Shown here in pieces: positions 1 through 64,000 of a stretch of 64,000 nt of DNA (position 1 is its first letter; the number at the start of each line of letters is the position of its first letter). The stretch spans positions 12,529-76,528 of the forward strand of contig CAIRJF010000028.1 of NCBI GenBank assembly GCA_903878805.1, written 5' to 3'. The DNA is from an uncultured Verrucomicrobia subdivision 3 bacterium (GTDB lineage Bacteria > Verrucomicrobiota > Verrucomicrobiia > Limisphaerales > UBA11358). The notes under the pieces were generated by a model that was not told the origin of the DNA, ran no database searches, and was given only the letters and a program-made list of their open reading frames with translations. A program made the translations under genes and the position numbers.

Positions 1-483
1 CGCGATGAGCAGGTTTGAGTTCAAAGCCTCCTTGCCGCCTCGCAGAATCGTCGCGTTGCCGGATTTGAAACACAAACTCGCCGCATCCGCTGTCACGTTC
101 GGACGCGATTCATAAATGATGACGACGACGCCGATGGGCGTGGAAATCTTTTGCAGCTTGAGTCCATTCGGACGGACCCGCTCGTCCAGAACTTTTCCAA
201 CGGGATCGGGCAATGCCGCGACTTCGCGCAAACCGCGCGCCATGCCGGAAATTCTTTTGTCATCCAATTTCAACCGGTCGAGCATCGCGGCAGACAAGCC
301 GTGCTTCGCGCCGAATTCCATGTCCAGCGCGTTGGCCTGCTTGATGGTGTCGGCGTTTTGTTCGAGTGCGGTGGCCATCGCGAGCAGGCAGGCGTTTTTC
401 TCCGCCGTTGTCAGCTTGGCGAGTTCGCGCGACGCAGCCTTGGCTTGTTTCGCCAATTGCGTCATCTGTTCCGTCAAATTCAT
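1..483 (-). CDS. proA: Gamma-glutamyl phosphate reductase (3' end outside the window)
   Basis: Not in the ORF track. Manual translation from ATG at 483: MNLTEQMTQLAKQAKAASRELAKL...LPDPVG...PIGVVVIIYESRPNVTADAASLCFKSGNATILRGGKEA, the ProA signature. Confidence 0.93.
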   Translation of the reverse strand, partial: MNLTEQMTQLAKQAKAASRELAKLTTAEKNACLLAMATALEQNADTIKQANALDMEFGAKHGLSAAMLDRLKLDDKRISGMARGLREVAALPDPVGKVLDERVRPNGLKLQKISTPIGVVVIIYESRPNVTADAASLCFKSGNATILRGGKEALNSNLLIA

Positions 484-526
484 GGGAGCCAAGTTAAACG
501 AAATGGCGGAGAAGTCAAAAGCGTGA

Positions 527-599
527 GGAGCGCGGATTGTCCTCAATCCGCAGCGGCTGGACAAACCAGCGCGCTGCGAGTTGAGACAACTCGCGCTCC
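527..599. repeat. REPIN-like element: two inverted palindromic REP units
   Basis: GGAGCGCGGATTGTCCTCAATCCGCAGC (527-554) and GCTGCGAGTTGAGACAACTCGCGCTCC (573-599) are near reverse complements, and each is itself a hairpin. Confidence 0.75.
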
Positions 600-616
600 A
601 AACGCGGCCTGCCAAC

Positions 617-1291
617 TTATTTCAAATTCGCGTCCGCACCGAGCATGGACGAAAAGAAATCGCCGCCGCGCAAGGCAACCAGCACGGCCAAGCCCGCGAG
701 ATCAGCAGGCGTCTTCACATTTTTCATGACGAAATTATCAATGCCAATTCTCTGCTCGCGATTGTTGCCCACATCTTTCAAATCAATAAATCGCGCCGTG
801 CCGACGGACACGTTCAGCGCGTCAATGCCTTGAAAATCCAAGCCAGTTCGCTGCTTGAATTCCTTCAACCCCGCGTTACCGCCGCCTTTCGCGCCTTTTT
901 TCGGCAGCGCGACGCCGAGCGCAAACAGGTTCGTCTGGCCGGCTTCGTTTCGCACGATGTCGAGTTCGTCAAGATTGAAGCGCATCAACGTGACGTGAAT
1001 CTGATTTTTCGCCAACGCCGCGCGGTCATATTCGACGTGGATTTCCGGGATGCTCAAAAACGGCGTGCCGCCAAACGCGGGCGGGTTGTAAATTTTGAAG
1101 TCTTTGATGGTCACGACCGGCTCAGTGAGGCCGAGATGAAATGTCCCGATCTCCGCATCCATGCCCGTCTGCGCGCGAATGCGGTTCTCAGCCACCACGC
1201 GCAAAATCGAGTCGAGCGAGAGCAAGAAAACCACCGCCAGCACAATCACCAGCAGCACCGCGCCAAAAAACCATTTCAAAATCGTTTTCAT
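617..1291 (-). CDS. AsmA-family periplasmic protein with N-terminal membrane anchor
   Basis: N-terminal TM helix followed by an AsmA-like beta-rich region (VTIKDFKIYNPPAF...IPEIHVEYD...RNEAGQTNL). ATG at 1291. Confidence 0.65.
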   Translation of the reverse strand: MKTILKWFFGAVLLVIVLAVVFLLSLDSILRVVAENRIRAQTGMDAEIGTFHLGLTEPVVTIKDFKIYNPPAFGGTPFLSIPEIHVEYDRAALAKNQIHVTLMRFNLDELDIVRNEAGQTNLFALGVALPKKGAKGGGNAGLKEFKQRTGLDFQGIDALNVSVGTARFIDLKDVGNNREQRIGIDNFVMKNVKTPADLAGLAVLVALRGGDFFSSMLGADANLK

Positions 1292-1292
1292 G

Positions 1293-1952
1293 TTACAGCC
1301 GCACATCTTCCGGCCGCACTTCCAGACATTCGTCCTGATCTTCCCAAATCACCGCTGCGTAACTATCCAAAAGTTTTGGCGCGAGTTCGCGACCGGCGAT
1401 GGACAAAAGTTTTTCCGCCGTCTGCGCCGCGTTTTCGTAAGCGCCATCGTAATTGCCTACGCGCTTGCGCTGACGGTCGTCCCAATGCGCGACGGCGTGA
1501 ATCGGTTCGTATTCCTTCGCCCACGGTTCGAAGATAACACGTAGTTCAATCGGCAATTCATCGAACGGCACGAGGATTTCGTTGCAATGCTGGCAGATTA
1601 AACCTTCCGTGCGAACATCGCGCGTGAGCAACGGGAGAAACGGCGCGCGGCAGCACGGCGATTCTGCGTAGGCGGCGGGCGCGGTGGCGAGACGTTTGTG
1701 CCAGATTTGCCGACTGTGCGCGACCTGCGCGGCGAGGCGATACGCGCCGACAAGCGGATGCGACAGCCGCCACGCGCGACCTTCAAGTTGGCCGAGCGTC
1801 TGTGCGAGCCAGCGCGCGAGCGTGAGGTCGTCCCACGCCGAAAACGAGCGCGCGTATTCCGTCCATAACGAATCGAGCGGCGAACTTGAAGCCATTTCCA
1901 TCGTCACAGTCTGGCGCGGGAAAAATGTTTTGTCGAGCGGCGTTGAACTCAA
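1293..1952 (-). CDS. Hypothetical protein with putative Zn-binding Cys pairs
   Basis: Tightly packed between its neighbours on the same strand; CCRAP...CQHC motif. Start uncertain. Confidence 0.7.
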   Translation of the reverse strand: MSSTPLDKTFFPRQTVTMEMASSSPLDSLWTEYARSFSAWDDLTLARWLAQTLGQLEGRAWRLSHPLVGAYRLAAQVAHSRQIWHKRLATAPAAYAESPCCRAPFLPLLTRDVRTEGLICQHCNEILVPFDELPIELRVIFEPWAKEYEPIHAVAHWDDRQRKRVGNYDGAYENAAQTAEKLLSIAGRELAPKLLDSYAAVIWEDQDECLEVRPEDVRL

Positions 1953-2503
1953 CTCGCTAGCGGCGCGCCCACATTAATTTTGTGCTTCAAACAATAAGCG
2001 CCGTTGTCCACATACTTTTGCGCCCACCATTTTAAGCCGGCGCGTTCTTCCTTCGTCAGTTTGCGGACGACTTTCGCGGGCGCACCGAGCACGAGCGAGC
2101 CGGGCGGAATTTTCGTTCCCTGCGTCACGAGTGCCTTCGCGCCGATGATGGATTGTTTGCCGATGACCGCGCCGTCCAAAATCACCACACCCATGCCGAC
2201 CAACACTTCGTCGCCGACCGTGCACGCGTGCACAATCGCGCCGTGGCCGACAGTCACCCAGTTGCCGAGCACGCACGGAAATTTATCCGCGAGATGCAGC
2301 ACGGCGTTGTCCTGAATGTTCGTGTGATGGCCGACGACGATGCGGTTGATATCGCCGCGCAACACCGCGCCATACCAAACGCTGCTGTGCGCGCCGAGCG
2401 TCACGTCGCCGATGACCACGCCGCTGCTGGCGATGAAAACGCCTTTGCCGAGCTTCGGTTTTTTGCGGAGAAAAGTATCAAGCTGTTTATCGAGTTCGCC
2501 CAT
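1949..2503 (-). CDS. Gamma-class carbonic anhydrase family (YrdA-like) hexapeptide-repeat protein
   Basis: VIGDVTLG..SSVWYGAVLRGD, NIQDNAVLH, VTVGHGAIVHAC. Confidence 0.9.
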   Translation of the reverse strand: MGELDKQLDTFLRKKPKLGKGVFIASSGVVIGDVTLGAHSSVWYGAVLRGDINRIVVGHHTNIQDNAVLHLADKFPCVLGNWVTVGHGAIVHACTVGDEVLVGMGVVILDGAVIGKQSIIGAKALVTQGTKIPPGSLVLGAPAKVVRKLTKEERAGLKWWAQKYVDNGAYCLKHKINVGAPLAS

Positions 2504-2547
2504 GCGGAAATTTTAACACGAAGCGGCGGCTGAAGCACAGAATCTTT

Positions 2548-2608
2548 GACACGGATTGCACGGATTAACACAGATTAAAAATCCGTGAAAATCTGTGCAA
2601 TCCGTGTC
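2548..2608. repeat. Inverted-repeat element built from 9-10-bp CACGGATT units
   Basis: GACACGGATTGCACGGATTAACACAGATT ... ATCCGTGAAAATCTGTGCAATCCGTGTC. Confidence 0.8.
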
Positions 2609-2690
2609 TGCATTTGGTTGTTAAGCGAAAACGCTTGAAAAACTATTTTGGCAGGCGCAACCTCGAATCCATGAAACAAGGCGGGTCATT

Positions 2691-3137
2691 ATGAGTGCCG
2701 AAGAAAATCGTAAGCGAATCCAAGAGTTGAGATGGGTTGGTTTCCAAAGGCTTTTAGCAGGCATTGCAATTATTTTTGGTGTGAGCTGCGTTTTTTTTAT
2801 TTTTTTAGACGAGCAGGCTGGCTCGCGACCTCACTATTCTTATTCGAGCGGAAAAGCATTGGGTCTGCTGCTGTTTGCCGGAGTGTGGGGTTTGTGGAAT
2901 ATCGTGCGAGGAATTATTTATCTTATCCGCGCGCAATCTGGCGACGAGCACTATGCAAAAAAGGTAGTGGATACAATGGATAAAGTTGAAAGCAAGCAGG
3001 AAGAAGTGATGGGAAAGCAAATCGGGAAAGACGGCTCGCTGCACAACGTGTTAGTGTTATTGGTTTGGATTTTTCTATTTCTAGCTGTGATTGGAGCTAT
3101 TTGCATTGGTTATTTATTTTGGACGAAACCGACCTAA
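2691..3137 (+). CDS. AT-rich hypothetical membrane protein (3 TM)
   Basis: 148-aa ORF with three hydrophobic segments; visibly lower GC than its neighbours. Confidence 0.7.
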   Translation: MSAEENRKRIQELRWVGFQRLLAGIAIIFGVSCVFFIFLDEQAGSRPHYSYSSGKALGLLLFAGVWGLWNIVRGIIYLIRAQSGDEHYAKKVVDTMDKVESKQEEVMGKQIGKDGSLHNVLVLLVWIFLFLAVIGAICIGYLFWTKPT

Positions 3138-3233
3138 TAGTTAGACAAGTTGCAAATTTCTTCCGCAACCTTCGCGCGAGATTTTAATTTTCAAATTGGT
3201 CGAACGCGTTGCGAGTGCTAGAGTTTCCGCGCC

Positions 3234-4163
3234 GTGACCAAACCATCCGCCAGCCGTCCCGTGCCGCCGCGCCGCAAGTTGCCGCGCTCGTTCAAGGATT
3301 TGACGCCGGCCAAACACTTCAACCCGCGCACTTTTTTTCACGAGCTGATTCTCAAAGGCTGGTTCACGCCGCGCACCGGCACGCATCGTCCGCCGATTTT
3401 TCCAAAATTAAAACGTCGTCAGGTCGCCATCACTTGGATTGGTCACGCGTCCTTTTTAATCCAGTTCGACGACTTGAACGTGCTCGTGGATCCAAATTTT
3501 GCGAACTGGCTTTTTCTCCTGAAGCGGCTAAAGCGCTCCGGCCTGCGCGTGCAGGATTTGCCGCCGATTGATTTGGTTCTGCTCACGCACGCGCACTTCG
3601 ACCATTTTCACAAACCGACGCTGCGCAAATTGCCGTCCACGAAAATCGGCATCATGCCGTGGGGCGTTGGCGACCTCGCGAAAAAACTCGGCTTCGCGCG
3701 CATCGTGGAGCTGGACTGGTGGGAAAGTTTTTCGCAGGGCGATTGGAAGGTGACGTTCACGCCGAGCAAACATTGGGGTGCGCGCACGTTGCACGACCAT
3801 CATCGCGGCTACGGCGGATTCGTCCTGGAGCATCAAGGCCGGAAAATTTATCACGCCGGCGACAGCGCGTATTTTGAAGACTTCGCGGAAATCGGCGAAA
3901 AGTTGCGGCCGGAAATCGCGTTGCTACCCATCGGCGCGTATCACCCGGAAAGTTTCCGCAAAGTCCACATGGGCCCGGACGAAGCAGTGCAGGCGTTCAA
4001 AGATTTGCGCGCAAAAGTTTTTGTGCCGATGCACTACGGCACGTTCAAATTGTCCTTTGAAGACATGGCCGAACCGCCGCGCTGGCTCAAGGAAATCGCC
4101 GCGCAACAAAAACTCACGTCGCGCCTGAAAATTCTCGACGAAGGTGTGCCCAAGGTGTTTTGA
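3234..4163 (+). CDS. MBL-fold metallohydrolase (NAPE-PLD/RomA-like)
   Basis: TWIGHASF, THAHFDH, HAGDS, ALLPIGAY, HMGP, PMHYGTF motifs. Confidence 0.88.
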   Translation: MTKPSASRPVPPRRKLPRSFKDLTPAKHFNPRTFFHELILKGWFTPRTGTHRPPIFPKLKRRQVAITWIGHASFLIQFDDLNVLVDPNFANWLFLLKRLKRSGLRVQDLPPIDLVLLTHAHFDHFHKPTLRKLPSTKIGIMPWGVGDLAKKLGFARIVELDWWESFSQGDWKVTFTPSKHWGARTLHDHHRGYGGFVLEHQGRKIYHAGDSAYFEDFAEIGEKLRPEIALLPIGAYHPESFRKVHMGPDEAVQAFKDLRAKVFVPMHYGTFKLSFEDMAEPPRWLKEIAAQQKLTSRLKILDEGVPKVF

Positions 4164-4181
4164 TTGGCGAAATTAAACGCC

Positions 4182-5645
4182 ATGTTTGAATTTGAACTGC
4201 CCGAAAAATTTCGCCGTTACGTCCCGCTGACGATCTGGCTGATTGTCGCGCTGACCATCCTTTTCATTCCGCTGAAAATTGTGAGCTATGGCTACCTGCC
4301 GGGCGACGATGCGTTGCGGCATTGCGCGAAAGCGGTCAGCGGCAAGCCGTGGCCGGAAATTCTGGTGGTCGGCAATACGTTCAAGATTGACCAGAGCATC
4401 GGCTGGCACGGCATCCTCGGCGCGGTGCATCAGGCGACCGGCTGGGGCGCGGAAAATCTCGTGACCTTTTCGGTCGTCGCGCTTTTCATTTTGGTGAATT
4501 CAGCTTTGTTGCCGTGGCTCAAAAGGCCGGAAGCGTGGCTCGTGGCGCTACTCGCGGCGATGATCGTTTCAGATTTGCCGCAGCGTTTTCTTCTTGGTCG
4601 CCCGTTCAACTTCACCATCACCGCGCTGATGCTAATTTTGTTCCTGACGCAAAAATTCCAGCCGTCGCTGAAATTTTTTCTGGCGTTCACGGGGCTGATT
4701 TTCGGCTGCACGTTCATCCACGGCGTGTGGTATTTGTGGCTGCTGCCGGTGGCGGCATTTTTTTTCGCGGGCGAATTCCGCTGGTCGCTGCTCGTGGCCG
4801 GCGCGTGGCTGGCGGGAACATTTTTTTCCGCGCTGCTGTCCGGCCATCCGTCGGATTATCTGGCGCACGCGCTGATGATGGCGGTGAACGGCGTCGGCCA
4901 GCACACGACGAACAGCACCGAGGTCGCGGAACTCCAGCCGTTTGGCGGCGACATTTTGGCCGTCATCATTTTCGGCGCGCTCGTGGCGCTGAGATTTTTT
5001 ACAAGGCCGGACGCCGTTTCCTTCACGCGCAGCCCGGCGTTCTGGCTGATGTGCGGCTGCTGGATTTTAAGTTTTCGCGTGAGCCGATTTTGGGAGGATT
5101 GGGGCTGGCCGGCGCTGATGGTTTTGATTGTGACGGAAGTGGAATTTTTACTGCTCACGAAATTTGCCGCCGATTCGTCGCGCCGGCTGCTGCTGGCAAT
5201 TATTTTGACGCTCGCCGCCTTTCTCTGCGTGACGAGCGATTTGAACGGCCGCTACACGAAAAATCTGGCGTGGCAGTTTCTCTCGGTGAAGGAGCATCCC
5301 GAACTTGCGGGCTGGATGCCAGACAAGGGCGGCATCTTGTATTCTGCGAGCATGGGAGTTTTCTACCAGACGTTTTACAAAAACCCGACCGCCGACTGGC
5401 GCTACGTCCTCGGCTTCGAGCCGGCGCTGATGCCCGCAGATGATTTTGCGACCTACCACAGCATCATGTGGAACAACGGCGACGCGAAGGCCTATGCGCC
5501 GTGGGTCAACAAAATGAAACCGGTGGATCGGTTGGTCGTCCCCGGCAACGGCAACGAGCGTCCGGGCATTGCGGGACTGGAATGGGATTACGCCGTGAGC
5601 GGCCTCTGGATTGGTCGCACGCCGAGAACGCAAATGCAGAAGTAA
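4182..5645 (+). CDS. Polytopic membrane protein, possible GT-C-fold glycosyltransferase
   Basis: About 10 TM segments, an acidic DD motif after TM1 (GDDALRH) and a C-terminal periplasmic domain. Confidence 0.6.
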   Translation: MFEFELPEKFRRYVPLTIWLIVALTILFIPLKIVSYGYLPGDDALRHCAKAVSGKPWPEILVVGNTFKIDQSIGWHGILGAVHQATGWGAENLVTFSVVALFILVNSALLPWLKRPEAWLVALLAAMIVSDLPQRFLLGRPFNFTITALMLILFLTQKFQPSLKFFLAFTGLIFGCTFIHGVWYLWLLPVAAFFFAGEFRWSLLVAGAWLAGTFFSALLSGHPSDYLAHALMMAVNGVGQHTTNSTEVAELQPFGGDILAVIIFGALVALRFFTRPDAVSFTRSPAFWLMCGCWILSFRVSRFWEDWGWPALMVLIVTEVEFLLLTKFAADSSRRLLLAIILTLAAFLCVTSDLNGRYTKNLAWQFLSVKEHPELAGWMPDKGGILYSASMGVFYQTFYKNPTADWRYVLGFEPALMPADDFATYHSIMWNNGDAKAYAPWVNKMKPVDRLVVPGNGNERPGIAGLEWDYAVSGLWIGRTPRTQMQK

Positions 5646-5684
5646 GAATGGAGAAGGCAGAAACGGGCGCGCAAAAATTTTTCT

Positions 5685-6356
5685 TCACACTGCGCCAAAG
5701 GTTTTTCCTTGTGTGTCAAGCTGCCGCGCCAGTTCAAAATCTTTATCCGTCAGCCCGCCCGCGTCGTGCGTGGTGAGCGCGAGCGTGACCTTGTTCCAGC
5801 GAATGTCCGCGTCGGGGTGATGCTGCGCCTGCTCGGCCAGCTCGGCGACGACATTCACGAATTTCATCGCGGCTGGAAAATCCTTGAAGACGAACGTGCG
5901 CGAAATAATTTCGCCGTTGCGCGACCATTTCGGCAAAGTAGAAAGCTCGAGGAGGATTTTCGCCGGCTCCATTTTGATTTGGCCGGCGGCAAAACTTTCG
6001 AGCGATTCCAGGCCGACCTTCGACGCCTCGCGCAATAATGCAAAACTCGTTTGCAGCGACCAGACCCACGCCAGCGCGCAAATGCCCACGCCGCTAAACG
6101 CGAGGCCGAGCCCGCCCGGCGTAGTTTTCGGCGCGTCGTGAAACATCATCTGGTAATACTGCACAAGCACGCGGAACGCCCAGAGGCAGAACAAAAAAAA
6201 TCCGGCGAGGAAAACCAGCAGTTGCAGCGCGCCCTCTACGCGGCGTCCGACCAGCAGCGTGCCAAGACCGGGTGTGCCGAGCTGGTTCAGCAGCGCGGCG
6301 TTGCGCGCCTGCGCACGGCTAATTTTTTTGCGCGGCGAAGATGGTTTCATAGGCAT
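5685..6356 (-). CDS. Membrane domain fused to pterin-4a-carbinolamine dehydratase (PhhB-like)
   Basis: C-terminal FKDFPAAMKFVNVVAELAEQAQHHPD...LTTHDAGGLTDKDF is the PCD signature; the N-terminal half has 2-3 TM segments. Confidence 0.8.
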   Translation of the reverse strand: MPMKPSSPRKKISRAQARNAALLNQLGTPGLGTLLVGRRVEGALQLLVFLAGFFLFCLWAFRVLVQYYQMMFHDAPKTTPGGLGLAFSGVGICALAWVWSLQTSFALLREASKVGLESLESFAAGQIKMEPAKILLELSTLPKWSRNGEIISRTFVFKDFPAAMKFVNVVAELAEQAQHHPDADIRWNKVTLALTTHDAGGLTDKDFELARQLDTQGKTFGAV

Positions 6357-7215
6357 ACATCAGGGCAATCGTGCCGATCGGCATGGTCACCAACATGCCG
6401 ATGCCGCAGGCGATGATTCCCAGCGTCGCCACTAAACCAAAAACCAGCATGGCCGCAAAAACAATGAACCAATGCTTGCTCACCATACGCCGGCTCAATT
6501 GCATCGCCGGCCAGAAATCAAGCTGGCGGTCAATCACAAGCGGAATCGCAAAATACCACGCCACCGTTAGGTAAATCCCCGGCAGCAAGCACAGCGCATA
6601 GCCTAGCAGAACGAGGATCAACTGCACGAAGCTCAATAAAATCAACTGGCCGGCGCGCGGGCCGAAACCGGAAAAGGCGTCGCTGATGGCCGTCGGTTCG
6701 CCGCGAATCAGTTTCAAATAATACTTGAAGAGCCCCGCCATGAAGACCGTTGAAAACGGTGCGCTCACGAGCGACACACCCAGCACAATAAAAAGGCCAT
6801 GCACATTGATTTTTTGCGCCATCACCATTTGATTGATGATGGGATTGGTAATGAGGCCGAAAAGCTGGTTGACGCCAATGACGGCAAAGAGAACGAGCGC
6901 AGTCGTGCCAACGACCGGCCAGAAATCACTTTTCAGCAAACTCCAGGCGCGCGTCAGGCAGTCGCCCAAGTCCAGTTCGTAATCTTCAGCGGGCGTGCCG
7001 GCGGCGGGCGGCGCAATCGTCGCGGGCGCGGACGGCTGCGCGAAGGACTCCGCAATTTCCGGAAACAGCGCCAGCGCGCGAAACTCCGCGTCGCTTTCCG
7101 ATTTTGCCAGTGATTGCGCGTTGAGTCGGCCCTCGGTGATCCATTTCCGCAGTTCCGCTTCCGTGACCGGACCGTATTCCTTGCCGTCGCCGCCGATGAT
7201 GAGATAGTTCGCCAT
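6319..7215 (-). CDS. GYF_2 (DUF4339) domain membrane protein
   Basis: N-terminal YLIIGGDGKEYGPV...WITEGRL followed by a multi-TM domain. Confidence 0.8.
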   Translation of the reverse strand: MANYLIIGGDGKEYGPVTEAELRKWITEGRLNAQSLAKSESDAEFRALALFPEIAESFAQPSAPATIAPPAAGTPAEDYELDLGDCLTRAWSLLKSDFWPVVGTTALVLFAVIGVNQLFGLITNPIINQMVMAQKINVHGLFIVLGVSLVSAPFSTVFMAGLFKYYLKLIRGEPTAISDAFSGFGPRAGQLILLSFVQLILVLLGYALCLLPGIYLTVAWYFAIPLVIDRQLDFWPAMQLSRRMVSKHWFIVFAAMLVFGLVATLGIIACGIGMLVTMPIGTIALMYAYETIFAAQKN

Positions 7216-7370
7216 AAATTTTTTCGACTCCACTTTTACCGGGTTGTTTCTAATTCATTGCGCTCAATGATGCAAGCTGCTTTGCCAGCGGAAATCATCA
7301 TCGCACTAAAATCTGTGGGAGCCGGCGATAACTGGCCGAATCACAATGGTTTTGGCGCAATGAAAAATCG

Positions 7371-7443
7371 GTAGGGTGTGTCACTCCGTGCGCGCCGTGT
7401 TTGGCCAGACAGATGACGGTGCGCACGGAGTGACGCGCCCTAT
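7371..7443. repeat. GTAG-type REP inverted repeat
   Basis: GTAGGGTGTGTCACTCCGTGCGCGCCGT ... ACGGTGCGCACGGAGTGACGCGCCCTAT, about 28-bp arms. Confidence 0.8.
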
Positions 7444-7607
7444 TTTTACCTTCTGAAATTGATTGAGGCAAAATTGGAATGATCCGGCAAATTCATTCTG
7501 AAATTCTAAATTCAAGTTTGCTTTTATGTGCCACAAAAGCCCGATGCTTGGGCTTGACGAATTTCTTGATTGTGCCATTTTGCTACTCATAAAAATAATT
7601 TTATTCA

Positions 7608-8846
7608 ATGGCCGCAGTTAAATCCAGTTTTCTCGACAAAGTCCTTGGCCGCATCGGGCGGTTGGACACGGAAGGGTTGCAGACGGTCGTCCAACGGCTC
7701 GCGCGCGAACGCAGTTTTCTTGAAACGCTCTTCAACACCATCGAGGATGGTGTGCTGGTGGTGGATGAAAATGGTCGCGTGCTCTATTTCAACCAGGCCG
7801 TCACGCGGCTCATTGGTTTGCAGCCGGACGCAGAGGATTTGCAGATAGCGGACATTTTGCCGGAAGTGGACTGGCAAAAAATTTCTCGCACGGATCACAC
7901 TGGCGGCGCGCATGTCGTGCGGCATGAATTTGAAATCCATTATCCGCGTCCGCGTTTTCTCCGGCTCTACGCCGCACCGCTCGATGGCGAAGCCACGGGC
8001 AGCTCCGGTGTCGCACTGATTCTGCACGACGCGACCGAGGCGCGGCAGAAAACCTTTGAAGCCATCGAAAGCGAACGCATTCAGGCGCTGACTTTGCTTG
8101 CGGCGAGCGTCGCGCATGAAATCGGCAACCCGCTGAACGCGCTGCACATCCATCTGCAACTAATGGAGCGCGAGGTAAAAAAATTAAAAACTGCGCCGAC
8201 AAGTTCCAGATTGCTGGCGCGTTCCCGCCCTAAAAATATTGAAACTGAGATGGAGGCGGCGGAGGTCGCCAAAAAATTGGAGCAATATCTCGACGTGGCG
8301 AAAGGCGAAATTCACCGTTTGGATTATATCGTCACGCAATTCCTCGGCGCGATTCGCCCGGCGCCGCTGCAAGTGAAGCTGGCATCACTGAACGACGTGG
8401 TGGAAAAAACTTTGGATTTGCTGCGGCCGGAAATTGAAAATCGCGGCGTGACGGTCAAAACGAAATTGGCGCGCCACCTGACGGCGACGCCGGTTGACGC
8501 GACGCAATTGCAGCAGGTTTTGGTGAACCTTGTTAAAAATGCGACGCAAGCGATGACGACCGGCGGCACCCTGACGTTGCAGACCGGCGAAAATAGCGAC
8601 AACGTCTGGTTCAGCGTCGCGGACACAGGCGGCGGCATTCCGCAGGAACAGATTAATCGGATTTTCGAGCCGTTTTACACGACCAAAAAAAAGGGCAGCG
8701 GCCTCGGCCTGATGATTGTGCAACGCATTGTCCGCGCCCACAACGGGCGCATTGAATTGGAAAGCCAAGTCGGTCGCGGCACGACATTCCGTATTTGGCT
8801 ACCGCTGCACGAACGTAAGCCGCGCCTGCTCGAAAATAAAAAATAA
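7608..8846 (+). CDS. PAS-domain sensor histidine kinase (NtrB/AtoS type)
   Basis: PAS region, H-box VAHEIGNPL, N-box NLVKNA, DTGGG and GSGLGL. Confidence 0.92.
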   Translation: MAAVKSSFLDKVLGRIGRLDTEGLQTVVQRLARERSFLETLFNTIEDGVLVVDENGRVLYFNQAVTRLIGLQPDAEDLQIADILPEVDWQKISRTDHTGGAHVVRHEFEIHYPRPRFLRLYAAPLDGEATGSSGVALILHDATEARQKTFEAIESERIQALTLLAASVAHEIGNPLNALHIHLQLMEREVKKLKTAPTSSRLLARSRPKNIETEMEAAEVAKKLEQYLDVAKGEIHRLDYIVTQFLGAIRPAPLQVKLASLNDVVEKTLDLLRPEIENRGVTVKTKLARHLTATPVDATQLQQVLVNLVKNATQAMTTGGTLTLQTGENSDNVWFSVADTGGGIPQEQINRIFEPFYTTKKKGSGLGLMIVQRIVRAHNGRIELESQVGRGTTFRIWLPLHERKPRLLENKK

Positions 8847-8853
8847 GGCAAAG

Positions 8854-10209
8854 ATGAAATCGACCCTGCTAATTGTGGATGACGAAAAGACGACGCGCGA
8901 AGGGCTGCGTGCAGCGCTCGAGGAACGTTATGACGTTTACATCGCGGAGGACGCGAAGGCGGCGATGGAATTGCTTGAAAGTGAAAATTTTGACGTGATG
9001 CTGACGGATTTCCGGTTGCCAAATGAGGACGGAATGAAATTAATTTCGCGCGCGAAATCTTTACCCAAGCCGCCGATCTGCATTTTGATGACGGCTTACG
9101 GTTCGGAAGAACTCGCGGTGGATGCGATGAAACGCGGCGCAGACGATTACATCGCCAAAGGCCGATTGCAGATTGATGAATTGGAAATGCGTATCGCGCG
9201 TTCGCTCAAGCAGCAGCATTTGGAAGTCGAAAATGTTTCGCTGCGCAAACAACTCGATTCCAAATTTGGACTGGAAACCATCATCGGCAAATCGCCGGTG
9301 ATGACGGAGATTTTTGAAATTGTGCAACAGGTCGCGCCCACGCGCGCGACGGTTCTGGTGCTGGGGGAAAGCGGCACGGGCAAGGAACTCATCGCAAAGG
9401 CCGTGCACAAATTGAGTCCGCGCGCGCAGCAGCCGTTCGTGACGGTGCATTGCGCGGCACTCGCGCCGACGTTGCTGGAAAGCGAACTGTTCGGCCACGA
9501 ACGCGGCGCGTTTACCGGCGCGCACGAACGGCGTATCGGGCGTTTTGAACAGGCGCAGGGCGGAACGCTTTTTCTCGACGAGATTGGCGAGATTGACGCG
9601 ACGATTCAGGTGAAACTGCTGCGTTTTTTGGGCGAAAGAACTTTTGAACGCGTCGGTTCAAACAAGACTTTGGTTGCGGACGTGCGCCTCGTCGCGGCAA
9701 CGAATAAAGATTTGGAAGAACTGGTCAAGGCCGGGAAATTCCGCGAGGATTTATTTTTCCGCCTGCGTGTGGTGGAAATCGAATTGCCGCCGTTGCGCGA
9801 GCGGACGGGCGACATTCCCCTGCTGGCGCAAAGTTTCCTGCGCGAGTTCGCGAAGGAAAACGGCAAGGCGGTGAACGACTTTACGCTGGACGCGCTCGAA
9901 GCGCTGATGAATTTTTCCTGGCCGGGGAATGTGCGGGAGTTGCGCACGGCCATCGAGCACGCGGTGGTTTTGAGCCGCGGCGAGCGGATTTCGCTCCGCG
10001 ACCTGCCGCCGTCGGTGCGCGGCGGCGGGCGCATTGACACGCAATTGTTACACGGAAAAGATTTGACGGTGAAGGATGCGGAGAAACAATTGATCATGCG
10101 CGCCTTGAAAGAGACGGATGGCAACCGCACGCACGCGGCAAAAAAAATCGGCATGAGCCGGCGGACGTTCCACCGCAAATTACACGAGTATCATTTGGAA
10201 GGATTTTAA
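8854..10209 (+). CDS. Sigma54-dependent response regulator (NtrC/AtoC family)
   Basis: Receiver domain (LIVDD), GESGTGKE, GAFTGA, FLDEIGE, WPGNVREL and a Fis-type HTH. ATG at 8854. Confidence 0.95.
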   Translation: MKSTLLIVDDEKTTREGLRAALEERYDVYIAEDAKAAMELLESENFDVMLTDFRLPNEDGMKLISRAKSLPKPPICILMTAYGSEELAVDAMKRGADDYIAKGRLQIDELEMRIARSLKQQHLEVENVSLRKQLDSKFGLETIIGKSPVMTEIFEIVQQVAPTRATVLVLGESGTGKELIAKAVHKLSPRAQQPFVTVHCAALAPTLLESELFGHERGAFTGAHERRIGRFEQAQGGTLFLDEIGEIDATIQVKLLRFLGERTFERVGSNKTLVADVRLVAATNKDLEELVKAGKFREDLFFRLRVVEIELPPLRERTGDIPLLAQSFLREFAKENGKAVNDFTLDALEALMNFSWPGNVRELRTAIEHAVVLSRGERISLRDLPPSVRGGGRIDTQLLHGKDLTVKDAEKQLIMRALKETDGNRTHAAKKIGMSRRTFHRKLHEYHLEGF

Positions 10210-10213
10210 TTTT

Positions 10214-12034
10214 ATGGGTTCCGAACAGATTCAAAAAATAATTTACGCGCTCGAGGTCGGCGCGGTATCGCGCTGGCTGAAGTTTTTGCCGCTGGCGGTG
10301 GCGGTCATCGGGCTGGCGGTGCTGTATGACTTGAGCGCGTATCGCAGCTTCAATTCCGTCGAGGCGATGGACGCGGCGCAGGTGGCGCGCAACCTGTCGG
10401 AAGGGAAAGGCCTCACGACGGATTTCATCCGGCCGTTCAGCGTGTATCTCGTCCAGAAACACAACCACGAATTGCATCCGGGCGAACTGCAATTGACGAA
10501 CGCGGTGGACTTCGCGCAGCTCAACGGCGCGCATCCCGACCTTGCAAATGCGCCGGTGTATCCGACGGTGCTGGCGGGTATGATGAAGTTCTGGACGCCG
10601 AACTGGAAGGCGGAGACGCGCAAGCCGTTCTGGTCCGAGGGCGGTCGCTTCATGCGGTATCAGGCCGAGTGGCGCATCGCCATTTTCAACCAGACGCTGC
10701 TGCTGGTGGTGGTGGCGCTGACCTATTTGATCGCCAGAAAATTATATGATCCCTCGGCGGCGTGGCTGGCGGCACTGCTGACGCTGGGTGCGGATTTGCT
10801 TTGGCGGTTCAGTGTATCGGGCCTGTCCACGATGTTGCTGCTGATCATTTTTCTGGGGCTGGTCTGGTGTCTGTTGAAAATCGAGGAACTGGGCCGCGCG
10901 GAGCAGCCGAAGATTGGAAATCTTTTTCTGCTCGCCCTCATTGCGGGTTTGCTCGTTGGTGCGGGAATGCTGACGCGTTATGCGTTCGGCTGGGCCATCG
11001 TGCCGGTGGTCATTTTTCTCTCGCTCTTCGGCGGCGCGCGGCGGCCCGGCCTGGCCGTGGCGGCGTTTTTGGCCTTTGCGCTGTTCGTGACGCCGTGGAT
11101 TATCCGCAACCTCGCAGTGAGCGGCACGCTGTTCGGCACGGCAGGCTACGCGGTGGTGGAGGGCACGTTTGCCTTCCCCGGCTCGCGGCTCATGCAGTCC
11201 GTCAATCCCGACCTGACCTCGGCCTACTGGGTGCGGCCTTACATGAGAAAATTTCTGGAGAACATCCGCAACATTTTGCAGGGCGACTTGCTGCGCATCG
11301 GCGGCAATTGGGTGGCGATGCTCTTCTTCGCCGGGCTGCTGCTCGGGCTGCGCAATCTCTCCGCGCGCCGGCTGCGTTATTTCACGATGATGTGTATGGG
11401 TGTTTTTGCCGTCGTGCAGGCGCTGGGTCGGACGCAGCTCTCCGCCATTTCGCCGGAGATCAATTCCGAAAACCTGCTGGTGCTGCTCACGCCGCTCGTC
11501 GCGATTTTTGGCGTCGGATTTTTTCTCACGCTGCTGAACCAGATGAAGACGCCGTCGCCGCAAATCCGCATCGGCGTCATTGTCCTGATGGTCGTGATCT
11601 CCTGCCAGCCGCTCATCGCCAATCTGCTGCCGCCCAAAATGTCGCCCGTGTCCTACCCGCCTTATTATCCGCCGGAGATCCAAAAAATCTCCGCGTGGAT
11701 GCACCCCAACGAACTCATCATGAGCGACATCCCGTGGGCCGTCGCCTGGTATGGCGACCATCAATGCGTCTGGACCACCATCAATTCGCAATATGAATTT
11801 TTCCAGTTCAACGACTATGTCAAGCAGGTGCGCGCTCTCTACCTCACGCTCAATACACTCGACGGCAGACTCTTCACCGAATGTCTGCAAGGTGGCGTAG
11901 ATAGCTGGGGAAATTTCTGTTTGAAGACCGTCGCTGCCAACCAGATTCCGCCGCAATTTCCGTTGCGCACCGCGCCTTATGGTTTGCTTTCCGGCTTATT
12001 TCTCACCGACCGGCAACGCTGGGAAACCCAATAA
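10214..12034 (+). CDS. GT-C (ArnT/PMT-like, family 39) membrane glycosyltransferase
   Basis: DAAQVARNL..G.G, APVYP, many TM segments, PWIIRN and a C-terminal IMSDIPW domain. Confidence 0.75.
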   Translation: MGSEQIQKIIYALEVGAVSRWLKFLPLAVAVIGLAVLYDLSAYRSFNSVEAMDAAQVARNLSEGKGLTTDFIRPFSVYLVQKHNHELHPGELQLTNAVDFAQLNGAHPDLANAPVYPTVLAGMMKFWTPNWKAETRKPFWSEGGRFMRYQAEWRIAIFNQTLLLVVVALTYLIARKLYDPSAAWLAALLTLGADLLWRFSVSGLSTMLLLIIFLGLVWCLLKIEELGRAEQPKIGNLFLLALIAGLLVGAGMLTRYAFGWAIVPVVIFLSLFGGARRPGLAVAAFLAFALFVTPWIIRNLAVSGTLFGTAGYAVVEGTFAFPGSRLMQSVNPDLTSAYWVRPYMRKFLENIRNILQGDLLRIGGNWVAMLFFAGLLLGLRNLSARRLRYFTMMCMGVFAVVQALGRTQLSAISPEINSENLLVLLTPLVAIFGVGFFLTLLNQMKTPSPQIRIGVIVLMVVISCQPLIANLLPPKMSPVSYPPYYPPEIQKISAWMHPNELIMSDIPWAVAWYGDHQCVWTTINSQYEFFQFNDYVKQVRALYLTLNTLDGRLFTECLQGGVDSWGNFCLKTVAANQIPPQFPLRTAPYGLLSGLFLTDRQRWETQ

Positions 12035-12036
12035 AA

Positions 12037-13047
12037 TCAAGCCGCTGCACGTTTCAGCCGATCCGCGATACCTGACCATTCCGGAGAATCTGGCGGCGCT
12101 TCCACGACAATCAACTGCGCGCCCGCCGCGTCACAACGATGCAACTCCGCATACAGCGCGCGCGCAAATGCCTCCGCATCGTGCGGCATCACGCTCACGT
12201 CGAAAAACTTTTCGCCCGCGGGAATTTTTGTGTGCGCGATGATGCAGCTATTTTCAGTTTTTAATTTTAAGTTTTTAATTTTAAGTTCCAGCTCTCTATC
12301 GTCGCGCCAATCTAAAACCAACAGTTTGGCTTTCGGCGAATAATGTTTCTCCAAAAGTCCGGGGCTGCGCAGCGTGCCTTTAATTCTGAATTCTGAATTC
12401 TCAATTCTGAATTCTCCCGCGACGGCGGCCAACGCTTCCGTGTGGATCATGCCCGGCCGCAAAACGCGCGGCGGCGAAACAGATAAATCCAAAACCGTGG
12501 ATTCAATTCCCACCTGCGATTGTCCACCATCCACGATGAGGGAAATTTTTTTGCCGAGCTGCGCATGAACGTGCTCCGCGTTCGTCGGTGAAATCTGATT
12601 CGATAAATTGGCGCTCGGCGCGGCGAGCGGAAAACCACATTCACGAATAACCGCCTGCATGAACGGATGACTCGGCCAGCGCACGCCAACCGTTTCGCCG
12701 CTGGCGGTCACGGCATCGGGAATTTTTTCTGCGCGCGGCAAAACCAATGTCAGCGGGCCGGGCCAAAATGCTTTTGAAAAATCCTGTGCCAGCACGGAAA
12801 AATTTTCTACGCAATCACGCGCCATCTCATTGCTCGCAATATGGACGATGATGGGATTGTGCGCTGGCCGACCTTTGATTTCGAAAATTTTGGCGACGGC
12901 TTTTTCATCCAACGCATTGGCAGCGAGGCCGTAAACGGTTTCCGTCGGCAAGGCGACGACTTCGCCAGCACGCAGCAGTTCGGCGGCGCGACGGACGGCT
13001 TTTCGAAAAAGCTCCGGCGTGTGGGTTGGAAGAATTTCAGCGGCCAC
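12037..13047 (-). CDS. tsaC: Threonylcarbamoyl-AMP synthase (Sua5/TsaC)
   Basis: LPTETVYGL, KGRPAHNPIIVH, FWPGPLT, AAPSAN, SPGLLEKHYSP and a SUA5 C-terminal domain. Confidence 0.93.
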   Translation of the reverse strand: MAAEILPTHTPELFRKAVRRAAELLRAGEVVALPTETVYGLAANALDEKAVAKIFEIKGRPAHNPIIVHIASNEMARDCVENFSVLAQDFSKAFWPGPLTLVLPRAEKIPDAVTASGETVGVRWPSHPFMQAVIRECGFPLAAPSANLSNQISPTNAEHVHAQLGKKISLIVDGGQSQVGIESTVLDLSVSPPRVLRPGMIHTEALAAVAGEFRIENSEFRIKGTLRSPGLLEKHYSPKAKLLVLDWRDDRELELKIKNLKLKTENSCIIAHTKIPAGEKFFDVSVMPHDAEAFARALYAELHRCDAAGAQLIVVEAPPDSPEWSGIADRLKRAAA

Positions 13048-13050
13048 GGC

Positions 13051-14259
13051 TTATTCGTAGCGCAAAGCTTCGATCGGGTCGAGCCGCGAAGCCTTCCACG
13101 CCGGATAAAATCCCGACACGATGCCGATGGCCGCGCTGGAAATACAGGCTATGCCGATCCACGCGAACGGCGTCAGTGTCGGCCAACCGGTGAAGTGCGA
13201 AGTGATTTTGGCCGCACCCATGCCTAACGCGATTCCCAAAATGCCGCCAAACGCACTCAACGTAACGGCTTCAATCAAAAATTGAATCAGGATGTCGCGC
13301 CCACGCGCACCGACGGCCATGCGGATGCCGATTTCGCGGGTCCGTTCCGTGACGCTGACGAGCATGATGTTCATGATGCCGATGCCGCCGACGATGAGCG
13401 ACACACTCGCAATCGCGCCGAGCAGCACGGACATGATGCGCGAAGTTGAAGTCGCCATTTGCATCAATTCAAGCTGGCTGCGCACCGTGAAATCCGGTTC
13501 CGCACTTTTGTGACGGTCGAGTAGGAGCGTGTTGATGTCCGCCTGCACTTGATTGATGGTGTCCTTGCTAGCGGCCTGCACCATGATGGAGTTCACAAAA
13601 TTGCGGCTCGTGATGCGACGCATGTGGCTCGTGTAAGGAATGACCACCACGTCATCCTGATCCTGACCGAACAAATTAAATCCTTTCGACTCCAGCACGC
13701 CGACAACTTTGAACGGAATGTTCCGCACGATCAATGTCTGTCCAATTGGGTCGTCGTTGATGAATAATTGATCAACCACGGTTTTACCGATGATGGCGAC
13801 TTTCGACAGGCCGCGCACGTCGCCCTCGGTGAACATTCCGCCGCTCGCGATATCCCAGTCGCGGATCTGCGGATAATCCGGTGACTCGCCGAGAATCTGC
13901 GTGTTCCAGTTCAGGCCGTTCGCCAAAATTTGTGCGCGGTCGCGGACTTCCGGGCTGACGGCGACGACATTGGCGACTTCATTTTTAATCGCGCGCGAAT
14001 CTTCCACCGTCAACGTCGGTGCACTGCCCCAGCCGCCGCGCATTCCGCCGCTGCTGAAATTGCCAGAGAAAACCGTAACGATATTTTGGCCCAGGCTGGC
14101 GACTTTATCTTCGACTTGTTTCGTTGCACCAGTCGTGATGCTGACCGACGCGATGACCGAGCCGACGCCAATGATGACGCCGAGCATCGTCAGCAGCGAA
14201 CGCATTTTGTTCCGGCGCAACGCGCGACCGGCGAGTTTGAATGGCGCGAAAAATTTCAT
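13051..14259 (-). CDS. MacB-family ABC permease
   Basis: RSLLTMLGVIIGV, GIGIMNIMLVSVTERTREIGIRMAVGA, DPIEALRYE. Confidence 0.92.
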   Translation of the reverse strand: MKFFAPFKLAGRALRRNKMRSLLTMLGVIIGVGSVIASVSITTGATKQVEDKVASLGQNIVTVFSGNFSSGGMRGGWGSAPTLTVEDSRAIKNEVANVVAVSPEVRDRAQILANGLNWNTQILGESPDYPQIRDWDIASGGMFTEGDVRGLSKVAIIGKTVVDQLFINDDPIGQTLIVRNIPFKVVGVLESKGFNLFGQDQDDVVVIPYTSHMRRITSRNFVNSIMVQAASKDTINQVQADINTLLLDRHKSAEPDFTVRSQLELMQMATSTSRIMSVLLGAIASVSLIVGGIGIMNIMLVSVTERTREIGIRMAVGARGRDILIQFLIEAVTLSAFGGILGIALGMGAAKITSHFTGWPTLTPFAWIGIACISSAAIGIVSGFYPAWKASRLDPIEALRYE

Positions 14260-15020
14260 GCGAGTTTCACGGCCTCCTGCGCCAGTTTCAAATTCTTCAA
14301 CTCGTGTTCCGCATTCAAACGGTCGGCCACATTTTCGTCCGTCACGATTTTTCCATCGCGCAAAATAATCATGCGCTTGGTGTAACGCGCCACGTCCAGT
14401 TCGTGCGTGACCATGATGATGGTGATGCCGGCGTCATTCAATTTTTGGAACACGCCCATGATTTCGATGCTCGTCTGACTATCGAGATTTCCCGTCGGCT
14501 CGTCCGCCAGCAGCAGCGACGGCTGGTTCACTAGCGCCCGCGCGATGGCGACACGCTGCTGTTGTCCGCCGGAAAGCTGGTTTGGTTTGTGGTCGGCGCG
14601 TTGCGCGAGGCCGACCAACTCAAGTGATTTTTGGGCGCGCTCTTTTTGCTCGTGCGCCGGCACGCGCTGATGATTGTAAAGCATCGGCATCTCGACATTC
14701 TCCAGCGCGGTCGTGCGTGAAAGCAGGTTAAAACCCTGGAAAACAAAGCCGATTTTGTCGTTGCGAATTTTTGCACGCGCGTCGCGGTCAAGCGTGGAAA
14801 CGTCCAGGCCGTCGAGAAAATAATTTCCATTCGTCGGCCGGTCGAGACAGCCGATCATGTTCATCAACGTGCTTTTGCCGGAACCGCTCGAACCCATGAT
14901 GGCCACAAATTCGCCGGGTTGGATGTCGAGCGAGACGCCGCGCACGGCGTGAACATCCACTTCACCCGTGCGGTAAATCTTGTGGATGTCGGCAAGCTTG
15001 ATGACGGCGTTCGTAGGCAC
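14256..15020 (-). CDS. ABC ATP-binding protein (LolD/MacB-N type)
   Basis: [26 protein letters not shown]. Confidence 0.93.
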
Positions 15021-15032
15021 GACAGTTAAAAA

Positions 15033-16268
15033 TTAGCGGCGCGGGAACCCGCCGCCGAACGGACTGGAGGTGGCATTAGAATTTTGCGCGTCGGCTTGCG
15101 CAACGCTGGAGACGACTTTATCGCCTTCATTCAAGCCGGCGGTGACTTCGGTGAAAATGCCATCGGTGATTCCAACCTTGATCTGCACCGGCTTCAATTG
15201 CGCCGCGCTATCGCTGCCCGCGAGCACATAAACCGTGCGCAGACCGCGTCCGCCCTTGTTTTTATGTTGCGCCTTGTCGGTCGCCACGTCATTGGTTTGC
15301 ACCACGCCGCCGACTTGGTTGGTCAGCACGACCGCATTATCCGGCGGACGAAAACGCAATGCGACATTGGGGATTTTCAACACATCTTCCCGCTGCGCGA
15401 CGATGACGGAGACGTTGGCCGTCATGCCAGGTTTCAATTTGTAATCCGCATTCGTCACGCTGATGACGGTGTCGTAGGTGACGACGTTGTTGACGGTGAT
15501 AGGTGAATTGCGCACCTGCGCCACCTCGCCGTGGAAAGTGCGCGTCGGATACGCGTCCACCGTGAAATCCACGCTCTGCCCTTCCACCACGCCGCCGATG
15601 TCGGCCTCGGACACGTTGGAATCAATCTGCATTTTCGTCAGGTCGTTCGCGATTTGGAAAATCGTCGGTGTGTTGAAACTGGAGGCAACCGTCTGACCCA
15701 ATTCCACCGCGCGCGAAATCACCACGCCGTCCACCGGCGAAACGATTTTGCAGTAGTTCAAATTCACCAGCGCGTTGCTCAACGAGGCCTGTTTGATTTT
15801 CACCGTCGCCTCGGCCTCGTGCAGCGTGGCAAGCGCCGTGTCGAAATCCGAGCCGGAGATCAGCTTGTTCGTGAACAACTCCGCGCTGCGGTCATACTCC
15901 ACCTGCTGCAATTCGAGATTCGCCCGCGCGTTCGCCAAGTCCGCCTGGCTTTGCTCGACGGCGGCCTGATAAGTCGCCGGATCAATCTCGGCGATGACCT
16001 GGTTCGACTTCACCACCGAGTTGTAATCCACATTCAACACGCTGATGCGCCCCGACACCTGGCTGCCCACCGTCACGTTCACCACCGGATTCAACGTGCC
16101 GGTGGCCGTGACCGTGGCGATAATCTCGCCACGCGTGGCCGCGACCGTGTTGAAAGCCATCGCCGCCCCGCCGGCATGGCGAAAATAAAAATATGCGCCC
16201 GCGCCCAGCGCGAGCAGGAGCGCGAGCCAAATCCATTTCCACCAACCACCGCGATTTTTTTCCGGCAT
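15033..16268 (-). CDS. MacA-type membrane fusion (periplasmic adaptor) protein
   Basis: TM anchor, VGSQVSGRI, SPVDGVVI, GQTVASSF, LKPGMTA. ATG at 16268. Confidence 0.9.
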   Translation of the reverse strand: MPEKNRGGWWKWIWLALLLALGAGAYFYFRHAGGAAMAFNTVAATRGEIIATVTATGTLNPVVNVTVGSQVSGRISVLNVDYNSVVKSNQVIAEIDPATYQAAVEQSQADLANARANLELQQVEYDRSAELFTNKLISGSDFDTALATLHEAEATVKIKQASLSNALVNLNYCKIVSPVDGVVISRAVELGQTVASSFNTPTIFQIANDLTKMQIDSNVSEADIGGVVEGQSVDFTVDAYPTRTFHGEVAQVRNSPITVNNVVTYDTVISVTNADYKLKPGMTANVSVIVAQREDVLKIPNVALRFRPPDNAVVLTNQVGGVVQTNDVATDKAQHKNKGGRGLRTVYVLAGSDSAAQLKPVQIKVGITDGIFTEVTAGLNEGDKVVSSVAQADAQNSNATSSPFGGGFPRR

Positions 16269-16445
16269 AAAATAAAAGAGAGATTCCGCCAACGCAGACT
16301 GCACTGGCAACCGGCAAGTTACGACAATTTCTGCGCCCGAAGCAATTTCCATTTGCAGGTTTTGCCGCCGCGCTGCCACAGGCAAAGCCCCCTTGTCAAA
16401 TGACAATGTCGCGTTGCCGAGACATTGTAATTGGCCGAAAACTCT

Positions 16446-17537
16446 TCAAACAGTATGAAAGCGGGCGCGCAGTTTGAGCAAGGGCTTTTCCAGCAGATAA
16501 TAAGAGGCGTGCGCCGCGAGCAAGGCGGTCAGAATCCATGTAGGAAAACGCAGCCACCATGCGCTCGTGAGGCCAAAGACGGATTTTTCCGTGCCGCAAA
16601 ACATTTGCTGCCAGATGTAAATGGAGTAGGACAAAACTCCGATATGCCGCACCCATTTCCAATTCAAGGCGCGATAAAATCCGTATTCCGGCAGCAACAG
16701 ACTTTGCAGCATCAACAAGGTGAACCCGATGGCTTGAAAGGAGTCGAAACAGGTGGCGCCAAAACGTCCGTGGAACGGCAGCAGCCACGGCGAGAAAATC
16801 AAAAGCACGCCGGCGACCGGGATTTTGCCGGAATGTTTTTGGTAAAAGGTGGCCAGAGAATGCCGCCATTGATTGAACCAGAACGCGGCCAGACAGCCAT
16901 AGGCCAGCGAGTCAAATCGGGCAAAGAATGAACTGTTGGCAAACAGAAATTCCCAGCCCGCCGGATACAGTTGTTTGTAATGCAGCAGCCGGATGGTCGG
17001 GGCGACGATGACTGGCAGGAGCAAAACCTTTACCAGCTTCGTGGCGTCGGCGGAACGCTTGAACAAAACGACCAACAGGACGGGCCAGAATAAATAAAAT
17101 TGTTCCTCCACGCCCAATGACCACAAATGTCCGGCGGCAAGCGGCGGATGGAACATGATAAAATCCGTGGTGAAGGTCAGATTGCCCACCCACATGGCCG
17201 TGGCTTGGGTGTAGTGTGTAAAACAGGCCAGCACCAAAAGGTAGCAATAGCAGACGGGCAGGATGCGGAGGGCGCGGCGGATGTAAAAGTTTTTCAGGTT
17301 GATGCCGCCCGCCGCCGCCTGTTCCTGAATCAGCAGATGTGTGATGAGAAAACCGCTGATAACGAAGAAAAAGCGCACACCCCAGATACCAACCGCGTCA
17401 CAACAATTGAATAGTGTTTTGCTGGCGGTGGGAAACCCCGTGGTGAAAGTAGAATGCGAAATTAAAACTAGTGCGATGCTGATAGCCCGCCAGCCGTCGA
17501 GCGACGGCAGCTTGGAAGTGCGGGTGGGTTTGGTCAT
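16446..17537 (-). CDS. Acyltransferase-3 (OafA-like) O-acyltransferase
   Basis: LDGWRAISI, FFVISGFLIT, FYIRRALRI, HLWSLGVEEQFY, SYSIYIWQ. Confidence 0.9.
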   Translation of the reverse strand: MTKPTRTSKLPSLDGWRAISIALVLISHSTFTTGFPTASKTLFNCCDAVGIWGVRFFFVISGFLITHLLIQEQAAAGGINLKNFYIRRALRILPVCYCYLLVLACFTHYTQATAMWVGNLTFTTDFIMFHPPLAAGHLWSLGVEEQFYLFWPVLLVVLFKRSADATKLVKVLLLPVIVAPTIRLLHYKQLYPAGWEFLFANSSFFARFDSLAYGCLAAFWFNQWRHSLATFYQKHSGKIPVAGVLLIFSPWLLPFHGRFGATCFDSFQAIGFTLLMLQSLLLPEYGFYRALNWKWVRHIGVLSYSIYIWQQMFCGTEKSVFGLTSAWWLRFPTWILTALLAAHASYYLLEKPLLKLRARFHTV

Positions 17538-17565
17538 GGGTTTGTAAGCTTCGGATTATTACAAC

Positions 17566-18546
17566 TTAAACTTTTTTCCACCGCTCGCGCAACTGCACGA
17601 GTTGGGCGGTGGGCGGGAATTTCGCGAGGGCGTTTCGCAATTTGCGCTTGTGATGACGACGGTAAAAATCCCACCGGCAGCGCAGCCTTTCAACAAAATT
17701 TAGATTCAGAGTGCGGCAGGCCAGATATACTTCCGGCCGGATGATGTAATAAGGATAATTATATCCCGCCCAGTGAATCAGGGGGAGCGATTTACCGTCG
17801 GGTAACGTGGCGCGTCCGCTGCGCCGGTCAAAGCGGAAGGGCACGGTGGCAAAGACGGAACTGCTCATCGTTGGGAACAGCTCGGTGATTAACGCCAGCC
17901 GCCGCCGCAACCGGTGCATGGTGTAATTCAGGAACGGCTGGTCAATGGCGCTGACCTTGAGCTGGTCGCGGAGTTGCGCGGCTTCCGGGGCGAGCCGCCC
18001 GCGATCTGCATCCGACACCAAACCTTTGCGCGCGACGAATACACCGGCATTGAACCCTTGCGCCTGATGCGTGGCGATCATTTGCGCCGCCAGTTCCGGC
18101 AGATAAACTTGGCTCATGTCGGGGTCAAAATAAACGAGGTCATAGGGCGACGCGGCAAACGCCGTCAAAATTTCCTGCAGCGAGGAGGTCACGACGATGT
18201 CGGCATCGAGATAAATAAATTCGTCATACGGCCCAGCGAACGCGGCGTGTTTGCGGAACATCCCCGCCGCCAGCGGCGAGCCGTTGACCTGTTGCGCCAG
18301 CGCGTCAAAGCGGCGGCAGGGCGCTTCGTCCAAAATGTCGAAGCGGAGTTGCGGCGCTAATTTTCTTAACTCCGCCAGCGCATCGTTGTAGGGAATGACG
18401 GTCACCGGCAGCTCGGGGTCGTGCCGCCGCAGACTATGAACCAACGCCAAAAATGCTTCGATTACAGCATCGTTGGCCAGCACATAAACGCCCCGCTTGG
18501 GTGGCAGCTTATTTTCCGCGACAACGCTTTTTTCAACGACAGGCAT
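17566..18546 (-). CDS. GT8-like glycosyltransferase (resembles the Npun_R2821/R2822 family)
   Basis: GVYVLANDAV, YLDAD (DxD), FNAGVF, DQPFLNY, IHWAG. Confidence 0.75.
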   Translation of the reverse strand: MPVVEKSVVAENKLPPKRGVYVLANDAVIEAFLALVHSLRRHDPELPVTVIPYNDALAELRKLAPQLRFDILDEAPCRRFDALAQQVNGSPLAAGMFRKHAAFAGPYDEFIYLDADIVVTSSLQEILTAFAASPYDLVYFDPDMSQVYLPELAAQMIATHQAQGFNAGVFVARKGLVSDADRGRLAPEAAQLRDQLKVSAIDQPFLNYTMHRLRRRLALITELFPTMSSSVFATVPFRFDRRSGRATLPDGKSLPLIHWAGYNYPYYIIRPEVYLACRTLNLNFVERLRCRWDFYRRHHKRKLRNALAKFPPTAQLVQLRERWKKV

Positions 18547-18548
18547 AA

Positions 18549-19934
18549 TCAGGAATTGGACAAGGCCGTTGGCGGGATGACACCGGACGCTTCGCTTTCA
18601 TACTCGCGGCGCTTGGTTTGATAAATTTTGCAGACGGGAATAAAAATCACCCAGATGGCGAACGCGTAGCCCATGGCCTCGCCCGTGATGCCCCAGAGCC
18701 GGACCAGCGGCAGGATGAACGTCACGCTCAATACCGCGCACGCCACCGACACCCACATATACGGCTCGCGTTTGTGGGCGCGCAACCGCAAGGCCATCAC
18801 GCCGAAGAGGGTTTCCACCACCGCGCCGCCGGCCAGCCACGCGTTGGCCGCAAAGGGCGCGAGGCGTGCCGGCACGCGGGGCAAGAAGTGGCCGACGAAC
18901 GGCAGCGCCGCCAGAAATGCGCCCATGCCCAGCACACAGATAACAAAGGTCTGGAGACCGCTGCGCCGCCAGAGCGCGTCCAATTCCTGCCAACTGCGCG
19001 CGGCAATCAGCATCCCAAACTTGGGCGACTTGGTGCTCGCCCAGCTCATAGAGAAATTGGCAATCATGCGGACGAGTTGAAAACTCATGCCCAGTTGTCC
19101 CGCCGCCACCGGGCCGCAAAAGTAAAACGCGATGGGATTGATGATGTCGGTCACAAACCAGCCGGACATCCAGCTCACGGCGATGCGCCATTGGAACGGC
19201 CAAATTTCACGCGCCCACGAAACTTCGCCATGCTGCGGCCGCGCCAGAAACTGGCACAGAAACGGTTTCCACCGCACGAGAAGATAGCCCACGGAAAACA
19301 GCAAACTGAACGCCGCGCCAATCGCCGAGGCATAAATGCCCGCGCCCGAAATGAGCGCAATGACGTTCGCCCCAAAGCTCGCCAGCGCCGCCCAGAAACG
19401 GAACTTCGCCAGCACCGCAATCTGGTTGCAACCTTGCAGCAGCGACCACGCCGGATTGATGGCGAGTGAAAATGCTGCCGTCACGGCGATGAGCCACCAC
19501 GCGCCCTGCCAATGAACCGCATGATTGCCGGAGATGCTGAAAAATATGTGTCCGCCAATGCCCACCGCCACCAGAAAAATGGCGGCGGCCGCCGCGTAAT
19601 AGCCGAACGCGAGCCGACCCAAAGAAATGAGCCGCGACTTGGCCACAAGATCGCCCGCGACGGTTTGCGCCGGAGTGAAATGCAGTTTCGCAAATTCGTG
19701 CGCGGCGAACTGGAGGATGTTCTGCGAAAAACCCATTTCCAAAAACACCTGCATCGCGACCACCCCGGCAAACGCATAAAAGTAGCCTTGGATTTCCGGC
19801 GTGAGAAATTTCAGCACCAGCGCCATCGTGATGGGGCCGGTGAAGAGGCGCAGCAACTGCGCGGCGTTGGAAAAAAACACCGCGCGATCCACGCCCGCCC
19901 AGCGCCGGAATTGGTGCAGACGTTGGAGCATCAA
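18549..19934 (-). CDS. Wzx-like polysaccharide flippase
   Basis: About 12 TM segments with LTPEIQGYFYAF, QWRIAVSW and LRAHKREP; adjacent to the glycosyltransferase. Confidence 0.8.
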   Translation of the reverse strand: MMLQRLHQFRRWAGVDRAVFFSNAAQLLRLFTGPITMALVLKFLTPEIQGYFYAFAGVVAMQVFLEMGFSQNILQFAAHEFAKLHFTPAQTVAGDLVAKSRLISLGRLAFGYYAAAAAIFLVAVGIGGHIFFSISGNHAVHWQGAWWLIAVTAAFSLAINPAWSLLQGCNQIAVLAKFRFWAALASFGANVIALISGAGIYASAIGAAFSLLFSVGYLLVRWKPFLCQFLARPQHGEVSWAREIWPFQWRIAVSWMSGWFVTDIINPIAFYFCGPVAAGQLGMSFQLVRMIANFSMSWASTKSPKFGMLIAARSWQELDALWRRSGLQTFVICVLGMGAFLAALPFVGHFLPRVPARLAPFAANAWLAGGAVVETLFGVMALRLRAHKREPYMWVSVACAVLSVTFILPLVRLWGITGEAMGYAFAIWVIFIPVCKIYQTKRREYESEASGVIPPTALSNS

Positions 19935-20048
19935 GACAGGCGGCGCTCAAGTCGGGCGGCGGTGAAAACAAGTTCGTTCATTGCTGGCAGGGCATCTTGC
20001 CTAGACCGGCAGTCCAAAGAAAGCGGAAAGCTGGGAAACCAACCAGAG

Positions 20049-20123
20049 CCGCGAACCAGACGAAATACGCGAACAAAAACAAATTTTCCGAACGGGTTTC
20101 GCGTATTTGGCAAATTTTGCGGT
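20049..20123. repeat. Degenerate inverted repeat of 9-bp CGCGAAATA-like units
   Basis: CCGCGAACCAGACGAAATACGCGAA ... TTCGCGTATTTGGCAAATTTTGCGG. Confidence 0.55.
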
Positions 20124-20187
20124 TGGCTGCTGATTCCAAAATTTCCACCAACCCGAGGCCGACGACGTTGTGGAACGAAACCGGCGG

Positions 20188-21132
20188 TTAAGTCAATTTT
20201 CCCAGCCGCCGTGCCCGTTCGGCTTCTAAATATTTCCTGGCAATGTCTGTGTCGCGCTCATGGAACACGGTGATGTCCATGTAATATATTTCGCTATTTT
20301 TCCCGTCGGCATAGTCATGCAGGTCTTTGATTTTCTCCCTTTCCGTCAGCGTGGCTGAACAGATGAATCGACCTTTAGCATCGTGAAAAGCGATGATGGA
20401 ATAGCCCAGTTCCGCGAGTGAGAAAAGGGTGTCCAACCCCGGTTCGCCGATGAGTTCCATGCTCTGCCGGTTGTATTCAAAAAAAATTACCGGCGAAACC
20501 TGCCGGAGAAAATTCGTAGCTCCGCGAATGATGGCGCAGTCAAAACCTTCTGTGTCAATCTTCAGCAGTTTGTAATTCTCCCCGCCCGGTTGCGTCACAA
20601 TGAAGTCGTCAAACCGCATGACCTTGATGGATTTGGTGGCCGCTGCCGTGCCCGGCAGGATGGTGGTGTTCCAACCGGCGCAGGCCAGACTGGCCGTGAT
20701 GGTCTCGGTTTTTTCCGCCAGAAACAACTTGTGCGCCGTGGTGTTCGAAAGTTGTATTACGTTTTTCTGAAGAAATTCAAAACTCTTGTCGTCGCCCTCG
20801 ATGCACAGCACCGGCACATCCTCCGCCGTTTTGATCAGGCACGCGGTGTCCCCGACATTGGCGCCGATGTCAACGACCGCCAAGCTGGAATATTTTTTCC
20901 GAGTAAGCGTGGTCAGCAGGCCAAGCTGACCAATGAAGCCGGGGTTAGATTCATAATACGAATACATCGGATTGATGCCGGGAACCTGAATGACATAACG
21001 GCCGACCCGCGTGGGGATGATCGCGTTTGGCAAATGCCATTTCACTTTGCGCGTGCGCTGGAGGGCAAAGCCCAACGGCGACAACGTCCAGTTGAGAGCG
21101 TTTTTGAAGCGGTGAAATAGGTTGAGCGGCAT
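20188..21132 (-). CDS. FkbM-family SAM-dependent methyltransferase
   Basis: VVDIGANVGD, KLLKIDTEGFD, PVIFFEY. Confidence 0.88.
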   Translation of the reverse strand: MPLNLFHRFKNALNWTLSPLGFALQRTRKVKWHLPNAIIPTRVGRYVIQVPGINPMYSYYESNPGFIGQLGLLTTLTRKKYSSLAVVDIGANVGDTACLIKTAEDVPVLCIEGDDKSFEFLQKNVIQLSNTTAHKLFLAEKTETITASLACAGWNTTILPGTAAATKSIKVMRFDDFIVTQPGGENYKLLKIDTEGFDCAIIRGATNFLRQVSPVIFFEYNRQSMELIGEPGLDTLFSLAELGYSIIAFHDAKGRFICSATLTEREKIKDLHDYADGKNSEIYYMDITVFHERDTDIARKYLEAERARRLGKLT

Positions 21133-21281
21133 GTAAATGAGAGTGAAAGCGCTGACTTCAGCAGCAGGGGTTGGTGGCGCGCAATTGTTTCATGGTTGAT
21201 TTACTCATGTTGCCGGACTCGTTAGTGCCGATTCAATACATTTTTGATCACATGCATTAACGTTTTGAGAAGCTGGCGGAG

Positions 21282-21689
21282 TCACTCCAAAACTTCAACC
21301 AGACCGATGCCCACGACGTTGTAAAACGAAACGGGGCGTCCGCCGAATAGCGGCGCGGGAGTGGCGGGCGAAATGCACATCGGGCGTAAACCTGCCGCTT
21401 CCAATCCGGCGAGTGCGGCGGCGATATTATCCGTCTCGTAGCAGAGGTGATAAATGATGCCGTTCGCGTGGCGTTGCGCGAGTTTGTCAATCGGGCCGGT
21501 GGTGTCGCCGGGCCAGATGATTTCTACCGCCGGATGCGCGGCGTGCGTGCAGAGTTGCAGGTGGATGTTTTGTGCGGGATCAAAAACAAATGCGCCCAAC
21601 GCATAGCCGAGCGCGGCGACAAATTTGCGCGCTTCGTCGGGACGCCGCACGGCGAGCCCGAAATGGTGAAAGGTCAGATGCGCGTTCAT
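21282..21689 (-). CDS. VOC-family (methylmalonyl-CoA epimerase/glyoxalase-like) protein
   Basis: FHHFGLAV, EII, YHLCYE, LVEVLE metal-ligand pattern. ATG at 21689. Confidence 0.8.
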   Translation of the reverse strand: MNAHLTFHHFGLAVRRPDEARKFVAALGYALGAFVFDPAQNIHLQLCTHAAHPAVEIIWPGDTTGPIDKLAQRHANGIIYHLCYETDNIAAALAGLEAAGLRPMCISPATPAPLFGGRPVSFYNVVGIGLVEVLE

Positions 21690-21695
21690 AAAATC

Positions 21696-21833
21696 AACCA
21701 CAGATAAACACAGATGGACACGGATACGGAGAAACTTTGACACTAATTACACGGATCTTCACTAAAAGAATTGGTGCCGATTCGTGAAATTCGTGTCTAA
21801 AAAATCGGTGTTTATCTGTGTGCATCCGTGGTT
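21696..21833. repeat. Nested inverted-repeat elements
   Basis: Outer arms AACCACAGATAAACACAGATGGACACGGAT / ATCGGTGTTTATCTGTGTGCATCCGTGGTT enclose inner arms GACACTAATTACACGGAT / ATTCGTGAAATTCGTGTC (21739-21797). Confidence 0.75.
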
Positions 21834-21841
21834 AAAATAGT

Positions 21842-23059
21842 TCAGCGTAGGACGGAGAAAATTTCTTTGATCTGCGGGAAGGTGTTCGCGAAGAAAATCA
21901 AACTCGCACCGCAGTAGCAAAATGTCAGCACCACAGCGATGGCACGAATCCATTGATTGTCGTTGTAGGCTTTGAATCGTTCGCGGCCCAATTTCTTTTT
22001 GAGGAAGATGGTGTAGTAATGATTCGCCACCACGCCGAGCGCGTGCACCGCGCCATAAGCGGCAAAGTTCCAGCCGCAGCCGTGCCAGATGCCGACGAGC
22101 AAAAACACAATCGTGATGGTTAGCGCGATGGCGTGGTCGGCCAGTTGGATGCCCATTTTGGTGACGAGGAATTTTGACAGCGGCGAGAACACGACATCGC
22201 GCATCCACACGGACAGCGTGATGTGCCAGCGGTTCCAGAAATCCTTCACGTTGCGCGCGGCGAAGGGATTGTCGAAATTTTCCGGAACGGGAATGCCGAT
22301 GAGTGCCGCCGCGCCGATGGCCATGTCGCAGAAGCCGGAGAAGTTCAGGTAGAGATACAGATAATAAAACAGCATCGCCACCGGCAAATCCATCCAGTGA
22401 TGCGGATGGTCGTCGAGCAGCAGGCCGGAATAGGTGAGCTGGTTGCAGAGACCGGCGAGGAACAGGTATTTGACCGCGCCCACGAGGATGCGCAGCGCGG
22501 CGCGACCGACGGGAACTACGTAGCGTTCCGTAAAGCCGCGCCGGAAATTGGCGTAGGTGTTGATCGGGCCGACGGGCATGGTGGGCAGGAAAAAGGCGAA
22601 GTTGACGTATTCGAGGAAGTTCGGTTTTGGCACCGCGCCGTTGCGGATTTCCAAAACCAGTCGGCTGCACCGGAAGGCGAGATACGAAATGCCGATCATC
22701 TGCGGCACGCCGCGCCACGACTTGCCGAGCGCGTGGCCGAGCGCCACATACCATTCGCCCGGCACATAGCGCACGATAATCAACGCCGCGATGGGTGCAA
22801 AAAAGGCGAGCCACGGCCAGCGGCCGCGTTTATTCGCGAACAAAAGCAGGACGAAATAAAGCGCAACGATGAGCGCCAGATAAATGACGAAGCGCAAGAC
22901 GTAATGCTCCTTGCCACCATAAAAGAGGAACGCAAAAACGCTCGCAACATTCAGCCCGGCCAGCGTTGCTTCGCGGACATGTCCGCCGAGCTGCCGCATG
23001 GCGACGCGTCCGGCAAAAACATAAGCCAGCAGCCCGCCAATCAAATAAATCCTGTCCAT
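21842..23059 (-). CDS. MBOAT O-acyltransferase (DltB/AlgI family)
   Basis: GISYLAFR, GPI, YLNFSGFCDMAIG, PENFDNPF, FWNRWHITLS and catalytic-His motif VGIWHG. Confidence 0.92.
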   Translation of the reverse strand: MDRIYLIGGLLAYVFAGRVAMRQLGGHVREATLAGLNVASVFAFLFYGGKEHYVLRFVIYLALIVALYFVLLLFANKRGRWPWLAFFAPIAALIIVRYVPGEWYVALGHALGKSWRGVPQMIGISYLAFRCSRLVLEIRNGAVPKPNFLEYVNFAFFLPTMPVGPINTYANFRRGFTERYVVPVGRAALRILVGAVKYLFLAGLCNQLTYSGLLLDDHPHHWMDLPVAMLFYYLYLYLNFSGFCDMAIGAAALIGIPVPENFDNPFAARNVKDFWNRWHITLSVWMRDVVFSPLSKFLVTKMGIQLADHAIALTITIVFLLVGIWHGCGWNFAAYGAVHALGVVANHYYTIFLKKKLGRERFKAYNDNQWIRAIAVVLTFCYCGASLIFFANTFPQIKEIFSVLR

Positions 23060-23062
23060 GCG

Positions 23063-23185
23063 TCAGAACCCCTGATACACCACGCGGGCATTGAGCAAGT
23101 TGGCGGGCGCATTCAGCACCAGCCACACGGCGGCGAGCGACAGCACGACGACCAGCGTGTAGATGAGCCTTTCAATGACTTTCAT
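23063..23185 (-). CDS. DltX-like 40-aa membrane microprotein (acyl shuttle)
   Basis: Manual translation: MKVIERLIYTLVVVLSLAAVWLVLNAPANLLNARVVYQGF*. One TM helix plus terminal VVYQGF; stop lies 3 bp before the MBOAT ATG. Confidence 0.85.
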   Translation of the reverse strand: MKVIERLIYTLVVVLSLAAVWLVLNAPANLLNARVVYQGF

Positions 23186-23373
23186 AAAAGCGAATCAGCC
23201 GCGCGCGAAGGCCGCCGCCATCCGGGTTGAAGCAAAAGCCGGTCGCATGATTGACGCCAACCGATAGCAAGCCTGCCGCGCGTAGGCAAATTCAAAATCA
23301 AGCGGGTGCGAAATCTCTGTTCTCGGCATTTTTATCTGTGTCCATCGGTGTGCATCTGTGGTTTAATCCATCG

Positions 23374-24750
23374 GTGAACATTACAAATTTGAATCCCGAC
23401 TCAGACATCGGCTCAAGTGCGTGGATGGTCGAGTTGGACGAACATCGCATTTTGCTCGACGCGGGGATGCACCCGAAACGCGAGGGTCTCGACGCGGTTC
23501 CGCGTTACGGCAAGTCCGGCACGCATGACGTGGATGCGATCGCGATTTCGCATTGCCATCACGATCACGTCGGTTCGCTGCCGCTGGCGTGCCGGCAATT
23601 TCCCAAGGCGCACGTTTTGATGACGGAGTTGAGCTATCTGCTCATCGAACGCGTATTGCACAATTCCGTCAACGTGATGACGCGTCAGCGCGACGAGCTG
23701 GGCATCCGCGAATACCCGCTCTACACGCACGACGAACTGGACGACATCGCGGCGCATTTCCAGGGCTTCAAATATAATCGCGAAGTGGAATGGTCGGCGT
23801 ATCACAAGGCGCGCGCGGGGATGCCGTCGCCGACGCTGGAATTTTTTGACGCCGGCCACACGCTCGGTTCGGCGGGAATTTTATTGCGCGGAAAAAAGGA
23901 AACTTTGTTTTACACGGGCGACGTGTGTTTCCACGACCAGACGATTTTGAAAAGCGCGCGGTTCGAGGACGTGAAGGCGGATGTTTTAATTATGGAAACG
24001 ACGCGTGGCAATCGCGAGGTGCCAAAAGAATTCACGCGGGAAAAAGAAATCGAGCGGCTGGTGGCGGCGATTCACGCGGCGGAAAAAAAGAAGGGTGCGA
24101 TCATGATTCCGTCGTTCGCGCTCGGGCGCACGCAGGAAATGCTGGCGCTGCTGGCGCTGCTGATGCGCGAGGGCAAATTGAAGAAGCAGCCCATTTATAT
24201 TGGCGGGCTGGGGCGCGTGTTCACGGAGATTTACGACATTGAGGCCGCACGCACGCACCGGCAACACACGAATTTGCATTTGAACGACGCGCTGCAATTG
24301 ATTGTTTTGGAAAAAGGTCAGGCGGACAGCATGAAGTTGAGCGGCGGGAAAATTTTCGTCATCACGGCGGGCATGATGAGCGAGAACACGGCGGCGCACA
24401 CGCTCGCAACGCGGATGGTCGGTGACGAGAAGCAGAGTATTTTCTTTGTCGGTTACGCGGATCCAGATTCACCGGCAGGACATTTGAAGGCGGCGAAACT
24501 GGGCGAGACGTTTGTGTTCAGTCCGAGCGCGGGTCAGTTGACGAAGCGTTGCGACGTGCAGGATTTTGATCTGACGGCGCACGCGAATCGCGGCGACTTG
24601 CTGGAGTTCGTCGGCCAAGTTTCGCCGCGCGCGATTCTGCTCGGTCACGGCGATGACGCGGCGCGGAAATGGTTCGAGGAACAAATCAATTTGCGCTGGC
24701 CGAAGATCAAAGTTTATCAACCGCAACCGGCGAAGATGGTTTCGGTATAG
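23374..24750 (+). CDS. MBL-fold beta-CASP ribonuclease
   Basis: LLDAG, SHCHHDH, AGHTLGS, YTGD, METT, PSFALGRTQE, TAHA, LGHG. The likely start is GTG at 23374; the longer track ORF reads through a repeat. Confidence 0.88.
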   Translation: MNITNLNPDSDIGSSAWMVELDEHRILLDAGMHPKREGLDAVPRYGKSGTHDVDAIAISHCHHDHVGSLPLACRQFPKAHVLMTELSYLLIERVLHNSVNVMTRQRDELGIREYPLYTHDELDDIAAHFQGFKYNREVEWSAYHKARAGMPSPTLEFFDAGHTLGSAGILLRGKKETLFYTGDVCFHDQTILKSARFEDVKADVLIMETTRGNREVPKEFTREKEIERLVAAIHAAEKKKGAIMIPSFALGRTQEMLALLALLMREGKLKKQPIYIGGLGRVFTEIYDIEAARTHRQHTNLHLNDALQLIVLEKGQADSMKLSGGKIFVITAGMMSENTAAHTLATRMVGDEKQSIFFVGYADPDSPAGHLKAAKLGETFVFSPSAGQLTKRCDVQDFDLTAHANRGDLLEFVGQVSPRAILLGHGDDAARKWFEEQINLRWPKIKVYQPQPAKMVSV

Positions 24751-24773
24751 TTATAAATTTATTTTTGCAAAGC

Positions 24774-24820
24774 AAAACCGCCGGACGAAAATTTTTTCGT
24801 CCGGCGGTTTTTTGTTTTTT
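24774..24820. terminator. Bidirectional intrinsic terminator
   Basis: AAAACCGCCGGACGAAA-att-TTTCGTCCGGCGGTTTTTT between convergent genes. Confidence 0.85.
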
Positions 24821-24827
24821 AGATTTT

Positions 24828-25904
24828 TCAGTGGCCGCTGACGATGTTCGCCAGGTTGAAAATGGGCAGGAACATACAGATGACCATGCCGCCGATGACG
24901 ACGCCGAGGAAGACGATGAGGAGCGGCTCGATGAGCGACATGAGCCCGGAGAGGATGCCTTCGATTTCTTCGTCAAGGAAGTCGGCGACACGTTCAAGCA
25001 TATTGTCAATGTTGCCAGTCTGTTCCCCGGCGCTCAGCATGCGGATGATCATGCTGGGGAAAACGGGATGCTTGGCCAGCGCGGCGGAAATGCCTTCGCC
25101 GCGTTCGATGTCGGTGGCGGAACTCTTGATGGCTTTTTCCATGACGGTGTTGCCGACGGTCTGGGAGACGATTTGCAGGACTTCAAGGATCGGCACGCCG
25201 CTGCGGACGAGTGAGGCCAGCGTGCGGGTGAAGCGGGCGAGGCAAATTTTATGCGCGATGGGGCCGAAGACAGGCAGCTTGATGCGGAGCTTGTCCCAGA
25301 AGTCGCGGCCTTGCGGGGTTTTGAGAAAATAAAACCAGCCCCATACGGCGGCCCCAACCAGCACCAGCAGATAAATCAGGTAATGTTGGACAATCTCACT
25401 TATGTCAATGAGGATTTGCGTGGGCGCGGGCAGCTTGGCGCCGAAGCCGGAATAAACCTCCTTGAACGTGGGAATGACCCGCACGAGCAGAAAGATGGTG
25501 ATGCCAATGGCCACGATGGTGACAACTGTGGGATACATCAGCGCGGTTTTTACTTTTTTGCGGAGGCGCTCGGTGTTTTCCAAGTAAGTGGCGAGGCGGC
25601 CCAAAATTTCCGCCAACAAACCGCCTTTTTCACCGGCGGAAACCATGGAGACATAAAGTTTGTTGAAGGCCTTTGGGTGGCGGATCAGCGCTTCGGAAAA
25701 ACTTTCGCCACTCTCCACGCGCGTGCAGACATCGCGGATGGTGTCGCGCATGACTTTGTTCGGCGTTTGGTCGGCGAGCGCCTGCAGTGCTTGAACGATG
25801 GCGATACCGGCGTCAATCATCGTGGCAAGCTGGCGCGTGAAGACGACTAGGTCAGCCAGCGAAACTTTGCCGACGCGGCAGATAGTCAGCACAATTTGTT
25901 CCAA
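24828..25904 (-). CDS. pilC: Type IV pilus/T2SS platform protein PilC/GspF, N-terminus appears short
   Basis: FTRQLATMIDAG, AGEKGG, ARFTRTLASLVRSGVPIL, GEQTG, IEPLLIVFLG...MFLPIF. Confidence 0.85.
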   Translation of the reverse strand: MEQIVLTICRVGKVSLADLVVFTRQLATMIDAGIAIVQALQALADQTPNKVMRDTIRDVCTRVESGESFSEALIRHPKAFNKLYVSMVSAGEKGGLLAEILGRLATYLENTERLRKKVKTALMYPTVVTIVAIGITIFLLVRVIPTFKEVYSGFGAKLPAPTQILIDISEIVQHYLIYLLVLVGAAVWGWFYFLKTPQGRDFWDKLRIKLPVFGPIAHKICLARFTRTLASLVRSGVPILEVLQIVSQTVGNTVMEKAIKSSATDIERGEGISAALAKHPVFPSMIIRMLSAGEQTGNIDNMLERVADFLDEEIEGILSGLMSLIEPLLIVFLGVVIGGMVICMFLPIFNLANIVSGH

Positions 25905-26081
25905 TAAAAAATTCAGCGCAGTTTCAGCGCATTGTAAAACGATGCAAATTCAGTTCTTCACCGCGGGAAACGCGGATTTTTGCTTAATTAAAATGACGAT
26001 TAACTTAGTTAAAAAATGCCTTATTTACTTAAAGTGCTGCAAATCAAATTTTTGCGTGAAGCAATTTAACAAAAAAAATTG

Positions 26082-26110
26082 TTGTCAAAGGCCGTGATTT
26101 TCCCTAATTT
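26082..26110 (+). promoter_or_regulatory. Sigma70-type promoter of the porin gene
   Basis: TTGTCA-N17-TAATTT preceded by A/T tracts. Confidence 0.55.
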
Positions 26111-26202
26111 TGAAATCAAACGCACCTTCAAGGTGCTGGGGCAAACTGTTTTTGCCCCGCGCAAACAGTAAACAAACAAACCAAACAACATCGGAGGAAC
26201 AG

Positions 26203-27486
26203 ATGAAGTTTAATAAATGGACATTGGGTCTCGCCGCCGTCGGAGCCGTCAGCATGGCTTCCGCCGTTCGCGCAGACGACGCACCGAAACCGAGCGCCCT
26301 CAACACGGCTCTCTCAAACACCACCATCAGCGGCTATGTCAGTGCATCGGCCAACTGGACGGCCAGCCCTGACAATGTTAGCTCTCCCGGCACCGCAATC
26401 CCGTTGCAGGCCGGCAAACAAAACGGCTTCAACCTTGATGTCGTGAAGCTCACGATTGCGAAGCCGGAAGACACCACTCCGTGGGCCTCTGGATATCATG
26501 TGGACCTGCTCTTCGGTCCGGATGCTGCTGGCTACAATAATTCCGTCTCCAGCAACACTGGCTACCGGAATTCCCAAGGCGAAGTAGCCATCCAGCAGGC
26601 TTTCATCACCTTGCGCACGCCCGTGGGCAATGGCATTGACTGGAAAGTTGGCGTGTTTAACACCGTCATCGGCTATGAATCTTTCGATGCCGGCAGCAAT
26701 CCGAACTACACCCGTTCATGGGGCTGGGCGGTTGAGCCGACCGAGCACACTGGTGTCTTGGCCTCCTACACGGTCAGTGACGAATTATCCTTCAATGCCG
26801 GCGTAGCGAATACGCTTTCTTCTGGCATCAACACTCGCAATGGCTACAAAGACCAAGGCGAAGTGAACAATGGCGCGTGGAATAAGACCGTCATGGGTTC
26901 TGGCACCTTCTCGGCTCCGAGCAGTTGGGGTTGGGCCTCTGGCTCTGCGTTCTACGTCGGCATGGTCTATGGTTGGGCCGCTGGCACCCAAAGCGGTAAT
27001 CAGCAGAACGTTCAGCAGAGCTATCCTGCTGGTGGCGACCAGGGCGGCAATCAGCAGAACTATTATGCTGGTGCAACGCTTAACAGCCCTTGGAAAAACG
27101 TCACCTTCGGTGCCGCCTTCGATTACGTTCAAAACTTGGGTGGAACCGCGACCTTTGGCCTGCATGCGGATGATTACATCTTTGGCCTGTATAACACCAT
27201 CAAAGCTACGGACAAGTTGAGCTTCAACACCCGTGGTGAATACTGGGAAGTTAATGCCAAAGGCGGTCCGAATGGCAGCTCACTCGGTAGTGACACGGGC
27301 ATTTCGCTCACCGAAACGGTTGAATACGACCTCTGGGCGAATGTCGTCAGCCGCTTGGAGTTCCGTTATGACAAGGTCATTGAAAGCGATTACGCCAACG
27401 TCATCGGCTATGTTTTGCCGACCGGCGCGTTTGTTGATAACGCGAGTTCCTACGGCGTTTACGCCAACATCATCTACAAGTTCTAA
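26203..27486 (+). CDS. Outer-membrane beta-barrel porin (BBP2/DUF1597-like)
   Basis: GGAGG RBS, signal peptide, TTISGYV, G.F.TVIGYE, NYTRS, C-terminal IIYKF. Confidence 0.85.
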   Translation: MKFNKWTLGLAAVGAVSMASAVRADDAPKPSALNTALSNTTISGYVSASANWTASPDNVSSPGTAIPLQAGKQNGFNLDVVKLTIAKPEDTTPWASGYHVDLLFGPDAAGYNNSVSSNTGYRNSQGEVAIQQAFITLRTPVGNGIDWKVGVFNTVIGYESFDAGSNPNYTRSWGWAVEPTEHTGVLASYTVSDELSFNAGVANTLSSGINTRNGYKDQGEVNNGAWNKTVMGSGTFSAPSSWGWASGSAFYVGMVYGWAAGTQSGNQQNVQQSYPAGGDQGGNQQNYYAGATLNSPWKNVTFGAAFDYVQNLGGTATFGLHADDYIFGLYNTIKATDKLSFNTRGEYWEVNAKGGPNGSSLGSDTGISLTETVEYDLWANVVSRLEFRYDKVIESDYANVIGYVLPTGAFVDNASSYGVYANIIYKF

Positions 27487-27504
27487 TTTAATTTAGAATC
27501 CTTG

Positions 27505-27535
27505 GCCCCTTTCGGTTCGCCGAAAGGGGCTTTTT
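27505..27535 (+). terminator. Intrinsic terminator
   Basis: GCCCCTTTCGG-TTCG-CCGAAAGGGGC-TTTTT. Confidence 0.9.
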
Positions 27536-27572
27536 GTTTCCCCTTCCGGAAACTTCCGGCATAATTTCTTCC

Positions 27573-28460
27573 GTGAAATTCATTCGCGACATCTACGCCG
27601 ACGGACACGCGACCGGCCGCCCCGTCATCTCCCTAGAATTTTTCCCGCCAAAAACTGACGAAGGTGACCGCGCGCTTTTTGAGAAGCACATTCCGGCGCT
27701 GCTGGCCACCCGCCCCGATTTTTGCTCCGTAACCTATGGTGCGGGCGGCAGCACGCGTGACAAGACGCTGATGATTGTGGATCGCATTCAGCGCGAGCAC
27801 GGTCTCACTGCGCTCGCACATCTTACCTGCGTCAATCACACCCGCGAGGAAGTCCGCGGGCTGCTGGAAAAAATCCGTGCGCTTGACTGCAAAAATATTC
27901 TCGCCCTGCGCGGCGATCCGCCCGGCGGCGGCGAATTTCAATCCACGCCCGGCGGCTTTGAATTTTCCGCGCAGCTTGTAAAGTTCATCCGCGAACAGGG
28001 TGATTTTTCCATCGGCGTCGCCGGTTTCCCCGAAGGCCACATCGCCAATCAGAACGGCAAGCACGCCGACTGGCGGCACTTGAAGGAAAAGGTGGACGCG
28101 GGCGCGGATTTTGTCGTCACGCAATTGTTTTTTGACAACGCGGACTATTTTGAATTTCGCGATTACCTGACGCAGAAGCTCGGCGTGAACGTGCCGATTG
28201 TGCCGGGCATCATCGCCATCGTGAGCGCCACACAAATTGTAAAGTTCACGCAAATGTGCGGCGCGAAAATTCCGGCTGCGCTGCGTGCGAAACTGGATGC
28301 GATCGGAACCGATGATGAAGCGGCGTTGAAATTTGGCATCGAATACGCCACGCGCCAGTGCGAGGAACTGCTGCGCGCCGGCGCGCCCGGCCTGCATTTT
28401 TACACGCTCAACAAGGCGCAATCCACGGTGCAGGTCGTGAAAAACCTTGGGCTGGCTTGA
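27573..28460 (+). CDS. metF: 5,10-methylenetetrahydrofolate reductase
   Basis: SLEFFPPK, SVTYGAGG, AHLTC, LALRGD, FPEGH, TQLFFD, HFYTLN. Confidence 0.95.
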   Translation: MKFIRDIYADGHATGRPVISLEFFPPKTDEGDRALFEKHIPALLATRPDFCSVTYGAGGSTRDKTLMIVDRIQREHGLTALAHLTCVNHTREEVRGLLEKIRALDCKNILALRGDPPGGGEFQSTPGGFEFSAQLVKFIREQGDFSIGVAGFPEGHIANQNGKHADWRHLKEKVDAGADFVVTQLFFDNADYFEFRDYLTQKLGVNVPIVPGIIAIVSATQIVKFTQMCGAKIPAALRAKLDAIGTDDEAALKFGIEYATRQCEELLRAGAPGLHFYTLNKAQSTVQVVKNLGLA

Positions 28461-28500
28461 AGAAAATCGGCTTTAGCCTGTTGTGAATAACCTGATTATC

Positions 28501-29454
28501 TCACAAACCAAACTGGTTCGCCATGATGCCGATGACGCTCAAGGGTCCGGTGTCTTCCAGTCCATCCGCCGCCTTGTCGAGCTTTTGCAACGAGAGCTTG
28601 GCGTTCTTCAGGAAATCCTGATCATTCACCAGCTTGCCGACCGAGCCTTGCCCTGAATTCAGTTTGATTAGGATGGATTCCAAATTGGTCATCGAGGCGG
28701 TCGTCGAGCGGTAAAGCGTCTCGTCCGTGAGTAATTTACCAATGGTGCCTTGTCCGGAGCTGATGTTGTTGACCGCCGTATGCACCGAGATGGCCGTGTC
28801 TTGCAGATTGCTCACCGTGGACAGCGCCGTGTTGTAGAGCGCATCCTCATAAATCAATTTTCCAACCGTGCCTTGCCCGGCGGCAATCTGGCTGGTGACA
28901 TTTTTTACGTTCGCAATCGTCGCGGTAATCGGTCCGCTGTTTTGCTTGATGAAATCGGTGAGTGGTCCGAGCAAGTTATCAATCTTGTCGCCCGTGAAAC
29001 TTTTCGTCAGATTTTGAATGCCGGCGGCGGCGGCATCCAGCTTGGCCATGATGGCGCTCAAGTCCGGCTGTTCGCCGGATTCCAGCACCGCGCCGTCCTC
29101 GGCCTTGGGCGAACCCGGCGCGCCGAAGGAGATGTTGACGAAATTTTGCCCCATCAGGCCGGTGAACTTGATGATGGCCTTGCTGTCGGTCTTCACGTTG
29201 GCGTCGAGCTTGAGCTTCATTGTGACGGCGACTTTTTCATCCATGATCTCAATTTTTTCCACGCGGCCGATTTCCACGCCGGCCATTTTAACACGGTCGC
29301 CCACTTTCAAATCCTGCACCGTGTCGAACTGCGCGCTGACGTGTTTGCCGCGGCTGAATATGTCGGCGCTGCCAAGCGTTTCGATGATGAGCCACGCGGC
29401 GAACACGGCGAGGATGACAAACAGGCCGAGCTTGGTTTCGAGTGAATTTTTCAT
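28501..29454 (-). CDS. mlaD: MCE/MlaD-family protein with long helical tail
   Basis: TM anchor, LKVGDRVKMAGVEIGRV, GLMGQNFV, three GQG(T/S)(V/I)GKL repeats. Confidence 0.85.
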   Translation of the reverse strand: MKNSLETKLGLFVILAVFAAWLIIETLGSADIFSRGKHVSAQFDTVQDLKVGDRVKMAGVEIGRVEKIEIMDEKVAVTMKLKLDANVKTDSKAIIKFTGLMGQNFVNISFGAPGSPKAEDGAVLESGEQPDLSAIMAKLDAAAAGIQNLTKSFTGDKIDNLLGPLTDFIKQNSGPITATIANVKNVTSQIAAGQGTVGKLIYEDALYNTALSTVSNLQDTAISVHTAVNNISSGQGTIGKLLTDETLYRSTTASMTNLESILIKLNSGQGSVGKLVNDQDFLKNAKLSLQKLDKAADGLEDTGPLSVIGIMANQFGL

Positions 29455-29466
29455 AGGCGTAATCGT

Positions 29467-30228
29467 TTATTTTTCACGTTTGAAGTCTGCGTGCAAAAAT
29501 TCCTTCACACGCGGGTCGTTGAAATTTTTCACCTCGTCCGGCGTGCCGACGGTGACAATCTGCCCGTCAATGATGACCGCAATGCGGTCGGCCACGCCAA
29601 ATGCCAGATCGCGGTCGTGCGAGACGACGAGCGACGTGACGTGGATGCGGCGGTTCAGGTCGAGAATCTCGTTGCCGATGACAACGGCCGAGAGCGGATC
29701 CAGCTCGCTCGTCGGCTCGTCGTAAAGGATGAGTTGCGGCTCGATTACGAGGGCACGGGCGATGGCCGCGCGTTTTTTCATGCCGCCGGAAAGTTCGCTC
29801 GGCATTTTGTCCACGGCGTCCTTGAGGCCGACGTCCGCAAGTTTTTCTTCGACGATTTTTTTTATTTCGTCGGGGGACTTGAGGTGATGTTCGGTCAGAT
29901 ACAAACCGACATTCTCACCAAGGGTCAGCGAGTTGAGCAGCGCGCCGGACTGGAACACCAGCGCCATGCGGTATTTCGCGGCAATCTCCGGTGTGGTGAG
30001 GGGTTCGCCGTTGATGAGAATTTCGCCGGCGTCAGGTTCTTCCAAACCGATCAGGTGTTTGAGCAGAACGCTCTTGCCGCTGCCGCTCGGCCCCATGATG
30101 ACAAAAATTTCGCCGGGCTTGACCTCGATGTCCAGACCCTTGAGCACTTCCTGCTCGCCAAAACTTTTGCGCAGGCCGCGCACGACGAGGCCGACGCCGG
30201 AATGGTTGTTGTTTTGGTCTTCGCTCAT
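29467..30228 (-). CDS. mlaF: MlaF-type ABC ATPase
   Basis: GPSGSGKS, LSGGMKKR, YDEPTSELDP. Confidence 0.88.
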   Translation of the reverse strand: MSEDQNNNHSGVGLVVRGLRKSFGEQEVLKGLDIEVKPGEIFVIMGPSGSGKSVLLKHLIGLEEPDAGEILINGEPLTTPEIAAKYRMALVFQSGALLNSLTLGENVGLYLTEHHLKSPDEIKKIVEEKLADVGLKDAVDKMPSELSGGMKKRAAIARALVIEPQLILYDEPTSELDPLSAVVIGNEILDLNRRIHVTSLVVSHDRDLAFGVADRIAVIIDGQIVTVGTPDEVKNFNDPRVKEFLHADFKREK

Positions 30229-30962
30229 TTCAGGAGAAAGCGCGTGAGGAGGTAGTCAAAAATCACGATGAGCACGATGGAGTTCACCACGGCTTTCGTG
30301 ACCGAGCGCCCGATGCCGCGCGGGCCGCCGATGGTCACCAAACCCTGATGGCACGAGACCACGCCGATGATGATGGCGAAACAAAAACTTTTGAAAACGC
30401 CGTTGGCCACGTCGCGCAATTCCACGATGTCGCGCAGGTCGGAAAAGAAGACGCGATACGGTATTTCCATGCGGTGATTCAAATCCGCCACCGTCGCGCC
30501 GCCGAACCAGCCGACCAGCACGGAAAAAACCACGAGTAACGGCAGCGCCACGGCGATGGCGAGAATGCGCGGCAGCACAAGGTAATGAATCGGGTTGATG
30601 TTCATCGTGCGCAACGCGTCAATTTCCTGATACACGCGCATCGAACCCAGCTCCGCCGCCATCGCGGAACCGATGCGGCCTGCAATCAAAATCGCCATCA
30701 TGACCGGCGCGAGTTCCTTGGCGATGGCAATGCCCACGACGCCGCCGACCGCGCTGGGCAAACTGCTTTCCACCAGCACCGGTCCGGTCTGCAGCGCGAT
30801 GACTGCGCCGATGAAAAATGACAGCACGCACACCATGAGCAGACTGGCGTTGCCGATTTCAAAAAACTGGTCGAACACCTTGTCGCGCTGCCGCCACGCC
30901 TGTGGCAGGGCCAGCAGCGTGCGCCAGAAAAGCAGGACAATTTCTCCAATGTTCTCGAACAT
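30225..30962 (-). CDS. mlaE: MlaE-family ABC permease
   Basis: KELAPV..ILIAGRIGSAMAAELGSM...EIDAL, LVLPR, GGPRGIGRSVTKAVV. Confidence 0.92.
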   Translation of the reverse strand: MFENIGEIVLLFWRTLLALPQAWRQRDKVFDQFFEIGNASLLMVCVLSFFIGAVIALQTGPVLVESSLPSAVGGVVGIAIAKELAPVMMAILIAGRIGSAMAAELGSMRVYQEIDALRTMNINPIHYLVLPRILAIAVALPLLVVFSVLVGWFGGATVADLNHRMEIPYRVFFSDLRDIVELRDVANGVFKSFCFAIIIGVVSCHQGLVTIGGPRGIGRSVTKAVVNSIVLIVIFDYLLTRFLLK

Positions 30963-30976
30963 GATTTAAACGCGTT

Positions 30977-32521
30977 TTATTTGGTGGCGGCGGTCTTGGA
31001 AATGGTGAGGTAAAACAGCTTCGTTCGCTGATTTTCTCCGTCACATTGATACTGGAAAAGTCCGAACAGGAGCGAGACTTTTTTATGCGCCGGCGCGCTT
31101 TCGTGGCGATACAAATTCCACAGCAGCGATTCACTGGCCGCGCCGGCCTTGGGATTTTTTTCCGCGCGCCAGAGCGACCAGAGCGGCGACCAGTTGCGTT
31201 CAATGCCCGCATTTTCCGGGACGGCAGGTTCAATGGGTGCGAATATTTGCAGGCGCTCGTTGCCGTTCATCTCACGATGCCAGGTAAAGAAAGGCCACAT
31301 ATCCACGCGCCGTTTCTGCGCACCAGTCCGGGTGTTTTTTTCAACCGTGTTTTCGTAGAGGTAAAAAACCACGCGCGTCCGCCGCAAATCCAGCGGATCG
31401 GAATGAGTGCGGCGGTAGGTGTAAAGCGGCCAGAGATAAAAATCACTTTCCTTGATGGCGTTGTGCGACTGGCCGAAAATTGGAAAGACGCGCGAGGTGG
31501 TCTTGCCTTCGCCTCGCGCGAATATGATGATCGGCCACGGCATCTGCCATTCGCGGTAATGTTTTTCGTGGCTGTCAATCCAAGTAAAAAACGGCCAGAT
31601 GACGGTGGTTAAATCAATTTCCGGAGAACGGCTGTAAACAAAGAACGGAATGCTGGCGCGGAATTTTTCCGGCACGTCGGTAGTTTTCGGTCCGGCCAGA
31701 CTTTTGGTGCGGGTGATGGAAATTTGTTCCGCCGTGTTCGTGCCAATGCGGTTGTTTTGCACGATGCAGAATGGCCAAAGATAAAAGTAGCGGTTGTATC
31801 CGGCAATGGTTGCAACGTCGCCAAAGCCATTCGTCTGGAGCGTGGGAATTTTATTTTCATGCCCGGCCAGCGGCCAGATTTTCCAGCCATGCATACCGTC
31901 GCCGTTGCGAATCGCGCCGATGGGATAAAAATAATTGTCCGTGACGACATCCTTCTTCCACGTTTTGCTGTAAATGGGAAACATCACGAAATGGATCTGG
32001 TCGTGCGCGAGGCGGTGTTTCAGCGTGCCGTAAAAGGGCGCGACGGCGGTGTAGTTCAAGTTCGTATCTGCCGTTGAGCGTTGGTAAAAATAAATCGGAT
32101 ACAACGTGTGACGCGTGACGGTGGCATCGGTCGGCTCTTGTCCGCCGGCAAAACTGAGGAGTTGGAAAAATTGCCAGCGCCACTCTTGGCCATACTGCAT
32201 CCGCGTGAGAATCGGATACAAAAAATCGTAGTTCGTGTATTCCACGGACGGATTTTTTACGGACGAAAAAAACGGCGGCAGAGCGAAGGTGTGTTCGTCC
32301 TCGGTCTGCTGCGTGTAATAAAACGGCCCGGCGGCCTCGGTGCGATAGCCGGCTTCGAGCGTAAGATTGAAGCGATCGAAAATAAATCCGAAGTTGTTGG
32401 CTTCGCTGGCTACGGCTGGGTGCGTCAACCCAATGAGCATGAAAACGATAAACAGCAAAATCCTGCGGCTTAAAGCCAAAGGCTTGGTTTTTTCCGTTAT
32501 CGTTATTCCAATTGCTAACAT
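30977..32521 (-). CDS. Secreted hypothetical protein with about 20 aromatic-Pro beta repeats
   Basis: Signal peptide followed by recurring (L/I/F)(W/Y/F)P(F/I/L) motifs about every 18-20 aa. Confidence 0.8.
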   Translation of the reverse strand: MLAIGITITEKTKPLALSRRILLFIVFMLIGLTHPAVASEANNFGFIFDRFNLTLEAGYRTEAAGPFYYTQQTEDEHTFALPPFFSSVKNPSVEYTNYDFLYPILTRMQYGQEWRWQFFQLLSFAGGQEPTDATVTRHTLYPIYFYQRSTADTNLNYTAVAPFYGTLKHRLAHDQIHFVMFPIYSKTWKKDVVTDNYFYPIGAIRNGDGMHGWKIWPLAGHENKIPTLQTNGFGDVATIAGYNRYFYLWPFCIVQNNRIGTNTAEQISITRTKSLAGPKTTDVPEKFRASIPFFVYSRSPEIDLTTVIWPFFTWIDSHEKHYREWQMPWPIIIFARGEGKTTSRVFPIFGQSHNAIKESDFYLWPLYTYRRTHSDPLDLRRTRVVFYLYENTVEKNTRTGAQKRRVDMWPFFTWHREMNGNERLQIFAPIEPAVPENAGIERNWSPLWSLWRAEKNPKAGAASESLLWNLYRHESAPAHKKVSLLFGLFQYQCDGENQRTKLFYLTISKTAATK

Positions 32522-32593
32522 CGTTTTATGTGCCTTGAAAAGGCAGCTTTTAACATTGAGATTGACTTTAGTGGTATGTCGCTTAAATTTATT

Positions 32594-35383
32594 TCACTTG
32601 AGGTTTTGCCTCGGTTCCTCCTGACCCGGTGTTGGCGATGCGTCGTCAGCATCGGGTTTTTTATTTTCCACCAGCGGCTGCCAGCGGCCAATCAAATTCA
32701 AAAGTGCGGGCAAAAATGTCAGCGCCGCGACCATGCACATCGCGATGCCGACGGACATGATGTAGCCGAGGCTGTGTATACCGCGATGTTGCGCGAGGAT
32801 GAGACTGCCGAATCCCGCGATGGCCGTCAATCCCGACACGAGCACCGCCTTGCCCGTGCTGCGCGCCAGAATGCCCGGCGTGCGCTCCTCAGCGTAGCGG
32901 TTCAAAATGTGAATGCCATTCGTTACGCCGATGCCGATGACGAGCGGCAGCGTCATGATGTTTGCCGGGTTGAACGGCACGGCATTCCAGCCCATCAGCC
33001 CGACCAGCCACAAAGTTCCCAGCCCAACGGGAATTAAAGAAAGCACCACCGCCGCGAAACTGCGGAAATGGAAAAATACCATCACTGCGATTGCGCCGAG
33101 CGAATACCACGCGGCCGTGATGTAGCTGTCTTTGAGCAAGGTCGTGTATTCCAACAGCTGCACTGGCGTGCCGGTGATGACGGGCGTGTTGCGGTCTTCC
33201 GGGTCCAGAGCCTGGCGCAGCGCCAGGACAAATTCTTTTTGATTATCATGCTGCCAGACGTCTTTTTTGGGATAGACCTGCAATAAAAATTTTCCGGTCA
33301 CGCCCACGAAACGGTCGCGCAACGCCGGTGGCAAATCGGCGGTGTGCAGCGGCGCGCGGTCGTCCTGATTTTGCAAATTCTGGAACGTCCGGCGCAAATC
33401 ATCAAACAGCGCCTGCTGATAGGCGGCCAATTTTTCACCATGTTCGCCGAGTGCCAGATTGTCGCCCGCGAGCATCGTGCGGCGCAGTTCCAGCACCGAT
33501 TTTTGCAGCGACGAGAGCTGTCGGGCGAGCAACGCATCGGTCTGGCTGACCTCTTGCAATGCGGAGCCGAGATAACCGGAGAATGAATACAGCGTCCGGC
33601 TCAATTGATAGACATCCACCGGCCGCATGTCGGGCGCGCTGAAATCCAGCGGCGCGACCGTCGCCTTGATGTCGGAAATCAACTGCAATTTTGCCCCCTG
33701 CTCCTGATGCAAAAACCCGGCGATGGATTCCACGTCTGCCACCACGTTGGTCAGCGTGCGGATTTTTTTCTCCAGCATCACGGCTTCGTCGAGGTTATCC
33801 GCGACCACCGCGCCGAACAGCACAGATTTGTCTGCCGAATCAATCAGCTTCTGTTCATATACCACCGCCGGCAAGCCCGCGCTCTGCATGTTCAACAAAT
33901 TGTAGTCAAAAAAAACTTTTCGCGCTTCGACCGCCGCCGCTAGGCTCACCGTTACAATGACCAGCGTGACCAGCACCGGACGTTCCAGCCAAAAACTCTC
34001 GATGCGCGCCCGCCGTGCGTCCTCGTGGATTTCGTGGTCGAGGACATTTTGTTTTCCGCGCAGTAACATGACCGGCAGAATCGTCAGCATCGGCACGAGA
34101 CAAATCATCAAGCCGCCGCCGCAGATGACGCCCATTTCCTTGATGCCCTTGAAATCCGTGAACGCCATCGCCGCGAACGCGCCCGCCGTTGTCAGCGCGC
34201 CCATGAAAATTCCCTGGCCGGTGAAGACCATCGCCTTGGTCAGCGCCTCCGCCTCCGTTTTGCCGTGGCGCAATTCCTCCTCGTAACGCGTGATGAGATG
34301 CACGCCGAAGTCAATCGCCAGCCCAATCAACATCGGCAAAAACGTAATCGTCAAAATGTTCAGATGCCCGACCGTCACCGTCGCAAAGGCAAACGTATAG
34401 GCCAGCCCGAACAGCAGGCAAATAATCGCTTTGATTGGCCGGCCCGTTTCGTTGTAGCCGTAAATAAAAATAATCGCGCACAACACCAGCGACACGATGC
34501 CCGCCACCGTCGTGTCATTTTGCGACTGCGCCATTTCGTCGTGTTCCAAAACCGGTTCACCCGTCAGCCCCGCGTTCACGCCGGAAACCTCCTGCCGCGT
34601 CTGTTGCACCAGTTCGCGGATGCGTTCCACCGCCGCGCCGTTCAAGTCGTCGCGCGGCGCGTGTGCGGTGACGAGAAAAATGTTTCCGTGGTTGAACGTG
34701 ATGTAAGTTCCCGTCGTCGCCTCGTCGCCCGCGCTGAACAACGCGGTGACGCCCGGCGAAGGTGGCGCGCCGGATCGTTCAATGCTGTCCTGCGCCTGCT
34801 GCAAGATGCGTTGCAGTGCTGGCAGCGATTTGACCAGCGCGTCGTTCTGCGCATTCTGCTCGCGCTTGGCCGTGCGGAACTGCGTGTTGACCAAATCAAA
34901 AAACGAAACCAGGTTCGTCGTCTGCGAAAATTTCTGGATGAACGGCAAATCATCCTTCAGCGTGTCGCGCAAACCCGCGAGATCCGTTTCCGGCACGAAC
35001 AGCAGCGCCTTGTTGCCCATCATCGTCAGGTCGCCCTTGTAAAAAACGTCCTTGAACAAATTCGTTTCCGCCTCCAGCCGCGCGCCGAGCCGCTCGACGA
35101 ACTGCCGGTTCTTCTCGATGTTCTCGCTTTCCACCACCACCACGAGATCTTCCTGCTGCGGAAATTCTTTTTGAAATTCCAAGAAGTTGTGGTGGTAACG
35201 CTGGTTGCCGCCCACGAGATTATTTCGATCCGTGTCGAACTGGAGAAATTTCACCGTGACCGCGATGCACAGGAAAAATAAAACCACCTGCGGCCAGAAA
35301 AACCAGTGTGGACGGCGGACGATGGCAGCGGCGAGCTTGCCCAGCCACCGTCCAAGAAAACTGTCTGGACTCAACGCTTTCAT
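32594..35383 (-). CDS. MMPL/RND transporter, HpnN (hopanoid transporter)-like
   Basis: Two MMPL repeats (LTGEP / ITGTP, GLAIDFGVHLITRY / GIGVTNGIH..NRY), 929 aa. Confidence 0.82.
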   Translation of the reverse strand: MKALSPDSFLGRWLGKLAAAIVRRPHWFFWPQVVLFFLCIAVTVKFLQFDTDRNNLVGGNQRYHHNFLEFQKEFPQQEDLVVVVESENIEKNRQFVERLGARLEAETNLFKDVFYKGDLTMMGNKALLFVPETDLAGLRDTLKDDLPFIQKFSQTTNLVSFFDLVNTQFRTAKREQNAQNDALVKSLPALQRILQQAQDSIERSGAPPSPGVTALFSAGDEATTGTYITFNHGNIFLVTAHAPRDDLNGAAVERIRELVQQTRQEVSGVNAGLTGEPVLEHDEMAQSQNDTTVAGIVSLVLCAIIFIYGYNETGRPIKAIICLLFGLAYTFAFATVTVGHLNILTITFLPMLIGLAIDFGVHLITRYEEELRHGKTEAEALTKAMVFTGQGIFMGALTTAGAFAAMAFTDFKGIKEMGVICGGGLMICLVPMLTILPVMLLRGKQNVLDHEIHEDARRARIESFWLERPVLVTLVIVTVSLAAAVEARKVFFDYNLLNMQSAGLPAVVYEQKLIDSADKSVLFGAVVADNLDEAVMLEKKIRTLTNVVADVESIAGFLHQEQGAKLQLISDIKATVAPLDFSAPDMRPVDVYQLSRTLYSFSGYLGSALQEVSQTDALLARQLSSLQKSVLELRRTMLAGDNLALGEHGEKLAAYQQALFDDLRRTFQNLQNQDDRAPLHTADLPPALRDRFVGVTGKFLLQVYPKKDVWQHDNQKEFVLALRQALDPEDRNTPVITGTPVQLLEYTTLLKDSYITAAWYSLGAIAVMVFFHFRSFAAVVLSLIPVGLGTLWLVGLMGWNAVPFNPANIMTLPLVIGIGVTNGIHILNRYAEERTPGILARSTGKAVLVSGLTAIAGFGSLILAQHRGIHSLGYIMSVGIAMCMVAALTFLPALLNLIGRWQPLVENKKPDADDASPTPGQEEPRQNLK

Positions 35384-35389
35384 CCTGCG

Positions 35390-35725
35390 TCACGCCTTTT
35401 CGACAAAAACCGCCGTGCCGTAGCACAACACTTCCGTGATGCCCGGCGCGATTTCCGTGGCGTCGTAGCGCACACCGATGACCGCGTTCGCGCCCAACTC
35501 ACCCGCGTGCGTCAGCATGAGGTTGAACGTGTCCTCGCGCGCGCGTTCGCAAAGGTTCGTGTAGAGCGTGATGTTGCCGCCGAAGAGCGCCTGCAAACTC
35601 GCGCCGACGTTGCCGATGATGGAGCGCGACCGCACCATGATGCCGCGCACCACGCCGAACGATTTCGTGATGCGGAAGCCCGGCAGTTCAAACGCCGTCG
35701 TCGTCAGGGGATGGGTCAGACTCAT
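35390..35725 (-). CDS. YbjQ (UPF0145) family protein
   Basis: [31 protein letters not shown]. Confidence 0.88.
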
Positions 35726-35827
35726 ACGGCGGAGATTGAACACGACGCGACGCATCCGCAAAAGTCAAAACTTGCGCCGGATTTCCAGATTTGCCTTAAC
35801 GATTCGCGGACGTTAACATTTTTCGCA

Positions 35828-37855
35828 ATGCACGAGAACACGAACGCCGAGACCACGCCGCCAAACCCGGAACGCAAAACTTTGGATGACCGCGCCAAGA
35901 TGACCGAACTGGAGCGCATCCGGCATTCTGCCGCGCACGTGCTGGCCACGGCTATTTTGAGAATTTGGCCGGACGCGCAGTTCGCCTACGGGCCGCCGGT
36001 CGAAAATGGATTTTATTACGACGTGGAATTGCCGCACCGCATCTCGCCGGAAGATTTCGAGAAGATTGAAGCCGAGATGAAAAAGGAAATTAAGGCGAAC
36101 AATCCTTTTGAAAAACTCACGGTGACGCGCGAACAGGCCATTGCGGATGCCAATTCCGGTCGGCTCGGTGGATTAACGGAACGTCCGAATGGCGCGTCGA
36201 AATTCAAATTGGATTTGCTCAAGCAGATTCCCGAAGGCGAGGCGATTTCCTATTTCAAGAACGGCGATTTCATTGACCTGTGCGCCGGGCCGCATGTGAT
36301 GCGCACGGGCAACATCGGCGCGTTCAAGCTCACCAGCGTGGCCGCCGCGTATTACAAGGGCGATGAAAAAGGTCCGCAGCTCCAGCGCATCTACGGCACG
36401 GCGTTCAAGAACAAGACCGCGATGGACGAATATTTCAAGATGCTCGAGGAGGCCAAGCGCCGCGACCATCGCAAGATCGGCGCGGAGATGGGGCTGTTCG
36501 CGATTGACACGGAATTTGTCGGGCCGGGCATGCCCCTGTGGCTGCCCAAGGGCACGGTGCTCGTCGAGGAACTGGAGAAGCTGGCCAAGGAAACCGAATT
36601 CGCCGCCGGCTACGTCCGCGTCCGCACGCCGCATTTGGCGCGGGAGAAAATGTATAAAACTTCCGGCCATCTGCCTTACTACGCGGAGAGCATGTTTCCG
36701 CCAATGACGATGGTTGAAGAGGATAACAAGAAACGTCTTCATGAACTTGAACAGCAGGAGGCTGACATTGCTTCAAAGCTACGTAATCAATTGAAGAACC
36801 TAACTCCTGATTTGGCAGAAAAAGATAAAGAAGTGTTAATGCTTCGGACAGTGATGGGCAAACTGCAGTTTGATCAAGGCTTACTTAGCGAGCGTTATTA
36901 CCTCAAAGCCATGAACTGCCCGCATCATCACCGCATTTTTGCGGCTGAACCGCACAGTTATCGCGACCTGCCGTTGCGCCTTGCGGAATACGGCACTTGC
37001 TATCGCTACGAACAGAGCGGCGAGTTGTTCGGCCTCATGCGCGTGCGTTCGCTCAACATGAACGACGCCCACATCTATTGCACCGAGGAGCAGTTCGCCG
37101 ACGAGTTCCGCGCCGTGAACGACATGTATCTGAAGTATTTCAAAATCTTCGGCCTCGAAAAATATCAGATGCGCTTCAGCACGCACGCGGCGGAAGGGCT
37201 GGGCAAGAAATACGTCAACGAGCCGGAGCTGTGGAAGAAGACCGAGGACATGGTGCGCAAGGTGTTGATCGAATCCGGCATCAACTACGTGGAGGTCGCC
37301 AACGAGGCGGCGTTCTACGGGCCGAAGATTGACGTGCAGGTGTGGAGCGCCATCGGCCGCGAATTCACCATCGCTACGAATCAGGTGGACTTCGCCGTGC
37401 CCGCCAAGTTCGGCCTCACCTATCGCGACAAGGACAACTCGAACAAGACGCCGTTGTGCATCCATCGCGCGCCGCTCGGCACGCATGAGCGGTTCATCGG
37501 CTTCCTCATCGAGCATTACGCGGGCAACTTCCCGCTCTGGCTCGCGCCGGATCAGGTGCGCGTCATCACGCTCAACGACGACGAGGCGCTGATCAACTAC
37601 GCCAAAGGAATTGTCAGCGAGCTGCGCACTCAAGGCGTCCGTGCGGAAGGTGAATACGGCACGGATCCGATGAAGGCGAAGATCGCCAACGCGGAACAGT
37701 TGCGCGTCCACACGATGCTGGTCATCGGCGCGCGCGACATGGAAGCTGGCGCGGTGAGCGTGCGTCTGCACGGCAAAGGCAACGTCGGCGCGAAACCCAA
37801 GGCCGAGGCGATCGCGGATATTGTGGCGAGCATCAAAGAGCGGCGGGCAAATTAA
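35828..37855 (+). CDS. thrS: Threonine--tRNA ligase (no TGS domain, internal insertion)
   Basis: RHSAAH, DLCAGPH, RDHRKIG, KAMNCPHH, AFYGPKID, IHRAPLG, FPLWLAP. Start at ATG 35828; the track ORF is over-extended. Confidence 0.95.
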   Translation: MHENTNAETTPPNPERKTLDDRAKMTELERIRHSAAHVLATAILRIWPDAQFAYGPPVENGFYYDVELPHRISPEDFEKIEAEMKKEIKANNPFEKLTVTREQAIADANSGRLGGLTERPNGASKFKLDLLKQIPEGEAISYFKNGDFIDLCAGPHVMRTGNIGAFKLTSVAAAYYKGDEKGPQLQRIYGTAFKNKTAMDEYFKMLEEAKRRDHRKIGAEMGLFAIDTEFVGPGMPLWLPKGTVLVEELEKLAKETEFAAGYVRVRTPHLAREKMYKTSGHLPYYAESMFPPMTMVEEDNKKRLHELEQQEADIASKLRNQLKNLTPDLAEKDKEVLMLRTVMGKLQFDQGLLSERYYLKAMNCPHHHRIFAAEPHSYRDLPLRLAEYGTCYRYEQSGELFGLMRVRSLNMNDAHIYCTEEQFADEFRAVNDMYLKYFKIFGLEKYQMRFSTHAAEGLGKKYVNEPELWKKTEDMVRKVLIESGINYVEVANEAAFYGPKIDVQVWSAIGREFTIATNQVDFAVPAKFGLTYRDKDNSNKTPLCIHRAPLGTHERFIGFLIEHYAGNFPLWLAPDQVRVITLNDDEALINYAKGIVSELRTQGVRAEGEYGTDPMKAKIANAEQLRVHTMLVIGARDMEAGAVSVRLHGKGNVGAKPKAEAIADIVASIKERRAN

Positions 37856-37862
37856 ATTTATT

Positions 37863-38123
37863 ATGAGAAAAATTATCCTGTTAATTATCGTTCTGGCGGC
37901 GGGAATCGCGCTGGGCATTTATTTCCAAAAGCAAGCGAAGGCGCAAAAGATTGAGAATCAGGCGCAGACGGACGCCGACAAAGCCGGAGATGCCATCAAG
38001 GAAGGTGTGCAAAAAACGGAGAGCATCGCGACGAATGTGGCGGCGGATGTCAAAGTCGGGGCACAAAAATTCAGCGAGTTCACGACCAACGCGGTCGGCG
38101 AAATCAAAGCAAAAATGCCGTGA
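37863..38123 (+). CDS. Small membrane-anchored helical protein (YtxH-like)
   Basis: N-terminal TM segment followed by Ala/Lys-rich amphipathic repeats. Confidence 0.7.
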   Translation: MRKIILLIIVLAAGIALGIYFQKQAKAQKIENQAQTDADKAGDAIKEGVQKTESIATNVAADVKVGAQKFSEFTTNAVGEIKAKMP

Positions 38124-38731
38124 GCTGGAACGAATTATTTTTTGATTTCGTGACGCTGTGGGTGACGATTGATCCCGTTGGCACGGTGCCGTTGTATCTT
38201 TCTGTGACCAAGGATTTGTCGGCGCAGGCGCGCAAACGCGCGGCGATGCGGGCGACGCTGATCGCATTCTGCATCCTCGCCGCGTTTCTTTATCTCGGCC
38301 AATACCTGTTGGAAGTGATGCGCATCGAGATGCTGTCGTTCCAGATTGCGGGCGGCATCGTGCTGTTCCTCTTCGCGCTGTCCATGATTTTTGACAAGTC
38401 GTCGGGAACGGCGGCACTGGCGGATGAGGGGCATGACGTGGCGGTGTTCCCGCTGGCGATGCCGTCCATCGCGACGCCGGGCGCGCTGCTGTCCGTGGTC
38501 GTGCTGACGGACAACAACACGCACAATTTTTTACAGCAGACTCTTACCTGCGCGGTGATGGCGCTGGTGCTTGCCCTGACCTTGGTCATGATGCTATTGA
38601 GTAATAAATTTATCGCCCTCATCGGCCGTTCGGGGGCAAACATTTTGAGCCGCGCGATGGGCATGATCCTTTCCGCCGTGGCGGTGGAGATGGTTTATAG
38701 CGCCGTCAAAGGGCAACTGGGGCCGGGTTGA
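38120..38731 (+). CDS. MarC-family membrane protein
   Basis: IDPVG, FQIAGG, AVFPLAMP..ATPGA. Confidence 0.9.
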   Translation: MSWNELFFDFVTLWVTIDPVGTVPLYLSVTKDLSAQARKRAAMRATLIAFCILAAFLYLGQYLLEVMRIEMLSFQIAGGIVLFLFALSMIFDKSSGTAALADEGHDVAVFPLAMPSIATPGALLSVVVLTDNNTHNFLQQTLTCAVMALVLALTLVMMLLSNKFIALIGRSGANILSRAMGMILSAVAVEMVYSAVKGQLGPG

Positions 38732-38794
38732 TGCGCTGGGTGCGGCGCAGAAATTTTGGCTGCGATTCGCGTGCGGCGTGGTTAGCATCGCGGA

Positions 38795-39439
38795 ATGAAT
38801 TGCATCGTCACTGCCGGACCGACGTTCGAGCCACTGGATGAAGTGCGCCGGTTGACGAATTTTTCCACGGGCCGGCTGGGCACGGAACTCGCCAGTTTTC
38901 TCATGGCGCGCGGCCACAAAGTCACGCTACTCATCGGCGAAGCGGCGACTTACCCAGGCGAACGTAAGGCGACCTCGGTGAAAATTTTTTCCACGACGGC
39001 GGATTTACGCGCGAAATTAAAATCATTTTCCGGTAAAAAAGTGGACGCCATCTTTCACGCGGCGGCGGTTAGCGATTTTGCGTTCGGCCAAATTTTTTCG
39101 GAAACAAAAACCAACGAATTTTCCGCGCTCAAAGCGTCCAAGAAAATTTCCACGCGTAAAGGAACACTATTGGTCGAGCTTTTGCCGACGCCGAAAATTA
39201 TCGCGGAACTGCGCGGCTGGTTCCCGCAAACCAGAATCGTCGGCTGGAAATTTGAGGCGGATGGCAAACGCACGGACGCCTTGCGCGCGGCGGAAAAACA
39301 ACTGACAGATTGCGCGACGGATTTCTGCGTGGCGAACGGCCCGGCTTACGGCAAAGGCTTTAATTTAGTGACGCGCACGAGCCGGAAACATTTTGCGACG
39401 ATGGCAAACCTGTTCACCGCGCTCGCGCGTTTGCCTTGA
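38795..39439 (+). CDS. coaB: Stand-alone phosphopantothenate--cysteine ligase (CoaB domain)
   Basis: VTAGPT.EPLDEVRRLTNFSTG, HAAAVSDF, PKII, VGWK, VAN. Confidence 0.82.
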   Translation: MNCIVTAGPTFEPLDEVRRLTNFSTGRLGTELASFLMARGHKVTLLIGEAATYPGERKATSVKIFSTTADLRAKLKSFSGKKVDAIFHAAAVSDFAFGQIFSETKTNEFSALKASKKISTRKGTLLVELLPTPKIIAELRGWFPQTRIVGWKFEADGKRTDALRAAEKQLTDCATDFCVANGPAYGKGFNLVTRTSRKHFATMANLFTALARLP

Positions 39440-39447
39440 TTTGATTG

Positions 39448-40368
39448 ATGCAAACGCTCGTCGAAGATTTTCTGCAATACCTGCGCCACGAACGCGGGCA
39501 GTCGGACAACACGGCGAAAACTTACGCGGCGCTGCTCGGCAAATTCACGGCTTGGGCGGAGCGGCAAGGACTGACGGACTGGCGTAACGTGGAGCTGAAG
39601 CATCTCATGGCGTTTCTCGCGCACGAGCGCGCCCGCCCGCTCGCCGATGAACCGAAGGAATCCACCAAACGTTTGAGCGGCGAGAGTGTGTATCTGGAAA
39701 TCGCTGCACTGCGGGCGTTTTATAAATTTGCCGAGAACGAAAAGTTTTTACCGACGAACATTGCGGAAAATCTTTCATTACCACGCCGATGGAAAAGATT
39801 GCCGAAGGCGTTGTCGAACGACGAAATCAAAAAATTGCTCACGCCGGAAGCGCCGGAGACTCCGGAGGGATTGTGCGACCAAGCGATTTTGGAACTGGCT
39901 TACGCTTCCGGCCTGCGCTTGTCGGAATTAAAAAATCTGCGGCTGGAGCAACTGCATCTCGACGCCGGTTTCATCAATGTCATCGGCAAGGGCAACAAGG
40001 AGCGCGTGGTGCCGGTGGGGCGAACGGCGGTGGCGGCGTTGAATCGGTTCATCGAAGTTGGACGGCCGAAACTCGTCACGCCGAAATCACCGGCGAATGT
40101 TTTTCTCACGCAACGCGGCACGCCGTTTGCCTCGGTCACGCTGTGGTTGCACATCAAAAACCGTGTTCGTCGCGCCGGAGTTGAGCGGAACATGACGCCG
40201 CATATGCTGCGGCACAGCTTCGCGACGCATCTGCTGGAACATGGCGCGGATTTGCGCGTGATTCAGGAATTGCTCGGCCACGCGAACATCAGCACGACGG
40301 AAATCTACACGCACGTCACGGGCAACCGGCTGCGGGAAATTCACCGGAAATTTCATCCGCGCGCCTAA
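39448..40368 (+). CDS. xerD: Tyrosine recombinase XerD/XerC
   Basis: YASGLRLSEL, GKGNKERVVP, TPHMLRHSFATHLL..GADLR..QELLGH..ISTTEIYTHV. XerD versus XerC is not certain. Confidence 0.82.
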   Translation: MQTLVEDFLQYLRHERGQSDNTAKTYAALLGKFTAWAERQGLTDWRNVELKHLMAFLAHERARPLADEPKESTKRLSGESVYLEIAALRAFYKFAENEKFLPTNIAENLSLPRRWKRLPKALSNDEIKKLLTPEAPETPEGLCDQAILELAYASGLRLSELKNLRLEQLHLDAGFINVIGKGNKERVVPVGRTAVAALNRFIEVGRPKLVTPKSPANVFLTQRGTPFASVTLWLHIKNRVRRAGVERNMTPHMLRHSFATHLLEHGADLRVIQELLGHANISTTEIYTHVTGNRLREIHRKFHPRA

Positions 40369-40373
40369 AATTT

Positions 40374-40673
40374 TTACTCAAAGTCGTAAACGAGGACTTT
40401 TTTCACGAAGGGCTTCACGCATTGTGCGATGAATTCCAAATGCTGCGGATGGACTTGATAATCGTCCTGCGCTTGCTTGCTGGCGAAGACAGTGTTGAGC
40501 GCGACTTGGTAAGTCTGATCCACGACAGGCCGCGCGCTACCGACCATTTTGCCGATATGAAACTGCTTCAGGCCGGGAATAGATTTGAGAAATTTTTCGC
40601 CGCCGGCGATAACGGCGTCCACCGCTTCGGGTTTCGCCGGGTCGGTCCAGAAAATGACAACGTGTGAAAACAT
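40374..40673 (-). CDS. Dabb stress-responsive A/B barrel protein
   Basis: HVVIFW, IPG, YQVHPQH, VYDFE. Confidence 0.85.
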   Translation of the reverse strand: MFSHVVIFWTDPAKPEAVDAVIAGGEKFLKSIPGLKQFHIGKMVGSARPVVDQTYQVALNTVFASKQAQDDYQVHPQHLEFIAQCVKPFVKKVLVYDFE

Positions 40674-40765
40674 GATGGTTTATTGAACAACAAAGCCGGC
40701 GGTGCGCGAAGAAAAATTTTCAAACTTTCTATCGGCGTATAATTCCAGCTAAGCTCAACCAATTT

Positions 40766-41689
40766 ATGAGCAAAACCGCATTGTTATTCGCTGGTCAAGG
40801 CGCGCAAGTCGTGGGCATGGGCAAAGATTTGGCTGAACAATTTCCGTCGGCGAAGGCGTGGTTCAACCGCGCCAATACCGCGCTCGGCTACGATCTCGCC
40901 AAAGTTTGTTTTGAAGGGCCGGAAGCTGATTTGACCAAAACCGAAAACGCGCAGCCGGGAATTTTTGTCGTGAGCTGGGTCGCATTTCAATTGCTTAAAG
41001 AACAAGTGCCATTGCTCAAATTTGAAGCCACCGCTGGCTTGTCGCTCGGTGAATTCACGGCGCTCACTGCGGCGGGCGCATTAAGTTTTGAAGATGGCTT
41101 GCGCGTCGTGCGTCAGCGCGGAAAATTTATGCAGGAAGCGTGCGACGTGACCAAAGGCGGCATGGCTGCAATTATTGGTTTGGACGAAAATCTGACGCGC
41201 GAGGTTTGTGCGGAAGCTGGGGTTGTTCTCGCAAATTTGAATTGTCCAGGCCAGCTCGTTATTTCTGGCGCGTCGGAAAAAATTGCGGTGGCGTGTGAAC
41301 TGGCTAAAGCCAAAGGCGCGAAACGTGCGCTGCCGTTGCCGGTGGCGGGCGCATATCACTCGCCGCTCATGGCGAGTGCGCAGCCGAAACTTGCGGCGGA
41401 GCTGGCGGCGGCGAAGGTTTCCGCGCCCGTGGTGCCGGTGATTTCCAACGTCACGGCGCAGGCGCACGGCCCGGACATCTCCGCAAAACTGGTTGAGCAA
41501 GTCTGCGCATCCGTGCTGTGGGAAAATTCCCTGCGCGTATTGCTGGCGCAGGGATTCACGCGGTTCATCGAACTCGGGCCGGGCACGGCCTTGAGCGGCT
41601 TCATGAAGCGTATTGATAAAACGGCTACGATGCTGAACGTCGCGGACGCGGCGAGCTTGGAGGCCACGGTAAAGGCGCTTTCGGTTTAG
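40766..41689 (+). CDS. fabD: Malonyl-CoA:ACP transacylase
   Basis: FAGQGAQ, GLSLGE, N.NCPGQ, AGAYHS, ELGPG. Confidence 0.95.
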   Translation: MSKTALLFAGQGAQVVGMGKDLAEQFPSAKAWFNRANTALGYDLAKVCFEGPEADLTKTENAQPGIFVVSWVAFQLLKEQVPLLKFEATAGLSLGEFTALTAAGALSFEDGLRVVRQRGKFMQEACDVTKGGMAAIIGLDENLTREVCAEAGVVLANLNCPGQLVISGASEKIAVACELAKAKGAKRALPLPVAGAYHSPLMASAQPKLAAELAAAKVSAPVVPVISNVTAQAHGPDISAKLVEQVCASVLWENSLRVLLAQGFTRFIELGPGTALSGFMKRIDKTATMLNVADAASLEATVKALSV

Positions 41690-41739
41690 CTTCAGATTTT
41701 TAGAAATGCGCTTAGATAAGAATACCCGCCATTGATTTT

Positions 41740-41925
41740 ATGGAAATTTCCCAACTTGCCCAAATCCTCGTCGCGCTCGGCTGCCCAGCTGAGAAATCCG
41801 CCGACATGGCCGCGCAACTCGACAAGCGCGCGAAACAATTGGCCGCCGAAAAAAATCAGACTTACGAGGAAGCGTTGAAACATTTGCTCACACTGATGAA
41901 ACAGGGTTGGGCGGCTCCGAAATAG
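41740..41925 (+). CDS. Small hypothetical protein (61 aa)
   Basis: Host-like codon use; fills the gap between fabD and the NUDIX gene. Confidence 0.65.
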   Translation: MEISQLAQILVALGCPAEKSADMAAQLDKRAKQLAAEKNQTYEEALKHLLTLMKQGWAAPK

Positions 41926-42011
41926 GAGATGGCTGATTGGAGATGGAAATTGGGGTTGGCGGTCGCGGGATTTTTTCTGGATTCCATCTCCCATCTCCTA
42001 TCTCCTATCTG
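41922..42011. repeat. Inverted heptamer tandem-repeat pair
   Basis: GGAGATG-like units on the left; CCATCTC CCATCTC CTATCTC CTATCTG at 41984-42011. Confidence 0.7.
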
Positions 42012-42015
42012 CTAA

Positions 42016-42570
42016 ATGATTAAACCGTGGAAAAAAGTCAGCAGCAAACCTGTCGGCGATTTTCGCATCTTCAAAATCCGCTCCGAAATCTGCATCAACC
42101 CGCGCACCGGCAAGGAACATGATTTCTACGTCCTCGATACCGTCGGCTGGGTCAACGTCATCGCCGTCACGCCCGACCAACAGCTCGTGATGGTGCGGCA
42201 ATTCCGCGTCGGCTCCGGCACGGTGGAACTGGAAATTCCCGGCGGCATGATGGATCCGAACGAGACCAATCCGGTCGCGACCGCCGTGCGCGAACTGCGC
42301 GAGGAAACCGGCTACGAAGGCGAAAACGCCCGACTGCTCGGCAAAGTCTGGTCCAATCCGGCCATCTTGAACAACCACACCTACACTGTGCTGATTGAAA
42401 ATTGCCGGCTGCAACACGGCGTGGAATTTGACAGCGGCGAAGATCTGACGACGCAACTGGTGCCGGTGGCGGAAATTCCGAAGCTCGTTGCCGAAGAGAA
42501 AATCGGCCACTCGCTCGTCGTCGCCGCGCTGTATTATTTTGATTTGTGGCAGCGGGGAATTAAGAAATGA
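42016..42570 (+). CDS. NUDIX hydrolase (ADP-ribose pyrophosphatase-like)
   Basis: Nudix box EIPGGMMD....ATAVRELREETGY. Confidence 0.9.
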   Translation: MIKPWKKVSSKPVGDFRIFKIRSEICINPRTGKEHDFYVLDTVGWVNVIAVTPDQQLVMVRQFRVGSGTVELEIPGGMMDPNETNPVATAVRELREETGYEGENARLLGKVWSNPAILNNHTYTVLIENCRLQHGVEFDSGEDLTTQLVPVAEIPKLVAEEKIGHSLVVAALYYFDLWQRGIKK

Positions 42571-42586
42571 GTTTTTCTGAAAAAAT

Positions 42587-43108
42587 ATGAAAAATAAAAC
42601 GGTAATCAATTTTCTGTTCATCAGTTTCTTGACTTTGTTGTCAGCAGGTTGTTTCACGTCAGTAACTTCAAAAAAGGCTTTCCCAAGCAAAATCGACTGG
42701 TTTGAACCAACGGCAATTTACAACTCACACACCAGTAATGACGTAATAATTGAGGGAGGATGCTACAAATATTATGGCCAAAAGACTTTAGTTTATGCGC
42801 CTGCATACTTGATAATTCCAGCTAAGGTATTACTTGCTGCTCATAGTAAATCTGGTGGCGATGTTTCTTTTTCTGATATTCAAAAACTTCCACCCGACGT
42901 TCGTTACAACTTACGATTAGAAAAAAATCTTCCGGCAGGATTTGAAAAAACCGCCGATATTCCCCAAGGCCAGTCAGGCATTCAGGTCAACAAGCAAAGT
43001 CGAATAAACGTGGTGAATTTGGCTAAACTGCCTTTTGCTTTTGTGATAGATGTCGTCACCTTTCCTTTGCAATTAGAAATTTCAAAGTCTTTTAAAAATC
43101 TTAATTAG
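42587..43108 (+). CDS. AT-rich hypothetical lipoprotein
   Basis: Lipobox LSAGC; C-terminal PFAFVIDVVTFP; low GC. Confidence 0.7.
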   Translation: MKNKTVINFLFISFLTLLSAGCFTSVTSKKAFPSKIDWFEPTAIYNSHTSNDVIIEGGCYKYYGQKTLVYAPAYLIIPAKVLLAAHSKSGGDVSFSDIQKLPPDVRYNLRLEKNLPAGFEKTADIPQGQSGIQVNKQSRINVVNLAKLPFAFVIDVVTFPLQLEISKSFKNLN

Positions 43109-43120
43109 GATATTTATCCG

Positions 43121-43501
43121 ATGCCCATCTTCTACGAATGCCAACGCTGCACGGCCTGTTGTCGCTGGCCGGGGCAAGTGCGTTTGTCGAATGAAGAAAT
43201 CACGCGGCTCGCCGCGTTCAAAGGTTTGAGCGAAGCCGATTTCATCCAGCAATTCACGCGGCTGCGCTGGGATCGCGGCGGACTGGCTTTGCTGGAAAAA
43301 CCGGACGGCGGCTGCATTTTTCTGGAAGGCGACGATTGTTCCGTGCAATCCGTCAAGCCGCAGCAGTGCCGCGATTTTCCGAACCTCTGGAATTTTCCCG
43401 GCTTTCAGCAGACCTGCAAAGCTTTCCCGCGCGAAGTCACCGAGGCGGAATACGCCCGCCGCATCGCGCTGATAAAAGCGAAGGGCAATGAGCGCGGATG
43501 A
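43121..43501 (+). CDS. YkgJ-family CxxCxxCC cysteine-cluster protein
   Basis: CQRCTACC, CIFL, C.V...KP.QCRDFP. Confidence 0.88.
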   Translation: MPIFYECQRCTACCRWPGQVRLSNEEITRLAAFKGLSEADFIQQFTRLRWDRGGLALLEKPDGGCIFLEGDDCSVQSVKPQQCRDFPNLWNFPGFQQTCKAFPREVTEAEYARRIALIKAKGNERG

Positions 43502-43510
43502 AATCGTAGC

Positions 43511-45730
43511 TCAACTCAAACTCACCGGATCAATATCCACCGCCAGCGTCACGTCATCCGGCAACGTGAGCGACTGCACAATGATGGCGAGTTCGCGGCT
43601 GAGCGCACTCATCGCGCGCGTCCGCAACATGATTTGGTAGCGGTAAAAATTTTCCGCGCGCAGCAACGGCGCAGGCGCGGGACCAGCGATAACCAAATCT
43701 TTTAGGTTCTTCAGTTTTTTCTCCAATTCGCGCTTCAGGTGGTCGGCAGAGAATTTTACTTTTTCCTCGCTGCGACCTTTGAGTGTGAGCAGCGCGACGC
43801 GGCTCGTCGGCGGATATTTCAGTTGTTCGCGAAATTCAATTTCCTGTTCGTAAAAGCCGACGAAATCGTGGCGGCGCGCAAATTGAATCGCCGGATGAAA
43901 CGGCGTGAACGCTTGCACAAAAACTTCGCCTTCGACATCGCCGCGACCCGCACGACCGGCGACTTGCGTGAGCAATTGAAACGTCCGTTCGCCCGCCCGA
44001 AAATCCGGCTGATGCAGCGCGGAGTCAGCGTAAATAATGCCCACCAGCGTGACATTCGGAAAATGCAGCCCCTTCGCAATCATCTGCGTGCCGACCAGAA
44101 TGTCCAGTTTGCCCGCGCGAAAATCACCGAGGACGTGGCGGTAATCGTCCTTGCGCTTCATCGTGTCGGCATCCATGCGTTTGACGCGCGCCTTTGGAAA
44201 AAGTTTTGCCAAAACTTCTTCAACTTTCTGCGTGCCGGTTCCGGCAAAACGGATAGCCGGATTTTTGCATTTCGGTTCCGGACAGACGAGCGGGACTTTT
44301 TCGTTGTGACCGCAGATGTGGCAAGAAAGTTTTTGTTCGATGCGATGATACGTCAGCGACACGCTGCAATTCGGACAATTCGCGACGTAACCGCACTTGG
44401 GACACATCAGCGAAGTCGAGTAACCGCGCCGGTTCAGAAATAAAATCGTCTGCTCGCCGCGCTCCAGCCGCTGCTTGATAGCCTCCTTGAGCTGCGGCGA
44501 AAAGAGCGGTGGACCTTTTTCTTTGAACATCGCCTGCCGCATATCCACGACGCGGACCTGCGGCATTTTCTGGTCGTCCACGCGTTCCGGCAAATTCAGC
44601 AAAGTGAATTTCCCCTTTTTACAATTGGCGTAACTCTCCATCGAAGGCGTAGCTGAACCGAGCACGACGACGGCGTTTTCCATCTGACCACGCATGACGG
44701 CGACATCGCGTGCGTGATAGCGCGGCGCTTCTTCCTGCTTGTAAGTTTGCTCGTGCTCCTCATCCACAATGATGAGTCCGAGCGGTTCGACCGGTGCAAA
44801 AATTGCCGAACGTGCGCCGATTACGATGCGCGCACGACCTTGCCGGATCTTGTGCCATTCATCGTGCCGTTCGCCTGCGCTCAAGTGCGAATGCAAAACC
44901 GCGACGAGCGTTTGCAATTTGCCGGAACTGAATCGCGCCTTGAATCTTTCAACGGTTTGTGGCGTCAGCGAAATTTCCGGCACGAGCACCATTGCGCCTT
45001 TGCCCTGCTCCAGCGCATGCGCAAGCGCTTGCAGATAAATTTCTGTTTTTCCTGAACCGGTCACGCCGTGGAGCAGAAATGTGCGCGAAGAATTCTCCGT
45101 GTCCATCGCCTTCGTGATTTCGCCCAGCGCTTGCGCCTGTGCCGGATTCAATATGATATTTTGCGTGGGCAAAATCGTTTCGCGCGCATACGGATCGCGC
45201 TCCGAAACTTCGGATGTGATGGAGACAAGGCCGCGATCTTCCAGTTTACGGACGGTGGCGGCGGTGGTTTTGGTGAGTTCCAATAATTCTGCCAGCGGCA
45301 GTTCACGACGTTCCTCGACGATATTCCAAACTTCCTGCTGACGCTTTGGAAGCTTCGGAAATTCGCCGGTCACGGCCAGCGCGCGAACAAATAATCTTTC
45401 GCGCCAGCCCGCATCTTCCTTGCGCACGGCTTCGGGCAAAACCGACTTCAGCGCAATCTCCGGAGCACAGCAGTAATACTCGCCAATCCACCGCGCAAGC
45501 TTCAAAACCTTTGGCGTTACTAGCGTTTGTGCACCGATGACTTTGAGAATCGGCTTGAGATTCGCGTGTCCAGATTCTTCCGCGACTGCGGTGACGACAC
45601 CGAGAATTTTGCGCGACCCGAACGGAACTTGCACACGGCTACCGACATCAATTTGCCCGGCCAGCTCCGCCGGAATCGAATAATCAAATTCCTTCCGCAG
45701 CGCAATTTCCAGACTGACGCGGGCAATCAT
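43511..45730 (-). CDS. priA: Primosomal protein N'
   Basis: GVTGSGKTE, VPEISLTPQ, DEEHE, Cys-rich region, GTQMIAKG, QVAGRAGR. Confidence 0.96.
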   Translation of the reverse strand: MIARVSLEIALRKEFDYSIPAELAGQIDVGSRVQVPFGSRKILGVVTAVAEESGHANLKPILKVIGAQTLVTPKVLKLARWIGEYYCCAPEIALKSVLPEAVRKEDAGWRERLFVRALAVTGEFPKLPKRQQEVWNIVEERRELPLAELLELTKTTAATVRKLEDRGLVSITSEVSERDPYARETILPTQNIILNPAQAQALGEITKAMDTENSSRTFLLHGVTGSGKTEIYLQALAHALEQGKGAMVLVPEISLTPQTVERFKARFSSGKLQTLVAVLHSHLSAGERHDEWHKIRQGRARIVIGARSAIFAPVEPLGLIIVDEEHEQTYKQEEAPRYHARDVAVMRGQMENAVVVLGSATPSMESYANCKKGKFTLLNLPERVDDQKMPQVRVVDMRQAMFKEKGPPLFSPQLKEAIKQRLERGEQTILFLNRRGYSTSLMCPKCGYVANCPNCSVSLTYHRIEQKLSCHICGHNEKVPLVCPEPKCKNPAIRFAGTGTQKVEEVLAKLFPKARVKRMDADTMKRKDDYRHVLGDFRAGKLDILVGTQMIAKGLHFPNVTLVGIIYADSALHQPDFRAGERTFQLLTQVAGRAGRGDVEGEVFVQAFTPFHPAIQFARRHDFVGFYEQEIEFREQLKYPPTSRVALLTLKGRSEEKVKFSADHLKRELEKKLKNLKDLVIAGPAPAPLLRAENFYRYQIMLRTRAMSALSRELAIIVQSLTLPDDVTLAVDIDPVSLS

Positions 45731-45744
45731 TTTTCAATCGCGCT

Positions 45745-46473
45745 TCAGTCGCGCGTGATGGAACGCAAATCGGCTTCGAGTTGCAGGCGTAGTTTTTCGC
45801 GACCGGCTTCGTTCGTGTCACGCGGCACGCGTAGCGCTTTACCCATCGTCACCGTGCAGACCGCGAATGGTAGCGGAATTTGAAAACGGTCCCAGCTTTT
45901 CACGCGAATTTTCCAGCTAAGATGATACGTCACCGGCACGATGGGCATGCCGGTCATTTGCGCCGTGGAAATCACGCCTTCCTGCACGGTGTAGCACGGA
46001 CCGCGCGGACCATCCGGCGTGAGCGCGAGGTCGTGACCGCGGCGTCCCCACGCGACCAACTCGCGAAACGCCTGCGCGCCGCGCCGCGATGATGAGCCGC
46101 GCACCGGCTGCACTTTGAACATTTCCAAAACTCCCGTCAGCAAGCCGCCGTCTTTGCTGGCGCTGACGAGCGCGACGAGTCGACGTTTGCGATCGCGCCG
46201 CGCAACATATTTGCGATATAAAATCAACGCCAGCGCGAGACGATTGTGCCAAATGGCGAAAATAATTTTTTCCTGCGGCACGTCAGAAAAATAGCCGGAC
46301 AAATCTTCCAACCGGAAACGCAGCGTTGCCGTGATGCATTGCGCCACGGTGTAAATCAACGCGGCCAGCAACCGTTGATGCCATTTCGGCGGATGCGGAA
46401 TCACCACGCCACCGACGACTCGCGCGTGGCGATGCGCGGCGGGTGGTTGTGGTTGCGGATTGGCTTCGGTCAT
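45745..46473 (-). CDS. DUF374 lysophospholipid acyltransferase-family protein
   Basis: IWHNR, SASKDG, VRGSSSRRG, TPDGPRGP, SWDRFQIPLPF. TGATG overlap with ruvA. Confidence 0.87.
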   Translation of the reverse strand: MTEANPQPQPPAAHRHARVVGGVVIPHPPKWHQRLLAALIYTVAQCITATLRFRLEDLSGYFSDVPQEKIIFAIWHNRLALALILYRKYVARRDRKRRLVALVSASKDGGLLTGVLEMFKVQPVRGSSSRRGAQAFRELVAWGRRGHDLALTPDGPRGPCYTVQEGVISTAQMTGMPIVPVTYHLSWKIRVKSWDRFQIPLPFAVCTVTMGKALRVPRDTNEAGREKLRLQLEADLRSITRD

Positions 46474-47078
46474 CAGGCTCCCTTTTTCAGACACGCGCGC
46501 ACAAGTTGTTCGACCGTTGCCGCTGCACCCAGCATCGCCTGCGCGGCGCGAACGGAGTCGTGAGCATCTACTTGTTTGAAGCCAAGCGCCATGAGCGCGA
46601 GCACGGCGTCATTGGTTTTTTGATCGTCAGATGAAAGCGAGTGTTTCGCGCTAGCGGCTTCCAGCGCACCTGCCGCACCGATTTTATCGCGCAATTCAAC
46701 CACGATTCGTTCCGCCGTTTTTTTACCGACGCCGGAAATTTGCGAGAGCGATTTCACGTCGCCGTTCGCCACTGCGCCGCGAAACGCCACGGCGTTCATG
46801 CCGCTCAAAATATTCAGCGCGGTTTTCGGGCCGATGCCGCTGACGTTGTTGATGAGCATCCGAAACAAATCACGTTCCACCGCCGTCGCGAAGCCGTAAA
46901 GAATGTGCGCGTCTTCACGGACGATGAGTTGCGTGAGCAATTTTATTTCGCCACCGGGCTGGGGCAATTTGTCGAATGACGACAAGGGAATTAGCACTTC
47001 GTAACCGATGCCGTTCACGTCCACGATGACTTGCGTGGGCAATGACTCAACCAGTTTTCCGTGTAAAAAAGTAATCAT
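46473..47078 (-). CDS. ruvA: Holliday junction branch migration protein RuvA
   Basis: MITFLHG, VNGIGYE, VREDA..LYGF, SGIGPK, GVGKKTAERI. Confidence 0.96.
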   Translation of the reverse strand: MITFLHGKLVESLPTQVIVDVNGIGYEVLIPLSSFDKLPQPGGEIKLLTQLIVREDAHILYGFATAVERDLFRMLINNVSGIGPKTALNILSGMNAVAFRGAVANGDVKSLSQISGVGKKTAERIVVELRDKIGAAGALEAASAKHSLSSDDQKTNDAVLALMALGFKQVDAHDSVRAAQAMLGAAATVEQLVRACLKKGA

Positions 47079-47079
47079 A

Positions 47080-47313
47080 TCAAAAGCCAGCCATGCCGCC
47101 AACGCCACCGTGACCGTCGTGCGAACCAATATCATTTATTTGCCGCCCAAAATCTTCAGCTTCTTTTTCTTCCTTATCCATTTGTTTTTTCCAAAACGCG
47201 ATTTCCGCATCGTTCATCAAGAGCTCTTTCGGCAATGGCTTTTCACACACGCCGCAAATTTTAAGTTTACGGCTGTAAATTGGCGCATGGCAATTTGGAC
47301 AGCGGAATTCCAT
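47080..47313 (-). CDS. Small zinc-ribbon protein between ruvC and ruvA
   Basis: 77 aa: MEFRCPNCHAPIYSRKLKICGVCEKPL..., filling the ruvC-ruvA gap with 1-2-bp spacers. Confidence 0.72.
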   Translation of the reverse strand: MEFRCPNCHAPIYSRKLKICGVCEKPLPKELLMNDAEIAFWKKQMDKEEKEAEDFGRQINDIGSHDGHGGVGGMAGF

Positions 47314-47315
47314 TT

Positions 47316-47924
47316 CTAAATTTTCTTCGGCGCGTTCAAACCGTGCCGCGAATTTTCCTGCGTGTGCGTCAGCGCAAGCGCGAGCGCGTCCGCCGCGTCG
47401 GGCGCGGGCAACTCGGCGAGGTTCAACATCCGCTGCACCATTTTGGCGACGGCAATTTTTTGCGCCGCGCCGTAGCCGACAATCGCTTGCTTCACTTTGC
47501 GCGTGGCAATTTCGTAAATATCCAAACCAGCTTCGGCAATCGCCGCCATCGCGGCGCCGCGCGCTTCGCCCATGATGATGGCCGTCTTCAGATTTTGCGC
47601 GAAGAAAAGTCCTTCTACCACACAAACTGTCGGCTGATGTTCGCGCACGAGGTCACGCAGCGTTTGCGTAATTTTGGCGAGGCAACGCGAACGTTCCCAA
47701 TCTTTCGGACAGGTGATCGTGCCTTGCGCAAGCGCGGACAAATTATTTCTTTCCACGCGGATGACGCCGTAGCCCGTGCCGCGCACTGACGGATCAACGC
47801 CCAAAATTATTTGAGTGGCGCGTGGCGCGTGGCGAGTGACGGGCAAGGTCATTGCGGTCGCGCGCGATTTTTTTCCGCCGAGACGCTGCTGCATCTGCTC
47901 AAATTGTTGCCGGGAAATGCCCAC
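47316..47924 (-). CDS. ruvC: Holliday junction resolvase RuvC
   Basis: ILGVDP, TGYGVI, VVEG.F, GEARG, VKQAIVGYG.A.K, DAADALA. Confidence 0.95.
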   Translation of the reverse strand: MGISRQQFEQMQQRLGGKKSRATAMTLPVTRHAPRATQIILGVDPSVRGTGYGVIRVERNNLSALAQGTITCPKDWERSRCLAKITQTLRDLVREHQPTVCVVEGLFFAQNLKTAIIMGEARGAAMAAIAEAGLDIYEIATRKVKQAIVGYGAAQKIAVAKMVQRMLNLAELPAPDAADALALALTHTQENSRHGLNAPKKI

Positions 47925-47961
47925 ACGAAAAGGTTGCCAGCGCGCGTGGGCGGGCAAAAGG

Positions 47962-47993
47962 AAAAACGCCGTGACGGGTTTCGTCGCGGCGTT
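47962..47993 (-). terminator. Intrinsic terminator
   Basis: On the minus strand: AACGCCGCGACG-aaacc-CGTCACGGCGTT-TTT, just past the 48009 stop. Confidence 0.7.
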
Positions 47994-48008
47994 GAGGAAG
48001 CGGGCTAT

Positions 48009-49660
48009 TCAGCGGTTTTGGACAAACCAGTTCTGGTATCGTCCGCCGCCATTCGCGGAGCCGTTTTGATTTTGCGGCGACGGCATGGTCTGGCTGAAAT
48101 TCTGCCGTGGCTCGCTGTGCTGCGGATGATCAACCATCATCGGCGCGGTGAACGCCGGCTGCGGGTTCATTGGCCGCGACGGTTCACGCCAGTCGTTGTG
48201 CGCAGATGAATGTTGATTGAACGGCGCGGTCACGGTGTTGTTCACCGGCGCAGTGACTGTCGCCGCGGGCGCGGTGTAAGTCCGCTGCGCCTGATGATTT
48301 TCGCCGTTGTTGAGGAATCCGCCGCTGTGGGCGTAGCTGTGGGCGGGCGCAGAATTATTCGCCGGAGCGGTTGGGTTTGACCATGATTGCACGGATGAAT
48401 TCCCATTTCCCTGTTCGCGGTTGAATTGTCCTGCCTGCGGGCGCGACGGTGTTTGTGTCACTGGCGAATGTTGATTGCCGTTCGCCGGATTGAAGTTGTT
48501 GTTTCCGGTCGCAGCGGTGAATTGCCGGTTGGCGGAGCCGTCGGAAACGGCCGCACGGGATGAATCTCGCCCGGCCCGCGCCAACTATGGCGTTCCGACT
48601 GCATGACCGTGCCGACGCCGACCGCCTGGATGGGACGATGCGTTGCCGCGCCGATGGTCGTGATGGAAACGCCGTTGTTCACAATGGTGCGGTGGTTGTA
48701 GTCGTAGTTGTTGATGATGGTCGTCTGGTTGTAAATCTGCGTGATTTGGGTCGGCGGCACGCAGTAATTGCGCGGGTGCGGTTGGCAGAAATTGCCGATA
48801 GATACGAACGTGAAGCAATTTGCCGCGAGGCCGAAACCGAAACTGACGGAAACATTTCCGCCATGATAGGTGAAGCCGACGCCCGGCTGGTAGGCCGTGT
48901 AGGGCGGCAGCGGCGCCCAGCCGCAATAATCGCCGCTCGAACGCCACGTCACCCACGACGGCGCCCAGACGGTGTCCGGCCACCAGCACCAGCCGTAGTT
49001 CGGCGCGTTGAACCAGCGTCCGTAGTGGAAAGTCACGCCCCACGCGTAATCCGAGTTCCAATACCAGCCGCAGTCCGTGTAAACCCAGCGGCCGCGGTCG
49101 CAATAGGGCTGCCACGTCGCGTTATACACCACTTCCGTCGGCCGCCAGCAGCGGCCATAGCCGGCCACCTCGACCCACTGGCCGTAAGGCGACAGCGTGT
49201 CGTTAAAATTATTAATCGTCATGTTTTCCGGCGGCGCGGACGCGGCGGGCGGCGGCGAATTATTTTCAGAAACAACCGTGGGCGTGGTCGGCGGACTGGC
49301 GGGCGCGGGCGAAGAATTGTTGTTGATGCCGGCCAGAAAATTTTTGTCGTGGGCGAACATCGCGTTCACCATTTCCGACGTAACGCCCGCATCGGTCAGG
49401 GCAATGATTTTATCGGCATCGAGATTGAAGGCGGTCGGGCAGTTGGAGATGTAATTCTTAATCACGCCGGCATCCACGCCGGCCTGGGCGAGCTTGGCGA
49501 CTTGCGCGGCGGAACTGCCGGGGACAAGACTGTCCGGCAGCGTCGTGCCGTTCGCGGGCGGCGGCATCGGTTGCTCGTTGGCGAGGCTATCGTAAGCGGC
49601 GGCGGCGGCGATGGCCACCGCGAGCGCAATCAAGGTTTTGGAGGCAATATAATTTTTCAT
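48009..49660 (-). CDS. Secreted DUF6600-like Trp/Gly/Pro-rich protein with an apparent frameshift near 48565
   Basis: Signal peptide, LSPYGQW...YGRCWRP...WQPY..GRWVYTD.GWYW...HYGRW. The Asn/Gln/Pro-rich tail continues in another frame (48009-48584). Confidence 0.72.
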
Positions 49661-49703
49661 GGATGTTTTTGTTGAATGTTGATTGTGGTGCGTTCCACAA
49701 GAG

Positions 49704-49733
49704 TCAGACGCAGAGGATGCTCCGACCGTTCAC
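49704..49733 (-). promoter_or_regulatory. Candidate ECF-sigma promoter
   Basis: Minus strand TGAAC-N17-CGTCTGA, 43 bp upstream of the ATG at 49660. Confidence 0.5.
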
Positions 49734-49819
49734 GCACAAGTTGTAAACTTATTGAAGTCAACAACTTATTTTATGAAACCAATTTGGAAATGCGTTGAAA
49801 AACGAGGCGAATGAAAAGC

Positions 49820-51172
49820 TCAATTCCGCGTCAGTAGATAGCTTTTGAACTTCGCGTAATCCGCGCCCATGTGCTCAAAATCTTCCGGCAATTTTATCGC
49901 GGCCGTCATCGCGGGCGGCACGTCGGGCGCGAAGCCAATGGTCTTCTCGATCTCCTCCGGAAATTTCGCCGGGTTTGCTGTTTCCAAAATTACGGCGGGC
50001 AAACCATTTAACGATTCCGTTTCGAGCCAGTCTTCAAAACCGCGCCACGCCACCGCGCCGTGCGCTTCGAGCAACAATTCGTATTTGTTCCATACTTCGC
50101 GGATGGTCGCGCGCGTGCGGTCATCCGAAACCGAACTGGAAAATAAATCCCTGCGCATCGCGTCCAGATTTGGCTGCCGCAAAATTTTCCCCGTCTCGTC
50201 CATTTGCCCGCCATACAACGCCACCAGCCGCGCGAGATTGCTCGGATGCCCGACGTTCATCGCGTTGGAAACGGAATTGCGCGACGGCGAAATTTTTTCG
50301 TAATGACCGCTCGCCAGAAATTTCGGGAACGCGTCGTTGTCATTCACCGACGCGATGATTTTTCTCACCGGCAAACCCATTTGTTTCGCCACCATCGCGC
50401 CCATCATGTCGCCGAAATTTCCACTCGGCACGGAGAAGACAATTTCCTCGCCGGGTTTCGCCAAACGTGACGCGGCGTAAAAATAATAAACGCTCTGCGG
50501 CAACAGCCGGCCGATATTTATGGAATTCGCGGACGACAACGGCAGATGTTTTAATGACGCGTCAGCAAAGGCCTGCTTTACCATCGCCTGACAGTCGTCA
50601 AATTTTCCGTCAATCGCCACCGTGCGGACGTTGCCCGTCAGCGTGGTCATCAGCTTGCGCTGGCTCAGGCTGACTTCATCAATCGGAAACAAAACAATGA
50701 CGCGGATGCCGGGGACATTGTGGAACGCGTGCGCCACCGCCGCGCCCGTGTCGCCGCTCGTCGCGGTGAGAATCGTCAACTGCTTGCCATCTTCCGCCAA
50801 AAAACGGCCCATCAAGCGTGCCATCATGCGTGCGGCAAAATCCTTAAACGACGCCGTCGGCCCTTGATCCAGCCGCATCACGACCACGCGGTCATAAACT
50901 TTTTCGAGCGGAATTTCAAAATTGTAGGCGTCGGCACAAATCGCGGCGAGCGCAGCGGCGGGAATGATTCCGTCCGTGTATTTCGACAAGACGCGAAACG
51001 CGATTTCGTGATACGGCAATTTCGCGAAGGCCGCGATTTCTTCCGGCGTGAGCTGCGGAAATTTTTCGGGGAAATAAAGTCCGCGATCCGGCGCTTGGCC
51101 ACGCAAAAACGCCTCGCGCAAATTGACGGCGGGCGATTGGCCATTGGTGCTGCGAAAAAGAAGCGCGCTCAT
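49820..51172 (-). CDS. thrC: Threonine synthase
   Basis: GPTASFKDF (PLP lysine), TATSGDTG, SANSINIGR, VPSGNFG. Confidence 0.95.
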   Translation of the reverse strand: MSALLFRSTNGQSPAVNLREAFLRGQAPDRGLYFPEKFPQLTPEEIAAFAKLPYHEIAFRVLSKYTDGIIPAAALAAICADAYNFEIPLEKVYDRVVVMRLDQGPTASFKDFAARMMARLMGRFLAEDGKQLTILTATSGDTGAAVAHAFHNVPGIRVIVLFPIDEVSLSQRKLMTTLTGNVRTVAIDGKFDDCQAMVKQAFADASLKHLPLSSANSINIGRLLPQSVYYFYAASRLAKPGEEIVFSVPSGNFGDMMGAMVAKQMGLPVRKIIASVNDNDAFPKFLASGHYEKISPSRNSVSNAMNVGHPSNLARLVALYGGQMDETGKILRQPNLDAMRRDLFSSSVSDDRTRATIREVWNKYELLLEAHGAVAWRGFEDWLETESLNGLPAVILETANPAKFPEEIEKTIGFAPDVPPAMTAAIKLPEDFEHMGADYAKFKSYLLTRN

Positions 51173-52476
51173 TGCTCAAAACTTTCCACGCGGATCATCA
51201 CCGGCTTGCCTTTGACGGTCGGCAGCTTCGAGATCTTGGCGAGCGCTTTGGCGGCGACGCCGTTGGTCGCGTAGTGGAGCATGAAAATTAAAGGAACACT
51301 TTCGCCTTCGTGACCTTCCGGCTGGATGACAGACGAAATGCCGATGTTCGACTGGCCGAAAATTGTGGCGATGCGCGCGAGCACGCCGGGTTTGTCCACG
51401 ACGTTCAAGCGCACAAAATATTGCGAAACCACTTCACTAATTGGCGCAACGGCGCCAGCGCATTCGTGCGGGACAAACGCGGGCAAACGATTTTTGATGC
51501 CGGTTTTCAAGTCGAGCATCGCGTCGCCGATGTCGCTCAAAACGGAACTGGCCGTGGCATCCTTGCCCGCGCCGCGTCCGTAAAAAAGTGCGTCACCGAC
51601 GATGTCGCCTTGCACGAAAACCGCGTTGAACACGCCGTTAACACTGGCGAGAACGTGCGCGTTCGGAACGAGCGTCGGATAAACTGATGCCTGCACGCGG
51701 CAACTGCCTTCCAGTTTTTTCACCGTGCCGAGGAGCTTGATGGTGTAGCCGAGTTCGCCGGCATATTTGATGTCGAGCGCGCTGATGTGGCGGATGCCTT
51801 CGACGTAAACTTTTTTCGGATTTACCCAAAAGCCGTGCGCGAGTGAGGCGAGAATTCCCGTCTTGTGCGCGGCATCGTGGCCGTCAATGTCGAGGTCAGG
51901 CGGCGTTTCGGCGTAACCCAATTTTTGCGCGTCGGCCAGCACCGCGCCGAAGTCCGCGCCTTCCAATTTCATGCGCGTGAGAATGTAATTGCACGTGCCA
52001 TTCACGATGCCGTAAAGCGCCGTGATGCGGTTGCCGACAAAACCTTCGCGCAAAGATTTGATAATGGGAATGCCGCCCGCGACGCTCGCTTCGTAATAAA
52101 GATTCGTGCCGTATTTTTTTGCCGCCGCAAAAAGTTCTTCACCATGCGCGGACAACAAAGCCTTGTTCGCCGTGACGACGGGCTTACCGAGTTTGAGCGA
52201 AGTCAAAACGACTTCGCGCGCCACCGTCGTGCCGCCGATGAGTTCGGCGACGAGATTCACTTCGGGATCGCACACGACTTCGCGCCAATCGGTCGTCAGC
52301 AGGTTTTTTGGGATGGCCGTGGCGCGTTTTTTGTGCAAGTCGCGCACGGCGACGCGGTGAACTTTTATGTTTGCGCCGACGCGTGAGCTGAGGAGCGAGC
52401 CGTTGCGCGCGAGCGCTTCAAACACGCCGCTGCCTACGGTTCCGCCACCGATGATTCCGAGTTTGACCTGCTGCAT
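51169..52476 (-). CDS. hom: Homoserine dehydrogenase with ACT domain
   Basis: GGGTVG, VTANKA, EASVAGGIP, NGTCNYIL, GRGAG, DKPGVLA. Confidence 0.95.
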   Translation of the reverse strand: MQQVKLGIIGGGTVGSGVFEALARNGSLLSSRVGANIKVHRVAVRDLHKKRATAIPKNLLTTDWREVVCDPEVNLVAELIGGTTVAREVVLTSLKLGKPVVTANKALLSAHGEELFAAAKKYGTNLYYEASVAGGIPIIKSLREGFVGNRITALYGIVNGTCNYILTRMKLEGADFGAVLADAQKLGYAETPPDLDIDGHDAAHKTGILASLAHGFWVNPKKVYVEGIRHISALDIKYAGELGYTIKLLGTVKKLEGSCRVQASVYPTLVPNAHVLASVNGVFNAVFVQGDIVGDALFYGRGAGKDATASSVLSDIGDAMLDLKTGIKNRLPAFVPHECAGAVAPISEVVSQYFVRLNVVDKPGVLARIATIFGQSNIGISSVIQPEGHEGESVPLIFMLHYATNGVAAKALAKISKLPTVKGKPVMIRVESFEQ

Positions 52477-52523
52477 AATCAAGCGCACAGCTTGCCGCGA
52501 AACGGAGCAGGGGACAACTTCAA

Positions 52524-52558
52524 AGAATGCTGAAGGCTGAATTATGAATGATGAAACA
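52524..52558. repeat. Heptamer tandem tract
   Basis: AGAATGC TGAAGGC TGAATTA TGAATGA TGAAACA. Confidence 0.6.
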
Positions 52559-52560
52559 AA

Positions 52561-52989
52561 CTACGCCGCGTTGAACTGTGCGCTGATTTCTCCGGCGATT
52601 TTTTCCAGCGCACGCGTTTCGTCCGGCGTGTAGGCGTGTTCGCGGCGTGTGCCGATGCCGAGCGTGCCGAGAATTTTTTCGCCGTCGCGAATGGGCACGC
52701 ACAATGCGCCGCCGACGCCGGTTTGTTTCGCGCCGGGCTTGGCCACGCCGCTGGTGTCGGTCTGCAAGTTGCAAATCGTCACCGGTTGGTTTTGCGCGAC
52801 GGTCTGGCCGGCGATGCCTTTGCCGACGGGAATGGTTTTAACCACGTCGAGCAACTGCGGTGGCAGGCCGACCTGCGCGACGAGGTGAAGCAATTGCATC
52901 GGCGCATCGAGCCGGTGAATCGTGCTGGTCTCGGAATTGAATTGAGCGAGCGCATCGCGCAGGATTTTTTCCAGTTCAGCGAGGTTCAT
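52561..52989 (-). CDS. Stand-alone GAF-domain protein
   Basis: IPVGKGIAG, ALCVPI...ILGTL. Confidence 0.85.
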   Translation of the reverse strand: MNLAELEKILRDALAQFNSETSTIHRLDAPMQLLHLVAQVGLPPQLLDVVKTIPVGKGIAGQTVAQNQPVTICNLQTDTSGVAKPGAKQTGVGGALCVPIRDGEKILGTLGIGTRREHAYTPDETRALEKIAGEISAQFNAA

Positions 52990-52992
52990 AAA

Positions 52993-53343
52993 TCACACTC
53001 GTTGCAAATGCGTGTCTTTGAAAGCCGTTTCATATTTTAATCCGTAGCCAAGGAGCCGATCCCAGCCAATGTGTGCCAGCCAGATTAACGTCAGCCAAAA
53101 GTATGAGGTCTGTCCAGAAAACCACAGAATTGAAAATGCCAAGACCGGAGCGGTATAAGTGTGGGCCAGATTGTAAACCAACGCGCCGACCTTTTTGTTT
53201 GCGAGATAACCCAGCATGAAAAAATCTGGCGCAAGGAATAGCACGGCAAACCAGAGCCAACTGCCATGGACTTGATGGTAAAAAATGCAGGCGGCGAGCA
53301 AAACGACCGCGCCCTCAATTTGAAGCAACAATCTGGGTTTCAT
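52993..53343 (-). CDS. DUF4260 membrane protein
   Basis: LAPDFFMLGYL, YNLAHTY, WLAHIGWDRLLGYGLKY...F.DTHL. Confidence 0.88.
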   Translation of the reverse strand: MKPRLLLQIEGAVVLLAACIFYHQVHGSWLWFAVLFLAPDFFMLGYLANKKVGALVYNLAHTYTAPVLAFSILWFSGQTSYFWLTLIWLAHIGWDRLLGYGLKYETAFKDTHLQRV

Positions 53344-53361
53344 AACCGCAATGTGTTTGGT

Positions 53362-53706
53362 TTATGGTTTTAAATCGCCAGCGCGGTAGTGCAGCACTTT
53401 TACTTTTTCCAAAGTCACGAGTCCGCCGCCGAGCATTTTTTCCAGTTCGGGCAGGAAGGAATTTATTTTCTCCTCGCTGTCCACGATTTCGATGACGAGC
53501 GGCAGGTCGTCGGAGAGCCGCAGGATTTTCGCGGTGTGCAGGCGGCTGGCTTGGCCAAAACCCATCGGCCCGCGCAGCACGGTCGCGCCGGCGAGATGCT
53601 GTTCGCGCGCCTTGAGCACGATGGCTTCGTAAAGCGGCAGGTGTTCCCAGCGGTCGCTTTCGCCAAGAAAAATGCGGAGCAGGACGGCGTCAGTTGGAAT
53701 TTGCAT
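53362..53706 (-). CDS. DUF190 (PII-like) protein
   Basis: LRIFLGESD, LAGATVLRGPMGFG, LSDDLPLVIEIVD. Confidence 0.9.
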   Translation of the reverse strand: MQIPTDAVLLRIFLGESDRWEHLPLYEAIVLKAREQHLAGATVLRGPMGFGQASRLHTAKILRLSDDLPLVIEIVDSEEKINSFLPELEKMLGGGLVTLEKVKVLHYRAGDLKP

Positions 53707-53760
53707 ATTCAGTTTGTCGGCAAGTAAAACGGTTTATTTTTGAAACTGTTTACGAGCAAC

Positions 53761-53775
53761 TGATAAATTTTATCA
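53761..53775. promoter_or_regulatory. Perfect 7-1-7 palindrome, candidate operator
   Basis: TGATAAA-T-TTTATCA, 54 bp upstream of the DUF190 start. Confidence 0.45.
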
Positions 53776-53890
53776 CAAGGTCGAACGAAACTGAACTCAC
53801 ATTCCTCAACCGGCAGGCAAAATTTGATTAAACATTCAGGCCGCTAACGAGACTACCAAATCAGCTTGCCGCAAACTCGGATTGGCACCG

Positions 53891-55705
53891 TCACGAATTG
53901 ATGGCCGGTGGATTTAAGGGAATGTTCACCTCGATTTGAGTGCTCTCGCCCGGTTTGCTGCGGATTTTTATGGTGCCACCCATGGCGCGCAACCGTTCCC
54001 GCATTCCCAGCAGACCAAAGTGTCCTTGTTTCGGGCCGGGCAATGTTTGAGGATCAAAACCTCTGCCGTTATCGGCTACTGTAAAAAAGATTTTTTTGGA
54101 TTCAATCTTGCCTGTGATGGAGATGGATTTTGCGCCGGCATGTTTTATGGCATTGGTGATGGCCTCCTGCGCGACCATGAGCAGGTGGTTCGCTTCGAAC
54201 TCCGGCACACGGGTTCCGTCCGTTTCAATCTGACACGAGCAGGCGACGCCCGAGGTTTGCCCGGTGCGTTGCGCCAGTTCACGAAGCGCATCCTCAAAGG
54301 CCCGGCCGTCCAGTATGCCGGCGCGCAAAGCCCACAGTGACCGGCGCAGGTCATCGCGGCTGCGATTGAGCAGTTCGTGGGCGAATTCGTTGCATTTCGC
54401 CGCCTCGGTATGTTTATCGCCAAGAAAAACGCGCACGGCTTCTAGCTGATAAGTGGCGCCGGTCAGGTCTTGTTCGAGGGTATCGTGGAGGTCAGCTGCC
54501 AGACGGTTGCGTTCGCGGAGTGTGGCTTTGAATTCTACTTCGGCGTCGTGTTTGGATTGTTGTTCAGCCACCAGCCGGGCGGCTTGCTTGGCCACGGTCC
54601 GATGCAGCAGCCCCACCCAGGCGAGAGCCAGCGACAACACTAGCACCATGCCCGCCAGCGCTCCAAGCAGGCGAGTGGCGGTCCACCAGGAAGCGGCGTG
54701 GATGACGGTGATATCCGCCGGTGAACGTAGCAATATGCGAAAGCCCGTGGGCGAACCCACGGTTAAAGCCGGCCAGGTCGTGGCCAGCGACATCACGCAA
54801 ATCCCGGTCACCACCAGATCCGACCCTAGTCGAAGATTTTCTGTGTCGCCTGCGGGCACTCCATTCCCAAACGATGCGACGATGGTATGCCCTTCATGAT
54901 CCAAATAGAGTCGCGTTGGTTGTCCGGGAATGGCTTCAATGTTTTTAAGCCGGCCGGCGAGACTTACCAGCCGTCCGTCAAAATCAGGCGTTTCTAATTC
55001 ATGGGATGGCTTCGGGGCCTGAGTGGCAAGTTCCCAGTTCAAGGGCACGGGTGTCGGGGGAATGGCGGTGCCGGTCTTGCGGAATACCGCCTCGTGCAAT
55101 TCCGCGTAGTGCTGGACAATTTCAACAAAACCGACGGTGTCCACCTGATCTCCGACGACCAGCGGTTCTGATTGCTTGGTCGTCACGCGCACCGCGCGAT
55201 CGCCGGATTGCACATAAAAAAATTCACCCGGCTGGCTCAAGGTGACCACGCCTTGAACGCGTTGACGCAGCAAACGCGGCGATGTGGCTGAGAAGGGATT
55301 CAAATCTTCCAACTTCACAATTGGAGTGGAAAAGGCATCGGCCGGCGGCGATCGTAGAACATCCAGATCACTCCGATCCGTCATAAAAACATGCACCCCT
55401 AACAATTCTCCCCGACGGTTGTAAAAGGGCAGAGCGCAACCGCGGAGCTTTACCAGCGCACCCACCAACTGATCAATTTCAAAACCTGCCGAATCCAGCG
55501 CAACGGCGGAGAAATGTCCGCCCCCCTCAGTGGCGACCAGCAACTCAGCTTGGTATCCGGGATTGTTTTTGCCAAGTTTTTCCACCCGTTGCACCACGCC
55601 TTGCAAGGCAATCATCTGGCAGTCAAATATCTCACTGGATTGCCGGCGGCACCAGCCGGTAAGAAGTTTGCGATTGATGCAAAACAAATGCAGGTCGTAT
55701 TGCAA
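53891..55705 (-). CDS. NarX/HisKA_3-type sensor histidine kinase, probably 5'-truncated
   Basis: ERNRLAADLHDTLEQ, QEAITNAIKH, DNGRGF, HFGLLGMRER and one TM segment. No signal peptide, and only about 30 bp to the divergent gene. Confidence 0.8.
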   Translation of the reverse strand: MQYDLHLFCINRKLLTGWCRRQSSEIFDCQMIALQGVVQRVEKLGKNNPGYQAELLVATEGGGHFSAVALDSAGFEIDQLVGALVKLRGCALPFYNRRGELLGVHVFMTDRSDLDVLRSPPADAFSTPIVKLEDLNPFSATSPRLLRQRVQGVVTLSQPGEFFYVQSGDRAVRVTTKQSEPLVVGDQVDTVGFVEIVQHYAELHEAVFRKTGTAIPPTPVPLNWELATQAPKPSHELETPDFDGRLVSLAGRLKNIEAIPGQPTRLYLDHEGHTIVASFGNGVPAGDTENLRLGSDLVVTGICVMSLATTWPALTVGSPTGFRILLRSPADITVIHAASWWTATRLLGALAGMVLVLSLALAWVGLLHRTVAKQAARLVAEQQSKHDAEVEFKATLRERNRLAADLHDTLEQDLTGATYQLEAVRVFLGDKHTEAAKCNEFAHELLNRSRDDLRRSLWALRAGILDGRAFEDALRELAQRTGQTSGVACSCQIETDGTRVPEFEANHLLMVAQEAITNAIKHAGAKSISITGKIESKKIFFTVADNGRGFDPQTLPGPKQGHFGLLGMRERLRAMGGTIKIRSKPGESTQIEVNIPLNPPAINS

Positions 55706-55738
55706 TGAACGCGTTTTGAAATTAAATCTTTGAAAGAC

Positions 55739-56602
55739 ATGAATATTAACTCATCCAACAAAAATGCTATCCGGCGTGTTGGTTTTACGCTGATTGAATT
55801 GCTGGTCGTAATCGCCATCATTGGGATTTTGGCGGCGATGTTGTTACCCGCGCTTGCCGCTGCCAAGGCGAAAGCTCAGCGCATTCAATGCACGTCGCAG
55901 ATGAAGCAGCTAGGGCTTGGCTTCACGATGTTTACGGGCGATCACAGTGATATGTTCCCGCCAGCGTATGATGCCACGGGGGATTATGCCTACCAGCTTA
56001 CTTGGGATAATTACCTAAATAAATATATTGGCGGCTCAGCTCCAGATTCAGCTTTAATCGTCAGTATCATGGACGGAACACTCGCTCCCAAGATTTTGAA
56101 ATGCCCCGCCGATCAACAGCCCAACACCGTTGCCTACGCGGCCCAAGGAGCGCGCCGGTCTTATGCCATGAATTCGACCCATGCGAACGACATTGCGCCC
56201 GGTCAGGCATTGCCGCCAGCCAGCTATGGCGTTGGATTGGGCTATTATCATTACGACGGCTCAATCCCCAACTGGGACGCAATCGGCTATAAAAACTCTG
56301 TGGTGCAGGACAACAGCGGAACCATCCTGCTGGCGGAGTTGCCCAACGGACGCAATCTTTGCGGTAATGATTCGCCTTCGACGTGTGACGGACCGGGGCC
56401 AAATCCAGCCGGAGCGCAAGACCGGCTTCAGTTAGGCACAAGCGCGAATAGTCAGGGGACTGCTGCCTATGGTTTGCATTCCAAACGGTTTAATTATCTC
56501 TTTCACGACGGTCATGTGGAGGCGCTCAAGACGACGGATACCATTGGCACCGGCACGCTGGTCAGTCCTCTGGGCATGTGGACGATGACCAGCGGCGATT
56601 AG
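55739..56602 (+). CDS. Prepilin-type N-terminal cleavage/methylation protein with H-X9-DG motif
   Basis: [47 protein letters not shown]. Confidence 0.92.
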
Positions 56603-56889
56603 TTCGGATTCGTGCTGGTCTTGTCTCGATTTGGCGGACAGGGAGTGAAGGCATGAGGCATGGGTATTTTTAGTTGAGGTTGGTTTCAAAGTCCACAGAT
56701 GATTTGAAGCCAAGGGCGCTGTGGAACCGCTCGCGGTCGTAAAAGAGTTCAATCAATTCAACGATGGCGGTGCTGGCTTCGGCTCGCGTGGCGAATTGGC
56801 ATCGGTGCACCAGCTCCCGTTTGAATCTGCTCCAGAAGCTTGTCGTTCTTCCCGGTGAAAATCATAAGTATGATCAACGCGCATTGCGC

Positions 56890-57058
56890 CGGGTTGCCGC
56901 TCCTCTTTGTGGAAATCACCAAGACTCGGCTTGGCTACGGTGACGCGGTCGGTTTTGAGCGATCTCCAAATCAGCTTGCCGCAAACGTGGATTCGCGTAT
57001 AATGTTTGCCTAATTCAGGGTGGTGAACCAAATTTGCCACGGGAATATTTGCCAGCAC
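56890..57058 (-). pseudogene. N-terminal remnant of a tyrosine integrase
   Basis: PVANLVHH...HYTRIHVCGKLIWRSLKTDRVTVAK..LGDFHKEERQ resembles the N-terminus of PVC-group phage-type integrases (recognised from memory). No catalytic domain follows; it lies next to the tRNA fragment. Confidence 0.65.
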
Positions 57059-57154
57059 GAGTCTGCATTATCCAACAATCTGATTTTCGTGCGCGCGCAG
57101 TGTGAAAATTGAGAAATGTGGAAACCAGCATTTCAACCAATAAAATCAACAAAC

Positions 57155-57194
57155 GGAAGGGTGGCTGAGTGGTTAAAGGCATCTGACTCGAAAT
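57155..57194 (+). pseudogene. 5' half of tRNA-Ser(CGA), att-site core
   Basis: GGAAGGG-TG-GCTGAGTGGTTAAAGGC-A-TCTGA-CTCGAAA-T: acceptor 5' strand, D arm, anticodon stem and loop. The tRNA similarity then stops, with no T arm. Confidence 0.8.
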
Positions 57195-57514
57195 TGAAAA
57201 AGCCACTTTTTGCTGCGTTTAGCTTTAGCATAATACCATTGATTATATTAGCGATTATTGCGATTTCGTATTTAAAGACTTTTGCTCTAATTGCGTCTTT
57301 TTTGCCCTAAAAACAGCAACCAGTATCAAATTGCAGTATCAGATTTGAACTTGTCAAAAAATACCACGGCGCAGAAATTTTCCAAGCTCTCCACCTTGGT
57401 CAGTCGCGCGGTTGAGATCGTGCGTGACACCACCAACTCGACAACACAACGAAAATTCACAGTCCAGCAGTCTTTCCAAGGTGGCCTTTAGAAAAAGCCG
57501 CATTATGCAAAACC

Positions 57515-57533
57515 TGTCCTTTACAAAAGGACA
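57515..57533. promoter_or_regulatory. Palindromic operator candidate upstream of the ATPase
   Basis: TGTCCTTT-aca-AAAGGACA. Confidence 0.5.
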
Positions 57534-57554
57534 CATTTAGGGAATCGTTTCGCC

Positions 57555-58880
57555 ATGAGTTTGCATCCGGTCCTGGCCGAAAAATTGAGCGCCGCCCTTG
57601 AGCCGGCGGCAAAAATGCCATTGACCGTCCGTGACGCGCGCCTGCCAGCGGTGCCGGGCAAGGTTCATGCCGTGATCGGCCTGCGACGGGCAGGCAAAAC
57701 AATTTTTTTGCGGCAACTGTTGGCCGAGCAGCGGGCCAAGCTGTCGTCCGAGCGGGCTATTTACTTGAGTTTTGACGACGACCGTTTGGTTGGCATCGGC
57801 GTGGAGCAACTTGGCTTTTTGCTGGAAGAGTATTACCGGCAGTTTCCCGCGTTGCGCGGCAAGCAAATGGTGCATTGGTTTCTGGATGAAATCCAGTTGG
57901 TGCCGAATTGGGAGCGGTTTGTGCGCCGGGTGCTGGACTCCGAAAAAATGGAACTGGTGGTTTCGGGTTCGTCGGCCAAGATGCTGTCGCGGGAAGTCCA
58001 CACTTCGTTGCGTGGTCGCGGACTGGCGACGGTGATCCGCCCATTCAGCTTCCGGGAATTTCTCCGGCATCGCGGTGAGGAGCCGGACAAGGAGCCGCGC
58101 CGTTGGACGGCGGCGGCGCGTTCACTGGTCGAGAAGCGTTTTCGGGAATACCTCGCGCAAGGTGGTTTTCCCGAAGCCCAAGAATTGCCGGCGGCCTTGC
58201 AGGTCGAGCTGTTGCAAGGTTACGTGGACACGGTGCTGTTTCGTGACGTGGTGGAGCGGTATGAACTGACGCAGGTAGCCGCTCTGCGCTGGCTGGTGCG
58301 TCACTGCCTCCGCAATCCGGCGTCCAGCTTTAGTGTCCACCGTTTGCATCAGGACATGAAATCACAAGGACATGGAGTGGCCAAGGACGCTGTGCATACG
58401 ATGTTGGCACATTTGCTGGACGCTTTTCTTTTATCCGCCGTTCCACTGGCTACAGATTCCGAACGGCAGCGAAATTCAAATCCCCGGAAAATATATCCAG
58501 CCGATTCCGGCTTAATCCGGGCATTTGACAACAGCGGGCGGAGCAATACCGGCCACGCGCTCGAAACCGTGGTGATGGCCGCGTTGGAACGGCGCGGCTT
58601 CGACGTGAGTTACGTCAAAACCGACGAGGGTTTTGAAGTGGATTTTCTGGCGCAGCATACGACGAAAGGTTCGGAGTTAATCCAAGTTTGTGCCGACCTG
58701 CGAAATCAGGAGACGCGCGAACGCGAATTGCGCGCCCTTCAGGCAGCAGCCAAAACCTATCCGCGCGCCACCTGCCGGTTGCTGGTTCTCGACCGGGATG
58801 CAGCATCAAGTGTGAGCGGGCCAGGAGTGGAAGTGCAGCCGGCTTATGAGTGGCTGCTGGGCAGCACGGCGGTGGAGTGA
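57555..58880 (+). CDS. AAA+ ATPase (COG1373/DUF4143 type) with PD-(D/E)xK-like C-terminus
   Basis: GLRRAGKT, FLDEIQ, SGSS, LRGR, GGFPE, KIYPADSG, EVDF...IQVC. Confidence 0.88.
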   Translation: MSLHPVLAEKLSAALEPAAKMPLTVRDARLPAVPGKVHAVIGLRRAGKTIFLRQLLAEQRAKLSSERAIYLSFDDDRLVGIGVEQLGFLLEEYYRQFPALRGKQMVHWFLDEIQLVPNWERFVRRVLDSEKMELVVSGSSAKMLSREVHTSLRGRGLATVIRPFSFREFLRHRGEEPDKEPRRWTAAARSLVEKRFREYLAQGGFPEAQELPAALQVELLQGYVDTVLFRDVVERYELTQVAALRWLVRHCLRNPASSFSVHRLHQDMKSQGHGVAKDAVHTMLAHLLDAFLLSAVPLATDSERQRNSNPRKIYPADSGLIRAFDNSGRSNTGHALETVVMAALERRGFDVSYVKTDEGFEVDFLAQHTTKGSELIQVCADLRNQETRERELRALQAAAKTYPRATCRLLVLDRDAASSVSGPGVEVQPAYEWLLGSTAVE

Positions 58881-59036
58881 AGCAATTCCCCGCACTGCTT
58901 ACGGAACAGGCTGACAATCCGCGCGGTCACAAAAACTTTCGATCATATTAAAGCACTTTGGTTTTAAGCGGCTAAAAGCAAAGTATGGTTTCCGGAGGTG
59001 GCTGGAATTGCTAAAATTTTTTGTGCGGTTTAGATT

Positions 59037-59255
59037 TTACTGCGTATCGCTTTGCAATAGTTTCAGCAGTTCAGTTTTTGGAACGAGGAATTTGCCGCGC
59101 AGGGCGCGGCAAGCTTTGAGTTTTCCGCGTTGGATCAGGCGATAAACGCTGAAATAGTTCACGCCAAGCATATCGGCGGATTCCTGGATGGAATACGCCA
59201 GTCGTTCGGTCGGCGGTGAAACGGTCACTGGTTTGGTGTCGGGTTGGTTTTGCAT
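59037..59255 (-). CDS. Excisionase-like HTH protein
   Basis: RLAYSIQESADMLGV...VYRLIQRGKL....LVP. Confidence 0.85.
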   Translation of the reverse strand: MQNQPDTKPVTVSPPTERLAYSIQESADMLGVNYFSVYRLIQRGKLKACRALRGKFLVPKTELLKLLQSDTQ

Positions 59256-59578
59256 AGGGATTCCTTTTGAGTTGGTTCAGGGTCAGGTGAGAAGTCATGG
59301 AGTTCGTCCGGGATGTGTTCGTGAATGGTTTCATCCATTGGCCGTTGCCAATCAATTGGGGGAAACAAGTCGGTGTGGCGCACCTTCAACGCCGCCGCGA
59401 CAATTAGCACGTCAAAGTCCGCGATGTGAATCGAGCCGCCTTCGATTTTGGAAACGGTGCTGCGCGTCGCGTTGTGCCAGCCGGCGTGGTTCAACTCGAC
59501 AGCAAACTTCTCCTGCGTCCAGTCGCGATCTCGGCGCAGTTTGACAACTTGTTTCCAAATTAGATTCAGCTTCTTCAT
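59225..59578 (-). CDS. XRE-family transcriptional regulator
   Basis: LRRDRDWTQEKFA...TRSTVSKIEGG...AAALKV. Start at 59578 (or 59593). Confidence 0.8.
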   Translation of the reverse strand: MKKLNLIWKQVVKLRRDRDWTQEKFAVELNHAGWHNATRSTVSKIEGGSIHIADFDVLIVAAALKVRHTDLFPPIDWQRPMDETIHEHIPDELHDFSPDPEPTQKESLCKTNPTPNQ

Positions 59579-60415
59579 CGGCAACCGGAGCATTATCTCA
59601 GGTGGTCGGCTTTGGGTTGTGTGATTTTCGCACAAGATGCCACCGCCAGTTTTAGCGCAAATCGGGCAGGCAGGTTGTAATGATTTCCTTACAACTTTTG
59701 CCGGGACGATTTGGCCAAAACCGATGCTTCCGCCAACGCGGAATCATTCCGCGCTGGGGAAGTATTTTTGTGGGGTCATCAAGCCGACGCGCCGAACGAC
59801 GGTCGAACTCTCGCCAATAGAAGCCTCAATTGAGGGTCGCTTTCGCTTTGCAGGCAATAGCCTGACCTATGATAGGTGAAGATTTGACCGGGCAGATGAA
59901 TCAGCGTTCAAATGAAAAAAGAAGCGGAGAAAAAAAGCACGGCAACCAACCCAGGCACGCACCCGGAACGAGCAGGTGATGCGCGGAGCATCGCCACGCT
60001 GCCCGGCACGGCAGCCAGAGTGCCTACGAAGCCAGACCGCGACGACCATCGCGCGGCGAAGCAGGAAAGGTTCAGACACCGTTCCGACATGCCAACAATC
60101 CAACCCTAAAAGCCGTCTGATTTTTCGACGAACCGACCAACGACGGGCTACGCGGCAACGCACGAGCAAACCACCGACACGCTACCGACGCGGATTCGTT
60201 CTGCTGTCCGGTTGGTGACGACGAACGGCCCGGCGTTCGGTGCGGACACTCAAACAAACTTAATTGCGTCCGCTCCGGGCGGCGGGACGGGCGGCGATCA
60301 CGAACCGGCTCAAACTTCTTTCAGCGCTGGCAGCGGGTTGCCTTTCGGGCGCGGAGCCGCTGGGCAAAGCGTGCGAAAGGCAACCGGCGCCGAGCGTTCC
60401 ACGGTGATGTTCGGC

Positions 60416-60814
60416 TCACGATTCACGCAATCGAAAGTTTGTCGAAACTTCACTGGTCGGTGATTTATTTCGTCCCACTTGATTCGCCGCTGGCGTGGCG
60501 GTTCCGTTTTTATTACGTCTGCCTACGTGCGCTTTGACGTTCCGCGTCCCGCCGAGTGACCAGCGGTTCAAACAATCACGGAGCCTCGCCACGGTGACGG
60601 GCACACCAGCCGTTTTCAGTTCCGCCGCCAGTTGTTGACTGCTCCAGCCGTTGCGCTGTAAAGCAAGTAACTTTTCCCGGAGTGGTTCGAGCATGGCCAG
60701 CGCGGTGTTCCGGCTGCCGGGCGGCTCGGTCTGCGACAGCAGTTCCAGTTTTTGATTGAGTGCCGCGTAGTTAAGTTGGGCGGCGGTTTCAGCGTAATTG
60801 ATCCGTTGGCTCAT
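60416..60814 (-). CDS. StbA/TraK-like small DNA-binding protein
   Basis: LEPLREKLLALQRNGWSSQQLAAELKTAGVPVTVARLRDCL, a winged-HTH-like pattern; divergent from the relaxase. Confidence 0.55.
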   Translation of the reverse strand: MSQRINYAETAAQLNYAALNQKLELLSQTEPPGSRNTALAMLEPLREKLLALQRNGWSSQQLAAELKTAGVPVTVARLRDCLNRWSLGGTRNVKAHVGRRNKNGTATPAANQVGRNKSPTSEVSTNFRLRES

Positions 60815-60854
60815 AGGTTTATTTCAGTTGTGGTTCGATTGGCGTTTTAGTTTT

Positions 60855-60953
60855 TATCCGATTCTGGTTCGATTTACATCCGATCTTCATACGATTTACG
60901 TTCGATTCGTATTTGATTTTTGTTCGATCTTCGTTCGATCCGCATCCGATTTT
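60855..60953. repeat. 11-bp-periodic direct-repeat array (9 copies)
   Basis: CGAT cores at 60859, 60870, 60881, 60892, 60903, 60914 (TGAT), 60925, 60936 and 60947. Confidence 0.88.
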
Positions 60954-60969
60954 TCGGCGGTTCTTTTTT

Positions 60970-61240
60970 CAATCCGCCCCTTTCACCCAGAAAGGCGGGG
61001 TTAGTGTCATGGCTACTTTTCCCCATTTACCCACCAAACCTGATCCGTTCACTCCCGCCATTACTTGCATCCTCACCGTAGCATGAACCGGTTTAACGAA
61101 TGCACCTGGTTGAGCGCATTCCGTCGTAAATTCCATGCTACCGTGGACAGCATGAATCGAATCTTAACTGAAACGAATTGGTCAGGTTGTGACGATAGCA
61201 TCACAACCCCTGGATCAAGGTTCTGCTAACGTGGTGAATT
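60970..61240. other. Probable oriT region
   Basis: Non-coding DNA upstream of the relaxase with several inverted repeats (CCGCC..CTTTC/GAAAGGCGG; GTAGCATG/CATGCTAC; GGTTGTGA/TCACAACC). Confidence 0.5.
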
Positions 61241-64000
61241 ATGTTTACCGGCATACCCCAAAAGAATCGGGCGGGTGCAGAGTCATACTTTGATGAGCAT
61301 CTGTCGCAGAATGATTATTACACCCAAGGCCAAACGGAATGTGGTCACTGGCTGGGGATTGGAGCGGCAGAGTTGGGGTTGAAACCAGGTGGCATTGTCA
61401 CCCGTGACGCCTTCCTGAAATTATGCGACAACCAACATCCGATCACCGGGGAACAACTCACACCGCAACAGTTCAAGGAGCGACGGATTTATTTCGACTT
61501 CGTTTGTTCACCGCCAAAATCCGTTTCCATTCTGGCAGTGACAATGAATGACCAGCGCATCATCGAAGCGCATAAGGAAGCCTCGCACTTGGCGATGCGT
61601 GAACTCGAATCCTTCGCCGCTGCCAGAGTTCGCAAGGGTGGTATTCAGGAGCAGGACCGCGTCACTGGCAGTTTGGTCGGCGCGGCATTCCTGCATACCA
61701 CATCACGTTTACTCGATCCACAGTTGCATACGCATTTCGTCTTGTTCAACGCGACCTGGGATAAAACGGAGCAACGTTGGAAGGCATTGCAGACGGGCGA
61801 TATGTTTGGTGCCATCAACTACGGCACGGCGGTGTATCGCAACGAACTCGCCAAGCGGCTGCACCAAATTGGCTACGCGATCAAGCGCACCGGGACGGCG
61901 TTTGAAATCGAGGGGGTTGACCCAAAATTTATCGAACGGTTCTCGAAACGCTCTCAACAACGCGACGTGGCGGTGAAACGGCAGGAAACAAAACTCGGTC
62001 GCAAACTGACCAACCAAGAAATTGCCCATGTGGTCCATCAATCGCGCCCGAAAAAAATCAAGGGCGCATCCGATGACGACGTGCGTCACCAGCAACTCGG
62101 CGAGATTGGTTTTTTTGAAAAGCGGGCACTGCGAAAAGTGGTTGCAGCGGCCAATGGCGTTCCGAGAAATTTCACGGAGAAAGTGGTGACGGATGATGCC
62201 CTCGCCCACAGCCTCGGCCATATTTTTGAACGGCGTTCCGTTGCGCCCAAACACAAGATTTTGGAAACTGCGTTGGTGCATGGCTTCGGGCAACTGGATT
62301 TGGCGCGACTGAAAGCCGAACTGGACGGAAGACCGAGTTTGGTGCGGGTGGGTTCCGAGTTTTCGACGCGCTCGATTTTGAACAACGAACTACGGTTGAT
62401 TCACTCGGTCAACGAAGGAATTGGAGCGGTCGTGCCATTCGTGCATCAGTGTGAACCATCGGCCCATCTCGGCTCCGATCAGCGCAAGGCGCTGGCGCAC
62501 GTCCTCACCAGCCCAGATCGCATCACCGGCTTTCGCGGCCTCGCCGGTTCCGGCAAAAGCACATTGCTCAAGGAACTCGCCCGCAGTTTGTATCGCGAAG
62601 GTTTCGACGCCGTGGTTTTTGCGCCGACGGCTTCGGCGGCGGACACGCTCCGCAAAGACGGCATCGAAGCCAACACACTGGCACAACTGCATACCAACTT
62701 GAGTGTTCGTAGTCGGCTCGGCCCCCGCTCGGTGATTATTCTTGATGAGGCCGGTGCGGTCGGCCTCGACGATATGGTGAATCTGTTCGAGGTAGCCCTG
62801 CGCAAGGAGTGTCGCATCGTCCTCTCAGGTGATACCGGGCAACACGCCAGCGTCGCGCGCGGCGATGCGCTTCGCATCATCGAACAGTATTCCAGCTATC
62901 GCTTCAGTGAGCTGACGACGATCCGCCGCCAGAAGCCCGCCGAGTTCCGGCAAGTGGTTGAACTCGCCGCTGCCAAACAAACCGACAAGGCGTTTGCAAA
63001 ACTGGTCGAACTTGGCGCGGTCAATGAGTTACCCAATGACAATAGCCAACTTTACCAGCGTGCCGCCGACGCGTATGTCTCGGCCACGAAACAAGGCAAG
63101 TCTGCACTGCTCGTCTCGCCAACGTGGGCGGAAATTGAGGCGGTGACGGAAAAAGTGCGCGAGACTCTGCGGGTCGGCCACCAAATCGGGCAAGACGAAC
63201 AGATGTTTCACGTCTTTGACTCACTCTCATGGACGGAAGCGCAAAAGAAAAATGCCCGTCAGTTTGAACCCGGTCAACGTCTCCGATTCCTCCGCCAGAT
63301 CAAAAAATTTGAACGTGGTGAAACGGTGGAAGTGGTAGCCACGATTGAAACTGGTGTGCGCGTCCGGCGTGCCGATGGCACGGAAGTGGATTTTATACCG
63401 GCAAGTGCCGCCGCATCGTTTGATGTGGGCGAGTCGCGTGAATTAAAAGTTGCCGCTGGTGATTGGCTTTTATTGCAGGCGAATCACGGCAGAGAATTTA
63501 TCAACGGCGAGCGCGTTCAAGTGAAGGCGATTCAAGCTGGCCACATCGCGCTCACCGATGGCCGCACACTTCCCGCTGCCTACAACACGTTCACGCACGG
63601 CTACGCCGTCACGTCCCATTCGTCGCAAGGTAAAACCGTGGATGAAGTTTTACTGGTCGCGTCTTCAAAATCTTTTCCCGCCGTCAACCGCGAGCAGTTT
63701 TACGTTTCGATCTCGCGCGGTCGCGAACGCGTCCAGATTTTTACTGACGATGCCGAATTGCTCGCCCGCCGCGTCACGGACACCCACGAACGCACTGCCG
63801 CCGTGGAACTGTTGGCGCTCCACCAAGAACTCGCCAAGCTAGGCTATACGCCAAAAGAAAAGTTGGAAAAACTCATAGCGCCGCCAACGGTGGCCGTCTG
63901 CAAGGATGACTTTCGCACGGTGCGCCCGATGCGTGACTTGATGCCGCGTCTGCGCCGCCTCACCCGCCTTTCACCAGTGCAAAGAGTCATACAACTGGTC
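61241..64000 (+). CDS. MOBF (TrwC/TraI-like) relaxase-helicase, runs off the window end
   Basis: Not in the ORF track. Manual translation: MFTGIP...ESYF...NDYY, FDFVCSPPKSVS, HTTSRLLDPQLHTH, then in-frame GLAGSGKS, LDEAG and YAVTSHSSQGKTVD. Confidence 0.95.
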   Translation, partial: MFTGIPQKNRAGAESYFDEHLSQNDYYTQGQTECGHWLGIGAAELGLKPGGIVTRDAFLKLCDNQHPITGEQLTPQQFKERRIYFDFVCSPPKSVSILAVTMNDQRIIEAHKEASHLAMRELESFAAARVRKGGIQEQDRVTGSLVGAAFLHTTSRLLDPQLHTHFVLFNATWDKTEQRWKALQTGDMFGAINYGTAVYRNELAKRLHQIGYAIKRTGTAFEIEGVDPKFIERFSKRSQQRDVAVKRQETKLGRKLTNQEIAHVVHQSRPKKIKGASDDDVRHQQLGEIGFFEKRALRKVVAAANGVPRNFTEKVVTDDALAHSLGHIFERRSVAPKHKILETALVHGFGQLDLARLKAELDGRPSLVRVGSEFSTRSILNNELRLIHSVNEGIGAVVPFVHQCEPSAHLGSDQRKALAHVLTSPDRITGFRGLAGSGKSTLLKELARSLYREGFDAVVFAPTASAADTLRKDGIEANTLAQLHTNLSVRSRLGPRSVIILDEAGAVGLDDMVNLFEVALRKECRIVLSGDTGQHASVARGDALRIIEQYSSYRFSELTTIRRQKPAEFRQVVELAAAKQTDKAFAKLVELGAVNELPNDNSQLYQRAADAYVSATKQGKSALLVSPTWAEIEAVTEKVRETLRVGHQIGQDEQMFHVFDSLSWTEAQKKNARQFEPGQRLRFLRQIKKFERGETVEVVATIETGVRVRRADGTEVDFIPASAAASFDVGESRELKVAAGDWLLLQANHGREFINGERVQVKAIQAGHIALTDGRTLPAAYNTFTHGYAVTSHSSQGKTVDEVLLVASSKSFPAVNREQFYVSISRGRERVQIFTDDAELLARRVTDTHERTAAVELLALHQELAKLGYTPKEKLEKLIAPPTVAVCKDDFRTVRPMRDLMPRLRRLTRLSPVQRVIQLV

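Follow-up and report, generated by a model that had tools for sequence, protein, structure and literature searches.

The window, by which we mean the whole stretch of 64,000 nucleotides that was analysed, carries on its reverse strand a small gene at 23063..23185 (-) that begins with ATG, runs for 40 codons to a TGA and encodes the microprotein MKVIERLIYTLVVVLSLAAVWLVLNAPANLLNARVVYQGF. The basic N-terminus of this protein, MKVIER, is predicted to be cytoplasmic and leads into its single hydrophobic stretch of ~18 residues, which is predicted to form a transmembrane (TM) helix at about residues 7-24. A 10-residue tail (NAPANLLNAR), predicted to lie outside, then connects the helix to the terminal hexapeptide VVYQGF. 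The hexapeptide codons occupy 23066..23083 (-), with the codon for Tyr37, the proposed acyl-carrying residue, at 23075-23077. A spacer of 3 nt, 23060-23062 (-), separates the TGA of the microprotein gene from the ATG (23057-23059) of the next gene, 21842..23059 (-), whose 405-aa product is a DltB-like MBOAT protein (Pfam MBOAT, E 4e-20) with the C-terminus ...PQIKEIFSVLR, in which there is no Tyr-x-x-Phe. An earlier note on this DNA had described the 40-codon ORF, its one helix, its VVYQGF-stop ending and its position 3 nt before a motif-free MBOAT in the same terms, and both sequence and translation agree.

Downstream of the MBOAT gene lies a VOC (glyoxalase-fold) protein at 21282..21743 (-), matching Glyoxalase_4 at 1.4e-15 and possibly involved in acyl-ACP tailoring; its match to methylmalonyl-CoA epimerase is weak and below the cut-off, and homology to the proteins of relatives extends from residue 19 on. 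The same strand continues with a glycan-locus context at 16446..21132 (-), where Pfam/NCBIfam-type matches identify four genes, namely an FkbM-type methyltransferase (20188-21132 (-)), a Wzx-like flippase (18549-19934 (-)), a GT8-like glycosyltransferase (17566-18546 (-)) and an AT3 acyltransferase (16446-17537 (-)). The flippase and the glycosyltransferase are also found downstream in the related genome G027. On the other side of the microprotein gene, 9 nt before its ATG, a 17-codon stump of an SGNH gene (MRPAFASTRMAAAFARG, then TGA) is located at 23195..23248 (-). Elsewhere the window has genes for an OmpL-like beta-barrel porin, a T2SS F protein and a MacB/HlyD pump, which is consistent with a diderm host, and the names that the nearest homologues carry in their source records indicate Verrucomicrobiota.

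An ORF of this size could be a chance ORF or an untranslated leader before the MBOAT gene, and besides its shortness this reading draws on the upstream sequence, in which no strong Shine-Dalgarno was seen and a sigma-70-like promoter scan, uninformative for such organisms, found no site. In the whole genome to which the window belongs (G000), a Y..F ending occurs in 9 of 16,806 six-frame ORFs of 30-80 aa, while a hydrophobic-hydrophobic-Y..F end combined with a TM-like stretch occurs in a single one of the 16,806, the microprotein. A search of positions 22700-23700 against Rfam at E<=1 gave no match, which speaks against a leader. This genome-wide uniqueness, together with the conservation pattern and the synonymous codon changes given below, contradicts a chance ORF, a reading to which we give next to no credence. 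The 40-codon ORF is almost certainly a real, conserved gene.

Pfam and NCBIfam gave no match to the microprotein ORF. A profile search of a large protein collection at E<=0.001 recovered 166 related 90%-identity clusters, with the window's own 40-aa protein among them, and these clusters are labelled 'hypothetical protein' or nameless throughout, with a Pfam domain in none. The closest clusters in the Protein Atlas are likewise unnamed proteins of 41-43 aa; the sixth-ranked cluster (score 0.87) has PF12459 in 15% of its members and is a weak lead. The gene had been called unannotated, which holds for its function, named nowhere, but not for the protein itself, since gene callers already predict it and the 166 clusters.

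We examined conservation of the microprotein beside orthologous MBOATs in 61 related genomes. Full-length orthologues (59-87% identity) were present in G027, G010 and G038, with a 36% relative in G059, and in all four a small ORF adjoins the MBOAT gene and ends in VVYQGF, LVYKGF or VLYKGF. For public loci, one genome per species was scanned with the MBOAT alignment, yielding 80 loci. The closest of these form an upstream clade of 18 (L036-L053), in which the small ORF lies just upstream of the MBOAT gene in 17/17 loci with upstream sequence, the eighteenth beginning at a contig end. The terminal YxxF on which the earlier note had built its reading is therefore kept: a small ORF with the invariant Tyr and terminal Phe adjoins 21/21 orthologous MBOATs that have upstream sequence. 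Across loci, the small-ORF stop and the MBOAT start lie -20 to +19 nt apart, a range biased toward small gaps by the rule of choosing the MBOAT start nearest to the small ORF.

Within the aligned microproteins, Y37 and F40 are invariant in 19/19 sequences and in 42/42 after downstream-type and database members are added. The first position of the hexapeptide is V, I, L, A or T among relatives, compared with F in FxYxxF. Over 34 aligned codons, the G000 and G027 microproteins show 14 synonymous and 5 non-synonymous differences. The codons of VVYQGF differ at 5 of 6 positions between these two genomes, and every change is synonymous.

The MBOAT is the sole match to its family in the 2.29-Mb assembly and is, to judge by its sequence, a relative of DltB that does not reach the equivalog score. 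The NCBIfam DltB model TIGR04091 aligns over the full length with 214 bits, where the equivalog cut-off is 375, and the two PDB sequences that match at E<=0.001 are both DltB (E 1e-38). Two histidines, H279 (RWHITLS) and H326 (GIWHGCGW), are invariant in 19 sequences and line up with the WH motifs in DltB 6bug. In a FastTree analysis of 67 rows, thinned to one in three of the Firmicute rows and one in two of the AlgI rows, the window MBOAT and L036-L053 form one clade with support 99 that is set apart from the Firmicute DltB clade. AlgI-type MBOATs split off with support 100 from the Firmicute DltB, the downstream/fused FkbH-linked and the upstream clades, the branching order of these three not being settled by the tree.

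The position of the shuttle motif relative to the MBOAT varies among diderm DltB-like loci. In one layout, that of the window, the shuttle ORF is upstream (17 loci). In a second it is downstream of, or overlaps, the 3' end of the MBOAT gene (L055, L057, L058, L060, L069, L070 and L086, plus G059) and ends in ILYKGF, VYMRF, VYQNF and similar. In a third the motif is fused to the MBOAT, with IVYKAF and similar endings (L054, L056, L059, L061, L073, L077, L085 and L105). In L063 and L083 the shuttle ORF directly follows the acyl carrier protein (ACP) gene, ~1.5 kb upstream of the MBOAT gene, and for L062 and L079 no shuttle ORF was found in the 2.5-kb flanks. A DltX-type ORF (...FIYNEF and similar) accompanies all 43 Firmicute loci, in two of them downstream; the 41 upstream ORFs sit beyond the position of dltA, which was deduced from a spacing of 1.6-1.9 kb. 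Among the long MBOATs of the related genomes, one of which is cut to 376 aa and the others of which measure 457-650 aa, 25 of 25 have a fused F[IL]Y..F C-terminus. Both this count and the excerpted text of PMC12148441, in which the motif is fused to the MBOAT C-terminus in PatA, AlgI and others, bear out the distinction previously drawn between a free motif (DltX) and a fused one (AlgI/PatA).

The conservation and linkage show that the C-terminus of the microprotein is important and say nothing on its chemistry, and the first motif position departs from FxYxxF. Both points would suit a subunit with a structural or assembly role in the MBOAT, or in an MBOAT-SGNH complex, whose Tyr and Phe serve for binding and not for acyl carriage. 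This is improbable in our judgment, as the terminal motif is experimentally acylated in PatA, where acyl-Tyr intermediates are reported, and, as cited in the same excerpt, in DltX (PMC12148441), and as the motif stands at the extreme C-terminus in every case, free or fused. We instead consider it likely, by analogy, that at the level of the family the microprotein acts as the free-standing acyl shuttle in a Dlt-like relay that an ACP feeds. Such a free shuttle may derive from fission of a fused C-terminus, and the downstream layout points that way. Co-folding of the microprotein with the MBOAT, run without controls, gave ipSAE values of 0.11 and 0.21, where the mark is 0.32, and tells neither for nor against binding.

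The genes that accompany the microprotein in relatives suggest what such a relay might use. In G027, G010 and G038 the order is an FkbH-like protein (~620 aa), an ACP (81 aa), an SGNH protein (~370 aa, with an N-terminal TM helix), the microprotein and the MBOAT, with the SGNH gene in one to three tandem copies; the MBOAT gene is followed by a VOC protein in G010 and by MaoC plus SDR in G027 and G038. Similarly, 14 of the 18 public loci of the upstream clade have all three of FkbH, ACP and SGNH ahead of the microprotein. The SGNH gene is present in 16 of the 18, being absent from that position in L042, while L043 has no flank, and a VOC gene follows the MBOAT in 6 and a MaoC gene in 5. FkbH and ACP also lie upstream in 7/7 downstream-type loci; in 3 of these 7 and in G059, the microprotein is followed by a TM-anchored protein of ~350 aa with IGSS/IGDS and DxxH motifs. 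Carriers of FkbH/ACP-linked DltB-like MBOATs include named Acidobacteriota, Verrucomicrobiota, Pseudomonadota, Campylobacterota, Bdellovibrionota, Planctomycetota and other lineages. Judged by gene neighbourhood, the cassette is probably fed by a glycerate-derived acyl-ACP and not by D-alanine. The VOC protein, or MaoC and SDR, may have roles in tailoring this acyl-ACP, although that is a guess. The tailoring of FkbH glyceryl-ACP, for example to lactyl, is chemistry of the kind found in polyketide loading modules.

The SGNH family has >550 members, with no name and no Pfam domain. It is present in exactly 3 of the 61 related genomes, G027, G010 and G038, and these are the genomes with an orthologous MBOAT, G000 excepted. 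The AlphaFold model (pLDDT 89.9, pTM 0.90) was compared with known structures, and the fold call is based on VIA-align rather than on Foldseek, in which the top 8 rows were all DltD at weak E values of 3.5e-3 to 1.4e-2 and none reached E<=0.001. VIA-align returned Z values of 10-11 to many SGNH hydrolases, including 1vyh_A (Z 11.1, rmsd 3.9, 186 aligned), DltD 6o93 (Z 10.7, rmsd 4.8, 235 residues aligned) and PatB 7trr (Z 10.1, rmsd 4.2, 179 residues aligned). The family conserves GSS (residues 70-72) and a [DN]-x-x-H-[FL]-N-x-N-G block. Given these alignments of the model, the conserved GSS and His blocks and the position in the locus, the ~370-aa protein is by prediction a membrane-anchored SGNH-fold protein that takes the place of DltD or PatB.

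In G000 this cassette is broken. The stump is 76-80% identical over 15-17 aa to the SGNH N-termini of G027 and G010 (601-base target), it retains each of the 8 N-terminal positions that are invariant in the family, and its DNA matches five SGNH starts at 33-37/51 nt, compared with 9-17/60 for the preceding 60 nt. Bases 23186-23205, between the stump and the microprotein gene, resemble the 3' end of the intact SGNH gene of relatives, with small deletions. A stump from the 5' end joined to bases like the 3' end indicates that one or more SGNH genes were removed by an internal deletion. Contigs that the same study obtained from three further samples span the junction without difference (X2, 22268-23250; X3, 23061-23272; X4, 22766-23225 and 23208-23409), so the deletion belongs to the population and is no assembly error; a run that is possibly the window's source spans 20500-24891. 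A break in blastn homology had suggested a rearrangement breakpoint at ~23178, at the 5' end of the microprotein gene, but the DNA alignment shows small indels there, with homology continuing into the SGNH remnant. In that alignment, the G000 microprotein has lost 9 nt (three codons) in frame after Met-Lys, with the ATG and the frame intact.

No SGNH family member was found elsewhere in G000 by tblastn at 1e-3, with the family HMM over the six-frame translation (best E 0.039) or in the search that covered the related genomes. Four generic GDSL-type matches lie on other contigs, with nothing to tie them to the locus. Searches of G000 for the downstream-type partner family and for MaoC and SDR orthologues gave generic SDR matches only. 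The assembly comprises 2.29 Mb in 40 contigs and is 94% complete, with 6% of marker genes unassembled, so a gene absent from it need not be absent from the cell. FkbH (Pfam FkbH_N) and ACP (PP-binding) are intact in G000 and are 84-89% and 91-97% identical, respectively, to those of G027 and G010. They are found on contig C35, between a radical-SAM/BATS gene and msrB, unlinked from the MBOAT locus, so that on the sequence a second break separates this locus from FkbH-ACP. The FkbH-linked ACP is one of two stand-alone PP-binding ORFs (85 and 87 aa) in the genome; the other, on contig C37, is a putative fatty-acid ACP. Four of the five parts are thus intact in G000, FkbH and ACP on C35 and the microprotein and MBOAT in the window. 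With SGNH reduced to a stump and FkbH-ACP on a different contig, G000 has an incomplete relay.

The SGNH deletion and the separation of FkbH-ACP raise the possibility that the microprotein-MBOAT pair in G000 is the non-functional leftover of a broken cassette. G000 is the sole one of four related carriers without SGNH, of which it retains only the stump, its FkbH-ACP genes sit amid housekeeping genes, and the recurrence of the same deletion in the three further samples fits such a loss. Against this reading, the ORFs of the microprotein, MBOAT, FkbH and ACP are all intact, and the ATG and frame of the microprotein have survived the in-frame loss of 9 nt after codon 2. The unassembled 6% of marker genes also tells against reading the missing SGNH gene as a loss. 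The MBOAT dN/dS is 0.12 for G000-G027 and 0.11 for G000-G010, versus 0.145 for G027-G010, and dN to the outgroup G038 is equal for G000 and the intact relatives G027 and G010 (0.363, 0.363 and 0.360). As far as sequence divergence can tell, these values show that the G000 MBOAT is still under purifying selection; pairwise dN/dS is averaged over all the time since divergence, so that a recent functional loss or relaxation would escape notice. On balance we regard a mere leftover as rather unlikely, while still giving it a substantial minority share of the probability. The chances that the pair is still functional in G000 are about even. With SGNH deleted, the last step in G000 is either missing or done by another enzyme, or the system is in early decay.

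For the intact cassette, we infer each chemical step by analogy, on the model of DltX/DltB/DltD and PatA/PatB as described in the excerpted text of PMC12148441. The microprotein would be a single-pass inner-membrane protein whose extracytoplasmic C-terminal Tyr37, in VVYQGF-COOH, serves the adjacent MBOAT. The FkbH-like enzyme would charge the dedicated ACP with a glycerate-derived acyl group, possibly tailored by the VOC protein or by the MaoC dehydratase and SDR reductase. His326 of the MBOAT would then catalyse acyl transfer across the membrane, from the thioester on the ACP at the cytoplasmic side to Tyr37 on the outer side, and the flexible tail of the microprotein would hand the acyl group on to the Ser residue in the membrane-anchored DltD-like SGNH protein. 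In the last step, the SGNH protein would esterify a Wzx-exported envelope glycan. The nearby Wzx-like flippase, GT8-like, FkbM and AT3 genes suggest such an exported polysaccharide as the acceptor. We infer the acyl-Tyr chemistry and the topology as well as the acyl identity and the acceptor, the last two from gene neighbourhood only.

The idea of a split, Dlt-like acyl relay in a diderm, put forward in the earlier note, fares well in its architecture, with a conserved shuttle gene, a DltB-like MBOAT that lacks the motif, and an SGNH protein and carrier in relatives. It does not extend to D-alanylation, given that neither a DltA equivalog nor a Pfam DltD match is present, and in G000 the relay is incomplete. 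A broader proposal, to which we give slightly less than even probability, is that a widespread and so far undescribed envelope-modification pathway of diderms combines an FkbH-derived glyceryl-ACP, a free Tyr shuttle, a DltB-like MBOAT and a DltD-like SGNH protein. If this is true, the pair that stays intact after SGNH loss in G000 may have an SGNH-independent output.

In the excerpted text of PMC12148441, only Dlt uses a separate microprotein together with a carrier-protein donor, and the other MBOAT-SGNH pathways have a fused shuttle and acyl-CoA. The locus and its relatives break this division between Dlt and non-Dlt systems. If the reading is true, the microprotein would be the first example of a free-standing acyl shuttle in a pathway other than Dlt, and the cassette the first ACP-fed MBOAT relay in Gram-negative bacteria. 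The cassette also suggests that the surface glycans of diderms bear an acyl decoration that has gone unrecognised and is probably glycerate-derived. The upstream, downstream and fused shuttles offer a natural series for the study of how a shuttle is split or joined. The family also suggests that microproteins of ~40 aa can supply the catalytic link in a pathway and yet stay 'hypothetical protein' or nameless in public data.

A full-text literature search, with most subscription journals outside its scope and an earlier description therefore possible, found no paper on FkbH with DltB. The same type of search found none from 2022 on that joins MBOAT, SGNH and acyl carrier protein. FkbH with MBOAT appeared only in work on cyanobacterial aeruginosin-type protease inhibitors, which by title and abstract we judged unrelated, and the terms 'DltX-like', 'DltB-like' and 'DltD-like' only in the line of work of PMC12148441 and in a paper on the SGNH fold. 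The pairing of FkbH-ACP with a membrane MBOAT relay was not found in the literature searched.

Among known systems, the Firmicute DltX-DltB-DltD relay resembles the cassette in several respects. Both pair a free single-TM microprotein that ends in x-x-Y-x-x-F with a short MBOAT that lacks the motif. The closest solved relatives of the MBOAT are DltB, and in relatives of G000 the membrane-anchored SGNH partner gives its longest alignment with DltD. To judge from linkage, both also use a dedicated carrier-protein donor rather than acyl-CoA. Similar to DltX, the diderm microproteins have a single TM helix and a C-terminal hexapeptide with an invariant Tyr at -4 and a terminal Phe (42/42). The label 'DltX-type' given earlier finds no support as a statement of homology, since Pfam DltX (PF12459) at E<=1 matched 0/19 diderm microproteins but 15/15 Firmicute DltX controls (best E 1e-20), and hhalign against the 15 Firmicute DltX gave probabilities of 1.3% with 19 microproteins and 1.8% with 42. 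This failure to detect homology may reflect the shortness of the sequences.

The differences from Firmicute Dlt begin with the loader, which is FkbH-like in place of the DltA ligase and suggests as the transferred group probably a C3 hydroxy-acid instead of D-alanine. The genes run SGNH-microprotein-MBOAT, compared with X-A-B-C-D, the hosts are diderm, and the SGNH gene is deleted in G000. Transfer of a true Dlt D-alanylation system into a diderm has a precedent in Dickeya and Pectobacterium, for which dlt(X)ABCD operons carrying dltA-D are described in the excerpted text of PMC5541007. We think such a transfer highly improbable at this locus. The best DltA match in G000 scores 269 bits against a cut-off of 560 and lies inside a 1935-aa multidomain ORF, Pfam DltD and DltX gave no match, an FkbH with its own ACP is the linked loader in all relatives, and the MBOAT clade is separate from Firmicute DltB. 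Compared by description (PMC5541007), the Dickeya and Pectobacterium systems are likewise Dlt-type relays in diderms; unlike them, the window locus is without DltA, DltC and DltD by family models.

The acyl-shuttle cassette shares with PatA/PatB and AlgI/AlgJ/AlgX the logic of transfer from MBOAT to Tyr to SGNH, and those systems are also Gram-negative and act on envelope glycans. There, according to the excerpted text of PMC12148441, the motif is fused on extra helices and the donor is acetyl-CoA, whereas here the shuttle is a separate gene and ACP and FkbH are linked. In addition, the AlgI-type MBOATs of the related genomes form a separate tree clade. With the FkbH-ACP modules of polyketide and tetronate pathways, finally, the cassette has in common an FkbH_N-domain enzyme followed by a stand-alone ACP. 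In those modules the glyceryl-ACP feeds cytoplasmic PKS or FabH-like enzymes, whereas here the FkbH-ACP pair is linked to a membrane MBOAT relay.

The membrane-anchored, DltD-like SGNH partner occurs as tandem paralogues in two of the related genomes that carry an orthologous MBOAT, with two copies in G027 (locus L032, 6521-8899) and three in G010 (locus L033, 5167-8756). Within one genome these paralogues share 45-54% mutual identity, and only one microprotein-MBOAT pair lies behind them. In a Bryobacteraceae contig (L042, 1930-2324) the microprotein is directly 3' of the ACP without an intervening SGNH gene, and the MBOAT ORF is longer, at 461 aa; this locus may be a further SGNH-less or rearranged form.

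Two other public diderm loci, L063 (849-968) and L083 (863-988), encode a microprotein ending in VVVVAYQQF directly 3' of the ACP. Here ~1.5 kb and an intervening gene separate the microprotein from the downstream MBOAT, a fourth layout beside the upstream, downstream and fused forms of the shuttle motif. In the Chthoniobacteraceae MAG contig L040 (2456-2845) the MBOAT frame ends after 129 aa while similarity runs on beyond the stop; the gene could be frameshifted or a pseudogene, or the early stop could be a sequencing error.

Downstream of the MBOAT, both the window's genome (G000) and G010 carry the VOC gene. In G027, VOC is represented only by two end fragments (L032, 10348-10431 and 11688-11771; 28 aa each, 89% identity), with the MaoC and SDR genes between them. 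The MaoC-SDR pair looks to have replaced, or been inserted into, the VOC gene.

Elsewhere in the window, the glycan gene cluster that includes the MBOAT also contains an acyltransferase of the AT3 family lacking an SGNH domain (16446-17537, minus strand), and the cluster therefore codes for both membrane acyltransferase types. The best sub-threshold DltA matches of G000 come from a 1935-aa open frame at the start of contig C22 (652-5418), which is NRPS-like since it contains two adenylation-like and two PP-binding stretches.

Among the Firmicute loci, L094 and L115 from Streptococcus encode a second DltX-like ORF (138-296 in each; 52 aa, ending in FIYSEF); the regular dltX lies ~0.3 kb downstream of it.
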